Source of the DNA: Squalus acanthias
Lineage: Eukaryota
Assembly (NCBI GenBank): GCA_030390025.1
Contig: CM059431.1
Coordinates: forward strand, 96,288,001 to 96,352,000
Reading direction: 5' to 3'
Length of the DNA stretch: 64,000 nt
Shown: piece after piece, positions 1 through 64,000 of the stretch
Layout of the letters: every line of letters starts with the position of its first letter
Numbering within the stretch: position 1 is the first letter of the stretch
The notes under the pieces: model-generated
Databases searched by the model: none
Told to the model about the DNA's origin: nothing
The model's input: the letters and a program-made list of their open reading frames with translations, nothing else
Position numbers and translations under genes: made by a program

Positions 1-105
1 TTCCAGTTCAATCAGTTCATTAAATGAATCACTTCATTTTGGTGCTGAATGGTCCGGTTTTCATTGTTGAGCAGATTTGGCAACAACAACTGGTTCACCG
101 ATTCG

Positions 106-366
106 TTTTTTTTTTTAAAGGGATGTGGGTGTCGCTGGCAAGGCCAGCATTTATTGCCCATCCCTAATTGCCCTTGAGAAGGTGGTGGTGAGCCGCCTTC
201 TCAAACCGTGTGGTGAAGGTACTCCCACAGTGCTGTTAGGGAGGGAGTCCAGGATTGTGACCCAGCGACGATGAAGGATCGACAATATACTTCTAAGTCA
301 GGATGGTGTGTGACTTGGAGGGGAACTTGGATGTGGTGGTGTTCCCATGCACCTGCTGCCCTTGTC
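106..366 (-). mobile_element. 3' end of a CR1-group LINE with poly(A) tail, interrupted at 366 by a Penelope-like insertion
   Basis: T-run 106-116 is poly(A) on the minus strand; sequence is the reverse complement of the LINE tail at ~16590-16860 and resumes at 2586. Confidence 0.85.
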
Positions 367-2227
367 ACCCGAGCACAACGCAACGCCATCCACGCACTCA
401 AGACCAACCGCAACATCGTCATCAAACCAGCGGACAAAGGAGGAGCCATCGTCATACAGAACAGAACGGACTATTGCAAAGAAGCATACCGACAACTGGA
501 CAACCAGGAACACTACAGACAGCTACCCGCAGATCCGACCAAAGAACACACCCGCCAACTCAATAGACTGATCAAGACCTTCGATCCAGACCTTCAAAAC
601 ATCCTATGCGCTCTCATCCCACGTACTCCCCGCGTAGGAGACTTTTACTGCCTCCCAAAGATACACAAAGCCAACACACCCGGACGTCCTATCGTATCAG
701 GCAACGGAACCCTGTGTGAGAACCTCTCTGGGTACGTCGAGGGCATCCTGAAACCCATCGTACAGGGAACCCCCAGCTTCTGTCGCGACACTACAGACTT
801 CTTGCAGAAACTCAGCACCCATGGACCAGTTGAACCAGGAACACTCCTCGTCACAATGGACGTATCGGCACTCTACACCAATATCCCCCACAATGACGGC
901 ATCGCTGCGACAGCCTCAGTACTCAACACCAACAACAGCCAATCTCCGGACGCCATCTTACAACTCATCCGCTTCATCCTTGACCACAATGTCTTCACCT
1001 TCGGCAACCATTTTTTCACCCAAACACACGGAACAGCCATGGGGACCAAATTCGCACCCCAATACGCCAACATCTTCATGCACAAGTTCGAGCAAGACTT
1101 CTTCGCTGCACAGGACCTCCAACCAACGCTGTACACCAGATACATCGACGACATCTTCTTCCTTTGGACCCACGGCGAAGGATCACTGAAAGGACTACAC
1201 GATAGCATCAACAGGTTCCATCCCACCATCAAACTCACCATGGACTACTCCTCAGAATCGGTTTCATTCTTGGACACACGAATCTCCATCAAAGACGGAC
1301 GCCTCAGCACTTCACTCTACCGCAAGCCCACGGACAACCTCACGATGCTCCACTTCTCCAGCTTCCACCCTAACCACGTTAAAGAAGCCATCCCCTATGG
1401 ACAAGCCCTGCGAATACACAGGATCTGCTCAGACGAGGAGGAACGCGATGGACACCTACGGACACTGAAAGACGCTCTCGTAAGAACGGGATATGACGCT
1501 CGACTCGTCGATCGACAGTTCCGACGGGCCACAGCGAAAAAACCGCATAGACCTCCTCAGAAGACGAACACGGGACACAACCAACAGAGTACCCTACGTC
1601 GTCCAGTACTTCCCCGGAGCGGAAAAACTACGCCATGTTCTTCGCAGCCTTCAACATGTCATCGATGACGACGAACACCTTGCTAAGGCCATCCCCACGC
1701 CTCCACTACTCGCCTTCAAGCAGCCGCCTAACCTCAAAAGTACCATCGTTCGCAGCAGATTACCCATCTTTCAGGAGAACAGCAACCAAGACACCACACA
1801 ACCCTGCCACGGCAACCTCTGCAAGACATGCCAAATCATGGACACAGATACCATCATTACACGTGAGGACACTACCCACCAGGTACACGGTACATACTCA
1901 TGTGACTCGGCCAACGTTGTCTACCTGATACGTTGCAGTAAAGGATGCTCCAGAGCATGGTACATCGGCGAGACCATGCAGACACTGAGACAACGTATGA
2001 ACGGACACCGCGCAACAATCGCCAGGCAGGAGGGTTGCCTCCCAGTCGGGGAACACTTCAGCAGCCAGGGGCATTCAGCCTCGGATCTGCGGGTAAGCGT
2101 TCTCCAAGGCGGCCTTCGAGATACACGACAGCGCAAAATCATAGAGCAGAAACTGATAGCCAAGTTCCGCACTCATGAGGATGGCCTCAATCGCGATATC
2201 GGGTTCATGTCACGATACAGAACGTGA
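367..2227 (+). pseudogene. Penelope-like RT + GIY-YIG polyprotein, 5'-truncated, one frameshift at A-run 1537-1542
   Basis: IKPADKGG, YCLPKIHK..PGRPIVS, MDVSALYT, GTAMG, RYIDD in ORF 271-1668; CHGNLCKTC linker and VVYLIRC..WYIGET..RMNGH in ORF 1493-2227. Confidence 0.92.
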
Positions 2228-2465
2228 CTTGACATCATGGCCGGTCTTCCCAGGTGTTTTTTTTTTGTTTTTTTTTGTTTTTTTTTAAAAAAACACAAGA
2301 ACACAAATTGACAGGATATGCAGCCAGCAGGTGGTTTGACACGCTGGACCCCCTGGGACACATCTCATTGTCTTGGCTGTGCTCTTTGTTGTAGCGAATA
2401 ATGTGAATAGATTTTGTCTGGGTTTAAATTGTGAATTCTGGGAGATTCTCTCATTGCTAACTTCC

Positions 2466-2498
2466 CTGACGAAGGAGCGATAGCTCCGAAAGCTTGTA
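2466..2498 (+). ncRNA. Minimal hammerhead-ribozyme-like motif in the PLE 3' region
   Basis: CTGACGA (2466-72), stem GGAGC/GCTCC with GATA loop, GAAA (2488-91), palindromic AAGCTT; stem I pairing is not evident. Confidence 0.6.
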
Positions 2499-2585
2499 AA
2501 ATTAAATAAATCTGTTGGACTATAACCTGGTGTTGTGCGACTTCTCATTTTTGTCCACCCCAGTCCAACGCCGGCATCTCCACAT

Positions 2586-4290
2586 CTTGTCCTAGGTGGA
2601 AGAGGTCGCGGGTTTGGGAGGTGCTGCCGAAGAAGCCTTGGCGAGTTGCTGCAGTGCATCTTGTAGATGGTACACACTGAACCCACGGTACGCCGGTGGT
2701 GGAGGGAGTGAATGTTTAAGGTGGTGGATGGAATGCCAATCAAGTGGGCTGCTTTGTCCTGGATGGTGTTGAGCTTCTTGAGTGTTGTTGGAGCTGCACT
2801 TATCCAGACAAGTCTGGAGTATTCCATCACACTCCTTACTTGTGCCTTGTAGATGGTGGAAAGACTTTGGGGAGTCAGGAGGTGAGACACTCGCCGCAGA
2901 ATACCTAGACTCTGACCTGCTCTTGTTGCCACAGTATTTATGTGGCTGGTCCAATTAAGTTTCTGGTCAATGGTGACCCCCAGGATATTGATGGTGGGGA
3001 ATTCGGTGATGGTAATGTTGTTGAATGTCAAGGGGCAGTGGTTAGACTCTCACTTGTTCGAGATAGTCATTGCCTGGCACTTCTGTGGCGCAAATGTTAC
3101 CTGCCACTTATCAGCCCAAGCCTGAACGTCGTCCAGGTTTTGTTGCATGCGGGCATGGACGGCTTCATTATCTGAGGCGTTGTGAATGGCGCTGAACACT
3201 GTGCAGTCATCAGCGAACATCCCCATTTCTGACCTTATGTTGGAGGGAAGGTCATTGATGAAGCAGCTGAAGATGGTTGGGCCTAGGATACTGCCCTGAG
3301 GAACTCCTGCAGCGATGTCCTGGGGCTGTGATGATTGACCTTCAACCACCACAACCATCTTACTTTGTGCTAGGTATGACTCCAGCCAGTGGAGAGTTTT
3401 CCTCCTGATTCCCATTGACTTCAGTTTTACTCGGGCTCATTGATGCCCCACTCGGTCAAATGCTGCCTTGATGTCAAGGGCAGTCACTCTCACCTCACCT
3501 CTGGAATGCAGCTCTTTGTCCATGTTTGGACCAAGGCTGTAATGAGGTCGGGAGCCGAGCGGTCTTGGCGGAACCCAAACTGGGCATCAGTGAGCAGGTT
3601 ATTGGTGAGTAAGTGCTGCTTGATAGCACTGTCGATGACACCTTCCATCACTTTGCTGATGATTGAGAGTAGACTGATGGGGCGGTAATTAGCCGGATTG
3701 GATTTGTCCTGCTTTTTGTGGACAGGACATACCTGGGCAGTTTTCCACATTGTCAGATTGATGCCAGTGTTGTAGCTGTACTAGAACAGCTTGGCTAGAG
3801 GCGCGGCTAGTTCGGGAGCTCAAGTCTTCAGCACGATAGCCGGGATGTTGTCGAGGCCCATAGCCTTGCTGTATCCAGTGCGCTCAGCCGTTTCATGATA
3901 TCATGTGGAGTGAATCGAATTGGCTGAAGACTGGCTTCTGTGATGGTAGGGAGCTCAGGAGTAGGCCGATATGGATCATCCACTCGGCACTTCTGGCTGA
4001 AGGAGGTTGCAAACACTTTAAGCTTGTCTTTTGCACTCAGGTGCTGGGCTCCACCATCATTGAGTATGGGGATATTCATGGAGCCTCCTCCTCCCATTAG
4101 TTGTTTAATGGTCCACCACCATTCACGACTGGATGTGGCAGGACTGCAGAGCTTTGATCTGATCCGTTGATTGTGCGATCACTTAGCCCTGTCCATGCAT
4201 GCTAAAAAGTGGAAGCTGCATGCTATATAGTCCTGTGTTGCAGCTTCCCCAGGTTGGCACCTCATTTTTAGGTACGCCTGGTGCTGTGTA
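2586..4290 (-). mobile_element. Degenerate CR1-group LINE ORF2 (RT region), continuation of 106-366
   Basis: Frameshifted minus-strand fragments: NYRPISLLS, QFGFR, GVPQGSILGP, MFADD, YKAQVRSVMEY. Confidence 0.9.
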
Positions 4291-4840
4291 CTGCATACTC
4301 GCGTGGGTGCAGGCTGCCATTCCGCAACTGACTGGATGACAAGAATTTCTATGGAGCCAGGCACTTAATACCAGCGGGACACGATTCCCGCTCTGCAACT
4401 GTAACGATCATGGAGTGTTGGGGCCCAATAAATTGAACAACATAACTTGTACATCATCTGTATCTTCAAGTTCTTTCACTTTTTTTTCTTAAATTATCTA
4501 GTTTTAATAAGGGGCTTTCACTAATTCTGTGGATTCTGGGATAGACTCTATAAGTACTTAATTTTGTCACCTGCCAGAAAAAGAGCAAAAGCACTCACTT
4601 GAGCAGTTGTGAAGATAGAAATGGAAAAAGCGATAAAGCCAGAAACGGAAAGGAAAAAAGGAAAAAGGCAGGGAGAGAGAGAAGGTACAACAAGCATATT
4701 AATGTTGAATTTGTACTGCACTCAAGAATGCAGTACAGGATTTCACTGGGAACTGAGTAAGAGCCACTGACCTGAGATTTTTTTAACAATTTTTCCACTG
4801 AAAGGATTTGCAAGTGAGCTACATTTAAGTGGTGTTTTAA

Positions 4841-7800
4841 ATCAGAAAATCAGAGAATGGTTACAGCACGGAAGGCGGCCATTCAGCCCGTCGAGCCCAT
4901 ATCGCCTCTAAGCTAGCCCCACACCCCTGCCCTTTCCCTGTAGCCCTGCAAATTTTTTTCCTTCAGATCCTTATCCAACTCACTTTTGAAAGATAAGATT
5001 GAGTCTGCCTCCACCACCCTTTCAGGCAGTGCATTCCAGATCTTAACCACTCGCTGTGCAAAAAAGTTTTTTCTTACATCGCCTTTCGTTCTTTTGCCAA
5101 TCATCTTAAATCTGTGTCCTCTGGTTCTCGACCCTTCTGCCAATGGGAACAGTTTCTCTGTATCTATTCTGTCCAGATCCCTCATGATTTTGAACACTTC
5201 TATCAAATCTCCTCTCAATCTTCTCTGCTCCAAGGAGAACAACCCCAGCTTCTGTCTATCAACATAACTGAAGTCCCTCATTCCTGGAATCATTCTCGTA
5301 AATCTTTTCTGCACCTTCTCCAAGGCCTTCACATCCTTCCTAAAATGTGGTGCCCAGAATTGGACATAAAACTCCAGTTGGGGCCGAACCAGTGTTTTAT
5401 ACAGGTACATCATAATTTCCACACTTTTGTATTCTATACCTCTATTTTTGAAGCCCAGGATCCCGTAAGCCTTTTTAACTGCTTTCTAAACCTGCACTGC
5501 CACCGTCAATGATTTGTGCACACAGACCCCCAGGTCTCTCTGTTCATGCACCCCCTTCAGGATTGTACCATTTAGTTTATATATCCTCTCCTCATTCTTT
5601 CTACTAAAATGTATCCCTTCACACTTCTCTGCGTTAAATTTCATCTGCCACGTGTCTGCCCATTTCACCAGCCTGCCTATGTCTTCCTGAAGTCTTTCAC
5701 TCTCCTCCTCACTGTTCACTATAATTCCAAGTTTTGTGTCATCTGCAAATTTTGAAATTCTGCCTTGTACACCTACGTCCAAGTCATTAATATATATCAA
5801 GAAAAGCAGTGGTCCTAGTACTGACCCCTGGGGAACACCACTGTATAACTTCCTCCAGTCCGAAAAACAACCGTTCACCACTACTTGCTGCTTCCTGTCA
5901 CTTAGCCAATTTTATATCCATACTGCCACTGTCCCTTTTATTACATGGGCTTCAACTTTGCCATCAAGCCTATTATGTAGCACTTTGTCGAACGCCTTTT
6001 GGAAATCCATGAACACTACATCAACCGCATTACCCTCATCAACCCTCCCTGTTACCTCTTCAAAAAACTCGATCAAGTTGGTTAAACTCGATTTGCCTTT
6101 AACAAATCCATGCTGGCTTTCCTTACTTAATCCACACCCATCCAAGTGACTGTTAATTTTGTCCCTGATTATTGTCCCTGATTATTGTTTATGGAAGCTT
6201 CCCCACTACCAAGGTTGAACTGACTGGCCTGTAGTTGATGGGTTTATCTTTACATCCTTTTTTGAACAATGGTCTAATGTTTGCAATTCTCCAGTCCTCT
6301 GGCACCAACCCTGTATCTAGGAGGATTGGAATATTATGGCCAGTACCTCCGCGATTTCCGCCTCAATTCCCTCAGCATCCTAGGATGCATCCCATCCGCT
6401 CCTGGTGATTTATCTACTTTCAGTACAGCCAGCCTTTCTAATAGCTCCTCTATCAAATGTTATCCTATCAAGTGTCTCCACTACCTCCTCCCTCACTAGG
6501 TCTATGGCAGCATCCTCTTCCTTGGTGAAGACAGATGCAAAGTACGCATTTGGTAGCTCAGCCATACCCTTTGCCTCCATGCATAGGTCTCCGTTTTGGT
6601 TCCTAATCGGCCCCACCCCTCCTCTTACTACCCTTTTACTATTTATATGCCTATAGAAGACTTTTGGATTACCTTTTATGTTGGCTGCCATTCTATTCTC
6701 ATATCCTCTCTTTGCCCCTCTTATTTTCTTTTTCATTTCTCCTCTGACCTTTCTATATATAGCCTGATTCTCAGATGTATTTGCAACCTGACGTCTGTCA
6801 TTAGAGCTCTTTTTCTGCTTCATCTCTGTGTCATCATCCAGGGAGCCCTGACTTTAGTTGCCCTGCCTTTCCCTCTAGTGGGAATGTACCTCAACTGTAC
6901 CTTAACTATTTCCTCTTTAAAGGCAGTCCATTGTTCTATTACAGTTTTGCCTGCCAATCTTTGATTCCAGTTTACCCGGGCCAGATCTGTTCTCATCCCA
7001 CTGAAATTGGCTTTCCCCCGGTTAAACATTTTTACTCTAGATTGCTCCCTGTCCTTTTCCATAGCTAATCTAAACCTCATGATACTATGATCACTGTTCC
7101 CTAAATATTCACCTGCTGACACTTGCTCCACTTGACCTACCTCATTCCTGAGAACTAGATCCAGTAATGCCTCCTCCCTCGTCGGGCCGAAACATACTGA
7201 TCAAGAAATTTCTCCTGAACACTTGAAATTCTTCCCCTTCTCTGCCCTTTACACTATTACGATCTCAGTCTATATTAGGATAGTTGAAGTCCCCCATTAT
7301 TACTACTCTATAGTTCTTGCACCTCTCTGTAATTTCTTTGCAAATTTGCTCCTCCATATCTTTCCCACTATTTGGTGGTCTATAGAATACACCTAGTAAT
7401 GTAATGGCACCTCTATTATTTCTTAACTCTAGCCATATAGATTCTGTCCTGGACCCCCTCCAGGATATCCTCCCTCTCCAGCACTGTAACATGCTCCTTA
7501 ACCAATACTGCCACGCCACCTCCTATCTTCCCTTCACACCTTATACAGGAATATTTAATACCCAATCCTGCCCTTTTTTGAGCCAGGTATCAGTTATTGC
7601 CACATCATATTCCCATGTGGCTATTTGTGCCTGTAGCTCACTTACCTTGTTTACTACGCTTCGTGCGTTCACATACATACACTGTAAACCCGATCTTAGA
7701 CCATCCTGTATTCTCTCTTAGTTTGACCCCACCTAATATCATACTATTTCTTACTTTAGTGCTCTGTGCCTCTCCCAATCCTTTCAGCACTTTATTTCCC

Positions 7801-8705
7801 CTTTTTCATGTTACATCCTGGTGCCCATCCCTCTGCCAAATTAGTTTAAACCCTCCCCAACAGCACGAGCAAACCTCTCTGCAAGGATATTGGTGCAACC
7901 CGTCCGGCCTGTACAGTTCCCACCTCCCCCAGAACCGGTCCCAATGCCCCAGGAATCTGAAGCCCTCCCTCCTGCACCATCTCTCCAGTCACGCATTCAT
8001 CTGCTCTATCCTCTTATTTCTATACTCACTCGCGCGTGGCACCGGGAGTAATCCGGAGATTACTACCTTTGAGGTCCTGCTTTTTAATCTCTTTCCTAGC
8101 TCCCTAAAATCTGCCTGCAGGACCTCATCCCTTTTTCTACCTATGTCGTTGGTACCAATATGGACCACGACCTCTGGCTGTTTACCCTCCACCCTCAGAA
8201 TGTTCTACAACCGCTCAGAAACGTCCTTGACCCTGGCACCAGGGAGGCAACATACCATCCTGGAGTCATATCTGCAGCCGCAGAAACGCCTGTCTGCTCC
8301 CCTAACTATCGACTTCCCATACCACTATTGCTCTCCCACTCTGCTTTCCCCCCGCCCCCCCACCCCTTGTACAGCTGAGCCACCCGTGGTGCCGCAGACT
8401 TGGCTCTGGCTGTACTCCCCAGAGGAACCATCGCCCTCACCAGTACTCCAAAGCGAATACTGATTGGAGCGCGAGATGCACTCAGGGGACACCTGCACTA
8501 CCTGCCTGGTCCTCTTCTTCTGTCTGGCGGTCACCCATTCCCTCTCTGCCTGCGCACTCCTTAGCTGCAGGGTGACCACCTCCTGAAACGAAGCTCTCAG
8601 CCTCATGGATGCACCGCAATGATGCCAGCTGCTGCTCAAGCTCCAAAACCCGGAGCTCGAGCTCCTCTAGCTGATGACACCTCCAGCACACGTGGTTGTC
8701 CAGGA
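4841..8705 (-). mobile_element. Near full-length degenerate CR1 LINE (ORF1 esterase, APE endonuclease, RT, 3' tail)
   Basis: ORF1 fragments CWRCHQL and VVVHIGTND; APE GVFYRPP and [28 protein letters not shown]; tail repeat near 4841. Confidence 0.92.
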
Positions 8706-10640
8706 CAAGTGTGTTGACACTTATTTAAAATTCTCTTTACAGCCATATGCTGCAGCTGCAGAAACAAAGTATTTGTTCATTCAAGGGCCAGGCATTGGAG
8801 ATGTGCATTAAAGCTAGATAGATTTTTCTGTGGAAAAATGGTCAAAAAAAATCTCAGCTCTCACTCAGATTCCAGTGAAATCCTGTGTAAAGGCAGTTAG
8901 CCAGCCAGCTAGTTCTGGGAAAGGAGCCTGGCCTAGCAAGAGGAAACTTACTAACCTTAAGCTCAAAGCCAGTTAGAATGAAAAGGCTGACTAGCAAAAC
9001 TTAAGTGCGCCAGCTGATATCGATAGTGTGGTGGATCTTTATTTATTTTTCTTTATAGCAAGGATCTGATTCAGGTCAAATTTGATTATGACTGTTGCTC
9101 TGTACAGTCACATGCTGTTTATAAAACAAAGCAGCTTAATGATTCGTATCTGACTTCATCTCACAGAATTGTTTTCAGTCCACCAACTGAAAGATTGGAG
9201 AAGCACATGTGAAGGCACATGTGAAAAATATGCCATCTAGTTCAGATCATAATGGGATTGGGTTATATTATCGTATGATTAGATGTTTGGCATTACGGGC
9301 ACACTCATGAACATAAGGGACTTGGACCACTTGCAGGAGTGATCAGCACCGCTGTACCTGAGGGAATAGAAGGTAGTGCTGGTTACTAGGGTAAATGTGT
9401 GAATGGTTACCAAAATCACTTCAAACTTTAACGCAGCGCATTGCACCAGCTGCATTTATCTACAGCTAGTCCTCCCTGGTGTGCGAACATCTCTTCCAGG
9501 AGATTTCGGACAGTTGATTGGGTGGAATTACTTCTTCCTTAGTTATCAGGAGACATGATTTGGTTGCACTAATGATAACTGAAGACAATCAATAGCTCGA
9601 AGCACAACAAGGCAACAAACTCAGGTTAAAACACAGACAGTCTGTAATCTGAGTGATAGATGCAACTTGCCACTTTCAACCATGATTCTGTTTGTGAAGT
9701 CATGCTATGCCTCAGGTAGGAGGCTGACTCATAACTAAAACTCTGATGCTTTAGATGTCCCCGGGGTTGACAACTCTGTTTTTTTGGTTCATTTTGAGCA
9801 GATGGTATAAAACATCAAATAATAAAATGGTTAAAGCTGTGCATAGCTGACCCATACGTCCAGAAAGGTCCCAGGTTAGATTACTAGTCTGTGCTATGTT
9901 AAATGATCCCAGCAGGGCCAACAGTGGGGGCATTTTTTGTGGCCTCAGCAACGGCAAGGTGGGGAGCGGAAAACTGACCAGGATTCCCATGCCCGATCAA
10001 TCTCCAGCAAACCCTGCTGGTAGTGTGGGTGCATGTCTGTGTGGTCATCGGCTTCGATGCCCCATGAAATTGAAGTGTCTGCTGCCACTCAGTGCCTGCA
10101 ATCATACAATGAGAAATAGCCTCTTATATGAAATACCAGAGGTGCAACCAACGCCCATGGATCAACCTCAGCAAGCAAAATCAACATTTTCAGAAATTGG
10201 GTAGAAACAGATGAAAAAATGGTCGCAATTTAGGAATGTTGCTGTCCTTCTTTAATAACAGTTCAGTTATTAATAATCAAAAAGCTTCAGGACTATGTAT
10301 TTTCTTTTATCTTTCAACAGCATTCCACCACTCAGTGTTTAGCTCAACTCTTTATTTAGTCTCTCCTATTGCTCCAATTATCCCTTGCCAGCTTCATATA
10401 GGAAGCTAAGATAATGGCCTTGAATTTGTATATATGGAATCCCCATAAGCATGAATGGGAATACCCCAAAAAATACATGTACACATCAAATAAATAAAAA
10501 TGACATATTTAAAAATAATTAAAATGCCATTTAATTAAATATTTAAAACAAAAATTTAATTTTTTGAAAAATAATTTTAAATGTTTTAAAGGGGCTAAAA
10601 ATAACTTTACCTTATTGTACAGGTTTTTTAATGTTTAAAT

Positions 10641-12400
10641 AGAATCATTGAATCATAGAAAGTTACAGCACGGAAGGAAGCCATTCCGGCCCATCGTGTC
10701 CGTGCTGGCCAACAAAGAGCTATCCAGCCTAATCCCACTTCCCAGCTCTTGGTCCGTAGCCCTGCAGGTTAGAGCATCCCAAGTGCACATCCAAGTACTT
10801 TTTAAATGTGGTTAGGGTTCCTGCCTCTACCACCCTTTCAGGCAGTGAGTTCCAGACCCCCACAACCCTCAAATCCCTCAATCCCTCTAAAACTTCCACC
10901 AATTACTTTAAATCTGTGCCCCCTGGTTGTTGACCCCTCTGCTAAGGGAATTGGTCCTTTCTATCCACTTTATCTGTGCCCCTCATAATTTTATACACCT
11001 CAATAAAGGTCTCCCCTCAGCCTCCTCTGTTCCAAGGAAAACAGACCCAGCCTATCCAGTCTTTCCTCATAGCTAAGATTCTCTACTCCCGGCAACATCC
11101 TTGTAAATCTCCTCTGTACCCTCTCTAGTGCAATCACATCTTTTCTGTAATGTGGTGACCAGAACTGCATGCAGTACTCTAGCTGAGTCCTAACTAGTGT
11201 TTTATACAGTTGAAGCATAAACCCCCTGCTCTTGTATTCTATGCTACGGCTAATAAAGGAAAGTATCCCGTATGCCTTCTTAACTACCTTATCTACCTGG
11301 CCTGCTACTTTCAGGGATCTGTGGACATGCACTCCAAGGTCCCTTTGTTCCTCTACATTTCTCATTTTTCTACTATTTATTGTGTATGCCCTTGTCTTGT
11401 TAGCCCTCCCCAAATGCATTACCTCACACTTCTCCGGATTGAATTCGATTTGCCACTTTTCTGCCCACCTGACTAGTAAACTGATATCTTCCTAGTCTAC
11501 AGCTATCTTCCTCACTATCAACTACATGGCCAATTTTAAAAGGTATTAAGGGGAACAGATAGGGTAGTTTGAGAGAAACTATTTCCGCTGGTTGGGGAGT
11601 CTAGGACTGGGGGTATAGTCTAAAAATGAGAGAGTCAGACCTTTCAGGAGTGAAATTAGGAAACACTTCTGCACCTTATCTACTTGGCCTGCTACCTTCA
11701 GGGATCTGTGGACATGCACTCCAAGGTCCCTTTGTTCCTCTGCACTACTCAGTGTCCTACCATTTAATGTGTATTCCCTTTCCTTGTTAGCCCTCCCCAA
11801 ATGCATTACCTCACACTTCTCCAGATTGAATTCCATTTGCCACTGTTCTGCTCACCTGACCAATTTATTGATATCTTCCTGCAGTCTACAGCTTCCTTCT
11901 TCAGTATCAACCACACAGCCGATTTTAGTATCATCTGCAAACTTCTTAATCATACCTCCTATATTCAATCAAGATCGTTGATATATACCACAAAAAGCAA
12001 GGGACCTAGTACTGAGTCCTGAGGAACCCTACTGGAAACAGCCTTCCAGTCACAAAAACACCCATCAACCATTACTCTCTGCTTCCTGTCTCCGAGCCAG
12101 TTTTGAATCCAACTTGACAGTGCCTTGGATCCCATGGGCTTTTAACTTCGTGACCAGTCTGCCATGTGGAACCTTATCAAAAACCTTGCTAAAGTCCATA
12201 TACACTACATCAAACACACTACCCTCATCTACCCTCCTTGTTACCTCCTCAAAAAATTCAATCAAGTTTGTCAGACACGTCCTTCCCTTAACAAATCCGT
12301 GCTGACGATCCTTGATTAATCCGTGTCTTTCTAAATGAAGGTTTATCCTGTTCTTCAGAATTCTTTCCAATAATTTTCCCACCACCGAGGTTGGAATGAT
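10641..12400 (-). mobile_element. 5'-truncated CR1 LINE with an internal duplicated, chimeric segment (~11290-11670)
   Basis: RT fragments in ORFs 11000-11419, 11579-11836 and 12065-12385; tail repeat at 10641. Confidence 0.9.
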
Positions 12401-12404
12401 TGAA

Positions 12405-12661
12405 AAAAAATATTTTTATGTTCATTTAAACTCTTACGCTGGTGAAAGCTGGCCTTAAGACTGATTTTACCAGGCGTAAGAATTTCACAGGCATTCGCTG
12501 GGTAGAAGTTGGGCAAATCGGCCAACTCTCCTCCCGCGGATGTCCTTTTCCCGGGGATACGTTAGATTCTTGACAGATCGCGCAAAAACCCGGAACTTGC
12601 ATGGCCCTTACGCGCGCGTAAGCATCTCATACATGCCCGTAGGGGGCGCAAATTACAGGCC
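12405..12661. mobile_element. Partial non-autonomous Harbinger-like element (one end)
   Basis: Ends AAATTACAGGCC like the other MITE termini; shares TTACGC(C)TGGT..TTTTACCAGG with the element at 12786. Confidence 0.55.
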
Positions 12662-12785
12662 AATAAGTACAAGCTGCAGTCAGGGAAATAATATAGAAAC
12701 CAAAAAGGTTAGATGATGAATTGGGTTATCACATTGTCTCACCTCTGCATCCTTCCAAGGCAGATTGTTGGAAAATAAATATTTC

Positions 12786-13539
12786 GGCCCAGATATTCCG
12801 ATCCCTACGGGTAGGTACGTGCTGTGCACCCACCCGTAGGGACATCGGAAATGCCGGTTTCAGGCATGCACAGCCCATGCGCTGAAAATCAGCATTTCCG
12901 ATCTGTCAAGAATGCTCTTGACAGATCCTCCGGCTGCCCTGGAGAAGGGCCTCTGCAGACGGATAGTTCCGCTTTTTGGAGACCCTCCGCCCGCAGAAAA
13001 CCCTTACAATTCTTACGCCTGGTAAAAGCATAAGGCCTGCTTTTACCAGGACAAGAGTTCAAAAAAAGTAAAAAAAATGTTTTCACTGATTTATAATTTC
13101 AAAATACTTTAAAATAAGGTAAGTTTATTTTTAGCCCCGTAAAAAACTTTAATTATTTTTTTCAAAAAATTAAATTTTTGTTTAAAATACTTAATTTATT
13201 GTAATTTCAAGTCATTTTAAAATTGTGATCTTGTAAAAAAAAATTATTTAAAGTTTTACTATGTTTTTGGGGTGATCGCCATTCATATATTTGACAGGTC
13301 TTCCTGTCAAATGTATGAAGGGAGATTCCCTTCTGTGATTGGCTCCCCATGGCCCACGTGATTCCAGGGACGCTGCGAACTACCTGCGCCTCTGGGATAC
13401 GTGGGCCCTGCACACTTCAAGTTTGGAGAGGCCCAGGAGCAGAAGCGTGCGCGTCTCAGGAGCCCTCAGGTAAGGGCGTAGATTTTTCCAGATCGCAGGC
13501 CTCCGCCCGTGGGAGGCCTGCGATCGGAAAATACGGGCC
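12786..13539. mobile_element. MITE, Harbinger-like
   Basis: Imperfect TIRs GGCCCAGATATTCCGATC / GATCGGAAAATACGGGCC; AT-rich core; homologous to 44770-45501. Confidence 0.8.
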
Positions 13540-14249
13540 ATTGTGTACGCTGTTCCACACACCACCTTCCTCAGCCATGAGCTTCTGGCTCACACTCTGC
13601 TCACCTACTCCTTCCTTTCTTTATTCTGTGGCATAAAACCATCACAAAACGTGTTATGGATTTGTATAGTTCCATAATATATCTCACTCTTAATAGGGAA
13701 GAGTAAAAACTCTGATTGATTAAGTTGATCCAGGTTCAAAGTTAAGGCCACAAGGCTCAGCAACTAACTATTGCTTCATTTTCCCACCCCTCAAATTTCC
13801 TTTCCTGCTTAGAATGCTCTGGGTACAACTCCAAACACACTGATCATCCTCATGTACTTCAATCAAGAGGCCATTTTTCATTTATGACCCTTGACATATT
13901 ATGCAGTCAAGGAGGGTATAACAGCCAAATTTAATCCTGTCCTCACAAGATATCTACATAATGAACTTTGCAGCATGAGCAAGACCGCAATCACAAACAG
14001 GAAACCTGACCGATTCTTTAGCCAAAAGGCCAATGATAGAGACCCAAACTTCTGCCCCGTCAGAGATCAGTAACAAGCCATTGATACAAGATGGATTAAT
14101 AAACTGTGGTATTATTCTTTAAAAGTAATCTTTAGTAACCTCTTCTCATTGACTGGTTCTCACCAATCAACAGCACTCCTTTCTTATCTTCAAAATTTTA
14201 GTTACACCTAGCCACAATATTATCACCCTTTATGTAAATAGCAGTAAAT

Positions 14250-14530
14250 AATGGTAACACTCTCACCACAGTCAGAAGGCTGTGGGGACAGGCCCACTCC
14301 AGAACGTAACCATGTAATCTAGGTTGGCACTTCAATGCAGTAGTTGTTCAATGCATTGTTTGAAGTGCCGTCTTTCAAATAAGATGCTCAATAGAGGCCC
14401 TGAGCCCATTGGATTATTTGAATGAAGAAGAGCAAGCTGGCATGCTGGCCATCATTTTTCCTTCAACCATCAGAAACGGATTACCTCCCATTTGTGAGAC
14501 CTTGCTGTGTGCAAATTGGCTGCTGCATTT
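14250..14530 (+). mobile_element. Degenerate tRNA-derived Deu-domain SINE
   Basis: Diverged reverse complement of 31706-32160 (CAGAAGG..CCCACTCCAG, GTGCCGTCTTTC..AGATG). Confidence 0.6.
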
Positions 14531-15034
14531 AGATATAGGATCAGGAGTAGGCCATTCAGCCCCTCAAGCCTGTTCTGCCATTCAATTAGATGATGGCTGA
14601 TCTGTCGTGTGTGCACATGCAAATGCAAGCACGCACACATGTGTTGGGGGAGCTAGAAATGGACTAAATGTTCACCTTTAGCAAATCCAGGACCCAGATG
14701 CGTACGTCGGGAGTCCATATTGGGGATTTGCAAATCCATGGTTCTAAAGCTAATCGAAGGAAAACCATGGGCCTGTGAATTGAGTGTGTGCTTGAATTCC
14801 TGTTGTACAGTCCCAGTCTGCACTGGAAGCAGTAAAGCTATAGAGATCCCTCTTGACTAATATCCCAATGTGTAAAGAAAGCAAAAGGGTTCTAGTTCTA
14901 TTCTTATTCCACAAATATCAGTTCTACTAGTTCCAGTAAGGCTTTATGATCTCATTTCCTGGCTGCAGTTCTATGCGATGATTGCCTTGAGTAAAACAAT
15001 GGAGCTGAAGGACAAGCTAGAATGCGTGGCCCAA

Positions 15035-15705
15035 ATAAGCATTCTTTATACAAATGCACATGCACGGAATATAAGGAATGAATTGAATGAACTGCAGGCG
15101 CAAATTCAGCTTGGAGGGTATGACATGGTAGCCATTACTGAGACACGGCTGCAAGATGGTCAGGACTGGGAACTAAATATACCAGGTTATAAGGTCTACA
15201 GGAAAGGTAGGGAAAATGGTAGAGGGAGAGGATTAGCCTTCGTGATTCAGGATCAAAATCACTTCAATGATGAGAGGATATAACGAGAGATAAGCAGGCA
15301 GTAGAGACTTTATGGGTAGAATTAAGAAATAGGAAAGGATTCAAGACTGTACAGGGAGTTGTGTATAGATCCCCTGGTAGCAGCTGTTAAGTGCTAGTTT
15401 GTATAACTGCAGAGATTAGACAAGCATGTAGCAAAGGCAGCGTGGTTTTAATGGGGGATTTTAACCTCCATAAGCTGATTAGCACATCAGAAAGATAATA
15501 CATTTCTCGAGTGTGTCCGGGATAGTTTTCTGCAACAATATGTCCAAGAACCAACACGGTGTCAGGCCATATTAGATTTAGTAATGAGTAATGAGCCAGA
15601 TTTAGTTAACAGCCCAACGGTGCATGAACATTTATCAAATAGCGATCATAATATTATCGAGTTCAAAGTTGTATTTGAAAGGGAGAAACGCGAAACAGCT
15701 ACTAA
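15035..15705 (+). mobile_element. CR1 LINE endonuclease region, left part, split by the Harbinger element
   Basis: LYTNA..RNI, VAITET, SDHNIIEF; joins 26002 as ETATK|NLDLGKADF. Confidence 0.88.
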
Positions 15706-15995
15706 GGCCGGAATTTTCCTTACTTGGGCGCGTCGGGTGCGGGTGGTCGTGACCCAATTCCTGATTCCTCAGATCGACTTTGTGTTAATGGGACCTATTA
15801 AGGCCGCCCTGCGCGTTACCCAGCCCAATTAAATGGTGCAGGGCTGATGATGTCAGCGATGACGAGTTTCCAGCCAGATTATTTAAAGGAGCTATAGCCA
15901 CATTGCATTTGAAGGTTCATCTAGGAGTGAGTGCAGGCAGCACACTGCACAATTGGGACTGCTGGAAAATTGGACTGCTGGAAAGAGTGCCAAAT

Positions 15996-17820
15996 ATGAC
16001 TGCACTGAGACAGAGGGCTGCACCCAGGTTCTCCGATGACTCCCTCCATATGCTTGTGGAGGGAGTCAGAGCATGCAGGGAGGTCCACTTCCTGTCTAAT
16101 GGACGAAAGAGACCTCTCCAGGAGACCAAAAGAGCCTGACTCCAAATAGCAGAGGAGGTAAACAGCAGGGATGTGGTCAGGAGGACCTGGGTGCAGTGCC
16201 GGAAACATTTCAATGATCTCATTAGATCAGGAAAGGGGAGTACAAAGCCACACTCAACTTCATCCTGCTGTGCCTCTCATCACATCCCCATCACTCTGCC
16301 TTCCCAAGCCTGCTGCTGCAACCATTACACCAACATACCTTGTACGTCCACCCATCCCTCTCCTTCTCTCTACATCATCACATCCCCATCTCACTAGCCA
16401 CCCCTCACATTCACTCTCATCCAGGACAAAGCAGCCCGCTTGATTGGCACCCCATCTAGCACCTTAAACATTCACTACCTCCACCACCGGCGTACTGTGG
16501 CTGCAGTGTATACCATCTACAAGATGCACTGCAGCAACTCGCCAAGGCTTCTTCGGCAGCACCTCCCAAACCTGCGACCTCTTCCACCTAGAAGGACAAG
16601 GGCAGCAGGCGCATGGGAACACCACCACCTCCAAGTTCCCCTCCAAGTCACACACCATCCTGACTTAGAAGTATATCGCCGATCCTTCATTGTCACTGGG
16701 TCAAAATCCTGGAACTCCCTACCTAACAGCACTGTGGGAGTAGCTTCACCATACGGACTGCAGCGGTTCAAGAAGGCGGCTCACCACCACCTTCTCAAGG
16801 GCAATTAGGGATGGGCAATAAATGCTCGCCTTGCCAGCGACACCCACATCACATAAACAAATAAAAACAAAAAAACCCTAATGCAATCATACCAACTAAC
16901 AACACACAAGGAGGCCACTTGGCTTTGGCACCCCACTCCATCATAGTCTACCTCTAAAGATGTAACCCATCCATTCCATCACTCTCACTCAACCTTCTCT
17001 TCTTTCCCTCCTTGCAGGAAAAGAGAGCCCACAATAAGAGGGAGAGGGAGAGAGCGGGAGCTGGAACGCCATCATTGGCAACCCTAACATCAGCAGAGGA
17101 GGCTGCCTTGGAAGTTTCTGGAGTCGCCAAGCAGCTGGAAGTGGGAGACGGAAAGAGGGGGACATCTCAGCAACCTGGTGACAGAATTACATATCATACA
17201 GCTAAATGGCATACATCAGTCACTCATATGGGGACGGATGTCAGCAGCCACTGAATGGTCATCATATGCATAATGGCATCCTTAGCCATCGTTCATCGGA
17301 CTTATCTAACTCATCTCTTCACTATCCCACGTGTCCATCAAGAGCTCCCCCCCCCCCCCCCCCCCCCCACTCCCCACCAACTGTCCAGGAGGAAGAGGAA
17401 GACAATTCCTCAGAGGAGCATCCAACCTCTGGGGGCGCACCGTCACCCGACACAAGCACACCCAGCACCAGCGTAGAGACGCGCACCTCGGTACTGTTGT
17501 CACCTGGTGTCTCACAACTCACAAGTGAGCAAGAGTAGATAGTGGATAAAGGGACAGTAGTGGAGACTCCTCACTGGAGGGCGCAGGACACTCCAAATTC
17601 TGCTCAGCTGCATGCAGACGCTGAGCCTCGGGGGCCATCCAGAAAGAGGGCGATCCACAGGTGCAGCAAATGCACAGGAGGCTTTGACAGGTTTTGCGAG
17701 CATGATCTCTGCAAATGTGCAGAGAATGGAGAAGTCTATCTCCAACATGAGCACCACCGTGTCGCAGGTGATGGCAACTGTTCCATGGATAGGATGGCCA
17801 CCTGCATGGAGCAGTTAATG
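15996..17820 (+). pseudogene. Harbinger Myb/SANT-like DNA-binding protein, spliced, inactivated
   Basis: RAAPRFSDDSL..LVEGV..RA*LQIAEEVNS..RTWVQCRKHFNDL with TGA at 16137 in place of Trp; donor decayed (AAG|GGGAGT); exon 2 after TTGCAG ~17018 (EKRAHNKRER). 3' limit approximate. Confidence 0.8.
16418..16876 (+). mobile_element. LINE 3' fragment, same family as 106-4290, in the Myb-gene intron
   Basis: YKMHCSNSPRLL..FKKAAHHHLLKGN* followed by an A-rich tail. Confidence 0.88.
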
Positions 17821-18496
17821 TGCCACTCACAGAAGCACATGGTCTCTACGGAGAATAGATGGCAGAGGCTCATAGACCTCTTCTCTAGGAGGGGTGTCAG
17901 CGTAGACATGGGTCCTCATGGACCCACTGATGTGCAGCAAGGTGCTCTCCAGCTCCTTGCTAGCAGGGAAGTGCGGTTGGCCCAGGAGAGGGATGATGGT
18001 GAGAGGGGACATGGAAGTGTGGGCTCCTCACAAAGCGCTCACACTTCTCCCCCATTGCCACCCCTCAATCAGAGCCCCAGATGCCTCCTCAGATCACGAT
18101 GGCGAAGTCTGCCCCTGCGCAGTCGCAGGAGGAGCAAACTTTGGCAGGACCATCAGAAGCCACAGGGGTAGCACCTCGTAGAATCACGCGCAAGAGAAAG
18201 ATGAAACAAGTAGATTCACAAGGGTAGCCATTTGGGTGTTAAATGATTCTGTAAAGTTTCGGTTAATGTGATCTCAACCATAAAAATCTTTATTTTCACC
18301 ACTTGACAAATTTGTGCGCACCTTTGGAAGTGGGTTCGTGAGTTGCAGTGAATGGGGAGACGTAACGTTACCTCCAGCAATGGTGGTCAATGTGAAAGGA
18401 ATGGCTTGGTCATTGTACAGATGCTTTATGGTGTTGCTGTGGGGTGGTTCCAACCTGGTGCAGCATGTGGCAGCCATATGGGTGTAATGCATAAAG

Positions 18497-19471
18497 TTAA
18501 GTAAATCTGGCCATGATGAGCCCATCCCTGGACTCCTGGGCAGCAATGTGCTCAGGTGCTGGTGGGATCTGGACTGCAGGTTCATCCTGCTCCTCCTCCG
18601 CCGAAGAGGCTGTGCACTCAGTCCCTTGCTCCTCATACAGCACTAATCCTCGCTGCTGCGCTATGTTGTCTAGGGCACAGCAGACCACGACATTCTGGAG
18701 ACCCTGGTTGGTGCGTACTGAAGGGCTCCTTCAGACCCGTCAAGGCATCTGAAGTGCATTTTCAGCATGCCTATTGTCTGCGCTATGACACATCTGGTGG
18801 AAATGTGGCTTTCATTATATCTCTACTGGGCCTTAGTACTTGGCCTCCTCAAGGGTGTCATGAGCCATGTCTTCAGTAGATAGCCCTGGTCTCCAAGTAA
18901 CCAGCTGGAAAGTCTGTTTGGAGGAGCGAAGAGCTGAGGGAGGGTGGACGGCTGCAGGATGAAAGAGGCAAGGCAGTTGTCAGGGAATTTGGCGTACACA
19001 TGCATGATGATGTTCCTATGGTTGCAGATGAGCTGCACATTGAGGGAGTGGAAGCACTTGTGGTTGACAAACACTGCTGGGTTATGATGGGATGCCCTGA
19101 TGGCCACATGTGTGCAGTCGATGATGCCCTGCACCCGTGGGAAGCCAGCCAGAGCGGCAAAGCTGAGTGCCCGCTCAGTAACATTGGCTGCATCAGTGAC
19201 AAAGTTTATATAATCGGCTGACTTTTCAAACAGGGCATCAGTGATCTGTGTGATGCAATTGTGGGCGGCCGCCTGCGAGATGCCGCAAATGTCTGCTGCA
19301 GATCCCTGGAAGGAGCCTGACGCAAAGAGGTTGAGGGCAATAGTGACTTTGAAAACCACTGGTAAGGCGTGTTCACCCACTCCTCTGGGCTGCAGGTCTT
19401 GCTCCAGCAATGTGCAAATGTCTGCGACGAGTAGACATGATAGCCTGAGCCTCCTTTGGCACTGCTGCTCT
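18497..19471 (-). pseudogene. Harbinger (HARBI1-like) DDE transposase, main body
   Basis: [36 protein letters not shown]-terminal CCALDNIA; frameshifted; third catalytic position reads IAQTIG. Confidence 0.9.
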
Positions 19472-20292
19472 AAGAACAAAAGAAATAAGAGCAGGAGTAG
19501 GCTATATGGCCCCTTGAGCCTGCTCCACCATTCAATAAGATCATGGCTGATCATCGAACTTAACTCCACTTTTCCGCCCGATCTCCATATCCCTTGATTC
19601 CCCATGAGTCCAAAAATCTATCTATCTCAGCCTTGAATATACTCAAAGATTCAGCATTCACAGCCCTCTGGGGTAGAGAATTCCAAAGATTCACAACCCT
19701 CTGAGTTCAGAAATTCCTCCTCCTCTTGGTCTTAAATGGCCTACCCATTATCCTGAGATTATGCCCCCTAGTTCTAGACACTCCAGCCCGTGGAAACAAC
19801 CTCTCAGCATCTACCCTCTCAATCCCCTTCAGAATCTTGTATGTTTCAATGAGATCACCTCTCATTCTTCTAAACACCAGAGAGTACAGGCCCATTCTAC
19901 ACAATCTCTCATCATAGGTCAGCCCTCTCATCCCAGGAATCAATCTAGTGAACCTTCGTTGCACCGCCTCCAAGGCAAGTATATCCTTCCTTAGATATGG
20001 AGACCAAAACTGTGCACAGTACTCCAGGTATGGTCTCACCAAGGCCCTGTACAATTGTAGTAAGACTTCCTTACTCTTATACTCCAACCCCCTTGCAATA
20101 AAGGCCAACATGCCATTTGCCTTCCTTATTGCTTGCTGTACCTACATGCTAGCTTTCTGTGTTTCTTGCACGAGGACACCCAAATGTCTCTCAACACCAA
20201 CATTTGAAAGTTTCTCACCATTTAAAAATATTCTGTTTTTCTATTCTTCCTACCGAAGTGAATAATCTCACATTTCCCTACATTATACTCCA
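19472..20292 (-). mobile_element. CR1 LINE 3' part inserted in the transposase gene
   Basis: ORF 19707-20111 ([22 protein letters not shown]); tail at 19472. Confidence 0.9.
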
Positions 20293-20691
20293 GTGTGAGT
20301 GCGAGCCAGCACTGAGTGCAAGTCAGCAGAGAGTGCTGTGAGTTTGGGTAGTAGTTCTTTAATTGTTAGTTCTCTTTAAATCATTCTTGATAAGATTACT
20401 TAAGCAGTTCAAGTGAAGGGGAAAAGTTAACTATTTGGGATTCTGTTGGTTTAAGAAGAGTAAAACACGACTGGTGGGCACCGCGGGGACTGGAGAGCAT
20501 CGTCACCCCGGACTACCAAATTTTAATTTGATTTGTTAAGTTTCCTTTAAAGTTTTATTGAGTTACAGATATTTAATTGGTTTACATCAAAAGAGTAAGA
20601 AGAGTAAAACAAGGTTACACTGCAGTAGCAGTGAATTGGCACAGCAGGCAGTGGAAACCAGTTTTCTAATCAATCAGCAGGGGTCAAAGTC

Positions 20692-20771
20692 AGAGGGCGG
20701 GGCCAATTCATTGGTACCCGTATATAGGTGGAGCTGTTGCTAAACCCGAGACACTACACTAGTAGTGTCTC
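20692..20771 (+). promoter_or_regulatory. Candidate internal Pol II promoter motifs in the CR1 5' UTR
   Basis: GGGCGGGG then CCAAT, TATATA at 20721, 10-bp hairpin GAGACACTAC/GTAGTGTCTC at 20748-20771. Confidence 0.35.
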
Positions 20772-20883
20772 CCACCCTCCCACCTCCTCTAACCTTTAGG
20801 GGTAGAGGGAATTTAAAAGGTAGGTTCGGTTTATATTTTGTTTTCAGGGACTTAACTTAATAAAGTAATATAAGGGTTAAGTC

Positions 20884-21828
20884 ATGGCAGGAAATCTCGG
20901 CACCGTGTTGTGCTCCTCCTGTGCTATGTGGGAAATCAGGGACACTTCCAGTGTCCCTGACAACTATGTGTGCAGGAAGTGCGTCCAGCTGCAGCTCCTG
21001 ACGGACCGCATGGCGGCACTGGAGCTGCGGATGGACTCACTCTGGAGCATCCACGATGCCGAGAACTTTGTGGATTACTCATTTAGTGAGTTGAACACAC
21101 CGCAGGTAAAGTCTAGGTCAGACAGTAAATGGGTGACCAAGAGGCAGGGCAATATCAGGACGGTAGTGCAGGAGTCCCTTGCGGTCGTCTCCCTCCAAAA
21201 CAGATATACCGTTTTGGATACTGTTGGGGGAAATGACCTACCAGGGGAAGGCACCAGCAGCCAGGTTCATGGCACCATGGCTGGCTCTGCTGCACAGCAG
21301 GGCGGGAAAAAGAGCGGCAGAGCTATAGTGATAGGGGACTCAATTGTAAGGGGAATAGACAGGAGTTTCTGTGGCCTCAACCGAGATTCCAGGATGGTAT
21401 GTTGCCTCCCTGGTGCAAGGGTCAAGGATGTCTCGGAGCGGCTGCAGAACATTCTGGAAAGGGAGGGTGAAGAGCCAGCTGTCGTGGTGCATGTAGGTAC
21501 CAACGATATAGGTAAAAAGCGGGAAGAGGTCCTACAAGCAGAATTTAGGGAGCTAGGAGCTAAATTGAAAAGTAGGACCTCAAAGGTAGTAATCTCTGGG
21601 TTGCTACCAGTGCCACGTGCTAATCAGAGTAGCATGAACAGGATAGCGAGATTAAATACGTGGCTTGAGCAGTGGTGCAGGAGGGAGGGATTCAAATACC
21701 TGAGGCACTGGAACCAGTTCTGGGGGAAGTGGGACCTGTACAAAAGGGACGGTCTGCACTTGGGCAGGACTGGAACCGATGTCCTCGGGGTAATATTTGC
21801 TAAGGCAGTTCGGGAGGATTTAAACTAA
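20884..21828 (+). CDS. CR1 ORF1p: zinc finger, coiled coil and SGNH esterase (314 aa)
   Basis: CSSC..CRKC; IVIGDSIV, PGA, HVGTND, DGLH blocks; uninterrupted. Confidence 0.93.
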   Translation: MAGNLGTVLCSSCAMWEIRDTSSVPDNYVCRKCVQLQLLTDRMAALELRMDSLWSIHDAENFVDYSFSELNTPQVKSRSDSKWVTKRQGNIRTVVQESLAVVSLQNRYTVLDTVGGNDLPGEGTSSQVHGTMAGSAAQQGGKKSGRAIVIGDSIVRGIDRSFCGLNRDSRMVCCLPGARVKDVSERLQNILEREGEEPAVVVHVGTNDIGKKREEVLQAEFRELGAKLKSRTSKVVISGLLPVPRANQSSMNRIARLNTWLEQWCRREGFKYLRHWNQFWGKWDLYKRDGLHLGRTGTDVLGVIFAKAVREDLN

Positions 21829-21875
21829 TATGGCAGGGGAATGGGAACCTATGTAGCGAAACAGGGGGAAGTAAT

Positions 21876-24810
21876 ATGCAGTCAGAAACAAATGTTAGAA
21901 GGGTGAGAAACAATAAGGGAAATCTGAGTAAACAAAGGCAAGAAACACAAAGGGCCATACTAAATCATAAGTCTAAAAGGACAAAGGGTGTTAATAAAAC
22001 AAGCCTAAAGGCTCTGTGTCTTAATGCAAGGAGTATCCGTAATAAGGTGGATGAATTGACTGTGCAAATTGATGTTAACGGATATGATGTGATTGGGATT
22101 ACAGAGACGTGGCTCCAGAACAATCAAGGCTGGGAACTGAATATCCAGGGGTATTCAACATTCAGGAAGGATAGAATAAAAGGAAAAGGGGGTGGGGTAG
22201 CATTGCTGGTTAAAAAGGAGATTAATGCAATAGCTAGGAAGGACATTAGCTTGGAGGATGTGGAATCAATATGGGTTGAGCTGCAGAACACCAAAGGGCA
22301 GAAAACGTTAGTGGGGGTTGTGTACAGACCTCCAAACAGTAGTAGTGAGGTGGGGGAGGGTATGAAACAGGAAATCAGAGGTGCATGCAAAAAAGGCGCA
22401 GCAGTTATCATGGGTGACTTTAATATGCATATAGATTGGGCTACTCAAACTGGAAGCAATACGGTGGAGGAGGATTTCCTAGAGTGTTTAAGGGATGGTT
22501 TCCTAAACCAATATGTTGAGGAACCAACTAGAGGGGAGGCCATCCTGGACTGGGTGTTGTGTAATGAGGAAGGACTAATCAGCAATCTTGTGGTGCGAGG
22601 CCCCTTGGGGAAGAGTGACCATAGTATGGTGGAGTTCTACATTAGGATGGAGAAGGAAACAGTTAATTCAGAGACCATGGTCCAGAACTTAAATAAGGGC
22701 AACTTTGAGGGTATGAGGCGTGAACTGGCGAGGTTAGATTGGCAAGCGATATTTAAGGGGTTATCAGTGGAAGGGCAATGGCAGACATTTAGAGATCGCA
22801 TGGATGAACTACAGCAATTGTACATCCCTGTCTGGCGTAAAAATAAAAAAGGGAAGGTGGCTCAACCATGGCTAACAAGGGAAATCAGGGATAGTATTAA
22901 AAGCAAGGAAGTGGCATACAAATTGGCCAGAAGTAGCAGCAAACCCGGGGACTGGGAGAACTTTAAAACTCAGCAGAGGAGGACGAAGGGTTTGATTAGG
23001 GCAGGGAAAATAAAATATGAAAGGAAGCTTGCGGAGAACATTAAAACGGACTGCAAAAGCTTCTATAAATATGTAAAAAGAAAGAGGTTAGTAAAAACAA
23101 ACGTAGGTCCCCTGCAGTCAGAAACAGGGGAAGTCATAATGGGGAACAAAGAAATGGCAGATCAATTGAACAAGTACTTTGGTTCGGTGTTTACTGTGGA
23201 GGACACAAACAACCTTCCGGAAATAAAAGAGATCAAAGGATCTGGTAAGAGGGAGGAGCTGAGGGAAATCCTTATCAGTCGGGAAAAGGTGTTGGGGAAA
23301 TTGATGGGACTGAAGGCTGATAAATCCCCAGGGCCTGATGGTCTGCATCCCAGAGTACTTAAGGAGGTGGCCTTGGAAATAGTGGATGCATTGACGATCA
23401 TTTTCCAACATTCCTTAGACTCTGGATCAGTTCCGAAGGAGTGGAGGGTGGCTAATGTAACCCCTCTTTTTAAAAAAGGAGGGAGGGAGAAAGCAGGGAA
23501 TTATAGACCGGTCAGCCTGACATCGGTGGTGGGTAAAATGATGGAATCAATTATTAAAGATGTCATAACAGACCATTTGGAAAGTGGCGACATGATAGGT
23601 CCAAGTCAGCATGGATTTGTGAAAGGGAAATCATGCTTGACAAATCTTCTGGAATTTTTTGAGGATGTTTCCAATAGGGTGGACAGGGGGGAACCAGTAG
23701 ATGTGGTGTATTTGGACTTTCAGAAGGCCTTCGACAAGGTCCCACACAAGAGATTGGTGAGCAAAGTTAAAACACATGGGATTGGGGGTAATGTGTTGAC
23801 GTGGATTGAGAACTGGTTGGCACACAGGAAACAAAGAGTAGGAGTAAATGGGTACTTTTCAGAATGGCAGGCAGTGACCAGCGGGGTACCGCAGGGTTCG
23901 GTGCTGGGGCCCCAGCTGTTTACATTATATATTAATGATTTGGACGAAGGGATTAATTGTAATATCTCCAAATTTGCAGATGACACTAAATTGGGAGGCA
24001 GTGTGAACAATGAGGAGGATGCTAGGAGGCTACAGAGTGACTTGGACAGGTTGGGTGAATGTACTTCATCTGCCATACATTTGCCCAATGTGGATAAATG
24101 TGAGGTTATCCACTTTGGTGGTAAAAATAGAGAGGCAGACTATTACCTGAATGGTGGCAGATTAGGGAAAGGGGAGGTGCAACGAGACCTGGGCGTCATG
24201 GTACATCAGTCACTGAAGGTGGGAAGGCAAGTGCAGCAGGCAGTCAAGAAAGCAAATGGCATGATGGCCTTCATAGCAAGGGGATTTGAGTACAGGAGTA
24301 GGGAGGTGATGCTACAGTTGTACAGGGCCTTGGTGAGGCCACACCTGGAGTATTGTGTGCAGTTTTGGTCTCCTAACTTGAGGAAGGACATTCTTGCTAT
24401 TGAGGGAGTGCAACGAAGGTTCACTAGATTGATTCCTGGGATGGCCAGACTGACATATCAAGAAAGACTGGATCAACTGAACTTGTATCCTCTGGAGTTC
24501 AGAAGAATGAGGGGGGATCTTAGAGACGTTTAAAATCCTGACTGGTTTAGACAAATTAGATGCGGGCAGAATGTTTCCAATGTTAGGGAAAACTAAAACC
24601 AGGGGTCACAGTCTAAGGATAAAGGGGAAGCCATTTAAGACTGAGATGAGGAGGAACTTCTTCACCCAGAGAGTGGTGAATCTGTGGAATTCTCTACCAC
24701 AGAAGGTTGTTGAGGCCAGTTCGCTAAATATATTCAAAAGGGAGTTAGATATAATACTCACAACTAGGGGGATCAAGGGGTATGGCGAGAAAGCAGGAAT
24801 GGGGTACTGA
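21876..24810 (+). pseudogene. CR1 ORF2p (APE + RT): 885-aa open frame, 26-bp micro-inversion, 2-bp deletion near 24522
   Basis: [51 protein letters not shown]-terminus continues in ORF 24571-24810. Confidence 0.93.
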
Positions 24811-24902
24811 GGTAGCATGTTCAGCCATGAACGCATTGAATGGCGGTGCAGGCTCGAAGGACCGAATGGTCTACTCCTGCACCTATTTTCTATGTTTCTA
24901 TG

Positions 24903-25250
24903 AGCCCTAATCTTGTGTGATAACATTTGATGTGGCACCTTATCGAATGCCTTTTGGAAATCCAAATATACTACGTCCACTGGTTCCCCTTTATCTACCC
25001 TGCTAGTTACATCCTCAAAAAAATCTAATAGATTTGTCAAACATGATTTCCCTTTCATAGAACCATGTTTTGACTGTGCCTAATCATGTTATGATTTTCT
25101 AAGTGCCCTGATACCACTTCCTTAACAATGGATTCCAGCATTTTCCCAATGACTGACGTCAGGCTATCTGGCCTGTAGTTCCCGTATTTTTCTCTCCCTC
25201 CTTTCTTGAATAGCGGTGTTACATTTACGACTGTCCAATCCGCTGGGACC
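24903..25250 (-). mobile_element. 5' part of the minus-strand CR1 inserted in the transposase
   Basis: NVTPLFKKG, NYRP, KSCLTNLL, DFQKAFDKVPH. Confidence 0.85.
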
Positions 25251-25430
25251 TCTGTCATGTTGAGGAAGCTCATCCTCTGCCTGTATACCGTGTTGGGGGT
25301 ATCGCCTCCAGCATAGTGCAGCCCTGCTGTCTTCTGTCCTGTGCAACTTCAGATGGTTGAGTAGGTTGGTGGGGTTTTTGTTGGTGCTGCTGGTATGCCT
25401 GGTGCTGCTGGTGTTGGGGTTCATTGTGGT
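25251..25430 (-). pseudogene. N-terminal part of the Harbinger transposase
   Basis: RRYPQH..MSFLNMTE joins [11 protein letters not shown] at 19471 once the LINEs are removed; CTCT duplicated at the junctions. Confidence 0.75.
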
Positions 25431-26001
25431 CTGATTCTGAGGACTAAGGTGAGATAGTATAGACGGCACCCAAGCTGATGGAATAGATGACAGGTCAAGT
25501 AGAGATGACAGGCTCTTACAATGAGGTGAGACTGGATGGCGACTTTGCTGGACACATTTACAGCCTGTAGAAATCTAAATCTGTGCTGGCAATGCTGTCA
25601 GCAACAGCTTCTGCCTAAGGAAAGTGATCAGCTGTGAGGTGGGAGTTTTTATTGTACTTTCCATGCTGTGCACTAATCAGCTGAATCAATGGCCACTCAA
25701 CTTCCGCCTCAGGTTGACAGACGTGGTTCCCGAGCTGTGTGATTCCGGTGGTCATCCAGTGAAATTCGAAAGGTATGGTTAAAAAGACTCTTAAGGGTCT
25801 GACAAGTACCTAATAATGACTTGAATTAGCTCGCCCGCCTCTGCCGTTCAGGTTGCTGCCACGCCGACAAACGCGCCCAAGGGAAAGGTGCGTGGGAACG
25901 GGAAGACGGTGGGTTCCCGACCCGCTGCAAGATTTTTCAAATTTCCCCACCCGACCCGCCTCCAATTGCGCTCGCATGAACCCCAGAAAATTCCAGCCTA
26001 A

Positions 26002-28812
26002 GAATCTAGATTTAGGTAAGGCTGACTTCAATGGGATGAGACAGTCTTTCCACAGTAAACTGGGCACATCTGTTAATGGGTAAAATGTCAGAAGATAAAT
26101 AGGAGTTGTTCAAAAAAGAAGTTAATAGGATAAAGAACCAGTTTATACACCTGAGGGACAAGAGCTCTACTTGCCAACAAAAACAGCCATAGTCGACTAA
26201 AGACAACATAAAACTAAAAGAAAAAGCATACAAGAATGCAAAAAATAGCACAGATCCTGGCAAATGGGAAAGATACAAAGAACAGCAAAGGATGACAAAA
26301 CAGATAGCAAGCGCTACACAAAGGGAATATGAAAAGAAACTTGCAAGAGATATCAAAATCAAATACAAAAACATTTTACTATTATATTTGGAAAAAGAGG
26401 GTGGTCAGGAACAAAGTTGGCCCCTTGAAAACTGATATCGGTGATATTGTCGATGATAATAAGGAAATGATGGACATGTTGAATAATTACTTTGCGTCAG
26501 TATTTACAGTAGAAGAGGCGGCATGCTGGAAATCCCAAGGAAACTAATATTAAATCAGGGACAGGGACTCAATATAATTAACGTAAGTAAAATAACATTA
26601 ATGAAGAAAATAATTCCACTAAAGAGTGACAAATCCCCAGGACCGGATGGTTTCCATCCCAGAGCTTTAAAGAAAGTAGGTGAGCACACTGCAGATGCCC
26701 TAATTATAATCTTCCAAAGTTCTCTTGATTCAGGAACCATTCCTTTAGATTGGAGAATTGCGCATGTCACTCCACTATTTAAGTGGTGAAGAGGGAAACC
26801 AAGGAATTATAGACCAGTGAGCCTAACATCTGTTGTCAGGAAATTATACTAGAGACTATAATTAAGGATAGGGTGACTGAACACCTTGAAAATTTTCAGC
26901 TGATCAGAGCAAGCTAGCATGGAATTGTAAAAAGTAGGTCATGCCGAACAAACCTGATTGAAATTTTTGAGCAGGTGACTAAAAAGTAGTGGACAGGGGA
27001 ATGCCTATGGCGGTTATTTATGCATTTGATAAAATCCCTGAAAAAGAGACTGTTAACTAAGATTGAAGCCCATGGAATTGAAGGCAAATTATTGACCTGG
27101 TTAGGAAATTGGCTGAGCAGCAGGAGACAGAGTGTAGGGATAATGGGCAGGTACCCTAAATGGCAGGGATCTGTGTTGGGGTCTCAACTATTCACCGTAT
27201 TTATTAACGACTTAGATGATGGAATAGAAAGCCACATATCCAAATTTGCCGATGACACAGATAGATGGCAGTGTAGATGAAAGCATAAAATTAGAAAGGG
27301 ATATTGATAGATTAAGTGAATGGGCAAAACTATGGCAAATGGAGGGAGTGCAGCGTAGGTTTACCAGAATGATACCCAGACTCCAAGGGTTAAATTTCGA
27401 GGGGAGATTACACAAACTAGGGTTCTATTCCCTAGAATTTAGAAGGTTAAGGGGTGATTTGATCGAAGTTTCCAAGATAGAAATTTACGGCACAGAAGGA
27501 GGCCATTCAGCCCATTGCGTCTACACCGGTCGAAAAAGAGCTATCTAGCCTAATCCCACTTTCCAGCTCTTGGTCCGTAGCCTGGCAGTTTACAGCACCT
27601 CAAGGGCATATCCAAGTACTTTTTAAATGTGATGAGGGTTTCTGCCTCTACCACCCATTCAGGCAGGGAGTTCCAGACCACCACCACACTCTGGGTGAAA
27701 AAGGTTCTCCTCAACTCCCCTCTAATCCTTCTACCAATTACTTTAAATCTATGCCCCCTGGTATTGCCTTCTCATATAAGGGAAATAGGTGCTTCCTATC
27801 CATTCTGTCTGGGCCCCTCATAATTTTATACACCTCAATTAAGTCTCCCTTCAGCCTCCTCTGTTCCAAAGAAAACAACCCCAGCTTATCCAATCTTTCT
27901 CATAACTAAAATTCTCCAGTCCTGGCAACATCCTCGTAAATCTCCTCTGTACCCTCTCTACTGCAATCACATCTTTCCTGTAATGTGGTGACCAGAACTG
28001 CACGCAGTACTCTAGCTGTGGCCTAACTCGTGTTTTATACAGTTCTAGCATAACCTCCCTGCTCTTATATTCTATGGCTTGGCTAATAAAGGAAAGTATC
28101 CTGTATGCCTTCTTAACCACCTTATCTGTCTGTCCTGCTACCTTCAGGGATCTGTGGACATGCATTCCAATTTCCCTCTGTTCCTCTACGTTTCTCAGTA
28201 TCCTACTATTTATTGTGTATGCCCTTGTCTTGTTAGCCCTCCCCAAATGCATTACCTCACACTTCTCCGGATTGAATTCCATTTGCCACTTTTCTGCCCA
28301 CCTGACCAGTCAACTGATATCTTCCTGCAGTCTACAGCTATCTTCCTCACCATCAACCACACGGCCAATTTTAAAAAGGTATTAAGGGGAACAGATAGGG
28401 TAGTTTGAGAGAAACTATTTCTGCTGGTTGGGGAGTCTAGGACTGGGGGTATAGTCTAAAAATGAGAGAGTCAGACCTTTCAGGAGTGAAATTAAGAAAC
28501 ACTTCTACATAAAGGGTGGTAGAAGTTTGGAACCCTCTTCCGCAAACGGTAATTGATACTAGATCAATTGTTAATTTTACATCATGGATTGATAGATTTT
28601 TGTTAACCAAACGTATTAAGGGATATGGGGCAAAGGTGGGTATAGAATCATAGAATGGTTACAGCACAGAAGGAGGCCATTGAGCCCATTGAGCCCATGC
28701 TGGCTCTCTGCAAGAGCACTTGTATATGGAGTTAGGTCGCAGATCAGCCATGATCTCATTGAATGTTGGAACAGGCTCGAGGGGCTGAATGGCCTATTCC
28801 TGATCCTATGTT
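26002..28812 (+). mobile_element. CR1 LINE right part, degenerate, with nested CR1 pieces
   Basis: KSPGPDG, VTPLFK, INDLDD..FADD; internal deletion joining WQM|EGVQRRF at ~27340; tail insert ~28645-28720 flanked by GTATA. Confidence 0.87.
27477..28372 (-). mobile_element. 5'-truncated CR1 nested in the plus-strand CR1
   Basis: ORF 27851-28282 (KCEVMHLG, QLEYCVQFW); host sequence resumes at AAGGTATTAAGGGG. Confidence 0.88.
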
Positions 28813-30299
28813 CCAAATTCTCCCCCTTCTTACTGTGGGGCAAATTTGGAAAAAAAAATAAAGGAGCATAAGACACAATAGTTTAGTGACTTTTTTTAAA
28901 AATAGTCATGGACCTTCCCTGACCATTTTCCACATATAAACCTGGACAGTGAGAATGGTAGGATGTCTGGCCACTGAAGAGGAGAAATAACAGCTAAGCC
29001 CAGTTCGAATCCTTTCATCCAAACAACAGCAACACATACATGCTCTTGCAGGATTGTAAGCTTGGCTTAGTTGATAGTTCTTTCTGACTTGGAGACATAA
29101 GAGCTTTCATTTACACAGCATCTTTCACATCCTCAGGAAGTCCCAAAGTGCTTTACAGCCAATTAATTACTTTTAAATTAAACTATTGCTTTTTTAGGGA
29201 AACATGACAGCCAATTTGCATACAGCAAGTTCCCACAAACAGCAATGAAATACTTTTAAGTACAGCCACAAATCTGGCAGCCATTTTGTGCACAATATGG
29301 TCCTAAAATCTGCAGAGATTGGGCATCGCTGGCAAGGGCAGCATTTATTGCCATCCCTAGTTGCCCCAAGGAGGTGGTGGTGGGCCGCCTTCTTGATCCG
29401 CTGCAGTCCGTGTGGTGGAAGTGCACTTTGTGTTAAGAATTTCCTGACATCATTCCTAAATTTGCCTTTTATTAGTTGGAAGCAGTGTTCCCTTGTCCTG
29501 TTCTTAGTTTGAAATAATTTTCTACATTTACATTTTCTATTCCATACCCATGACTATCTTATATTCACTCTAAGATCGCAGATGCCTCCTTTCAAGCTAA
29601 AAAGCTAAAGTTTCTCCAGTCTTCTTTTGTAACTCACGAATTAAATTCTTTTTCAAATATTTATTCATTTCCCTTTTAAAAGCTGCTACGATTCCAATTC
29701 CAGCATTATTTCTGGTCAGCATTCCATGTCTTAAAAATCATTTGCAATATAAAAAAAATTCTCCTAACTTCTCCCCTTCAGAATTAGGTTTTGTTTATTA
29801 TCCAGTACCATCCTGACCTGAACAAAATGGATTGAGGTATTCTTTCATTATTTTTGTATTTGCCCAGCTATCAACTCCAACAGGAGTCAAGCGGCCAGAG
29901 ACCGAGATGGATGGGAAACCGTCTGGCCCTCCACAGTGTGAGGCCCAAGGGATTTTAACTCCCGAGGTTCATCTGCATGGACCTACTCAATCTCCCACTA
30001 AAACCCGGCAAGAAATGCTAACTGGCCGGCGGGTGGGTGCGGGTATTCCGCCAGCATTAGGGCAAAGGAACGATCACTGGAGCTCAGGTAAGTGGTTGGG
30101 AAAAGGGAAGACTGAGGGAAGGCAGCCCAAAGTTTCCTTGTGGGCCCCAGAGGAGCTTTCTGACAGGTTTGTAACTGGGCAGGACTGCTACGATTCTTAG
30201 TTAAAATTACGTCAGAATCATAATTGGCTCAGGAGACCCTGATTTTTATAAATTCATGAAGCCACTACCTGTCTGCAGCAGGCGCCATGGCCACTTCCA

Positions 30300-30705
30300 A
30301 AAAGTCTTACTGCAATTACATAGGGCCCTGGTGAGACCACACCTGGAGTATTGTGTACAGTTTCGGTCTCCTTACCTAAGGAAAGATATACTTGCCATAG
30401 AGGGAGTGCAACGAAGGTTCACCAGACTGGATTGTCCTATGAGGAGAGATTGAGTCTAGGTGTATATTCTCTGGAGTTTAGAAGAATGAGAGGTGATCTT
30501 ATTGAAACATACAAAATTCTTACAGGGCTTGACAGGGTAGATGCAGGGAAGATGTTTCCCCTGGCTGGGGAGTCCAAAACCAGGGGGTCACAGTCTCAGA
30601 ATAAGGGGTCGTCCATTTAGGACTGAGATGAGGAGACATTTCTTCAGAGGGTGGTGAATCTTTGGAATTCTCTACCCCACAGGGCTGTGGAGGCTCAGTT
30701 GTTCA
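30300..30705 (+). mobile_element. CR1 RT C-terminal fragment
   Basis: [24 protein letters not shown]. Confidence 0.85.
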
Positions 30706-31089
30706 GTCTGCTTCCTCCCACAACATTACTTTCAAAGTTACATTTGATTTGAAAGACAGTCAATTCCTCATTAAAGAGTAAGGAATAAAACCCTCGCTAA
30801 TAGCCGAGATAGGTTTTCCACAGAATTTGATTTAGTTAGCGTGTGATCGCAGGGAATTGCCATCTCATATCTATCAATCTTATGCGACGTGCTCTTAACT
30901 AATGTGTATATTAAGCACGCCATAGTGAAAGCAGCACAAATAATAAAATATTAATGTTTGATTCTGTAACAAAACTGAAAAAAGCAACAGCAAAGGAAAG
31001 TTGACAGTTGAGACACTGCAGCATCAAATGTCATCGATGTCTCAGGGTTAAAATTAACCACTGTGATTTAAACCCTTACAGTCAAGTTA

Positions 31090-31335
31090 TCACTCAGTAC
31101 TATCTTGGCCAGGATACTGGGAGAACTCCCTGTTGTTCTTCAAATAGTGTCCTGGGATCTTTCACATCCACCCAACATGTAGATGGAGACTCAGTTTAAC
31201 GTTTCATCTGAAAGACAGCACCTCTAACAATACAGCAATACAGAGTGCTGCACTGAAGTATCAGCTTAGATTATGTGCTCAATTCCTGGACTAGGACTTC
31301 AACCCACACCCTGCAAATTCAGATACAAGAGTAAA
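31090..31335 (-). mobile_element. Deu-domain SINE fragment
   Basis: GTTTAACGTTTCATCTGAAAGACAGCACC core as at ~31995. Confidence 0.7.
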
Positions 31336-31705
31336 TCAGAGAATCATAGAATGACACAGAACAGAAGGCGGCCATTTGGCCCATCGCACCTGTGCTGGCT
31401 CTTTGAAAGAGCTAGGAACTGGGCCAAGCTGACTCTTAGCCTGTGCTTGGTGGTGCCCACATCAACCATTATCAGCCACAAGAGGTAGCATTGTTTCTTT
31501 GTAAGATTTCCAATATGATCTGCATTGTTTTCACATGTATTTTGTTGAAAGAGAATTTGTTCTAACTTTTAAATGTCAGTAAACAGATTGAGACAAAACG
31601 GCTGTGACAAGAAATACAAATTAAATTCCCAATGGAGTCAGTATTGAGAGCTTTTAGTGCCAAAGCACATCATATTTGTGCCAATACTGCATAAAAGGAC
31701 AAATA

Positions 31706-32160
31706 GAAAGAAAGACTTGCATTTATAGAACGCCTTTCACGACCTCAGGACATTCCAAAGCGCTTCACAGCCCATGAAGTACCTTTGAAGTGTAGTCACT
31801 CTTTAATGTAGGAAATGCAGCAGCCAATTTGTGTACAACAAGGTCCCAGAAACAGCAATTTGATAATGACCAGATAATCTGTTTTGCGATGTTGATTGAG
31901 GGATAAATATTGGCCAGGGTTAATTCCCCTGTTCCTCTTTGACATAGCGCCATGGAATCTTTTACATCCACCTAAGAGAGCAGACAGGGCCTCGGTTTAA
32001 CATCTCATCTGAAAGACGGCAACTCAAACACTGCAGCACTCTCTCAGTACTGCACTGGAATGACAGCCTAGATTTTTGTGTTCAAGTCTCTGGAGTGGGA
32101 CTTGAACCCACAACCTTCTGACTCAGAGGGAAGAGTGCTACCCACTGAGCCTCAGCTGAC
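31706..32160 (-). mobile_element. Full-length tRNA-derived Deu-domain SINE (SacSINE1-like)
   Basis: Minus-strand head GGCTCAGTGGGTAGCAC (A box) and GGTTCAAGTCC (B box); Deu core; tail ATAAATGCAAGTCTTTCTTT. Confidence 0.82.
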
Positions 32161-33664
32161 ACAAATAACTGTACAAGCAGTGCTTCATGAATAATGTTCA
32201 CAGTCTGTGCTTCATGTATACTATAAAGCGCTGCCAAATTATTTTACCAAAACTTCACAAAATGGATGCCAAATCTATAGCCTGTGCCAATAACACTGGA
32301 CAAATACTACAGTACTTAGGGTTTGGCACTGGTCTTTCATTTCTCTAACCTAGGTTCAAGTTCAGATCTGTTTCTACTAAGTGTGGGTCTACAACACAAT
32401 ACTGTCACTAATTCAGCTGTGTAAATTGACAAACATGGTTGGTGTGGGAAAATGGAAAAAAATATACTGGTGCAGTAAGGGTGCCGAGTTGTAATTGTGC
32501 CTGATGGAGCAGAGTAAAAGCTTGACTCTGCCTCTACCTGTGCTGTACCTTACTTGGGAGTGCTTGATGATGATACTGGGTGCATGAAATGGGAAGAGTT
32601 CCATTACCCACCAACATCCCTCACCTTGAGCACAATGTTAATTTTTTAAATAAAAGAATAAATTACCGATTTCTTTTTGTGTGGCTTCTATACTATGTCA
32701 ATACTCTACTGTAATGAAGTTACACAGAGGTAATGCCCTCTGCACTGACTAGCTTCCAACCATGCTTCAGGACTTGAATACACTAAATAATTAGGGTGGA
32801 CAATCGTCATGTAAACAGAATGCTATCTACTGGAGTTTGTAAGTTTTATGCCTCTCTCAGGCCATTAAAAACACCTAGTGATTCTGATTGGTTTGCAGTG
32901 CCCTACCATCCCCATATACACCAAACCCAATGGAACGGTCCCTGGCATAAGGTTAGTGCTGGAAAGTGTAATTCCAAAGAGCTGCTGGTGGTGGGAAAGA
33001 GAAGGAAGGCCGGGCTGAGGAGGAACAACAATTCCATGCCGGGCCTGGAGGAGCGCTCCTGCTCCTCCTGGCCCATGAGGGACCCTCACAGAAATCTTGG
33101 CCTCTTCTGGCCACTCTGCTGCTTCCTGCCAGGTTTCGCAACTTGCACGCATCCCGATTTCTGCAGCCATCGGGCTGCCACTTTTTGAATCTAAAGTAGG
33201 CTCACTGTCTGCCGAGGGCCGTCTGCCCTCCTGATCGATTTTTCTGGTATGTAAAAATGGGATTGGGCGAGAATGCATAGGGAATGCGGTGCAAATCCCC
33301 TGATGGCCATTTTAACTCTGGCTGGCGGGCTGGGTTAAAATCAGGGTTGAGTTGGTAAATGCACCAGTAAATCTGTATTAGCACATTTGATGATGTGGTG
33401 ATGTTGGTTGAGGGAGGAAGGTTGGCCAGGATAAACAGAGGAGAAAGGACAGGAATAAGCAATGGGTTCATCAAACCTGTCCCATCCTGAAACGATGCAA
33501 ACTACATGCAATCACCTCTCTCCAACCCCATCACACAATTTCCTGGGAGCGGCAAAAAGTCAGAGAAAGAACTCTAGACTAATTTAAGAAAAAACTTTGG
33601 GGAATTCCTCTCCGACCCCCAAATGGCGATCAAACAAGCTCTAGGAAACTAGGGAGACAGACAT

Positions 33665-34510
33665 CAATATCCCAGTTAACACTGGGAGAATTCCCTGCTC
33701 TCCTTCAAATAGTGCCATGAGGTATTTACCATCTGCATAAACAAGATTTGCTTTAGACTCTGCATCAGATGGACAGGTTCAACTGTACAAAACACTAGTT
33801 AGGCCTCAGCTAGAGTACTGTGTGCAGTTCTGGTCACCACATTACAGGAAAGATGTGATTGCACTAGAGAGGGTACAGAGGAGATTTACAAGGATGTTGC
33901 TGGGTGTAGAGAATCTTAGCTATGAGGAAAGACTGGATAGGCTGGGTCTGTTTTCCTTGGAACAGAGGAGGCTGAGGGGTAACCTTATTGAGCTGTATAA
34001 AATTATGAGGGGCATAGATAAAGTGGATAGAAAGGACCTATTTCCCTTAGCAGAGGGGTCAAAAACCAGGGGGCACAGATTTAAAGTAATTGGTGGAAGG
34101 TTTAGAGGGGATTTGAGGGGAAATTTCTTCACCCAGAGGGTTGTGGGGGTCTAGAACTCACTGCCTGAAAGGGTGGTAGAGGCAGGAACCCTACCCAAAT
34201 TTAAAAAGTACTTGGATGTGCACTTGGGATGCTGTAACCTGCAGGGCTATGGACCAAGAGCTGGGAAGTGGAATTAGGCTGGATAGCTCTTTGTTGGCCG
34301 GCACGGACACGATGGGCCGAAATGGCCTCCTTCCGTGCTGTAACTTTTCTCTGATTCTATGATTCTATGACAGCATCTCTGACAATTCAGCTTTCCCTCA
34401 GTATTGCACTGGAGGATCAGCCTAGATTCTGTTCTGAGGTCTTGAAGTGAGGCTTCAATCCCCAACCTTCTAAGCCAGAGATGAGACAGCTACCAAATGA
34501 GCCAAGCCCA
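33665..34510 (-). mobile_element. Deu-domain SINE split by a CR1 insertion
   Basis: SINE halves 33665-33776 and 34369-34510; GACAG duplicated at 33772-76 and 34369-73. Confidence 0.65.
33777..34368 (+). mobile_element. 5'-truncated CR1, same subfamily as 10641-11220
   Basis: ORF 33822-34154; GATTCTAT tail repeats. Confidence 0.9.
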
Positions 34511-34667
34511 GCTTCGTCTGATGGGAATGCAGGTTGGAGAACTGGGGCTACAGTGTTGTAAGCCCTATCTCTGACCTGTACTTTCATCGAAAGAAGCTCT
34601 CTACTGGGACCGTGGGATCGATGAATTTAACCAAGCGTGTATCCTGGAAATGTGCCATTTCTAACGA

Positions 34668-35055
34668 TCCCTGTGTTCGCTGATCTACATTGGCTCCCGG
34701 TTAAGCCACGCCTCGATTTCAAAATTCTGATCCTTGTTTTCAAATCCCTCTATGACCTTGCCCCTCCCTATCTCTAATCTCCTCCAGCCCCACACCGCCC
34801 CTCACAAGATATCTGCGCTCCTCTAATTCTGCCCCTTGAGCATCCCTGATTATAATCGCTAAACCATTGGTGGCCGTGCCTTCTGTTGCCTAGGCCCTAA
34901 GCTCTGGAATTCCCTCCCTAAACCTCTCCGCCTCACTACCTCTCTTTCCTCCTTTAAGACGCTCCTTAAAACTTATCTCTTTGCCCAAGCTTTTGATCAT
35001 CTGCCCTAATTTCTCCTTATTTGGCTCGGTATCAAATTTTTGTCTCTTTTTGTCT
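34668..35055 (+). mobile_element. L2-type LINE 3' fragment
   Basis: PVFADLHWLPV..FKILILVFKSL pattern and CTCTGGAATTCCCTCCC. Confidence 0.75.
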
Positions 35056-35059
35056 GTGT

Positions 35060-36292
35060 TTTTGATTCCAAAGTCTAAATCGTTAATGGCCCAGAAATTG
35101 ATCTCGCTCTGTTCCCGCGGGGGTAAGCCTTCCCCGCGATGTCTCACCTCGCTTATGCTTTTTCAGATCCAGCTCGCACGAACTTGATGTTCCAGAAATC
35201 AGCTGTGCTGGGCTTGCGTATCCCAGCGGCGTAGTGAATTCGTGCGAGCTGTGGAATCACGTGACTCAGTTAGAGCCAATGGCAGCACACCATCTTCCAT
35301 TCATAAGTCTCACAGCATGGCTGTGAAATCTATGAATCTTACACCCCCCCAAAATAACAGCTAAACCTCAATTAAATTAAAAAAAAACCATCACATTAAT
35401 AAAATAAGTATAGTTAATTAAATTAACCATTTTAAATAAAAAATTAAATTTTTGAAAAAATTTAAAATCTTTTAAAAAGTTATAAAAATAAACTTCCCTG
35501 TCTTTAAAGTCTCTAAAAAAGATATACCTGTAAAAAAAAATTCAAAAAAATACTTAATTCACTACTTACCTTCTTAAAAGCGGGTCTTACTCCTCCTTTT
35601 TACATTTCCAAAATCTTCCCTACTTACCTGCGCGTCCAAAGCATGAAGTGCACAGCGTGCGCGCAGCCTGTAGCGCGCACGCGATGCACCCAGGCCCCGC
35701 CCCCTTTTCAGAAGAGCAATTGCCGGTTTTCAGCGCATGCGCAGGGCATGCAGAAAACCGGCAATTGGAGTGAGAATACGCGAGAGTACGCAGTGCGTAC
35801 TCTCGCGTCCCGGGATGAATTTTCGGCCCAATATAAATTCTGAACAACAGTCCCAACACTGATCCTTATGGGACCCCACTTCCCACCTTCTGCCACCCTG
35901 AATAGATACCCTTTACCCCTACTCTCTGCTTTCTGTCTTGCAGCCAGCTAACTATCCATTCTGCTACTTGTCCCCCGACTCCGCATGCTCTGACCTTATT
36001 TATTAGTCTACTACGTGGCACCTTATTGAAGGCCTTTTGGAAATTTAGATAGTTACTTACATCTGCTGCATTACCCTTGTCTACTCTCCCTGTTACCTCT
36101 TCAAAGAATTCAATGAGGTTGGTCAAGCAAGACTTGCCCTTTTGAAATCCATGCTGACTATACATTATTATTGGTTTCTAGATGTTTTTCTATTTTCTCC
36201 GTTTAGTAGGGATTCCATTGTTTTTCCTACCACCGACATTAAGCTGACTGGTCTATAGTTCCCTGGACATGTTCTAATTCCCCTTCTTAAAT
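35060..36292 (-). mobile_element. CR1 RT fragment interrupted by a MITE
   Basis: QHGFQKGKSCLTNL; FRIYI|NDLDF rejoined across the MITE. Confidence 0.85.
35088..35829. mobile_element. MITE, Harbinger-like, 3-bp TSD
   Basis: Termini GGCCCAGAAATT / AATTTTCGGCCC; AAT at 35085-87 and 35830-32. Confidence 0.85.
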
Positions 36293-36964
36293 CTGCTGTC
36301 AGAATTCCAATTTCAAGTTCCTTTCAAAAAAAAAGTTTACACTGCCAATGTTTGTCGTACAACGTATACAGGGACTAATAATCCAATAGCAGGCATACTG
36401 TATTATCAGGGGCCTGCAAATTGCCCAAGATGAGCAGTGCATAATAATGCAGGTGCCATTATAAAACCAAGCTGCGTGCAGGGCTTATTGATCTCCCAAA
36501 AAATATTCAAATTGGGTCGCTGCCACACAGCACCTATTTGAAATGGGTATTGATAGGAAAGCCAACATTAAAGCAAAACTCTGGCACCACTGGCCCCATG
36601 CCCGCTGACCCATTGCCACCTTTGGCCTGTGTCTGGTACATATCGCCCTACATGATAGAGAATCACTCCGTGCAGAATGGGCAGCAAGCAGCCCTTCACT
36701 GGTGGCTCCTCACCTTTAGTTTCAGCCTGGGTCCTCCTAGTGTATCATGAGTGACGCACCCCAAATGCCAGAAGATTATGGAAATGAGCTACCTTTGTGT
36801 TATCGGACAAGGCCAGGCACACTTGTGCACTGGCTGCAGCAAGCAATTGTGCAGCACACTGCTGCATACGTGCCACATTATCAGCTGCATGGTGTTTACA
36901 ACAATATTCTCCCAAACCTGGAGACAGACACTGGATGGAGTGTTTAGGCACTTTTATAACAGAG

Positions 36965-37520
36965 ATTGCAGCTGCACCTACTTCCACATCTGTAACATCG
37001 CCCCTGTCTCGCACAACTGCTGCTGAAACCCTCATCCATCCCTTTATCACCTCCAGACTCAAATATTCCAATGCTTTCCTGTGTAGCCTCCCATGCTTCT
37101 CCCTCCATAACCTTCAGCTCATCAAAAACTCTGCAGCCCATCCAAAGCTCTGCTGCTCGTATCCGGACTTGCACCAAGTCTGGTTCACCTATCATCCCTG
37201 TTCTCACTGATCTATACTGGCTCCCAGTCCCCCAATGCCTCTAGTTTAAAATTCTTCTCCTAGTGTTCAAATCCCTTCATGGCCTCGCACTTCCCGATCT
37301 CTAACCTCATGTAATCTCAGTCTTACAACCCTCCAAAAATGCTGCGCTCCTCCAACACTGGCCTCTGTGCATTCACCACGCCCTTCGTTCTACCATTGGC
37401 AGCCGTGCCTTCAACCCTCTAGGCCCGAAGCTCTGAAATTCCATTCCTAAACCTCGCTGCCTCTCCACTTCTCGCTCCTTTAAGACACTCCTTAAAACCT
37501 ACCTCTTTAACCAATCTTTT
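36965..37520 (+). mobile_element. L2-type LINE RT C-terminal fragment
   Basis: AAETLIHPFITSRLKYSN..LQLIKNSAA; homologous to 34668-35055. Confidence 0.8.
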
Positions 37521-40500
37521 CTACAGTGAAGGCGTTAAGCCTGCTTTTACAAGGTGCAAGGGTTTTGTGGCTATTCGCTGGGCAATAGTTGGGCAAATAG
37601 CTCAACTCTGTGCGCCAGCAAAAGTGAATTTACAGCGGATGGATACGATCCGTCAAGGCGAACCATGACAGATCGCAACCTCCGGGTTTTCACACATGTG
37701 GAAACGTGGAAGTTGCGGGGCACTTACGATGACATAGGCCCCGTAAAATCCGGGCTGTTAACTTTGTTTCTCTCTCCACAGATGCTGCTTGACTTGCTAA
37801 GTATTTCCAGCATTTTGTGTTTTTATTTTGGTGTTAGATTAAGGTGGCCTTTTCCAGCATAGTAAACGTAGAGGGCCATCCCTCAGTGTTTGCCTGAGAT
37901 ATACGTCTGCTGTATTCTGGAAATGGAGCTGGAACTTGGAGACTGAGCTGGGAATGAAGCTCGGCGCTGGAAGGATCGGAGCTTGGTGCAGGGACCTGGG
38001 CATGCAGCGGGATCCTGGGGCTGGGTACCAGGAGCCAGCTGCAGTTCAAACAAGAAATCATCGCTTTAGAGATTAGGTGGTGCAAAGTTACTGTCAAATT
38101 TCAGGCAAGAAGTGATGGAAATGGCACACACTATTTCCAGTAAAGCTGTTGAGGTTCCATCATAGTCAAAAAAGTGTAAAAGAAAGCCTCAATTGGAGCC
38201 CAGCACATCATGCCAAATGTAAAAAGGAAGTGGGGGATAATGGTGCACAGTGATCGACTCTCAAAACATGTAGAAGGCAACGATAAGAGTGTCGTTGAGA
38301 GCAAGTTATTCCTAGTTGTTGCAGGAAAAGAACTTCCATCCAAACTCGCTTATGAAAATCTAACTCACTTAGGATGTCAGCTTATTTTATGATAAAGGTT
38401 CTATTTTTTTTTTTGAAACCCTCAACTTTCTTGAGCGTACTGGTCAGGAGCTCGTTCCAATTTTTGTGTTAAAGTCCAGACCAATGGAAGCTAACAAACC
38501 CGTGGCTCTGTTAAAAATGCAGTCAAAAGGCTGGTGCCAACTTCATACCAACAGCCTCTCTGTATTACAGCGTTCATTTGCTATGTTATATTCAATTGAA
38601 AATCCTTGTCTTCAACTCCTTCCACAGTCTCAGCCTACCCGATCTGCTAAACCCCCTCCAGCTTTATATCCTCTCCCATAACCTTTGGTTTTCCGACTCT
38701 GGCTTTTTATCCCTTCGCCATACCATTGGTGGCATAGGCTTCAACTCCCCCAGCCTGCTCTCTAATTTCACTCCTTAATCCTTCACCAATCCACCTCTTT
38801 CCACCTTAAAAAAACTTCTCAAGCCCTATCTTTTCAGCCAAGCAATCAGTCAACTCCTCTAATTTTCCCACCATAACTATCTCCACTCCCTTATTTTAAT
38901 TTATACCCCCCACCTTCTGTAAAGAGGATGTTTTGCCACTAAATCCACTATTAAAATGCAAGCTGTTGAATTCAATAAAACTGGTAATCTGTGGGCTAGC
39001 ACCAGGAAAATGGCTATGAAACCTGCCGGATTGTAGTAAAAACCCAATATGCTCTTCAGTGTGAGGAGTCAATTACCCGGGTCTATAGGTGACTCCAGTA
39101 CCATATTATATGGTCAGCTCGTAAAGCCTTCAACTACAAATAGGCAACAAATGTGGCATTGCCAATGTCACCCACATCCTGAGAACAAATCAAAGAAAAA
39201 CACAGCATTCTAGTTGCACTAAGCACTACTATTGGCTTCAGGTGTCCTGGACTAAGGCCCCTGATTAGTATTGAGTTCGTTACTCGGGCAGCAGTAGAAT
39301 TTTTCAATTGGCTTCAGTAGCCCTGTGTTAGGGAGGGGGAAAAATCAGCTGGGATCCACTCCTCATTGCTCTTTATGGAAGTGCAGGTGTATAGATGTCA
39401 AATGAGGATCTGGTTTAGCGGTGATATCATCCATTGCTTCCCACCCCCACCGTCACGCTCACACATGAAGGTTGGCCATTTTGGCATGGTACCAGATGGC
39501 AATGGCACCTGTGAAACCATAACCAGAACGAAACAGCACCTTCAGAAAAAAAGACGAGAGACCATGAGCCATCAAGGCTTCTGACATGCACCATCAAGGC
39601 TTGCAAGCCAATTGGTTGAGGTACTGAGTGTAGAATGGAGCTATACAGACCAGGAAGCACCATGATCTGTGCTGAGGTAGCTGAGCTCAGCCAGAACAGT
39701 AAGAGTGCTAGAAGTGATCTTAGGGAGACCTGTGCTAGGGAGAGGAGAAGAAAAGTCAGTCAGGGCTCCCACAATGATGTGCACATGTGCAAATACTGGG
39801 TCAGGCCAAGATTCGCCACGACTGTAATAACCTCATGCAGTTGAACAGCCCACCAGTACTCACTGGGACATGATCGCAATTGGCGCTGTTACGGTACTTA
39901 GCTCGACTCAAAATCTTCCTTGTGTTATCTGGTTGAAAGGAAACAGTTTAAATTAACACAGGCAGGAATTTGGTCCAAGTATATTAAGGGTTTGTATAAA
40001 TGGTGCCAATTGGAAGTTACAGCCTTCTGTCTGCATTCACACAGGAACGATGGCCGCTCAGGACAGCTTAGCTGTGCAACTGTATCCCAGCAAGAAGCAG
40101 AACCTTCAGAATGTGGTGGGGGGTGGCGGCTGAAGACAAGGGACAAGCAGAGTGTTACCAGCAGCCACAGAATATATAGCTTGAGTTACCAGCTGCAGGA
40201 GAGGAAATGTAATGGTAGAAAATGAGAGGGATCAAAAGAAAGAATGGTAGGTAATTAATGGAAATTCGTTTTTCATTCTTCTATCCCTTCCACACCTGAA
40301 CCTGTGGACTCGCTGCCAGCTTAAAACTCCATGGCTGCAGACACCCTCCAATACCTTGTCCAAGTGATCACCCTTCAGGGGTGTGCCCAGTGATCAGGAG
40401 AGGGAACCCTGACCATTTTTTCTCCTGTGCAACCCTATGACCAATTGCAGCATCCCCACCAGTGCCTGGCTGAGACTCATCAAAAGAAGCATGTTTGAAT

Positions 40501-40659
40501 CAACAAAAAAAGCTGTGAGGTGATAAACTACAAAAAGCAAGCTCTTAATATTAGCCGTCAAAAAAAAATTGCAGGGCTGAAATTTAAAACCTCCATTTCA
40601 CAGTGTTGGTATGAAGTTACCTGCCCAATTCACCCAATGGCAATGATGCTACATTATAA

Positions 40660-40875
40660 ACTCCCCTGCTCTTCTTCAAATAGTGCCATGGGATCATTTG
40701 CATTCAACTAAGGCGACAGAGAGGGCCTCAGTTTAACCTCTCTTTTGTAAGACGGCACCTGACTGTGCAGCACTCCCTCAGTATTGCACTGAAGTGTTAG
40801 CTTATATTAGGTGTTCATAGCTCTGTTGTGGGGCTTGAACCCACAACCTTCTGAGCAAGAGAGTGAGCCAAAGCT
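40660..40875 (-). mobile_element. Deu-domain SINE fragment
   Basis: CTTCAAATAGTGCCATGGGATC..AAGACGGCACC..GGGCTTGAACCCACAACCTTCTGA. Confidence 0.72.
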
Positions 40876-41264
40876 AACACTTAATAACTGCTAGATTTAT
40901 AAAGCGCTGCTCTTGCAGAAGGGGGAGAGATGGACAACAAACAGGAAGTGAAGGAAATCAGGTAGGAAAGCCAAAGGCATGATCAAAAGAATAAGGTACC
41001 CGAGAGAAGTAGCAAGGTAAAGGAGTTTTGGAAGAGGATTCCAGTGGTTGAACGATCAGGTACCAATGGCAAAGCACAGGAGATGAGAAGCAAACAGCAT
41101 CAGAGGAGTGGTGGGTGTGGGCTGGGATACACAGAAGGAGAAGGTTTCCCATTAATGGCAGAGTGATGCCATGGAGGGATCAGAAAATAAGCAGAAGAAT
41201 CTCGAGTTTGATTCACTGGAGCACAGGAAGTCAGTGGATGGGAGTGATGGGCGTGTGCCACTTT

Positions 41265-43087
41265 GTGCACAAAAGTAAAGGAAAGGGTTGATGACGGTAT
41301 TGCAGTTGATGTGTATATAGACTATTAAAAGGCATTTGATAAAGTGCCACGAAATAGACTGGAGCCCATGGGATTAAAGGGGCAGTCGCAGCGGGGAAAT
41401 GCAATTGGCTAAGGGACAGAAAGCAGAGAGTAGTGTTGAACAATTGTTTTTCAGACTGGAGGGAAGTATACAGTGGTGTCCCCTAGGGGTCAGAATTAGG
41501 ACCACTGCTCTTTTTGATATATATTACTGACGTGGACTTGGGTACACAGGGCATAATTTCAAAGCTTGCAGATGACATGAAACTCAGATGTAGCAAACAG
41601 TGAGGGCAATAGTAATGGAAGGAACAATGAGGTGGGTGCAGGAACCTGGGGGTTTAAGTACAAAATCCTTGAAGATGGCAGGACAAGTTGATAAGGCTGT
41701 TAAGAAAGTATACAGGATCCTTGGCTTTATAAATAGAGACATAAAGTACAAAAGCATGGAAATTATTCTAAACCTTTATAAATCACTGGTAATGCCTCAG
41801 CGGGAGTATTGTGTCCCATTTTGGGAACCACACTTCAGGAAGGATGTCAAGGCCTTGGAGAGGATGCAGAGGAGATTTACTAGAATGGTACGAGGGATGA
41901 GGGACTTCAGTTATGTGGAGAGACTATAGAAGCTGGGACTGTTCTCCTTAGAGCAGAGAAGGTCAAGGGGAGATTTATTAGGGGTGTTCAAATGATGAGA
42001 GTTAATGATAGTTTCTCCTTATTTACTCTGTCAGTAACCAATGGACACAGATTTAAGGTAATTGGCAAAAGAGCCAGGAGGTGGGATGAGGAGAATTTTT
42101 TTCACTCTGCAAGTTGTGGAGAGTACAGAGAGTAGGAATAAATGGGACTTTTTCGGGTTGGCAGGCTGTAACTAGTGGGGTACCGCAAGGATCAGTGCTT
42201 GGGCCTCAGCTATTTACAATCTATATTAATGACTTAGATGAAGGGACTGAGTATAATGTATCCAAGTTTGCTGATGATACAAAGTTAGGTGGGTAAGTAA
42301 GCTATGAGGTGGATGAAAAGTGGCTGCAGAGAGATATAGACAGGTTGACTGAATAGGCAAGAACATGGCAAATGGAATACAATGTGGGGAAGTGTGAAGT
42401 TATCCACTTGGTAGGAAAAACAAAAAAACAGAATATTTTTTGAATGGTGAGAGACTGGGAAATGTTTGCATTCAGAGGGACCTGGGTGTCCTTGTACATG
42501 AATCACAAAAAGTTAACATGCAGGTACAGCAAGCAATTAGGAAGGAAAATGGTATGTTAGCTTTTGTTACAAAGGGATTAGAGTATAAAGTAAAGAAGTC
42601 TTACTACAATTATATAGGGCATTGGTGAGGCCACACCTGGAGTACTGTGGACAGTTCTGGCCTCCTTACCTAAGGAAAGACATACTTGCCTTAGAGAGTG
42701 CAACGAAGCTTCACTAGAGTGGTTTCTGGGATGAGGGGATTGCCCTATGAGGAGAGATTGAGTAGACTAGGCCTATATTCCTTAGAGTTTAGAAGAATGA
42801 GAGGTGATCTAATTAAAACATATAAAATTCTTAAGGGGCTTGACAGGGTTAATGCTGCTATTTCTTATATTCTTATGTTCTAATCTGGAATGCACTGCTT
42901 GAAAGAGTGGTGGAAGCAGATTCAATAGTTACTTTTAAAAGGGAATAGGATATATATTTGAATGGGAAAAAATTGCAGGGCTATGGGGAAAGAGCAGGGG
43001 AATGGAACTAATTGGATCGTTCTTTGAAAGAGCCGGCACAGGCATGCTGGGCCGAATGGCCTTCCTCTGTGCTGTATGATTCTATGA
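41265..43087 (+). mobile_element. Degenerate CR1 with a second CR1 fragment nested at ~42115-42880
   Basis: Two successive RT C-terminal regions, each ending in a CR1 tail (CTTATGTTC ~42880, GATTCTATGA ~43087). Confidence 0.85.
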
Positions 43088-43400
43088 AAATACCTTTGCA
43101 GCTACCAAAGTGGAGAGACTTCCACCCCTCGAATTGGGCTAAAGTTCACCTACATTCCAAAAAGTAAAATGACTATCTTCTAACCCAGGCTTGTCCAATT
43201 TGTGGTCCCCAACCCCATGCAACCTGGCTCTCAAAACCTAGACAGCGCAGTCCTATTTTTGGTTGTATTTGTTACTCGCTGGTTTGCCTAGTTTGAATTG
43301 TGCAGTTCTGGAAGTTTGGAAAGGGTTGTTCTTAGCATTGTTGCCTTATTGGTAGATAAATTTGCAATTGGAACACCAAACTCTGTTAGCATCAGCAGCT

Positions 43401-44730
43401 TATAGGAACAGGAGTAGGCCATTGAGCCCCTAGAGCCTGTTCCACCATTCAATGAGATCATGGCTGATCTGTGACCTAACTCCATTTACCTGCCTTTGGC
43501 CCATATCCCTTAATACCTTTGGTTAACAAAAATCTATCAATCTCAGATTTAAAATTAACAATTGATCTAGCATCAATTGCAGTTTGCGGAAGAGAGTTCC
43601 AAACTTCTACCACCCTGTGTGTAGAAGTGTTTCCTAATTTCACTCCTAAAATGTCTGGCTCTAATTTTTAGACTATGCCCCCTAGTCCTAGAATCCCCAA
43701 CCAGCAGAAATAGTTTTCTCTATCTACCCTATCTGTTCCACTTAATATCTTGAAAACTTCAGTCAGATCACCCCTTAACCTAAATTCTAGGGAATACAAC
43801 CCTAATTTGTGCCATCTCTCCTCGTAACTTAACCCTTGAAGTACAGGTATCATTCTGGTAAACCTACACTGCACTCCCTCCAAGGCCAATATATCCTTCG
43901 TAAGGTGTGGTGCCCAGAACTGCTCACAGTACTCCAGGTGTGGTCTAACCATGGTTTTGTATTGCTGCAGCATAACTTCTACCCCCTTGTATTCTAGTCC
44001 TCTAGATATAAAGGCCTGCATTCCATTAGCTTTTTTGATTATTTTCTGTACCTGTTCATGACATTTTAGTGATCTATGTACCTGAACCCCCAAGTCTCTT
44101 TGGACATCCACTGTTTTTAGCTTATCATTTAGAAAGTACCCTGTTCTATCCTTTTTAGGTCCAAAGTGGATGACCTCACATTTGCTTACATTGAAACATA
44201 GACATAGAAACATAGAAGATAGGAGCAGGAGTAGGCCATTCGGCCCCTCGAGCCTGCTCCGCCATTTAATGAGATCATGGCTGATCATCCAAATTCAGTA
44301 CCCTATCCCTGCTTTCTCCCCATATCCCTTGATCCCTTTAGCCTTAAGAAATATATCTAACTCCTTCTTGAATATATTTAATGAATTGGCCTCAACTGCC
44401 TTCTGTGGTAGAGAATTCCACAGGTTCACCACTCTCTGGGTGAAGAAATTCCTCCTCATCTCAGTCCTAAATGGCTTACCCCTTATCCTTAGACTGTGAT
44501 CCCTGGTTCTGGACTCCCCCGCCATCAGGAACATCCTTCCTGCATCTAGTCTGTCTAGTCCTGTTAGAATTTTATAAGTTTCAATGAGATCCCCTCTCAT
44601 TCTTCTAAACTCTAGCGAATACAAGCCCAATCGTCCCAATCTCTCTTCATACATCATTCCTGCCATCCCAGGATGATTGAAATCCATTTGCCACTGTTTT
44701 GCCCATTCACTTAATCTATCAATATCCCTA
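43401..44730 (-). mobile_element. CR1 fragment with nested CR1 (44197-44675)
   Basis: ORFs 43668-44288 and 44295-44687; ATTGAAA TSD at 44190-96 and 44676-82. Confidence 0.9.
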
Positions 44731-44769
44731 TGGTATGAGAATTAACGGGAACAGGAATCTAAACTTTAT

Positions 44770-45501
44770 GGCCCAGATATTCAGGTCCCCATGGGTGTAC
44801 TCACCCGTAGGGCCACCAGAAGTGCCAGTTTCGCGCATGCACTGCGCATGCATGGGAAACCGGAACTTCCGGTCTCTTGAAGGAAGGGGTTTGCGGGTCA
44901 ACCGCGTGCGCAGGAGAGGCAGCGCGTAGACCTGGAACTTCCGCTTTTTTTTTTAAAACAGGTTTCTCCGTGCAGGTAAGTCCCTAGCAGCTGCGCGTGG
45001 AAAAAGCAGGTGCAAGGCCTGCTTTTAACAAGGTAAGAGGTGAATTAAGTAAAATTGAAACATTTTTTCCACAGGTTTATCATTTTTAAATACTTTAAAG
45101 AAAGGTAAGCTTATTTTTAGCCCCGTTAAAAACTTTAATACATTTTTTCAAAAATTAAAATTTTTGTGTAAAATAGTTAATTTAAAAACGTGATTTTTAA
45201 AAAAAAAATTATTTGAAGTTTTACTTAGGTTTTGGGGCTGATCTCTATTCATAGATTTGACAGGTCTTCCTGTCAAATCTATGAATGGAGATTCCCTGCT
45301 CCGATTGGCTCCCCATGGACCACGTGATCCCAGCTGCGAACTAGTTGCGCCGCTGGGATACGCGAGCACTGCGCGCCGGCAGCTGGAGGAGGCCCAGGAT
45401 CAGAATCCCACGCGGGCCCACAGCACAACGGCAGGCGCGCTATGTAAGTGCACCCGCTATGCTTGCACCCGCGGGAAGCCTCCGTCCCGAATTTCTGGGC
45501 C
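44770..45501. mobile_element. MITE, same family as 12786-13539
   Basis: TIRs GGCCCAGATATTC / GAATTTCTGGGCC; shared internal blocks. Confidence 0.82.
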
Positions 45502-45624
45502 ATAGGTGGCCCACGTGGATTTATGACACACACCTATACGGCCCATGAAGAGGAAAGCTGTGAAACCCCTCTCCTGACTCATCGCACCAGCAATTTCCCC
45601 CTAACACAGCATCTTTAATACAAG

Positions 45625-45725
45625 AGCAGTCCTGACGAAAGGTCTTCGACCTGAAACGTTAACTCTGTTTCTCTCTCCACGGATGCTGCCTGGCCTGCTG
45701 AGTTTTTCCAGCGTTTTCTGTTATT
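45625..45725 (+). mobile_element. 101-bp hammerhead-containing retroposed insertion, PLE-derived
   Basis: CTGACGA-A-AGGTC-ttc-GACCT-GAAA-CGTT; 14-bp TSD ATCTTTAATACAAG at 45611-24 and 45726-39. Confidence 0.8.
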
Positions 45726-48098
45726 ATCTTTAATACAAGGCCTGTTTATCCACAACAAAATCACAACTCATTGCTGAATCACACTGCTGAAAGAATGTAA
45801 CTGGATTAAGTTATATCTATTCAGATCAAGGGTTTAAGAGAGTATAAATGCTTGATCTAAACCTTTTCAACACTAGTCCACCATTGTATATTGTTTCTTT
45901 TTATATTGTTTTGCCTGATTATTTTTAATGCAATAACTTTAGATCTGTTTATGGAGAGCTGTAATCCAGACACATACAGCTGAGGCACTCGCATTGCTTA
46001 GATTTAAATAGTATGCCCATGTATGTGTGCACGTCAGAGGTTGCATGCATAGGTATATTAGCGCATCACAAGCACTTCATTTTTTATTTCCAGAGCAGTA
46101 ATCAGAGTCAGTGGGTGGTATAGGATGAGACAGATACTGGGTAGTAAGGGGAAAGCAATAGAGGGGCTAAGGAATGCATCAGACAGTCGCCGAGCATTCA
46201 CAAATTCTCTGCCGATTTATAATGGCAATGCGACTGTATGTCCAAACATCATTGAGGTGGATCTCATTGATACCAAGGTCAATCTGCAACTCACAGAAAT
46301 GGAGGTCAAATTTTAGTATAAACCTAATCTCTGCCAACATAAAAGAGCACATTTTGAACCCTTCAACTTTGTTGTGTAAATTATCTGCATTTGGATGTGT
46401 TAGATAGCATGATGCTGGTTGCTGAATGAAGAGATTGGCAAATGACCAATATGCAGAAATTATTACAAATGTTGAAGAAAAAAATCTGCATTCAGCCTGT
46501 CATTTTCAGTAAAGTTAGTGACAACAATAAATGAAATGAAACCCTGGTTCATCTTTCACATTACAAATTCAGACATTTCTTATTATGAGAAACACCTATT
46601 CCATAAAGTATTGCATTGTGAATTACAATACACTGCTATCTGCTCTAGACTTAAATCTGTTTGTTCGGAATGAGAGTAAGAATGAATCAGTCAAATACAG
46701 CTGGTGTAAGCCTATATCGTGATGCCAGTGCAAATGGGGTTAAAGTCTTGCACAGAACATTTACAAATAAAAAGATTCAAGTCAAAGCCTGGTGGGAAAA
46801 CAATGAACAAGCTACAATAACTAAAAGTTTTGACTATTTCTTTTCAATTCCAAATTCAACAGCACAAAGTATGGTGTGGGTGAGTATCTGATCCATGAGC
46901 AACAACACATTTTTACAGAACAGCTTTAAAAAACTTCAGGATTGTGATAGCTGCGACAAAACTAATTACAAAGGGTCAGGGATTCTCTGTGCCTTAGAAA
47001 TACGAATTCTAAACAAAAAATTAAACTTTTGCCCCATGGCGAATCTATCATGCTAGATCGCAGTTAATTAAAAAAGCTGAACAAAAATTTTCTTACGAGA
47101 AAAGGTATGCTTGGATTACGTGTACTCGCACACATCAAGACTGTCTGAATCCAGCGCAATGTAATCACTACAGCCACTCAAGCAGTCAAAAACAGCACCC
47201 TTCACTGAAAGAATTGTACAATATTCCGAGGCCTGCGAGGGGCCATTGTGTTGCAGCAAATTTACGCAGCCAGACTTTAACGTATATTTTCAAGAGGTCC
47301 AGCTGAAAGAGTCCGCCTCAGCCTTGGGCACCCTGTAGGACATTCAGCAGCATACTGACTGCAGTGATATGTTGTTTAAGGGGGAGTATTTGGCAGTGCA
47401 AACAGTAGGCTATATATAAAGCCAGTCAGTATAGAAACAGTAGACAACCTTTACTAAAGCATTGCTACATAATGGAGACTAAGGACGCTTACCTTCTGTT
47501 CCAATGATTACTTGAGCTTCAATGCTGCTGAGAAAATGAACACAAAGACCCTTTCCGGCAAACTCTCCCCCCTTAACATCAAGACACTAGGACAACATCA
47601 AAGCAATTTGGGGGGAAACACTTTGGGGCCTATTGTCTGGTCTGGACTGATCCTTTCCTCCCCCTCAGGGTGTGAGACATGGTACAGCCCTGCATTCATG
47701 CCAAGCAGCTTTCACACATGGCAAAGAACCTTGTCTCAAGCAATTGCTGACAAGCCACGAACAAGACAGCCTCTGCAGAATGCAAACTCATTCCTGACAG
47801 CTAGCCCAGCTCTTCAATTAGGCTGCAGGCTGCTCAACTGCCATTCAGCTTGCACTACATTGTGTGTGAGGGGGAGGGGCAAAGCTGCTCATCCAGTCAG
47901 TTTGGACCTCAGGACTGTCAAAAGGGACTATTTGAGGGGTAGCCGGAGGGAAAAAAATAATTAAAGGAAGGAATAATTTTAAAGCGCGCAACTATAGATT
48001 CCCACCTCCCAGTTTAAGAGACTAAATTGACTCAGATGAATTGTATGCAACAACTAGGAGGCTGGGGATAGGGCAGAGCCCTGCCTTTTCTAAAGTGA

Positions 48099-48217
48099 GA
48101 AGTCGCACAACACCAGGTTATAGTCGTAATTTTAAATAAAACTGTTGGACTATAACCTGGTGTTGTGCGACTTCTCATTTTTGTCCACCCCAGTCCAACA
48201 CCGGCATCTCCGCATCA
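48099..48217 (+). mobile_element. Miniature Penelope 3'-end insertion with inverted 5' segment
   Basis: Matches PLE tail ~2496-2585; 13-bp TSD TTTTCTAAAGTGA at 48086-98 and 48218-30. Confidence 0.88.
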
Positions 48218-49271
48218 TTTTCTAAAGTGAATTAACAGCACTTATCAAACAGCTTAAATCAAATGAATGATCAGGGTGGAAATCTGGGAACATTTTTGAG
48301 TTCCCAGCTTTTCATTCAGATACAATTGTTGCTTGATAATTGAAGTTGTTTGAATGAAAGGATTTCTTTAAAGGAGCATGAGGTCTCAACTGAAAATCAT
48401 TTCAAAGGTATAGGCTGAACCAAAGTGTGAAAAGGAAAGGACATCAGTGGGGATTTTTAACTGCCAATTCCCCTTGTTATACAATGCTCACTTCCACAAA
48501 TGTGTTTCGATTGCTTCTAAAAACACTAAATGGCATGGGGAGTGTCCCCAATGAGCCAGTGTGTAGATAATTATCAAGCTGAGTAGAATGGGAAATTAAG
48601 AAAGATTCAAGAATTTCAGCAACTCCAGACATCAAATTGGCAGAGGCCCTCCTCGAGTGGAAAAATAAACTGCTAATGTGGCTCCTGGTGGGGGATGGGA
48701 TTCCAATTCCCTTCAGAGGAAACATTTGCACAGTCTAGTTATTCAAGGTGAATATTTAATGAGAATCTGAAAAAATATGAATTAGTTCTTTCGCAGTGCA
48801 TCAAAAACAACCTGTAGCATTCTCTGAACCTTTGTGCTGTTTAGTTCATATTTTAAGTACTCTTAAATTAAACCACTACTGCACCTCCAGAAACAGAACA
48901 AAAATATAGTACACTGAGTATTAATTTAATGCATCCATCTTCCAATCCTCAAAGTCCTTTGTTTCAATAAATGATAAAGTGGGGAGCTGAGCACGACCAA
49001 GCTGCCTCACAGGTAAAATAAAAAAATCAGAGGCACAGGGATTAAAAAGGGTGAACTGTTTCTGTGACAGCCTCAACAAAGCTATCGAAATTACAGCACA
49101 AAATCCAACTCTTCCAAAGTTCTTTCGGCCCCCATCTCAGATGGCCTATTAATATGCACCTTGGCTGATAATGGCTAGGGAGAGAGAAAACCACTCTTTA
49201 GGGATAATTCTCCCAATGCCATTTTTTAGATGTAAGGCTCTAATGCAGTGTCAACACGAGAAGGAAAAATG

Positions 49272-52200
49272 GTTCTATTCAGTTTCCAACTTGTTCCAGT
49301 CCAAATCAAATCCAATATTCAGTTTCCAATCCTTTCCAGTCCAATTCAATACAATATTCAGTTTCCAATGCATTTCAGTCCTGTTCAATCCAATACTCAG
49401 TTTCCAATCTGCTCAATTCCAATTAAATACAATACTCAGTTTCCAATCCGTTCAATTCCAATTCAACCCAATACTCAGTTTCCAATTCGTTCCAGTCCAG
49501 CTGAATCCACTACTCAGTTTTCAATTTGATCCTGTCCAATTCATTGCAATATTCAGTCCCAATCTGTTCCATTCCAATTCAGCCCAGTACTCAGTTTCCA
49601 ATTCATTCCAGTCCAATTCAATCCATTGCTCAGATTCCAAATTGTTCCAGTCCAATTCAATACAATATTAAGCTTCCAATCCATTCCATTCCAATTCAAT
49701 ACAATACTCAGTTTACCATCCGTTCCATTCCAATTCAATTCAATACTCAGTTTCTACTTTGTTCCATTCCAATTCAATCCAATACTCACTTTCCAATCTG
49801 TTCCATTCCAATTCAAGCCAAAACTCAGTTTCCAATTCGTTCCAGTTCAATTCAGTTCACTACTCAGTTTCCAACGGTTCCAGTCAAATTAAATCCAATA
49901 CTCAGGTTCAAATCAATTCCATTCCAAATCCATACAATACTCAGTTTCTAATTTGTTCCAGTCCAATTCAATCGAATACTCAGTTTCCAATTCATTCCAG
50001 TCCAAGTCAATCCAATACTCAGTTTCCATTCCTTTCCAGTCCTATTCAATCCAATACTCAGTTCCCAATCCGTTCCATTCCAATTCAACCTAATACACAG
50101 TTTCCAATTCATTCCAGTCCAAGTCAATCCAATACTCAGTTTCCAATCCGTTCCATTCCAATTCAACCCAATACTCAGTTTCCAATTCGTTCCAGTACAA
50201 TTCAACCCTATGTTCAGTTTCCAAACCTTTCCAGTACAATTCAACCCAATGTTCAGTTTCCAAACCTTTCCAGTACAATTCAACCCAATGTTCAGTTTCC
50301 AAACCTTTCCAGTCCAACTCAATCCAGTACTCAGTTTCCAATCTGTACCATTCCAATTTTGCCAAATACTCAGATTACAATTCATTCCAGTCCAATTAGA
50401 TCCAATACTCAGTTTCCAATTCGTTACATTCCAATTTAATCCACTACTCTGATTCCAATTCATTCCAGTCAAATTCAATCCAATATTCAGTTTCCAATCC
50501 GTTGCAGTACAATTAAATCCAACACTCAGTTTCCAATGTGTTCCAGCCAAATTCAATCCAACACTCAGTTTCCAATCCATTCCATTCCAATTCAATCCAA
50601 TACTCAGTTTCCAATTCGTTCCAGTCCAATTCAATCCAATACTCAGTTTCCCATGCATTCAAGTCCTGTTCAATCCAATACTCAGTTTCCAATCCGCTCC
50701 AATCCAATTCAATTCATTACTCAGTTTCCAATCCGCTCCAATCTAATTCAATCCAATACTCAGTTTCCAATCTGTTCCATTCCAATTTAATCCAATATTC
50801 AGAAACAATTCATTCCAGTCCAATTCAATCCAATACTCAGTTTCCAATCTGTTCCATTCCAATTTAATCCAATATTCAGAAACAATTCATTCCAGTCCAA
50901 TTCAATCCAATACTCAGTTTCCAATACTTTCAAGTCCAATTTAATCCAATATTCAGTGTCCAATTCGTTCCAGTCCAACTCAATCCAATACACAGTTTCC
51001 AATCCATTCCATTCCAATTCAACCCAATACTTAGATCCCAATTCAAACCAGTCCAATTCAATCCAATACTCAGTTTCCAATCCTTTCCAGACCAATTCAA
51101 TCCAACATTCAGTTTACAATGCCTGTTCAATCCAATTCTCAGTTTCAAGTCCGTTCCATTCCAATTCAACCCAATACTCAGTTTCCAATTCGTTCCAGTC
51201 CAATTCAATCCAATATTCAGTTTTCAAACCTTTCCAGTCAATTCAATCCAATACTCAATTTCCAATGCGTTCCAGTCCTGTTCGATCCAATATTCCGTTT
51301 CCAATCCACTCTATTCCAATTCAAAACAATACTCAGTTTCCAATCCGTTCCATTCCAATTCAACCCAATACTCAGTTTGCAATCTGTTCCATTCCAATGT
51401 AATCCAATATTCAGAACTAATTCATTCCAGTCCAATTCAATCCAATACTCAGTTTCCAATCCGTTCCATTCCAATTCAATACAATACAGTTTCCAATCCA
51501 TTCCATTCCAATTCAACCCAATACTTATATCCCAATTCAATCCATTCCAATTCAACCCAATACTTATATCCCAATTCAATCCAGTCCAATTCAATCCAAT
51601 ACTCAGTTTCCAATCCTTTCCAGTCCAATTCAAGCCAACATTCAGTTTCCAATGCATTTCAGTCCTGTTCAATCCAATTCTCAGTTTCAAATCCGCTCCA
51701 TTCCAAGTCAATCCAATACTCAGTTTCCAATTCATTGCAGTCCAACTCAGTCCAGTAGTCTGTTTCCAATCCGTTCCATTCCAATTTAATCCAATACTCA
51801 GATTCCAATTCATTCCAGACAAATTCAATCCAATACTTAGTTTCCAATCCGTTCCAGTACAATTAAATCCAACACTCAGTTTCCAATGCGTTGCAGTCCA
51901 GCTGAATCCAATACTCAGTTTTCTATTTGTTCCTGTCCAATTCATTCCAATACTCAGTTCCCAATCCGTTCCATTCCGATTCAACCCAGTACACAGTTTC
52001 CAAGTCGTTTCAGTCCAATTCAATCCAATGCTCACTTTCCAATCCGTTCCATTCTAATACAAACCAAAACTCAGTTTCCAATTCATTCCAGTTCAATTCA
52101 ATTCACTACTCAGTTTCCAATCGGTTCCAGTCAAATTCAATCCAATACTCAGGTTCAAATCCATTCTATTCCAAATCCATACAATAATCAGTTTCTAATT

Positions 52201-55200
52201 TGCTATATTCCAATTCAATCCAATACTCAGGTTCCAATCATTTCCAGTCCAATTCAATACAATATTCAGTGTCCAATTTGTTCCAGTCCAAATCAACCCA
52301 ATACTCAGTTTCCAATCCGTTCTATTCCAATCCAACGCAATACTCAATTTCCAATCCTTTCCAATCCAAATCAACACAATACACAGTTTCCAGTTCGTTC
52401 CATTCCAATTTAATCTATTACTCAGTTTCCAATTCGTTCCAGTCCTGTTCAATCCAATACTCAGTTTCCAATCCACTCCATTCCAATTCAAAACAATACT
52501 GAGTTACCAATCCATTGCATTCCAATCCAACCCAATACTCAGTTTCCAAGTCGTTCCATTCCAATTCATGCAATACTCACTTTCCAATTCGTTCCAGTTC
52601 AATTCAATTCACTACTCAGTTTCCAATTGGTTCCAGTCAAATTCAATCCAATACTCAGGTTCAAATCCATTCATTTCCAAATCCATACAATACTCAGTTT
52701 CTTATTTGCCCTATTCCAATTCAATCCAATACTCAGTTTGCAATCCGTTCCAATCCAATTCAATATAATATTCAGTTTCCAAACTTTTCCAGTCAATTCA
52801 ATCCAATACTCAGTTTCCCATGCATTCATAGAAACATAGAAACATAGAATCTAGGAGCAGGAGTAGGCCATTCGGCCCATCGAGCCTGCTCCACCATTCA
52901 ATACGATCATGGCTGATCATCCAAATCCAGTACCCTGTCCCTGCTTTAATCCCCACAGTACACATATCCCATCCTATCCCCATAACCCCACATATTTAAT
53001 CCCCCCCTAACACTAAGGGTCAATTTATCATAGCCAAATCAACCTAACCCGCACATTCCAGTCCTGTTCAATCCAATACGCAGTTTCCAATCTGCTCCAT
53101 TCCAATTCAATACAATACTCAGTTTCCAATCTGCTCCATTCCAATTCAATACAATACTCAGTTCCCAATTCATTCCAGTCCAAGTCAATCCAATACTTAG
53201 TTTCCAATTCGTTCCAGTCCAATTCATTCCAATACTCAGTTTCCAATACATTCCAGTCCAATTCAAACAAGTACTCAGTTTCCAATCTGTATCATTCCAA
53301 TTTAATCCAATACTCAGATTCCAATTCATTCCAGTCCAATTTAATCCAATACTCAGTTTTCAATTCGTTCCAGTCCAACTCAGTCCAGTACACAGTTTCC
53401 AATCTGTTCCATTCCAATTTAATCGACTACTCTCGTTCCAATTCATTCCTGTCAAATTCAATCCAATACTCAGTTTCCAATCCGTTCCAGTACAATTAAT
53501 TCCAACACTCAGTTTCCAATGCGTTCCAGTCCAGCTGTATCAATATTTAGTTTTCAATTCATTCCTGTCCAATTCAATCCAATACTCAGTTTCCAATCTG
53601 TTCATTCCAATTCAATCCAATACTCAGTTTCCAATCTGTTCCATTCCAATTCAATCCAATACTCAGTTTCCAATCTGTTCCATTCCAATTCAATCCAATA
53701 CTCAGTTTCCAATTCGTTCCCGTCTAATTCAATCCAATACTCAGTTTTCCATGCAATCCAGTCCAATTCAATACAATACTCAGTTTCCAATCCGCTCCAG
53801 TCTAATTCAATCCAATACTCAGTTTCCCATGCATTCCAGTCCTGTTCAATCCATTACTCAGTTTCCAATCCGCTCCAGTCCAATTCAATCCAATACTCAG
53901 TTTCCAATTCGTTCCATTCCAATTCAATACAATACTCAGTTTCCAATCTGTTCCATTCCAATTTAATCCAATATTCAGAACCAATTCATTCCAGTCCAAT
54001 CCAATCCAATACTCAGTTTCCAATCCGTTCCAGTCCAATTCAATCCAATATTCAGTGTCCAATTCGTTCCAGTCCAACTCAAACCAATACTCAGTTTCCA
54101 ATCCGTTCTATTCCAATCCAACTCAATACTCAATTTCCAATCCATTCCAATCGAATTCAACACAATACACAGTTTCCAGTTCGATCCAGTCCAATTAAAT
54201 CCAATACTCAGTTTCCAAATCGTTCCAGACCAATTCCATCCAATACTAACTTTTAAATCCGTTCCGTTCCAATTCAATCCAATACTCAGTTTCCAATACA
54301 TTCCAGTCCAACTCAATATTGTACTCAGTTTTCAATCTGGTCCATTCCAATTTAATCCAATACTCTGATTCCAATTCATTCCAGTCCAATTCAATTCAAT
54401 ACTCAGTTTCCAATTAGTTCCAGTCCAACTCAGTCCAGTACTCAGTTTCCAATCCGTTCCATTCCAATTTAATCCAATACTCAGATTCCAATTCATTCCA
54501 GTCAAATTCAATACAATACTTAGTTTCCAATCCGTTCCAGTACAATTAAATCCAACACTCAGTTTCCAATGCGTTGCAGTCCAGCTGAATCCAATACTCA
54601 GTTTTCTATTCGGCCCTGTCCATTTCATTCCAATACTCAGTTCCCAATCCGTTCCATTCCAATTCAAACAAGTACTCAGTTTCCAAGTCGTTCCAGTCCA
54701 ATTCAATCCAATACTCAGATTCCAATTCGTTACAGTCCATTTCAATCCAATACTGACTTTCCAATCCGTTCCATTCCAATTCAAACCAAAACTAAATTTC
54801 CAATTCGTTCCAGTTCAATTCAATTCACTACTCAATTTCCAATCGGTTCCAGTCAAATTCAATCTAATACTCAGGTTCAAGTCCATTCCATTCCAAATTC
54901 ATACAATACTCAGTTTCTAATTTGTCCTATTTCAATTCAATCCAATACTCAGTTTGCAATTCGTTCCAGTCCAATTCAATCCAATATTCAGTTTCCAAAC
55001 CTTTCCAGTCAATTTATTCCAATATTCAGTTTCCAATGCATTCCAGTCCTGTTCGATGCTATACTCAGTTTCCATTCCGCTCCATTCCAATTCAAAACAA
55101 TACTCAGTTTCCAATCCGTTGTATTCCAATTCAAACCAATACTCAGTTTCCAATTCGTTCCAGTCCATGTCAATCCAATATGCAGTTTCCAATTAGTTCC

Positions 55201-56964
55201 AGTCCAACTAAATGCATTTCTCAGTTTCCAATCCGTTCCTTTCCCATTCAACCCAATACTCAGTTTCCAATTCGTTCCAGAATAATTCAATCCAAAACTC
55301 AGTTTCCAATCCGTTCCAGTCCAATTCAATCCAATATTCAGTGTCCAATTCGTTCCAGTCCAACTCAAACCAATACTCAGTTTCCAATCCGTTCTATTCC
55401 AATCCAACTCAATACTCAATTTCCAATCCATTCCAATCGAATTCAGCACAATACACAGTTTCCAGTTTGATCCAGTCCAATTAAATCCAATACTCAGTTT
55501 CCAAATCGTTCCAGACCAATTCCATCCAATACTAACTTTTAAATCCGTTCCATTCCAATTCAATCCAATACTCAGTTTCCAATACATTCCAGTCCAACTC
55601 AATATAGTACTCAGTTTTCAATCTGGTCCATTCCAATTTAATCCAATACTCTGATTCCAATTCATTCCAGTCCAATTCAATTTAATACTCAGTTTCCAAT
55701 TAGTTCCAGTCCAACTCAGTCCAGTACTCAGTTTCCAATCCGTTCCATTCCAATTTAATCCAATACTCAGATTCCAATTCATTCCAGTCAAATTCAATAC
55801 AATACTTAGTTTCCAATCCGTTCCAGTACAATTAAATCCAACACTCAGTTTCCAATGCGTTGCAGTCCAGCTGAATCCAATACTCAGTTTTCTATTCGGC
55901 CCTGTCCAATTCATTCCAATACTCAGTTCCCAATCCGTTCCATTCCAATTCAAACAAGTACTCAGTTTCCAAGTCGTTCCAGTCCAATTCAATCCAATAC
56001 TCAGATTCCAATTCGTTACAGTCCATTTCAATCCAATACTGACTTTCCAATCCGTTCCATTCCAATTCAAACCAAAACTAAATTTCCAATTCGTTCCAGT
56101 TCAATTCAATTCACTACTCAATTTCCAATCAGTTCCAGTCAAATTCAATCTAATACTCAGGTTCAAGTCCATTCCATTCCAAATTCATACAATACTCAGT
56201 TTCTAATTTGTCCTATTTCAATTCAATCCAATACTCAGTTTGCAATTCGCTCCAGTCCAATTCAATCCAATATTCAGTTTCCAAACCTTTCCAGTCAATT
56301 TATTCCAATATTCAGTTTCCAATGCATTCCAGTCCTGTTCGATGCTATACTCAGTTTCCATTCCGCTCCATTCCAATTCAAAACAATACTCAGTTTCCAA
56401 TCCGTTCTATTCCAATTCAAACCAATACTCAGTTTCCAATTCGTTCCAGTCCATGTCAATCCAATACGCAGTTTCCAATTAGTTCCAGTCCAACTAAATG
56501 CATTTCTCAGTTTCCAATCCGTTCCTTTCCAATTCAACCCAATACTCAGTTTCCAATTCGTCCCAGAATAATTCAATCCAAAACTCAGTTTCCAATACAT
56601 TCCAGTCCAACTCAATCCAGTACTCAGTTTCCAATCTGTTCCATTCCAATTTAATCCAATACTCAGCTTCCAATTCATTCCATTCGAATTCAATCCAATA
56701 CTCAGTTTCCAATTCATTCAAGTCCAACTCAGTCCAGTACTCAGATTTCAATCCATCCCATTCCAATTCAAGCCAATACTCAGTTTCCAATCCCTTCCAT
56801 TCCAATACTCAGTTTCCCATGCATTCCAGTCCTCTTCAATCCAATACTCAGTTTCCAATCCGTTCTATTCCAATCCAACTCAATACTCAATTTCCAATCC
56901 ATTCCAATCGAATTCAACACAATACACAGTTTCCAGTTTGATCCAGTCCAATTAAATACAATAC
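49272..56964. repeat. Satellite array, 39-bp monomer (~TACTCAGTTTCCAATCCGTTCCATTCCAATTCAATCCAA)
   Basis: Direct tandem periodicity; translations repeat every 13 aa (LSIGLNWNGTDWK). Confidence 0.97.
52828..53053 (-). mobile_element. Short chimeric retroposon insertion in the satellite (CR1 tail plus a SINE-like segment)
   Basis: CATAGAAA repeats and GGAGTAGGCCATTCGGCCC as at ~44200; CATTC duplicated at 52823-27 and 53054-58. Confidence 0.8.
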
Positions 56965-58635
56965 TGTAGAATTCGCAATATATCGCGATTTTATTAATAA
57001 GGAGAAAAACACAGAGTTTCGTTCAAACAGCTTTTATTTCAGCAGAATGCTGTCAGGTTTCAAAGTGGACACAAGCAGTTTGTAAAATGGCCGCCGCACC
57101 TCGTGGCGGAACATTCTAGACCTTTCAACAGGCAGACAAGATGGCGTTCCAATAAACATTTGTGCAAGATCGATTAAGATTCAGCACATTGAAGATAATA
57201 CACGAGACATCATGGGTTTGCAGTATACACATAGATACTGAAATCGGTCTCCCGGGTACGAATAAAGGCTATTGTATCAAGTAATCAAGGGCCCATCCAA
57301 AGACATTAATATGTAAAATCCCAACGACTCTACGATGAGAGAGCCGTTAGCGGGTAGTTACAGAAAACACTTGGAGGCCCCAAAACCCCTCCAGGGAGAA
57401 CACCGACCGATTAAACAATGGGAGAAATATTAACAGGTACTCAGACATTTACGAGTAGCCCCGAAACCCATTAAAACCGGAGATCACCTATACAAGACAT
57501 TTGAGCGCCAAACCCTAACAAAAGGAAAAGACATTAAGGTTGGGCGGGAAACGGAAGATTTTGTACTATAATTACAAGCTCCAACCGTCCATCTCTCTCT
57601 TATCTTGCTGGTGTTCATCCTCGTGGCTGCTCCTGTGTTCTTGACTCGCCGTCTTGTTCCTGTTTGCCTGGTGTCTCTTTTAAAAGACTGTTGAACTTTG
57701 TGATCCGTTCGGATCTACCTCGTGTCGTGTCACGAAGACCTGTGTTGGTAACCGGCATCGGAACCAAAGGCCCGAGAAGAGATGAGATGAGAAGAGACGA
57801 AGACCATACTTATCGCCACGGTCAGTAAGCCCCGACCGCGCCTGTAGGTCGAATAGACAATTTTCCTTGCCAGGAAGACTTCTTTGAACTTTAAAGAACG
57901 GACCCCAGAAGATTCTTCTTTGAGGTATTGACTGGTCTGTGAAACCCATCAGGGCAGATCCTCATGACGAACACCGAGAGATTATTCTCTTAAGTGTTGA
58001 CTGGTACGTGAAACCCACAAACACAGATCTTCATAACAACAGACGTTCCAGCCTGCTAGCCGGAGCAGAAGCAAGTAAACAAGTGGGGCCAGGAGACCCC
58101 CTGATCGACACGTGGGTGCTGCGGTGAAAACATCCGATCAGCTATTCGGAATTTCTCCGAGTTATCACGAGTGGTGAGCATGAGTCTCGAATCCTACGAA
58201 TCTAGCTAGGACAGATATTGATAGGGGAGGGTTTAAGTACTAAGGATAATTGTAATGTGTGCCCCCATTTACGGTGTGTCGTTCGTTCCTCGTTTCCCTA
58301 GAATTAGTTACATAACTGCGTGTAAGATTGTACTGTCATTAATCTGTGCTTATGACATGTATTTCGTAATCTTAAACATTATGCAATAAAGATTTTCCAT
58401 TTCGTACCATTCAACCGAGTCTACATGAGTTTCATCTCCATTACTGCTCTCGCATCTAAGTCCAGTGTCTAGAACCGTAAGGGCGAGTGATTCGAACCAC
58501 TCACAGGTGTGTCTAGTGTTCCCAGACTGGCTGGAGACCAGAACAGGCAACAAGGCCTAAACCCGCACTGACATACAGGCTGCACAGAGCCACACGAATC
58601 TCACAGGCTGAGAGACACGCACGCAAACCCTTACA
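56965..58635 (+). repeat. Putative 5' LTR (~1671 bp)
   Basis: Starts TGTA exactly where the satellite stops and ends TACA 5 nt before the PBS; TATA-like TATAAT ~57568; AATAAA ~58386. No second LTR in the window. Confidence 0.75.
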
Positions 58636-58639
58636 GAAA

Positions 58640-60448
58640 ATGGCGACCGCGGCAGGACACTGGCAGCGAGAGGGTAGTGTGTTAGACTTTGGTGTGACGG
58701 TACGAAATGTTATGCAGGAAAAGATAGCAGATTATGTGTTCGGAAAGGTTAATCTAACTAAGAAATGGATAAGTGAATTGTTAGCGGATAAAAGTCCACT
58801 AGAGGCAGCCGAAAGGTGGACAGATAGTAAAGAACATAAAAAGACACTCGAGAAAGCAGTCTGGCTAATGTGTTACAAAAGGCAGGTCCAGATTTCAAAC
58901 CAGGTCATTACAGCGCTAACAGCTCGAATCAGTCATTTAGAGGGAGAAATGGATGAGAAGGTCTCTGGAGGGGAATTGCTCATTAGGAATTTAAGTGCGC
59001 TGCACCAAGAACGCCAGGAAATCTCCAGTCACCATAAAACAAGGATAGATTACCTCGAGTGCCAGGTCACTGAGGCAAAGTTAAATGAGGGCAGATTAAA
59101 GGAACGATGTGCCCGCCAAGCTGCCCAGATAAGAACTCAGGAAGAGAGCTTGACGGGGATTAGGGCGGCATATAAGTTGGCCCTTGAGGATAAGTTTCAG
59201 GGGGCCGATCATAGCGCCTGCCAAAAGGAGATAGAGCACCTCAAAAAGGCCGTGAACAAAGCGCACGGCATGGTGTGCCTTATCAGTCCGTCAGCACACC
59301 AGCCGCTAGTAAAAGAGGAGTTTCAGAAGTCCCCACCAAGTAAAGCAGAGGAAGTATTAGCCACTGCGCCCTCCGCGCCACCCAGCTATTCGGAAACCTG
59401 GGTAAGGGAGGAAGTAGTGGAAGAAACGAAAGAGCCCATTGAGAAAGAAGTGGAAAAGGGACCGTTGTATCCAGTAACGGGTATAAAAAGGGGCCCAAAC
59501 AGAAACGGTGGGGAGGAACCAGGGGATCTCCTCGGCCAGCTTGTGTTGCCTCACAGCTCACACCAGCTGAGAGTTATGATAAATCACGTACGGAAGCTAA
59601 CCGAGTTAGACGACCCTTCCGTACATTTCAGAGAAGTTGAGCAAACCGCAGCCATTAACGGCTGCGATGATGGGGAAACAGCAAAAATGCTGTTGTTTTC
59701 GTTAGGCAGTTCAATCCTTCAGTGTCTCTCGGGCGAGAGCAAGAGGGGAACCAAGACTTATGAGGCATTGAAGAATGAGGTCCTGGAAGTGTTGGGGGCG
59801 GACGATGAAGGTCCGTTTGGTAGAGTGGGACAAACAGTGCAGATGGAGGGAGAACCCCCGAAAGTTTTTGCCGACAGGCTGTGGCCAGTATATCAGCGCA
59901 GCTGTCTAGGTGCGCTAGAGCGCGACGATATGGACGGCGCCGGTTTAAATCATTGGCTTAGGTGCATAGTAGCCAACAGTTTACCAGCCGTCAGAGAGCA
60001 GGCAAAGGCATGGTTTGATCCCAATGACCCCAACATTACGGAAGAGTCGGTATTGAATCGACTCACGTTAGGATATCGCAATATAAGGGGTATGGGAACA
60101 CGTCCCCTTAAGGGAAAAGTACATGAGGTACGACCCGCAGCCCCGTATCAAAGGGAGTGGCATCAGGAGGGTAATCGCGCCCCGCAGGCAAGTAATGCTT
60201 GTTACGGGTGTGGGAAGACAGGGCACTGGCGCAAGAACTGCAGGAACCCTTGGAAGGATTCCAGGGATAAAATTCCCGCAGCCCGAGCCCAGACGCCTGT
60301 CCCTGCTAGGGAAGCTAGTGCACCCACCCCTCCCGACGACCTCGAATCAGTGTTGGGAGCCATGCGCAAATTATTGAGTGCACATGGAAAGGTGGCGGTT
60401 GCCACCGGCCCCGTAGGTGCCGCAGGACCGTCTAATAGTACCCAATGA
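58640..60448 (+). CDS. gag: Gag polyprotein (602 aa from first ATG)
   Basis: Coiled-coil region, PSAPPSY, capsid-like region, CCHC knuckle CYGCGKTGHWRKNC; directly follows LTR/PBS. Confidence 0.9.
   Translation: MATAAGHWQREGSVLDFGVTVRNVMQEKIADYVFGKVNLTKKWISELLADKSPLEAAERWTDSKEHKKTLEKAVWLMCYKRQVQISNQVITALTARISHLEGEMDEKVSGGELLIRNLSALHQERQEISSHHKTRIDYLECQVTEAKLNEGRLKERCARQAAQIRTQEESLTGIRAAYKLALEDKFQGADHSACQKEIEHLKKAVNKAHGMVCLISPSAHQPLVKEEFQKSPPSKAEEVLATAPSAPPSYSETWVREEVVEETKEPIEKEVEKGPLYPVTGIKRGPNRNGGEEPGDLLGQLVLPHSSHQLRVMINHVRKLTELDDPSVHFREVEQTAAINGCDDGETAKMLLFSLGSSILQCLSGESKRGTKTYEALKNEVLEVLGADDEGPFGRVGQTVQMEGEPPKVFADRLWPVYQRSCLGALERDDMDGAGLNHWLRCIVANSLPAVREQAKAWFDPNDPNITEESVLNRLTLGYRNIRGMGTRPLKGKVHEVRPAAPYQREWHQEGNRAPQASNACYGCGKTGHWRKNCRNPWKDSRDKIPAARAQTPVPAREASAPTPPDDLESVLGAMRKLLSAHGKVAVATGPVGAAGPSNSTQ
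58641..58658 (+). other. Primer binding site, tRNA-Arg(UCG)
   Basis: TGGCGACCGCGGCAGGAC is the reverse complement of GTCCTGCCGCGGTCG+CCA, the 3' end of vertebrate tRNA-Arg-TCG as recalled. Confidence 0.85.
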
Positions 60449-63400
60449 CTAGAGCCCGCGCAGCCCGTCTACCTGTGTCCGCTCAGCTATGATGCGTGGA
60501 AGCGACCTTTGGTGGAGATGGAGGTAGAGAAACAGAAGGGTAGTTATTTGTTGGACACGGGAGCTTCTTGCACCATAATCCATACAGATAGCCCTTTTGA
60601 CTCGCCGCTATCTACCAAGGTCCCATTCACATTAGCGGGGTTCACGGGAAAAGAACAGGCTGGCGCATTCTCCCTTCCGCTATCCATTCGTTTGGGAGCA
60701 CTTCACCTCAAGTGGAAGTGCATACTGATGGAATGGCAGGAGGGGGGTGGAAGAGGTATCCTCGGGTCCGATCTCCTATCAGGGCACGGGATCCTCGTGG
60801 ACCTCAGAAATCACTGTCTCTGGGGGGCTAAGAGTGAAAAAGGCGAGGTAGTAGTGATTCCGGGGGAGGAAGAAACAGGGGTCCTGTGTACCGTGCAGCC
60901 ATCCGGAGGCTACGACCTCGGGCTTATGGTCGCAGGTGTCCCAACGGACATGCAAACGTACGTGTCAGATAATATGCACGCGTTTGCAACCCACAAGCAC
61001 GATTGTGGGAGGGTTACCGGGTTTGAGGTCAGCGTAGATGGGGACCCCATGACCCGGCCCCAAAAACAGTATAACTTCCCCAAAGAAGCAGAACCCGATA
61101 TGGAGACAGCAATGTCCTCCTTGGTGCAGCAGGGCGTGTTGAGGCCGATAGCCACACACGTGAACTCCCCATTATGGCCGGTTAGGAAGCCGGATAATTC
61201 GTGGAGAGCCACGGTGGACTACAGAGTCCTTAACAGTAACATTCCCGCCTGCGCGCCCACGGTAGCAGCAGTTGCTGACCTAATAGGGAGTATCCCAGCG
61301 TCCGCGACCACGTTCACGGTGTTGGATATCTCGAACGGTTTTTGGTCCATCCCGCTGAGGCGAGAGGACCAGTACAAGTTTGCCTTTACTTTCAAAGGAC
61401 AACAGTACACATGGAACTGTCTGCCACAGGGTTTCCACAATAGCCCCAGTATTTTCCATCAGTGTATGGCAGGAAGTTTAAAGGAGTTTAGTCAGCCCAA
61501 TCAGATAGTGCAGTACGTGGATGATTTGCTCCTATTTACGGACTCAAGGGAGGAGCATGGACCACTGCTGGACGAGTTATTGGAGCTGCTAGCGAGAAAG
61601 GGTTTTAAAATAAATCCTAAGAAAGCACGTATCGGTCAGCAGGAAGTAAAATTCCTGGGACTGACCATTCGCGCTGGGGAAAGAGCCATAGACAAAGCTA
61701 GGAGGGAGTCGGTGCAAGAGTTACCGATTCCCAACAACATAAGGGGTGTGAGGTCCTTCTTGGGACTGACCGGTTACTGCAGGGATTTTATCGAAGACTA
61801 TGCGGCCACAGCGGCGCCGCTCCTCCGACTCCTCCATAAGGGAGTGGAGTGGTCTTGGGACGAGGGCTGCCAAGCAGCCTTCGAGAAGTTAAAAAGGGAT
61901 CTGCAGACCGCGCCAGCTTTAGGGGCCATAGATGGGGGGAAGGAGTTTTTCCTGGAGGTAGCTGCCAGCGGGGACAGCTTGAGCGCTGTGCTGCTCCAAG
62001 AGCGTCACGGCAAGCTGAGGCCGGTTGTCTATTCGTCCAGAGTGTTAACGGATGTGGAGAGAAGTTTCTCCAATTGCGAAAGGCACCTTTTAGCCACGCA
62101 TTGGGCTGTGAAAAGATCAGCGATCTTCACAGGGCTCTCTCCCATCACTCTCCTCACCCATCACACACCAACTAAGATGCTTCTAGATGGGAGGATTAAA
62201 GATGGGACCGTAAGCAGCGTGCGTATTGCGCGCTGGACCCTTCTTCTTTCCCAGATGGATCTTAAAGTAAAAGGTCTTTGCGAGCCCAGGCTTGCGGCCA
62301 ATTTGGTATACCCCGGTACAGCCCACCGATGTTCGGTGGAAGGGGTGTGGGACGTCAACATAGGTTTGCGGGCCGGGATACATCCCAATGGGCGCGAGAT
62401 TTATGTTGATGGGTCTAGCACAGTATCTGCTGGCGAACGACTCACAGGGTGTGGAGTTTATGACCCTGCGGCAAACCTTGCCCTGGCGATCAAGCTCCCT
62501 AGCACCATGAGCGCGCAGCAGGCTGAGCTGTCTGCCGTGGTGTACGTTGTTACCCACCCAGACATTTTCCCAACCCCATACACGATTTGCTCGGACAGTA
62601 TGTTCACCTGCAATTCGTGTACGGAATACCTGGCCATTTGGTCCCGCCGTGGATACACCTCCGCGGACGGGCGACCTTTAACGGTGAAGCCCTTGCTGGA
62701 AAAGATCTTAGCAGCAGCAGCAGGGGAGGAAGGGGAGATTTTCATCCATAAGGTGAAAGCTCACTCCTCCACAGAGCCCCGTGGGGAGGGCAACCAGCAG
62801 GCGGATGCGCTAGCCAGGGAAGGTGCCCGCAACGGCATTTTCTGGGACCCCTATGGGACCAGACCCATGGCAGCGATCCAAGGCAGGGACGGGAATCCCG
62901 GGAACACCAGGGTAGCATTGCCCCTAGACCTTAAGACCGTCCAAACCCAGGATCCCGCCCTAAAAGCAGTCCTAAAAACCATTGTTGAGGGGAAGCAGGT
63001 AGAAGGTCCGTACAGTACGGCAACCCTCTCAGTTAAGGAAGGCATGCTGTTCCGCGAGGAGCAGTGGGTTGTGCCGCAGCAGCACACGAGGGAATTCCTC
63101 CAGTTGGCTCACGAGGGACCAGGGGCAGGGCACCCCGGGCCCGAGGTTACCTGGCAACGGGTAGAGCAAGCGGGATGGTGGCCAGGGCTCAGGGAACAAG
63201 TCCGCGAGTTCTGTGCAAACTGTCTTGTGTGCGCTGCAAACAACCCAGACCCCCAGAAAAGGAAAGTGCCCATGGGACACGTAAGAAGGGTAGAGGGACC
63301 ATGGCAGTCGATACAGATCGACTATATAGGGCCCCTGCCTACCACCCAGGGAGGCTATAAATACTGCCTCGTCTTGGTGGATGTGTTTTCCAAGTGGGTG

Positions 63401-64000
63401 GAAGCCTTCCCCTGTCGAACAGCTTCGGCACTGGGTACTGCAAAAATCTTGGTCCGGGAAGTGTTCTCGCGGTGGGGACTCCCCCGTTTTGTGGAGTCAG
63501 ACCAAGGGAGTCATTTCACCGGCCAGGTGATGCAGAACACCCTCATGCTTTTGGGCATTGAAGGGAAGCGGCACGTAGCACACAATCCCCAGTCATCCGG
63601 GATTGTTGAACGCATGAACCGGACCCTGAAGGAGAAATTGAGGAAAGAGACTAGGAACTCGCCCCAAAAATGGGCGGAAGTTCTGCCTTTAGTCCTCATG
63701 GGGGTCCGGGCCAGTCAGTCAAAAAGTACGGGGTACTCCCCGCACGAGGTGATGACTGGGAGGCTCATGCGAACCCCCACCCATGTGCTAGCGCCGGTGC
63801 TCACTGAGGGTCAGCTCCAAGAGATAAGCAGGGACAAGTTCGCCCAGACCCTCTTGGAGCGCCTGAAGCAGGTTTATGAGCAGGCGGCTGGGAACATGGG
63901 AAGGCAGCATCAGGGCAATCGCCTGTTGCTGGAACCCCGCAAAACGCGGGAGTGGGAAGTAGGAGACCAGGTTATGGTCAGAAACTACGCCAGAGTAGGG
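60449..64000 (+). CDS. pol: Pol polyprotein (PR-RT-tether-RNase H-IN), same frame as gag, 3' incomplete
   Basis: Manual translation finds no stop in 1184 codons: LLDTGAS, GILGSD, NSPLWPVRK, LPQGFHNSP, YVDD, IYVDGS..AQQAEL..SDS..KVKAH..GNQQAD, HHCC, QIDYIG..SDQG..IVERMN. Confidence 0.95.

What the first reader, a model, noticed from the sequence alone, without database searches (positions are those of the whole stretch)
21815..21880. Phased U-UUA-AAC slippery heptamer at the CR1 ORF1/ORF2 junction, conserved in a second CR1
Seen: ORF1 ends GAT TTA AAC TAA (heptamer 21819-25). The -1 frame (TTT AAA CTA ATA TGG CAG GGG..) is open into ORF2 at 21876. The divergent minus-strand CR1 has GGT TTA AAC TAA TTT GGC AG at ~7834-7852. 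Known: UUUAAAC is the coronavirus -1 frameshift site. Inference: CR1 may make an ORF1-ORF2 fusion by -1 ribosomal frameshifting rather than by reinitiation. No clear stimulatory structure seen, only a G-rich tract; I cannot say whether this is already described.
Basis: partly seen in the sequence, partly recalled or inferred. Interest (0 to 1): 0.78.

Follow-up and report, generated by a model that had tools for sequence, protein, structure and literature searches.

The report
Conserved frameshift site in CR1 retrotransposons
The two genes of CR1 jumping elements are joined by a slippery seven-letter signal, kept unchanged from sharks to birds, which suggests the second protein is made when the ribosome slips back one letter, as in retroviruses.

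Summary
The window's CR1 copy ends ORF1 with GAT TTA AAC TAA. U_UUA_AAC (21819-21825) is in phase, and ORF2 is open in the -1 frame from 21804.

The same in-phase heptamer, followed directly by a stop, is found in every CR1 lineage whose DNA I could read: five or more divergent families in this 3.7 Gb genome, and bird-type and other CR1s on metagenome contigs. Their ORF1 proteins are only 30-60% identical.

- **Codons:** across 11 lineages the last Leu is TTA 11/11 and the last Asn AAC 11/11. Every other conserved degenerate ORF1 codon uses 2-6 synonyms.
- **Proteins:** 51 of 67 fish-type ORF1s and 35 of 37 bird, turtle and snake ORF1s end in L-N.
- **Reading frame:** over 652 codons between heptamer and endonuclease, the -1 frame has 1 stop; the other two frames have 55 and 64.
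- **Start codon:** three lineages have no AUG before the endonuclease's first conserved motif, N-A-R-S.
- **Downstream signal:** no RNA structure is predicted, but a G-run sits exactly 10 nt downstream.

The best reading is programmed -1 frameshifting that makes an ORF1-ORF2 fusion. None of ten literature searches found it described.

The parts
20884..21828 (+). ORF1 of a young CR1-type LINE (family A). It has a Cys-rich N-terminus and an SGNH/GDSL esterase domain, and ends ...E-D-L-N-stop.
   Evidence: open frame 20881-21828, 315 aa; Lipase_GDSL_2, E 4.4e-13; homologs in sharks, rays, chimaera, coelacanth, turtle.
21804..21828 (+). ORF1/ORF2 overlap. It runs from the first codon after the last -1-frame stop (TAA at 21801-21803) to the ORF1 stop, so any frame change must happen within these 25 bases.
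   Evidence: In 10 of 12 lineages the nearest upstream -1-frame stop lies within 6 codons of the heptamer.
21819..21825 (+). Slippery heptamer U_UUA_AAC, in phase with ORF1 (gaT TTA AAC).
   Evidence: Positions 2-7 are invariant in 12 of 12 lineage representatives and position 1 in 11 of 12. Synonymous-site control.
21826..21828 (+). ORF1 stop codon TAA, directly after the heptamer.
   Evidence: A stop (TAA, TAG or TGA) directly follows the heptamer in 12 of 12 representatives.
21836..21845 (+). Conserved G-run GGGG-AAT-GGG, starting 10 nt after the heptamer. It is a candidate frameshift stimulator of unknown mode.
   Evidence: G at positions +11, +12 and +14 in 12/12, and at +13 in 11/12. The run starts exactly 10 nt after the heptamer in 10 of 12 lineages.
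21819..24533 (+). ORF2 reading frame (-1 relative to ORF1) from the heptamer onward: a 68-codon linker, then the endonuclease and reverse transcriptase domains. The first in-frame ATG is at 21876.
   Evidence: (Exo_endo_phos 3.7e-14, RVT_1 1.6e-29).
24511..24810 (+). C-terminal remainder of ORF2 in another frame, so this copy's ORF2 is interrupted by a frame change near 24511-24533.
   Evidence: 99-aa open frame GGILETFKILTG....
7844..7850 (-). The same heptamer in the second, older CR1 copy (family D): GGT TTA AAC TAA TTTGGCAGAGGGATGGG.
   Evidence: 11 of 12 family-D copies keep TTTAAAC; one has TTCAAAC.
7265..8772 (-). Decayed family-D CR1: an ORF1 remnant (8772-7893) and the start of ORF2 (7696-7283), carrying its own deletions and stops.

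Best explanation
The junction is a programmed -1 ribosomal frameshift site that vertebrate CR1 LINEs use to express ORF2.

Proposed mechanism: ribosomes translating ORF1 reach U_UUA_AAC with Leu-tRNA in the P site and Asn-tRNA in the A site. Most decode AAC, meet the adjacent stop and release ORF1p. A minority slip back one base (UUA to UUU, AAC to AAA), miss the stop and continue in the ORF2 frame. The product is an ORF1p-ORF2p fusion reading ...E-D-L-N-L-I-W-Q-G... in this copy. It is analogous to retroviral Gag-Pol, and slip efficiency sets a low ORF2:ORF1 ratio.

The adjacent stop, and a conserved G-run starting 10 nt downstream, are likely to modulate the slip.

Shown here: the anatomy, the phase, the nucleotide-level conservation, the open -1 frame and the missing AUG. 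Inferred: that ribosomes actually slip, how often, and what the G-run does.
For: (1) Phase and overlap. The heptamer is in phase and ORF2 is at -1. In 10 of 12 lineages the overlap in which a shift could occur is at most about 8 codons and contains the heptamer.

(2) The heptamer plus stop is present in every CR1 lineage read at DNA level.
- Own-genome families: A 29/30 loci, B 12/12, C 10/10, D 11/12, and 12/14 loci fetched with the coelacanth query.
- Metagenome contigs L031, L033, L035, L037, L038, L041, L047 and L049. L037 is 98% identical to a penguin protein.

(3) Synonymous-site control across 11 lineages. Terminal Leu is TTA 11/11 and terminal Asn AAC 11/11. All 18 other conserved degenerate columns use 2-6 codons. 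TTA is used 1 time in 51 at the other conserved Leu columns.

(4) Protein level. 51 of 67 intact-tail homologs of the window's ORF1 end in LN. The residue before Leu takes 10 identities, yet 50 of 51 are compatible with an NNT codon. At the next position upstream, 27 of 51 are E/K/Q/M/W, which cannot end in T. Of the 37 bird, turtle and snake ORF1s with an intact tail, 35 end in LN.

(5) The -1 frame is coding from the heptamer on. Over 652 codons in 11 lineages it has 1 stop, against 55 and 64 in the other two frames, although the linker varies in sequence and length, 35-95 codons.

(6) The AUG is not conserved. There is none before the endonuclease's N-A-R-S motif in families C and E or in L031. 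In C and E the first Met is codon 166 and 178, past the NARS and TETW motifs.

(7) Contigs from 4 runs of 2 studies bridge the junction with no indel or joint, so no edited or spliced in-frame form was seen (whether these runs are RNA is only a guess).
Against: - No stimulatory structure is predicted. Nine downstream 100-nt folds give z-scores from -2.01 to +0.87, with only one below -1. RNAalifold on 11 lineages gives 0 pairs. A two-layer G-quadruplex is predicted in only 4 of 12.
- There is no translation data of any kind, and no RNA run on record.
- The lineages share ancestry, so the counts are not independent events.
- Exceptions exist: L032 and L122 read GTTAAAC, L098 reads TTCAAAC, and P0004 ends E-E-L-N, where the residue before Leu (Glu) cannot be encoded by a codon ending in T. 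Most of these are single copies that may be decayed.
- Families A, B, m32, m33 and m37 do have an in-frame ATG 4-28 codons downstream, so AUG reinitiation is possible there.
- Human L1 translates ORF2 without needing an AUG (passages of PMC3708506 and PMC5009743), so a missing AUG alone does not prove frameshifting.
Confidence: 0.78

Rival explanations
1. Termination-reinitiation. Ribosomes finish ORF1 at the stop. Some 40S subunits stay on the RNA and restart in the -1 frame, at the downstream AUG or at a non-AUG codon as in human L1. The G-rich tract acts as a tether, like the UGGGA motif of calicivirus TURBS. The heptamer is conserved for some other reason.
For: In-frame ATGs lie 4-28 codons downstream in 5 of 11 lineages. 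UGGGA occurs in the G tract of families A, C and E. There is precedent for AUG-independent ORF2 translation in L1 and for UAAUG coupling in SART1, which also places ORF2 at -1 (passages in PMC3708506 and PMC5009743). No frameshift-stimulating structure was found.
Against: It does not explain why exactly T TTA AAC, in phase, is fixed at synonymous sites, nor why the base before it is T whatever the amino acid. The ATG is not conserved in place or presence. The triplet overlapping the stop, where SART1 has AUG, is AUA or AUU in sharks but GAA, GGU or GAU in L031, L037 and L041. UGGGA is absent from the bird-type lineages and L031. From recall, TURBS motifs lie upstream of the restart site, not 10 nt downstream of the stop.
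Confidence: 0.12
2. Single-tRNA slippage at the stop. Only the P-site Asn-tRNA slips, from AAC to AAA, while the A site holds the slowly decoded stop codon. The essential signal would then be A_AAC + stop rather than the full heptamer. This is still a -1 frameshift giving a fusion, and so a variant of the best explanation.
For: The stop is directly adjacent to the heptamer in 12 of 12 lineages, which is unusual for tandem-slippage sites. L032 and L122 keep TTAAAC + stop but have G at position 1.
Against: Positions 1-3 (TTT) are conserved as strongly as AAAC: 11/12, 12/12 and 12/12. The wobble T before Leu is held across 10 different amino acids. Neither is needed if only the Asn-tRNA slips.
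Confidence: 0.08
3. The conserved block (heptamer, stop, G-run) serves a function unrelated to translation, such as RNA packaging, reverse-transcriptase recognition or an internal promoter. ORF2 would be translated from another RNA or through an internal entry site.
For: The G-run has no known role in frameshifting. No structure or translation data exist.
Against: The block sits exactly at the frame change, in phase and inside a very short overlap. It matches one of the best-characterised eukaryotic slippery heptamers. The -1 frame is open from that very point in all lineages. No joint or shorter form was seen in contigs.
Confidence: 0.03

Closest known systems
Coronavirus ORF1a/1b frameshift site (U_UUA_AAC plus pseudoknot)
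   Different: Coronaviruses have a pseudoknot about 5-7 nt downstream and a 0-frame stop further on. Here no structure is predicted, the stop is adjacent, and a G-run lies 10 nt downstream.
Gag-Pol -1 frameshifting of retroviruses and LTR retrotransposons
   Same: An RNA-binding structural protein upstream and a reverse transcriptase downstream in the -1 frame. A fusion is made at low frequency, which sets the stoichiometry (ALV example in passages of PMC11835228).
   Different: CR1 is a non-LTR element with no protease to separate the fusion, and no 2A-like motif was seen in the linkers printed. The passages on non-LTR elements in the 2016 recoding review mention HeT-A gag, TART and L1, not CR1.
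Luteovirus and dianthovirus frameshift sites (BYDV, RCNMV), with a heptamer directly followed by the 0-frame stop
   Same: A stop codon immediately 3' of the slippery heptamer (recalled from the literature, not checked here).
   Different: Those sites use a nearby stem-loop, and BYDV also uses a long-range interaction. Their heptamers differ (G_GGU_UUU, G_GAU_UUU, recalled).
Protein-stimulated frameshifting (arterivirus nsp1beta/PCBP on a C-rich motif; cardiovirus 2A)
   Same: A conserved element about 10-14 nt downstream of the shift site, rather than a closely spaced pseudoknot (recalled). The spacing resembles the G-run here.
   Different: Here the motif is G-rich and no binding protein is known. 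This is a resemblance only, and was not tested.
SART1 UAAUG stop-start coupling, and human L1 unconventional ORF2 translation
   Same: Both are non-LTR elements with two ORFs on one RNA. SART1's ORF2 also lies in the -1 frame at the ORF1 stop (passages of PMC3708506).
   Different: CR1 has no conserved AUG at or near the stop, and it has a conserved in-phase slippery heptamer, which those systems are not described as having.

Membership tests
-1 programmed ribosomal frameshift site (X_XXY_YYZ type) | Slippery heptamer X_XXY_YYZ in phase with the upstream ORF | tested here: met
   gaT TTA AAC in the ORF1 frame. The phase is the same in all 11 lineages with a readable ORF1 end.
-1 programmed ribosomal frameshift site (X_XXY_YYZ type) | Downstream ORF in the -1 frame, overlapping the upstream ORF and open from the heptamer | tested here: met
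   1 stop in 652 codons of the -1 frame, against 55 and 64 in the other two frames.
-1 programmed ribosomal frameshift site (X_XXY_YYZ type) | Heptamer conserved at synonymous positions among diverged relatives | tested here: met
   TTA 11/11, AAC 11/11; control columns use 2-6 codons; 50 of 51 residues before Leu are NNT-compatible.
-1 programmed ribosomal frameshift site (X_XXY_YYZ type) | Stimulatory RNA structure (stem-loop or pseudoknot) 5-9 nt downstream | tested here: not met
   z-scores lie between -2.01 and +0.87. RNAalifold gives 0 pairs and Rfam gives 0 hits. Only a conserved G-run at +11 is present. Pseudoknots and long-range pairing were not searched.
-1 programmed ribosomal frameshift site (X_XXY_YYZ type) | Transframe protein or measured frameshifting | not testable with these tools
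   No RNA run on record; no ribosome profiling or proteomics available.
CR1-clade LINE (non-LTR retrotransposon) | ORF1 with an esterase (SGNH) domain, and ORF2 with an AP-type endonuclease plus reverse transcriptase | tested here: met
   (Lipase_GDSL_2, Exo_endo_phos, RVT_1). The bird-type lineage's ORF1 is 98% identical to a penguin protein, and its homologs are widespread in birds, turtles and a snake.
CR1-clade LINE (non-LTR retrotransposon) | Placement of the RT domain inside the CR1 clade in a phylogeny; 3' end with short terminal repeats | not tested
   No RT tree was built and no 3' end was examined. The name CR1 rests on the ORF1 type and on the bird, turtle and shark relatives.
Stop-start translational coupling (SART1 UAAUG type) | AUG overlapping or abutting the ORF1 stop | tested here: not met
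   The overlapping triplet is AUA, AUU, GAA, GGU, GAU or AAG, depending on the lineage.
TURBS-type termination-reinitiation | 18S-complementary motif upstream of a closely spaced stop and restart codon | tested here: inconclusive
   UGGGA is present downstream of the stop in families A, C and E but not in the bird-type lineages or L031. The region upstream of the stop was not examined for such motifs.

The most novel reading that the evidence does not exclude
All vertebrate CR1 LINEs, the main transposon family of birds, reptiles and cartilaginous fishes, make their reverse transcriptase only as an ORF1p-ORF2p fusion, by -1 frameshifting at U_UUA_AAC-stop. The slip would be tuned not by an RNA fold but by a linear G-run held exactly 10 nt downstream. 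That run would be read by a protein, possibly ORF1p itself, giving feedback and cis-preference, or by the ribosome's entry channel. This would be a Gag-Pol-like strategy in a non-LTR element with a new kind of stimulator.
Probability: 0.25. Interest if true: 0.9.

Novelty: new variant of a known kind. Interest (0 to 1): 0.8.

Why it matters
How LINEs translate their second ORF is a long-standing open question. The 2013 paper on 2A sequences says the mechanism is "not clear" (PMC3708506 passages). The 2016 recoding review discusses only HeT-A, TART and L1 in its passages on non-LTR elements.

A conserved, in-phase, canonical slippery site at the ORF1/ORF2 junction of CR1 would give this large LINE clade a concrete mechanism that can be tested directly. 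It would predict an ORF1p-ORF2p fusion as the active enzyme, and would link non-LTR and LTR/retroviral expression strategies.

It also has a practical use. Genome annotation could join CR1 ORF1 and ORF2 correctly, and the heptamer plus G-run is a compact marker of CR1 junctions. The G-run at fixed spacing, with no RNA fold, would interest the frameshifting field in its own right.

Caveat: the older subscription papers on chicken and turtle CR1 could not be read, so the idea may already be in print in some form.

Tried and rejected
- **Chance:** TTTAAAC is not enriched as a word, so I rejected counting as a test and used phase and conservation instead.
- **Classical stimulator:** nine single folds, RNAalifold on 11 lineages, G-quadruplex-aware folding (a 2-layer G4 in only 4 of 12) and Rfam (0 hits) gave nothing consistent. 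Pseudoknots and long-range pairing were not searched.
- **Dual coding as the cause of conservation:** rejected. The -1 frame has a stop within 6 codons upstream of the heptamer in 10 of 12 lineages, with no ATG between. Under tandem slippage the F-K codons are never read.
- **UAAUG-like coupling:** rejected.
- **Transcriptional slippage or editing:** the window family has no homopolymer at the junction, and contigs from 4 runs of 2 studies bridge it without indels or joints.
- **Expression:** no RNA holder is listed, so nothing can be said about it.
- **More DNA:** Genome contigs gave only bacterial SGNH hydrolases at 21-28% identity, and viral contigs gave none. A fifth own-genome protein query gave no new deep family, and its loci could not be cut.
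- **Earlier scan notes:** three look-ups gave nothing.
- **m47 (L047):** dropped from the stop count because the motif search hit a chance NARS. It is an old, decayed copy.
- **Literature:** ten searches. 'CR1 + slippery + retrotransposon' returned 0 papers, and 'non-LTR + slippery' returned 3, none on LINE frameshifting by their titles and abstracts. Passages were read in PMC5009743, PMC3708506, PMC4255032, PMC11835228, PMC5911963, PMC5405496, PMC2734521 and PMC2612034. None mentions a CR1 frameshift site. The Paramecium paper (PMC5405496) suggests +1 frameshifting or reinitiation for unrelated ciliate LINEs.
- **Papers not held:** two older CR1 papers, requested by DOIs recalled from memory.
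Full report
**What is in the window.** Positions 20881-21828 (+) are an open frame of 315 aa that ends GAG GAT TTA AAC TAA. It has an SGNH/GDSL esterase domain (Lipase_GDSL_2, E 4.4e-13). The frame one base back is open from 21804 to 24533 and carries an endonuclease (Exo_endo_phos 3.7e-14) and a reverse transcriptase (RVT_1 1.6e-29). This is therefore a CR1-type LINE with ORF2 at -1 relative to ORF1.

The heptamer T TTA AAC (21819-21825) is in phase with ORF1, and the stop follows it directly. The first ATG in the ORF2 frame is at 21876. This copy's ORF2 changes frame near 24511-24533, so the copy itself is not intact.

The second copy, on the minus strand, reads GGT TTA AAC TAA TTTGGCAG with its heptamer at 7850-7844. 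As a bare word TTTAAAC is not enriched: 13 matches against 11.6 expected.

**The host genome and its families.** The window lies in a 3.7 Gb genome. The junction recurs at 99-100% identity in all 40 scored places, out of 1080 candidates, so this family (A) is young.

Using diverged ORF1 proteins from the homolog search as queries, I recovered other families from the same genome:
- B
- C
- D, the family of window copy 2, whose copies are 87-93% identical to it
- E and some D-like relatives
- H, an E-like group

ORF1 identity to the window's protein is about 40-60%. The heptamer plus stop is present in 29/30 A loci, 12/12 B, 10/10 C, 11/12 D, and 12/14 of the loci. The misses are one TTCAAAC and copies with local deletions or insertions.

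**Beyond this genome.** A scan of metagenome contigs with an ORF1 alignment gave 35 loci. Those that reach the ORF1 end and are LINE-like read as follows:
- CAT TTA AAC TAG (L031)
- GCT TTA AAC TAG (L033, L035, L037, L038, L041)
- GCTTTAAAC TGA (L047)
- GCTTTAAAC AAG (L049, stop lost)
- TCG TTA AAC TAG (L032)

L037's ORF1 is 98% identical to a penguin protein, and its relatives come from many birds, turtles and a snake. These contigs therefore represent the classical amniote CR1.

At the protein level, 51 of the 67 homologs of the window's ORF1 with an intact tail end in L-N. They come from sharks, rays, a chimaera, the coelacanth and a tortoise. The 16 exceptions are mostly more distant groups ending RTI or ECN. 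Of the 37 bird, turtle and snake proteins with an intact tail, 35 end L-N, and 71 of all 117 hits do.

**Is the conservation at the nucleotide level?** Yes. In a codon alignment of the last ~140 ORF1 codons from 11 lineages, the terminal Leu is TTA 11/11 and the terminal Asn AAC 11/11. All 18 other columns conserved in at least 10 sequences and encoded by a degenerate codon use 2-6 different codons. TTA is used once in 51 at the other conserved Leu columns.

The base before the Leu codon is T in 11 of 12 representatives. In proteins the residue there takes ten identities, but 50 of 51 can be encoded NNT. At the next position upstream, 27 of 51 are E, K, Q, M or W, which cannot.

A position-by-position profile of 12 representatives shows two islands separated by variable bases: heptamer positions 1-7 plus the T and A/G of the stop, and G at +11 to +15 followed by a second GGG.

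**Is the -1 frame translated from the heptamer?** Between the heptamer and the endonuclease's first conserved motif, N-A-R-S, the linker differs greatly in sequence and length (35-95 codons). In 11 lineages it has 1 stop in 652 codons, and that one is in an old copy. The other two frames have 55 and 64 (I dropped m47 from this count because the motif search hit a chance NARS).

Upstream, the -1 frame is closed within 6 codons of the heptamer in 10 of 12 lineages. The window in which frames can be exchanged is therefore a few codons long, and it contains the heptamer.

The ATG is not conserved. It lies at codon 4-28 in five lineages and at 43-89 in three. It is absent before N-A-R-S in families C and E and in L031. 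In C and E the first Met of the ORF2 frame is codon 166 and 178, beyond both the NARS and TETW motifs, so an AUG start would give a truncated endonuclease. Yet most scored matches for these families have unbroken ORF1s.

No nested structure stands out:
- Nine 100-nt downstream folds have z-scores of 0.80, -2.01, 0.52, -0.96, 0.80, 0.43, 0.24, 0.87 and -0.42.
- RNAalifold on 11 lineages predicts no pairs.
- Rfam gives no hit.
- G-quadruplex-aware folding finds a two-layer quadruplex in only 4 of 12.

Two things are conserved. The stop is directly adjacent (12/12). A run of four to seven G starts exactly 10 nt after the heptamer in 10 of 12 lineages, and at 8 and 7 nt in the other two, where it still covers +11 and +12.

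From recall, an adjacent stop is a feature of luteovirus and dianthovirus shift sites. A linear motif about 10-14 nt downstream is how arteriviruses and cardioviruses recruit proteins to stimulate shifting. These are leads, not tests. Even without a stimulator, a low slip rate might suit a LINE that needs little ORF2 protein (inference).

**Rivals.**
- *Termination-reinitiation* remains possible (about 0.12). It would explain the ATG-bearing families and has precedent in L1 and SART1. It does not explain a canonical slippery heptamer fixed in phase at synonymous sites.
- *A UAAUG-like overlap* is not conserved.
- *Dual coding* cannot explain the conservation, because the -1 frame is closed just upstream and under tandem slippage TTT AAA is never read as Phe-Lys.
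- *RNA-level frame repair* is not seen: contigs from four runs of two studies bridge the junction with no indel or joint. Whether these runs are RNA is only guessed.
- *P-site-only slip* on A_AAC at the stop is a variant of the same mechanism. It fits the adjacent stop but not the conserved TTT.

**Natural fusions.** In family E the heptamer is preceded by G8. Copies with G9 have ORF1 and ORF2 fused in one frame: at least 12 of the 124 scored matches have open frames of 399-1290 aa, and six such copies were read. Four of those six share an A-to-T difference that none of six G8 copies has. That hints the fused form may itself have spread, but the sample is small, and homopolymer or assembly error is not excluded. 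One family-C copy is fused by a 4-nt deletion of its own.

**Known or new.** Ten full-text searches and passages from eight papers turned up no description of a slippery site or frameshifting in CR1. 'CR1 + slippery + retrotransposon' returned no paper at all, and 'non-LTR + slippery' returned three, none on LINE frameshifting by title and abstract. The 1990s-2003 CR1 papers are not held, so prior mention cannot be excluded.

I rate this a new variant of a known kind. The recoding mechanism is known; the class of element is new and the downstream signal is unusual.

**Verdict.**
- Observation: confirmed.
- Interpretation: supported.
- Probability of a selected, conserved junction signal: about 0.95.
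- Probability that it works by -1 ribosomal frameshifting: about 0.78.
- Interest: 0.8.

Noticed in passing
L101, L104, L108, L110, L111, L113 (G8) versus L102, L114-L118 (G9); own-genome family E: A G8 homopolymer lies directly before the heptamer. Copies with G9 have ORF1 and ORF2 fused in one frame (open frames up to 1290 aa). Four of six G9 copies share an A-to-T difference (ATTCAG versus ATACAG) that none of six G8 copies has, so a fused subfamily may have amplified. Homopolymer or assembly error is not excluded.
   Followed up: partly
L120-L122 (own-genome family H, E-like): The G run before the heptamer is 10 to 17 bases long and differs between copies. L122 reads GTTAAAC.
   Followed up: partly
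L119 (G000 C14, family C copy): One copy has a 4-nt deletion inside the heptamer-stop block that joins ORF1 and ORF2 in frame (open frame of 1270 aa).
   Followed up: yes
window 24511-24810: The window's young CR1 copy has its ORF2 interrupted by a frame change near the C-terminus, so this particular copy is not intact.
   Followed up: partly
window 18826-19617 (-): A 264-aa open frame just upstream of the CR1 copy matches DDE_Tnp_4 (E 3.2e-12). This is a Harbinger/PIF-type transposase remnant or a domesticated relative.
   Followed up: partly
window 2675-44672, many places: The window is packed with 5'-truncated CR1 ORF2 fragments on both strands. Only two copies retain ORF1.
   Followed up: no
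P0011, P0189, P0028, P0071/P0072, P0155, P0182: Database names look wrong. CR1 ORF1 proteins are filed as SGNH hydrolases of Pseudomonas aeruginosa and Klebsiella pneumoniae (likely vertebrate DNA in bacterial assemblies), or fused into host gene models (ribosomal protein S24, TMEM204, PDLIM5, ST5).
   Followed up: no
P0033, P0075, P0199: Three database proteins read straight through the junction as ...G-F-K-L-... That is the -1 frame read through the heptamer, presumably from copies with an upstream indel or from frame-corrected gene models.
   Followed up: no
L037:469-492 and L041:1954-1978: In the bird-type lineage a hairpin (stem CCAGGCU/AGCCUGG in L041) lies about 27 nt after the heptamer. 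The shark families have nothing comparable.
   Followed up: no

Follow-up and report, generated by a model that had tools for sequence, protein, structure and literature searches.

How does a retrovirus-like element produce its Pol enzymes when gag and pro-pol are separated by a single in-frame stop codon? The question is raised by a locus in a 64,000-nucleotide stretch of Squalus acanthias DNA, referred to below as the window. The body of the element comprises the following features.

58640..60445, + strand: gag open reading frame with ATG start, 602 codons (58640-60448 with the stop), from the list of open reading frames and its translation
60200..60241, + strand: CCHC zinc knuckle in the nucleocapsid part of Gag (Pfam zf-CCHC, Gag residues 520-535)
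60449..63999, + strand: pro-pol reading frame, 1183 codons, still open at the window end
60497..60715, + strand: retropepsin domain (Pfam RVP, pol residues 17-89 aligned to profile positions 2-73)
60518..60520, + strand: sole in-frame ATG between the stop and the DTG, residue 24, inside the protease domain
60554-60562, + strand: catalytic DTG within LLDTGAS, with D at 60554-56
61181..61669, + strand: reverse transcriptase domain (Pfam RVT_1, E 3.6e-36; YVDD at 61514-61525)
61937-62254, + strand: tether (Pfam RT_RNaseH, E 8.4e-18)
62396-62827, + strand: second RNase H (Pfam RNase_H, E 4.4e-20)
63071..63589, + strand: integrase zinc-binding and catalytic core domains (Pfam Integrase_H2C2, E 6e-17; rve, E 2.3e-14)

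The Pfam matches in pol thus follow each other in the order RVP, RVT_1, RT_RNaseH, RNase_H, Integrase_H2C2 and rve, and the window ends inside pol, past the integrase core domain. This PR-RT-tether-second RNase H-IN architecture is a trait of the Retroviridae as opposed to Ty3/Gypsy LTR retrotransposons. The best solved relatives of pol are the RT-RNase H of XMRV/MLV (the XMRV alignment covers pol residues 205-797), Ty3, the foamy PR-RT and the PFV integrase (E 8.4e-34). Judged from its domains and from the sibling contigs described below, the locus is a retrovirus-like element with PR-RT-tether-RNase H-IN order and very high copy number. A second copy within the 64-kb window was found neither by blastn nor by tblastn, and a primer-binding-site check revealed no tRNA genes in the window. 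In Gag, the zinc knuckle is the sole Pfam match (E 0.0035, under the curated cut-off), and its C, C, H and C are invariant in alignment A3 (9 sequences). Inspected by eye, the N-terminal half of Gag has coiled-coil character, and the C-terminal part is the nucleocapsid. The features of Gag resemble Ty3/Retrotrans_gag clusters (score 0.92), which we note as a lead only.

The junction itself reads ACC CAA TGA CTA GAG CCC and lies downstream of the CCHC knuckle (60200-41) and upstream of the protease DTG (60554-62).

60443..60445, + strand: last gag sense codon, CAA (Gln), with A at -1 and -2 of the stop
60446..60448, + strand: in-frame UGA stop, the proposed readthrough codon, with no well-supported other letter among the best-supported 40 of 201 differences in sibling contigs of four runs
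60449..60452, + strand: CUAG tetranucleotide directly 3' of the stop, the type II or vertebrate readthrough motif (PMC4132726, PMC13517186)

Translation of 58640-63999 in one frame yields 1786 positions with one stop, the TGA at 60446-48; between 60300 and 60800 the gag/pol frame contains this stop only, against 7 and 8 stops in the other two frames. A frame that stays open for 1183 codons past a single stop is not due to chance. The original prediction had gag ending in CAA TGA CTAG and the same frame continuing free of stops through LLDTGAS to the window end, and both statements are borne out by the sequence and the translated open reading frames. Frameshifting was rejected because pol shares the frame of gag. 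As such, the heptamer TGACTAG is no commoner in the window than expected (4 vs 6.99); it is its position that counts.

Is the stop a peculiarity of this copy? Contigs of four runs (X1, X6, X8 and X10, from organisms A-D) were aligned to 59900-61100, where 2010, 460, 51 and 95 contigs were placed, respectively. Among the best-supported 40 of 201 sibling differences, 32 fall in 59930-60382, 8 in 60632-61066 and none in 60383-60631. Private letters of the window copy do appear among the listed differences, for example at 60007, 60052 and 60936, where the other letter reaches about 100% in all four runs; since such letters were listed, a private TGA would be expected to appear as well. On the basis of these best-supported 40 of 201 differences, the TGA appears to be common to the sibling copies and not private, while minority copies with another letter at 60446-52 are compatible with a listing of this extent. 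The loose ends of the contigs delimit a further feature.

60445..60480, + strand: 36-nt island common to sibling sub-families whose flanks do not align

Unlike sequence precedes 60445 in six contigs of X1, two of X6 and two of X10, with one contig of X8 diverging at 60441, and it follows 60480 in three contigs of X6, one of X8 and three of X10. The depth of X8 is 376 and 325 in the bins covering 60433-60514, as opposed to about 25 and about 14 alongside. The shared island starts at the A preceding the TGA.

The end of Gag is also kept among protein relatives. P0001 (52% identity) and P0002 (43-46%) align with the window Gag from end to end and finish at the same aligned column, the terminal Q being invariant in all three, and the P0006 Gag (35-39% identity) ends 4 residues later; these relatives mark the place of a stop only, neither its codon nor a pol in frame after it. 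Homologs crossing the junction were absent from the HMMER matches (0/30; largest query end 600, with the stop at position 603) and from the distinct matches of further protein searches (0/5). DNA relatives were obtained neither from viral_contigs with Gag alignment A1 or Pol alignment A2 nor from metagenome_contigs with A1 or the 22-nt block pattern. One exact match in genome_contigs, in a Leifsonia genome (L001), was taken as chance in GC-rich DNA.

We infer from this anatomy, from the sharing of the stop and from the position of the Gag end that programmed UGA readthrough is the best explanation of the gag/pro-pol junction, and we regard it as likely. Most ribosomes would terminate at the UGA (60446-48) and release Gag, and a minority, probably a few per cent, would let a near-cognate tRNA decode the UGA and go on without a change of frame, giving Gag-Pro-Pol. 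The leakiness would stem mainly from the immediate context, namely the CAA before, the UGA and the CUAG after, and a further contribution may come from a long hairpin that begins 13 nt into the signal. Read from its letters, the signal is of type II (UGACUA with G at +7) and not the UAG-plus-pseudoknot of murine leukaemia virus. The original prediction had described UGA-CUAG as a leaky context of alphaviruses and mammalian readthrough genes, and PMC4132726 confirms this by experiment, reporting 1.5% readthrough for UGA-CUA alone, about 3.5% for MDH1 and about 31% for OPRL1, and naming UGA as the best stop for the CUAG motif. Modulators of readthrough are reported to extend to +27, the -1 codon having a strong effect (bioRxiv 10.64898/2026.07.14.738498). 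The claim that Gag-Pol is made by UGA readthrough thus stands as the best-supported reading, to which the shared stop, the kept Gag end, a pol with no ATG before its protease domain and the leaky CUAG all point, and stays at the level of a probable mechanism.

Folding of the RNA behind the stop predicts an extended structure.

60452..60672, + strand: predicted rod-like hairpin of 82 base pairs, 5' arm 60452-60564, 3' arm 60570-60672

The predicted hairpin begins at +7 from the U of the UGA, and its GC-rich basal helix (60458-60465 / 60658-60666) at +13. The fold of 60449-60700 has a minimum free energy (MFE) of -99.5 kcal/mol (z -4.1). That the hairpin acts as a functional readthrough stimulator, as do the extended stem-loops of alphaviruses and coltiviruses, is a sub-hypothesis of UGA readthrough that we put forward tentatively. 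It is favoured by z-scores of -4.1 to -4.3 against dinucleotide shuffles, by synonymous-codon permutations, none of which folded as well as the native sequence (0/300; z -4.18), and by pairs that persist in the MFE structures of contexts up to 60000-61200 (1.2 kb) with probabilities of 0.6-1.0. The base at +13 compares with the starts that PMC13517186 gives for active structures, +12/+16 in alphaviruses and coltiviruses and +9/+13 in CHIKV. The conserved 36-nt island makes the 5' base of the hairpin, and the sibling differences listed inside it (three, among the best-supported 40 of 201) consist of two at unpaired positions and G60646A, which keeps its pair by turning U.G into U-A. Stability of this order is however not unique to the hairpin: in an element-wide scan with 230-nt windows, 8/94 elsewhere reached z <= -3.48 (minimum -4.12), and those over the hairpin scored -3.21 and -3.66. 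Moreover, the long-range partner of the hairpin may not be conserved, because the sibling sub-families diverge past 60480, and according to PMC4132726 about 12 nt of 3' sequence are enough for UGA-CUAG.

The local fold immediately downstream, where the original prediction had suggested looking for structure, gave a different picture. The 130 nt behind the stop are less stable than shuffles (z +1.67), with no compact stimulatory structure, and a compact MLV-like stimulator is ruled out by this weak fold, computed without pseudoknot modelling. Neither this type of folding nor Rfam detected an MLV-type pseudoknot. The Rfam search of 57000-64000 (E <= 1) returned no readthrough or SECIS family, the only match being a sub-threshold snoRNA.

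An alternative to readthrough, which we consider improbable, is that pol has an mRNA of its own, spliced in the foamy manner, or is initiated internally or at a non-AUG codon, with the UGA as an ordinary terminator. Such an origin would suit the integrase, which is closest to the prototype foamy virus enzyme, and the presence of the foamy PR-RT among the best RT matches, as well as the lack of a local stimulatory structure directly past the stop. The sequence nevertheless departs from the foamy type, in which pol starts at an ATG of its own on a spliced mRNA and lies out of frame with gag: here gag and pol share a reading frame interrupted by only one stop, which is conserved in position, and no ATG precedes the protease domain of pol, the sole candidate (residue 24, 12 residues ahead of the catalytic Asp) lying within an RVP match that begins at residue 17. 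The stop is furthermore set in a proven leaky context, and the nucleotides around it form the conserved island.

Very unlikely, in our judgement, is a reading of the TGA as a defect, with active family members carrying a sense codon (a Gag-Pol fusion) or UAG and this copy or sub-family being dead. The element is endogenous, so many copies must be dead, protein alignment does not give the identity of the stop codon in relatives, and the sibling differences seen are the best-supported 40 of 201 only. Within these 40, however, no well-supported other letter occurs in 60383-60631 in the run of any of the four organisms; three relatives have a Gag that ends at the same place or at most 4 residues away, the junction is crossed by none of the 30 and none of the 5 homologs, and apart from the TGA both gag (602 codons) and pol (1183 codons) are intact. 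On the best-supported 40 of 201 sibling differences, together with the shared end of the Gag relatives, a private nonsense mutation was rejected. Decoding of the UGA as selenocysteine, whose codon it is and whose SECIS could reside in the 3' part of the element outside the window, has a negligible probability given that 57000-64000 contains no SECIS at Rfam E <= 1, that CUAG after UGA is a near-cognate readthrough context (PMC4132726) and that the literature search found no retroviral precedent.

Readthrough of UGA at a gag-pol junction would not be a new principle, since in-frame UGA junctions are already known from fish and frog retroviruses. According to the 2026 review PMC13517186, the gag-pro stop is UGA in SSSV (UGAAGA), in ZFERV (UGACGA) and in a cane-toad ERV (UGAAGU), and XtERV-S of Xenopus has a TGA junction too (PMC8278194); in the light of these four, the original prediction overstated how unusual the mechanism is for a vertebrate retrovirus-like element. 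According to the same review, readthrough at the fish and amphibian UGA junctions is presumed, with none experimentally verified, and experimental verification of gag-pol stop readthrough is confined to gammaretroviruses. The accessible text of three articles about ERVs in sharks and fish (PMC4422223, PMC4977317 and PMC10699275) has no passage on junction stop codons. Among the retroviral cases found, only the type II UGA-CUAG context is new; reports of it so far come from alphaviruses and vertebrate genes.

The element joins a retroviral junction to the best-characterised vertebrate leaky context, in the form of a compact signal (the 36-nt island) with an optional long predicted hairpin, and its near-identical copies, which number thousands and are spread over several host species, constitute natural variation to mine. 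It bears on whether the retroelements of early-branching vertebrates use context-driven or pseudoknot-driven readthrough. A bolder and rather doubtful proposal is that a cartilaginous-fish retrovirus-like family converged on the full alphavirus-type module, UGA-CUAG plus a GC-based stem-loop at +13, in replacement of the gammaretroviral UAG-pseudoknot. If true, this would be the first retroviral example of a complete type II signal, with one motif of vertebrate ribosomes at work in a host gene, in an RNA virus and in a retroelement.

SSSV, ZFERV, the toad ERV and XtERV-S, retroviruses or ERVs whose hosts are aquatic vertebrates, are among the nearest known counterparts of the element, with a single UGA dividing gag from pro-pol in a common frame; going by the reported contexts, the UGAAGA, UGACGA and UGAAGU of the first three differ from the UGACUAG found here. 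With MLV and other gammaretroviruses it shares gene order, the single frame and a stop between the nucleocapsid knuckle and the DTG, a location that PMC13517186 gives for gamma- and epsilonretroviruses alike, and of the RTs with a solved structure, that of MLV resembles it most. The MLV signal is of type III, in which UAG-G is followed, across a purine-rich spacer of 8 nt, by a compact H-type pseudoknot (PMC13517186), whereas the element has UGA-C and no Rfam match. WDSV (Epsilonretrovirus) is also a fish retrovirus with its stop at the very end of the nucleocapsid, and its readthrough is likewise unverified; the review groups it with UAG readthrough and knows no cis element for it (PMC13517186), in contrast to the UGA-CUAG of the element.

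The nsP3/nsP4 junction of Sindbis-like alphaviruses presents the same hexanucleotide, UGA-CUA, ahead of the enzyme part of a polyprotein, and Middelburg, chikungunya, Ross River and Getah viruses have a G after it, as does the element (PMC4132726). The extended downstream stem-loop of alphaviruses is conditionally stimulatory (PMC13517186), whereas the hairpin of the element is a predicted one. Alphaviruses belong to an unrelated virus family and their proteins are unrelated too, which would make the resemblance convergent. The likeness extends to OPRL1, OPRK1, AQP4, MAPK10 and MDH1, in which UGA-CUAG is read by vertebrate ribosomes; the context of MDH1 is UGACUAGAC (PMC13517186) and that of the element UGACUAGAG. 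For such cellular genes, about 12-27 nt of 3' sequence are reported to be enough (PMC4132726, bioRxiv 10.64898/2026.07.14.738498), which fits the 36-nt island. The products differ in kind: readthrough adds short C-terminal tails to the cellular proteins, whereas here it would add an enzyme polyprotein of more than 1180 residues.

The original prediction had gag ending in CAA TGA CTAG and the same frame continuing without a stop, and both statements agree with the sequence: direct reading gives ACC CAA TGA CTA GAG CCC GCG, with TGA at 60446–60448 and CTAG at 60449–60452, and a one-frame translation of 58640–63999 meets this TGA as its single stop, leaving 1183 codons open up to the window end. 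Two features, from the ORF listing and from longer folding windows, respectively, frame the junction:

58640–60448 (including the stop), + strand: gag ORF, ATG-started, 602 codons
60452–60672, + strand: predicted rod-like hairpin of 82 pairs

The other two frames contain 7 and 8 stops within 60300–60800, so that pol can be reached in the gag frame only and frameshifting is ruled out. The TGACTAG heptamer is not enriched in the window (4 observed vs 6.99 expected); its significance here is its location, not its frequency. Downstream of the stop, only one in-frame ATG precedes the catalytic Asp, that of pol residue 24 (60518), and since the Pfam protease domain already starts at residue 17, translation of pol must come in from upstream. 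Retropepsins dimerise via an N-terminal strand, which a product begun at ATG 60518 would lack. Production of pol from a separate or spliced mRNA is thus unlikely, given the single frame shared by gag and pol, the lack of an ATG ahead of the protease domain and the conservation of the leaky stop context.

The TGA could instead be a defect of the window copy or of its sub-family. Sequence from part of the stretch is present in runs of six organisms from nine studies, and contigs of four DNA-type runs (X1, X6, X8 and X10, from organisms A–D) were placed on 59900–61100 at 80% likeness. Their numbers (2010, 460, 51 and 95, respectively) indicate a very high-copy family. The comparison at the stop relies on the best 40 of 201 difference rows, not on the sibling letters themselves; 32 of these fall in 59930–60382, 8 in 60632–61066 and none in 60383–60631, minority variants at the stop being possible. 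The distribution is very uneven, with 32 differences per 453 nt in the 3' part of gag versus 0 per the next 249 nt, covering the stop and the protease start. The window copy has several letters common to almost no sibling (e.g. 60007, 60052, 60273, 60936 and 61066), and at positions such as 60007, 60052 and 60936 its letter sets it apart from almost every sibling in 4/4 runs. As such private letters do appear among the best 40, a private TGA would be expected there too; no alternative at the stop is found among them, which argues against a private nonsense mutation, and the TGA is, judging from these copies, not private to the window copy.

Diverged sub-families, moreover, have a 36-nt island in common (60445–60480, its first base being the A preceding TGA), as indicated by contigs unlike the window upstream of 60445 (6 in X1, 2 in X6, 2 in X10 and, at 60441, 1 in X8) or downstream of 60480 (3 in X6, 1 in X8, 3 in X10), and by a depth peak in X8 in bins 60433–60514 (376 and 325 vs ~25 and ~14 in adjoining bins). 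By eye, the unlike 5' sequence is open in frame, its last codon being Leu or Pro with the shared A as third base, and the unlike 3' sequence is open in the pol frame. A 22-nt stretch of a Leifsonia genome (L001, 3001–3022) matches the island exactly, an identity attributed to chance, the DNA being GC-rich.

Members of this Gag family are few: a word-based search gives 2 matches, and HMMER, run in full on 1.84 billion representatives, gives 30. The sole named relative is an uncharacterised Rhinoraja longicauda (skate) protein, from which a skate or another elasmobranch related to skates would be the probable host. Two relatives, P0001 (52% identity) and P0002 (43–46%), align end-to-end with the window Gag and end at the same alignment column with the same final residue, Q; P0006 (35–39%) ends four residues later, and remoter matches have diverged too far for placement. 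With the stop entered as X, 0/5 distinct matches in the near and longer length classes span the junction, nor do any of the 30 HMMER matches (largest query end 600 vs stop at position 603, best stretch per match). Pol-type matches begin at gene-caller methionines downstream and are hence uninformative on the junction. The position of the stop is thus conserved among Gag relatives, codon identity not being visible from proteins. The shared Gag ends, the HMMER matches that all stop short of the junction and the best 40 sibling differences together make a defect very unlikely. Decoding of the UGA as selenocysteine is highly improbable, Rfam detecting no SECIS in the portion of the element inside the window (57000–64000).

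We consider it probable, from the arrangement of the sequence, that pol is made by near-cognate decoding of UGA 60446–60448: a minority of ribosomes would pair a tRNA with the stop and yield Gag-Pro-Pol. That UGA-CUAG is a leaky context, as originally proposed, is borne out by HEK-293T reporters, for which the available portion of PMC4132726 gives 1.5% readthrough for UGA-CUA alone, ~3.5% for MDH1 and ~31% for OPRL1; readthrough is lost when CUAG is deleted, the motif works best with UGA as the stop, and 12 nt on its 3' side are enough. A 2026 deep-mutagenesis preprint, as far as available, describes modulators as far as +27 and strong −1 codon effects (bioRxiv 10.64898/2026.07.14.738498), both of which fall inside the island.

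Folding downstream of the stop, proposed as a check, gave nothing like the compact stimulator of MLV: the first 130 nt, counted from the stop, fold worse than shuffles (z +1.67), and Rfam finds no family in 57000–64000 except one sub-threshold snoRNA match. The longer hairpin has an MFE of −99.5 kcal/mol (z −4.1 for 60449–60700; z −4.26 for 60457–60650), its pairs remain part of the MFE when the context is widened to as much as 60000–61200, with probabilities of 0.6–1.0, and 0/300 synonymous-codon permutations fold as well as the native sequence (z −4.18). Counted from the U of UGA, its GC-rich base (60458–65/60658–66) begins at +13; the available part of PMC13517186 has active alphavirus/coltivirus stem-loops beginning at +12/+16 and that of chikungunya virus at +9/+13, and emphasises consecutive G-C pairs at the base. 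Three of the best 40 of 201 sibling differences lie within the hairpin, two at unpaired positions and one, G60646A, turning U.G into U-A. The case for a functional role is weakened by z-scores that tend negative element-wide (8/94 windows of 230 nt at ≤ −3.48, minimum −4.12; −3.21 and −3.66 over the hairpin) and by the divergence of sub-families 3' of 60480, within its span; a role for this predicted structure is possible but somewhat doubtful.

Upstream of the stop, Pfam detects only a CCHC knuckle; downstream follow retropepsin, RVT_1, RT_RNaseH tether, a second RNase H, integrase zinc domain and integrase core, 3' of which pol is truncated by the window end. A double RNase H is a hallmark of retroviruses, and this architecture is retroviral. 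Among solved structures, XMRV/MLV RT gives the best full-length alignment of the RT-RNase H (E 1.2e-68), Ty3 scores equally over the RT part and foamy PR-RT comes next; the closest integrase is that of prototype foamy virus. In its language-model features, Gag is similar to capsid clusters of the Ty3 type (0.92; lead only). Gag residues 1–220 (58640–59300), the N-terminal third, match no Pfam family and appear by eye to form a long coiled coil, conserved in P0001 and P0002. The window contains no second copy and no tRNA genes. Directly upstream of the element lies a 7.7 kb satellite array (49279–56965; 39-nt unit, 198 copies, 76% matches), the long ORFs on both strands of which are repeat artefacts. 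Within the untranslated stretch 5' of gag, a 69-nt unit in tandem (57910–58041; 1.9 copies, 76% matches) may be a repeat of an LTR or of the leader, and AATAAA at 58385–58390, which precedes the gag start codon by 250 nt, may be the polyadenylation signal of a putative 5' LTR.

UGA readthrough, as originally predicted, stands as the best-supported mechanism by frame and leaky context; the accompanying survey, limiting retroviruses to UAG readthrough, frameshifting or splicing, was incomplete. UGA occupies the gag-pro junction of SSSV (UGAAGA), ZFERV (UGACGA) and a cane-toad ERV (UGAAGU) (PMC13517186, available portion), and likewise XtERV-S of Xenopus (PMC8278194, available portion). The available text of PMC13517186 has readthrough verified in gammaretroviruses only and lists UGACUA in animal viruses, e.g. 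chikungunya, Sindbis and PSIV, naming no retrovirus with it; searches of an open-access paper collection brought up no retroviral UGA-CUAG. The element, a clean and readily testable case rather than a new principle, shares the known design of in-frame UGA readthrough with these retroviruses of aquatic vertebrates, and its apparent novelty is the kind of signal, a type II context with CUAG and perhaps an extended stem-loop.

Follow-up and report, generated by a model that had tools for sequence, protein, structure and literature searches.

An endogenous retrovirus (ERV) family in the genome of Squalus acanthias has its gag and pro-pol genes in one frame, divided by a single in-frame UGA. This stop codon is fixed and inherited in the element as well as in its relatives and reflects neither chance nor a private mutation; the codons directly after it evolve as coding sequence. 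Programmed UGA readthrough is probably how Gag-Pol is synthesized, being the best explanation that the sequences suggest.

Anatomy of the element

The window, i.e., the whole stretch of DNA that was analyzed, is 64,000 nt long, and the features located within it are on the + strand. Self-BLAST of the genomic stretch placed a 5′ LTR at 56966..58635, with an approximate start, and a matching 3′ LTR beyond the window, at window-equivalent 68097-69476. The two LTRs are 96.5% identical over 488 nt in their 3′ parts (58150-58635 and 68990-69476) and 89% in their 5′ parts (56963-57161 and 68097-68293), with a mutual likeness of merely 75–80% in the central parts. A primer-binding-site-like sequence beginning with TGG, read from the sequence, occupies 58641..58658, with the LTR end 5 nt upstream.

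The gag ORF, recognized from the ORF list and Pfam, spans 58640..60445. In-frame ATGs occur first at 58640 and next at 58712; from stop to stop, in the standard code, the frame covers 58517..60448. Near the C-terminus is a CCHC zinc knuckle (residues 561-576 of the stop-to-stop frame), which is weak in Pfam (E 0.0038, below cut-off). The in-frame TGA at 60446..60448 divides gag from the pro-pol ORF, which begins at 60449, is open at the window end (64000), and ends in the genomic continuation at window-equivalent 64987, giving 1512 codons. Pro-pol encodes protease, RT, tether, RNase H, and integrase, with Pfam matches 3′ of the stop to RVP, RVT_1, RT_RNaseH_2, RNase_H, Integrase_H2C2, and rve. 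The protease active-site codons, Asp-Thr-Gly, are at 60554..60562 (RVP E 4.8e-4, at Pfam’s cut-off) within an LLDTGAS motif at 60548-60568, whose Asp is codon +36 counted from the stop. Because the zinc knuckle lies 5′ of the TGA and the domains from RVP to rve lie 3′ of it, the stop falls between nucleocapsid and protease. An earlier reading of the sequence alone had given the end of gag as CAA TGA CTA G and the same frame as stop-free through LLDTGAS to the window end; both points are correct, with TGA at 60446-60448, CTAG at 60449-60452, and the ORF running 60449..64000.

The gag, pol, and env-like frames of the window copy are all open. Among solved structures, those closest to its RT are titled “Reverse transcriptase/ribonuclease H p80” (4hkq, 5dmq, and 4mh8; E 6e-69 to 4e-68), and the next closest are PR-RT chains (7ksf and 7o24; E 1e-64 to 1e-59). 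The entry titles carry no virus names; we take the former to be gammaretroviral RTs, and the latter are presumably foamy-virus entries.

The stop codon in copies, sister lineages, and homologues

The element family is very young, with >1000 copies in a 3.7 Gb genome. TGACTAG is present in all 30 of the nearest genomic copies, the window’s own stretch being one of the 30. TGA is found in 173 of 176 copies with exact flanks; when up to two flank mismatches are allowed, there are 1300 places, and among 100 listed, 99 have TGA and one has TAA. Some copies stand in tandem arrays on contigs C429, C2868, and C3716, at a spacing of 11.1–12.4 kb, which indicates copy gain without retrotransposition.

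Divergent sister lineages in the same genome, with Gag 44–63% identical to the query homologues, were surveyed at 36 loci, 33 of which yielded a located junction. TGA is at the same position in 32 of these 33 and GGA in one (the decayed copy L064); neither TAG nor TAA was found at any of the 33. Internal stops in pol are absent from 35 of 40 scored matches, and many sister lineages have an open pol frame. The sequence-only reading had named a sense codon in sibling copies as the mark of a private nonsense mutation; instead, TGA is inherited in copies and sister lineages alike.

Homologues from other sources agree on the position of the stop. The Gag homologues P0121 (53% identical) and P0122 (44%), known as proteins alone, cover 99% of gag and terminate with it at one and the same alignment column, always on a final Gln. 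Of the named Gag homologues, P0121 is the closest, and its source gives it as a skate protein, in accord with a cartilaginous-fish host. Fused Gag-Pol relatives were sought with the junction residue read as X. One coelacanth protein annotated as a single fused Gag-Pol, P0005, spans the junction and has Gly at the stop column; a second candidate, P0249, was rejected because its alignment begins only at the residue after the stop. P0001 has a Pol that is 84% identical and, being only 83–85% identical to this genome, appears to come from another source.

The sequence around the stop is conserved to different depths. The context A-UGA-CUAG (60445..60452) was examined in an alignment of 29 junctions; all of them share A6, T7, G8, A9, and C10, and 28 share T11. 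Although the last codon varies (CAA, CTA, TTA, or GCA), its final A, at −1, is kept in 29/29. The C at +4 is likewise kept in 29/29, and the U at +5 in almost all; positions +6 and +7 differ between lineages. The conserved core in the alignment is A-UGA-CU. Conservation of the full TGACTAG, which the earlier reading had proposed to follow through the copies and relatives, holds for the TGA and not for the CUAG, which is kept in the window’s family and in only 15 of the 32 sister-lineage TGA junctions, the others having CUGG (10), CUAA (4), CUGA (1), CUCG (1), and CGAG (1). The UGACUA hexanucleotide occurs in the window and in 19 of the 32, with CUG in 11, CUC in one, and CGA in one. The lineages are of limited depth (where families A and B2 encode the same residue, only 49% of the codons are different), and retention of TGA in place of TAA, and of C in place of U at +4, is therefore weak statistical evidence of selection on these letters.

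Beyond the stop, the residues LEPAQPVYLC are kept while their synonymous sites vary (GCG/GCA, CCC/CCA/CCT/CCG, GTC/GTT, TAC/TAT). The sixth codon after the stop, for example, is CCC, CCA, CCT, or CCG, every one encoding Pro. Synonymous variation just after the stop is mildly lowered (4/15 codons vs 0.49 overall, families A and B2). We rejected this lowering as a signal at the stop, since equal dips occur elsewhere in pol.

Routes to Pol

Since relatives also keep the UGA, Gag-Pol is most likely made via stop-codon readthrough. We infer that most ribosomes would stop at the UGA, yielding Gag, and that a few per cent would decode it with a near-cognate tRNA, inserting a residue, and read on to yield Gag-Pro-Pol. 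As happens in gamma- and epsilonretroviruses, the readthrough fraction would then set the ratio of Gag to Gag-Pol. The main source of leakiness would be the local A-UGA-CU(A/G), a type II signal (UGA-CUA or UGA-CGG) resembling those in alphaviruses and in UGA-CUAG genes of vertebrates. The description of UGA-CUAG as a leaky context in the sequence-only reading is borne out by PMC4132726, where readthrough is 1.5% for UGA-CUA alone and 3.5–31% for UGA-CUAG genes in HEK-293T cells. In the same study, C at +4 is the most important context position, and changing UGA to UAA or UAG lowers readthrough 6-fold or 3-fold, respectively.

A stem-loop beginning 16 nt past the stop may assist. RNAalifold consensus folding predicts a candidate extended stem-loop at 60464..60540, with 60464-60466 paired to 60538-60540 (helix 1) and 60468-60478 paired to 60518-60528 (helix 2). 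Across 27 distinct sequences, 97.4% of cells retain the pairing, with one pair showing a U-A/U-G/C-G series; by consensus energy, junction-proximal windows are the strongest of 71. The count of compensated pairs near the junction is not above that in control windows along pol, and the number of pairs in which both partners changed (29 sequences) was matched by 461 of 500 shuffles. The candidate is predicted to be formable by all lineages, with modest statistical support. Downstream folding, to which the earlier reading had also pointed, gives this candidate in the consensus; the fold of the window copy alone is unremarkable (z = −1.0; 32 of 200 shuffles as good). A search of 501 nt around the junction (60300-60800) gave no Rfam family with E < 0.8, so no retroviral readthrough model was matched. 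Two further structures were set aside. A short hairpin pairing CGCGCA (60457-60462) with TGCGTG (60493-60498) was rejected by eye, as lineages C1 and B2 break it uncompensated. A third helix (60552-60564 with 60570-60582) showed two compensated pairs and was dropped, with two pairs broken in the window’s family and three in lineage D.

Alternatively, Pol might be made apart from Gag in the manner of foamy viruses: a spliced subgenomic mRNA would encode it, or ribosomes would initiate internally, or re-initiate, at the first Met past the stop, and the UGA would be an ordinary terminator. This would fit an RT about as near to the presumed foamy PR-RT chains (1e-64) as to the presumed gammaretroviral p80 (6e-69), and a splice-donor-like GGTACG in the leader, at ~58698, read by eye. 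We consider it unlikely, given what lies between the stop and the first in-frame Met. That Met is codon 24, and the 23 codons before it change in the manner of coding sequence and rank with the region’s best conserved. The Met itself is not present in every lineage, being K or I in some copies, and it stands 12 codons ahead of the catalytic Asp. In retropepsins, the usual N-terminus before the catalytic Asp is longer than 12 codons, and the gap here is therefore too short. Moreover, separate synthesis would need no common frame, yet every lineage examined has gag and pol in the same frame. Over 7.9 kb, comparison with contigs from four runs (X1, X2, X9, and X12), whose RNA status is a guess, bears neither way on splicing or expression: among the joints listed from them, none has GT..AG ends or leads into pol, and among the differences listed, none is on the stop.

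The stop might instead be a tolerated defect, with non-autonomous or dead copies spread by Pol that other elements supply in trans or by segmental duplication and the TGA having no role in expression. Decay is indeed compatible with abundance in this genome, since the B1 and B3 lineages are numerous although clearly decayed, having 6–11 stops within 449 codons and a protease N-terminus shortened by a deletion of 18 nt, and the tandem copies were gained without retrotransposition. It is nevertheless quite improbable that the UGA is such a defect: a stop at the same codon is common to lineages with pol open over 1100–1500 codons, its position is common to the protein ends of homologues from other sources, and random nonsense would not, in one lineage after another, hit the canonical gag/pro boundary. 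The window copy, with gag, pol, and env-like frames all open, also argues against it. Recoding of the UGA as selenocysteine, for which the codon itself is the sole support, is very improbable, as no Rfam family, and hence no SECIS family, reaches gathering score in 18 kb (the element and its flanks), and the codon stands where gag/pro readthrough normally takes place.

Comparison with known readthrough systems

The UGA readthrough layout has already been proposed for several fish and frog retroviruses. A 2026 review (PMC13517186) gives in-frame UGA gag-pol junctions for SSSV (UGAAGA), ZFERV (UGACGA), and a Rhinella marina ERV (UGAAGU), and XtERV-S of Xenopus has a TGA at the junction (PMC8278194). 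As presented in these sources, readthrough in the four was inferred from the layout and not measured. The fish and amphibian junctions are inferences from single genomes, and the review describes retroviral readthrough as experimentally verified only in gammaretroviruses, with UAG and a pseudoknot. Given these precedents, the view that such a junction is unusual for a vertebrate retrovirus-like element was overstated. Like the four viruses, the S. acanthias element is a lower-vertebrate retrovirus with gag and pro-pol in one frame and a single UGA between them, a likeness in junction layout. Unlike them, it has A-UGA-CUA-G, and its stop is documented across several lineages and >1000 copies. 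The type II hexanucleotide UGACUA is given for no retrovirus in the retroviral account of the review (PMC13517186). The novelty lies in a retrovirus having the alphavirus/mammalian-type UGA-CUA(G) context, and in the natural series of variants of that context which accompanies it.

Like gammaretroviruses of the MoMLV type, the element has an in-frame stop between nucleocapsid and protease, a few tens of codons before DTG, and an RT nearest to p80 chains that we assume to be gammaretroviral. The gammaretroviral signal itself (UAG, type III context, and pseudoknot) is not matched at the junction, nor does the candidate stem-loop correspond to that pseudoknot. MoMLV combines UAG-GGA (type III) with a purine-rich spacer of 8 nt and an H-type pseudoknot of 50 nt (PMC13517186), whereas the S. 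acanthias junction has UGA-CUA, no Rfam match, and the candidate stem-loop described above.

The hexanucleotide is identical to that of the Sindbis-type alphavirus nsP3/nsP4 opal readthrough site, and the extended stem-loop, a candidate prediction with modest support, would start about as far downstream, at +19 compared with +16 in SINV (PMC13517186, Table 1). The alphavirus product is an RNA-virus replicase, in contrast to the retroviral Gag-Pol here. In the window’s family, the seven-nucleotide UGA-CUAG is identical to that of the vertebrate genes OPRL1, OPRK1, AQP4, MAPK10, and MDH1, and the last sense codon ends in A in three of four such UGA-CUAG genes (PMC4132726), as it does here. CUAG is conserved across vertebrates in those genes, whereas +6 and +7 vary in the retroviral lineages (CUGG, CUAA).

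The general picture of retroviral Pol expression is unchanged by this family. What the family does show is that the UGA, with a minimal A-UGA-CU core, has been passed down through several lineages and >1000 copies, and that one family places the UGA in UGA-CUAG, the context known to be most efficient in vertebrates. If readthrough occurs as proposed, this lineage would be the first among retroviruses with a demonstrated type II/CUAG readthrough signal, and its thousands of copies, with CUAG, CUGG, and CUAA lineages, would form a natural mutational series relating stop context to readthrough in vertebrate cells. At ~150 nt, the junction is a convenient, harmless, reporter-sized test case for local context vs pseudoknot in retroviruses, and for CUAG vs CUGG vs CUAA.

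A fuller reading, which we offer tentatively and regard as somewhat doubtful, is of a recently active ERV clade that sets Gag to Gag-Pol by A-UGA-CU(A/G) plus a downstream stem-loop and whose env is possibly F-type (lokiretrovirus-like). The element has a lokiretrovirus-type layout (LTR-gag-pol-env, an env-like ORF, and tether plus RNase H, i.e., RT_RNaseH_2 and RNase_H), but ordinary retroviruses share that layout, which therefore does not discriminate lokiretroviruses. The main texts of the lokiretrovirus papers PMC7947760 and PMC9040795 contain no mention of a stop codon, frameshift, or readthrough. Pfam and PDB sequence searches gave no classification of Env, and the paramyxovirus fusion glycoprotein PF00523 had no Pfam match in Env even at E up to 10. 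In a language-model atlas, the C-terminal 548 aa of Env are nearest to Baculo_F, Gypsy-env, and Fusion_gly clusters (0.94–0.96), at a recognition of 1809, below the 2300 mark.

The stop codon between gag and pro-pol

The gag frame of this endogenous retrovirus extends from stop to stop over 58517..60448 on the forward strand (ORF scan, standard code). The junction reads ...AGT ACC CAA TGA CTA GAG CCC GCG..., with the TGA at 60446-60448, and the pro-pol ORF follows in the same frame from 60449 to the window end and onward, in the genomic continuation, to window-equivalent 64987, for a total of 1512 codons. A CCHC zinc knuckle, a weak Pfam match, lies near the Gag C-terminus; the Pfam domains downstream of the stop are RVP, RVT_1, RT_RNaseH_2, RNase_H, Integrase_H2C2, and rve. 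The protease motif LLDTGAS occupies 60548-60568, which places the catalytic Asp at codon +36, counted from the stop. The sequence-only reading had described this junction correctly in every detail, i.e., the TGA position, the CTAG, the shared frame, and LLDTGAS.

The stop is not private to the window copy. When the junction was used as a DNA query against the 3.7 Gb host assembly, 2867 first-look candidates came up; identity was 98-100% at each of the 40 places scored. TGACTAG is present in 30 of 30 fetched loci, the window's own stretch being one. When the stop was replaced by NNN and up to two flank mismatches were allowed, the junction pattern matched 1300 places; in the 100 of these that were listed, the triplet is TGA 99 times and TAA once. 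Exact flanks surround any triplet at 176 places and TGA at 173 of them, the exceptions seen being TGC and TAA. Because close copies are nearly identical, these counts prove only that the amplifying source element had TGA.

More distant relatives share the stop. P0121 and P0122, Gag homologues of other origin (53% and 44% identical, respectively), align over 99% of Gag. Both terminate precisely at the column where Gag itself ends, and the last Gln is invariant. Six divergent sister lineages (C1, C2, B1, B2, B3, and D) were retrieved by searching the same genome with P0122, the Pol homologue P0001, and a further query, P0130. The junction was located in 33 of 36 loci; two loci lacking the protease motif and one with a deletion across the junction were excluded. 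The triplet is TGA at 32 junctions and GGA at one, with no TAG or TAA; the GGA copy is decayed, and its protease motif is partly deleted. Across 29 aligned junctions, no variation occurs in the A preceding the stop, in the TGA itself, or in the C at +4 (numbered with the U of UGA as +1), and U is found at +5 in 28. The last sense codon varies (CAA, CTA, TTA, or GCA). Positions +6 and +7 depend on the lineage: the TGA junctions read CUAG (15/32), CUGG (10), CUAA (4), and CUGA, CUCG, or CGAG (1 each). The conserved core is therefore A-UGA-CU rather than the CUAG context that the sequence-only reading had emphasized. The lineages are too shallow for conservation of TGA and the +4 C alone to constitute strong statistics.

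Probable readthrough and its alternatives

Programmed readthrough of the UGA is the most likely explanation of this arrangement: ribosomes would read through the stop between gag and pro-pol, yielding Gag-Pro-Pol, and the amino acid expected at a UGA read in this way is Trp, Arg, or Cys. This reading draws together (i) the layout of the two frames; (ii) a stop inherited at one codon across lineages; (iii) coding evolution after the stop; and (iv) a leaky stop context. With regard to context, reporter assays in HEK-293T cells are described in which UGA-CUA alone gave 1.5% readthrough and genes with UGA-CUAG gave 3.5-31%; in the same context, UAA and UAG were 6-fold and 3-fold weaker than UGA, respectively, and C at +4 was the most important context position (PMC4132726).

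One alternative is separate Pol expression, through RNA splicing or initiation at an internal start. In nearly all lineages, codons 1-10 after the stop specify LEPAQPVYLC, with variable third positions: the sixth codon is CCC, CCA, CCT, or CCG, and elsewhere GCG/GCA, GTC/GTT, and TAC/TAT alternate. Unlike this segment, the Gag residues immediately before the stop are poorly conserved. An in-frame Met that could serve as an internal start first occurs at codon 24, twelve codons ahead of the catalytic Asp, and is replaced in some copies. The coding-type conservation, together with the position and loss of this Met, fits translation through the stop rather than a separate Pol start, and we consider separate expression less likely. 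Synonymous variation is mildly lower in the first 20 codons after the stop (4/15, vs 0.49 overall).

Alternatively, the stop could be a defect tolerated in non-autonomous copies. Decayed copies do exist: four B1 copies checked (L045 and L047-L049) have 6-11 stops per 449 codons. B1/B3 retain the junction TGA despite this decay. Several of the sister lineages have open pol frames: of 40 matches scored against a 1145-aa Pol, 35 are free of internal stops. A tolerated defect is also less likely than readthrough. B1/B3 (L045-L049 and L057-L067) form a numerous sister lineage in which 18 nt are deleted from the N-terminal part of the protease; L064, with GGA at the junction, has a reported open frame of 1004 codons, and L066 has lost the junction by deletion.

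The sequence-only reading regarded UGA readthrough as an unusual strategy for a vertebrate retrovirus, an overstatement in light of the literature. UGA at gag-pol is reported for an unclassified retrovirus and a pair of endogenous retroviruses (ERVs) distantly related to epsilonretroviruses, i.e., SSSV (UGAAGA), a zebrafish ERV (UGACGA), and a toad ERV (UGAAGU) (PMC13517186), and XtERV-S of Xenopus has a TGA between in-frame gag and pol (PMC8278194). The element is a new addition to an already recognized group, retroviruses whose gag and pol are separated by an in-frame UGA. The interpretation offered by the sequence-only reading is partly supported. According to the consulted portion of the 2026 review, retroviral readthrough is verified in gammaretroviruses only, and the type II hexanucleotide UGACUA is attributed to alphaviruses and a triatovirus and is unlisted for retroviruses (PMC13517186). 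A search of titles and abstract openings in the openly accessible literature found no retrovirus with UGA-CUA(G). A term search of the accessible text of two lokiretrovirus papers found no mention of a stop codon, frameshift, or readthrough (PMC7947760, PMC9040795). As far as this search went, the A-UGA-CUA-G stop context appears to have no retroviral precedent. The comparative evidence for this UGA junction is unusually rich.

RNA structure downstream of the stop

The window copy alone folds like its shuffles (z = -1.0, with 32 of 200 shuffles folding as well). No Rfam match around the junction is better than E 0.8, and no family reaches gathering score over the 18 kb covering the element, meaning that neither a known retroviral readthrough knot nor a SECIS element is present in these 18 kb; selenocysteine recoding of the UGA is accordingly less likely.

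RNAalifold, applied to 19 junctions, predicts a stem-loop with a consensus energy of -22.2 kcal/mol. Its candidate helices pair 60464-60466 with 60538-60540 and 60468-60478 with 60518-60528. In this consensus fold, 98.6% of cells pair, and four pairs have changes on both sides, an unexceptional number given up to 14 in windows elsewhere. As a control, 160-column windows were slid across a 1.4 kb alignment of pol: the six at the start gave -17 to -22 kcal/mol, and all others were no better than -11.4. Across 29 sequences, pairing in the two helices is 97.4%, and one pair runs U-A, U-G, C-G; 461 of 500 shuffles scored at least as high for pairs changed on both sides. We treat the stem-loop as no more than a candidate. 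Its 5' edge at +19 is comparable to the +16 given for Sindbis virus (PMC13517186). A second hairpin predicted by RNAalifold over the DTGA codons was rejected, being broken in the window's family and in lineage D when the alignments were read by eye.

Element anatomy and genomic setting

Self-comparison of 18 kb around the site revealed LTR-like repeats, with 58150-58635 matching 68990-69476 (96.5%) and 56963-57161 matching 68097-68293 (89%). The two LTRs (56966-58635 and window-equivalent 68097-69476) are unequal: the 5' LTR is ~290 nt longer, and the central 700-990 nt are just 75-80% alike. This pattern suggests recombination or conversion between LTR variants, which would make LTR divergence unusable for dating the window copy. 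Summed contig depth over part of the LTR (L031:2100-2627) was ~1.5 to 50x that of the internal region in four public runs from four organisms; the excess would fit many solo LTRs, contig depth being a poor measure.

A TGG-initiated sequence resembling a primer-binding site (PBS) lies 5 nt 3' of the 5' LTR, and the first in-frame gag ATG (58640-58660 region) overlaps it (A-TGGCGACC...). Since the skate homologue P0121 begins at the equivalent Met (MATTKGHWQ vs MATAAGHWQ in the window), Gag may start within the PBS region instead of at the ATG at 58712. The N-terminal half of Gag contains a long heptad-like stretch rich in Glu, Lys, and Gln (~58900-59300), which has no Pfam match and within which P0122 has an 18-residue insertion. 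An SMC-like gene is reported in some lokiretroviruses (PMC7947760).

By annotation, the closest named homologue of Gag (53% identical) comes from a skate, and the closest named homologues of Pol (~40% identical) are "NYNRIN-like" entries from frogs and coelacanth. Among solved structures, the reverse transcriptase is closest to "Reverse transcriptase/ribonuclease H p80" chains (E 6e-69), which we take to be gammaretroviral, followed by PR-RT chains (1e-64), presumably foamy-virus entries, then Ty3 (8e-42) and HIV (about 1e-15). Beyond the window end, 3' of pol, lies an env-like ORF of ~845 codons (L031:9112-10000 plus L032:1-1649, i.e., window-equivalent 65112-67649). Its features include heptad-like stretches, a furin-like site (RQRR), and, toward the C-terminus, a hydrophobic segment. 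Searching Pfam and PDB sequences with it gave no match. In a language-model atlas, the clusters closest to its C-terminal 548 aa are Baculo_F, Gypsy-env, and paramyxovirus Fusion_gly (0.94-0.96), at a recognition value short of the reliability mark; on that basis, the ORF recalls the F-like Env of lokiretroviruses (PMC7947760).

The provirus lies within a satellite array whose period is ~39 bp (~55600-56965 and window-equivalent 69475-74000). The flank at 56001-56965 is 98.7% identical to 69988-70950, 13 kb away on the opposite side; neighboring repeat units are ~78% identical. Copies also occur head to tail, on contigs C429 (58390, 69465), C2868 (232104, 243194; 184311, 202386), and C3716 (67729, 80156, 92600), with spacings of ~11.08-11.09 kb or ~12.43-12.44 kb. 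The spacings approximate the length of one element, so tandem proviral arrays, rather than separate insertions, account for some of the copies.
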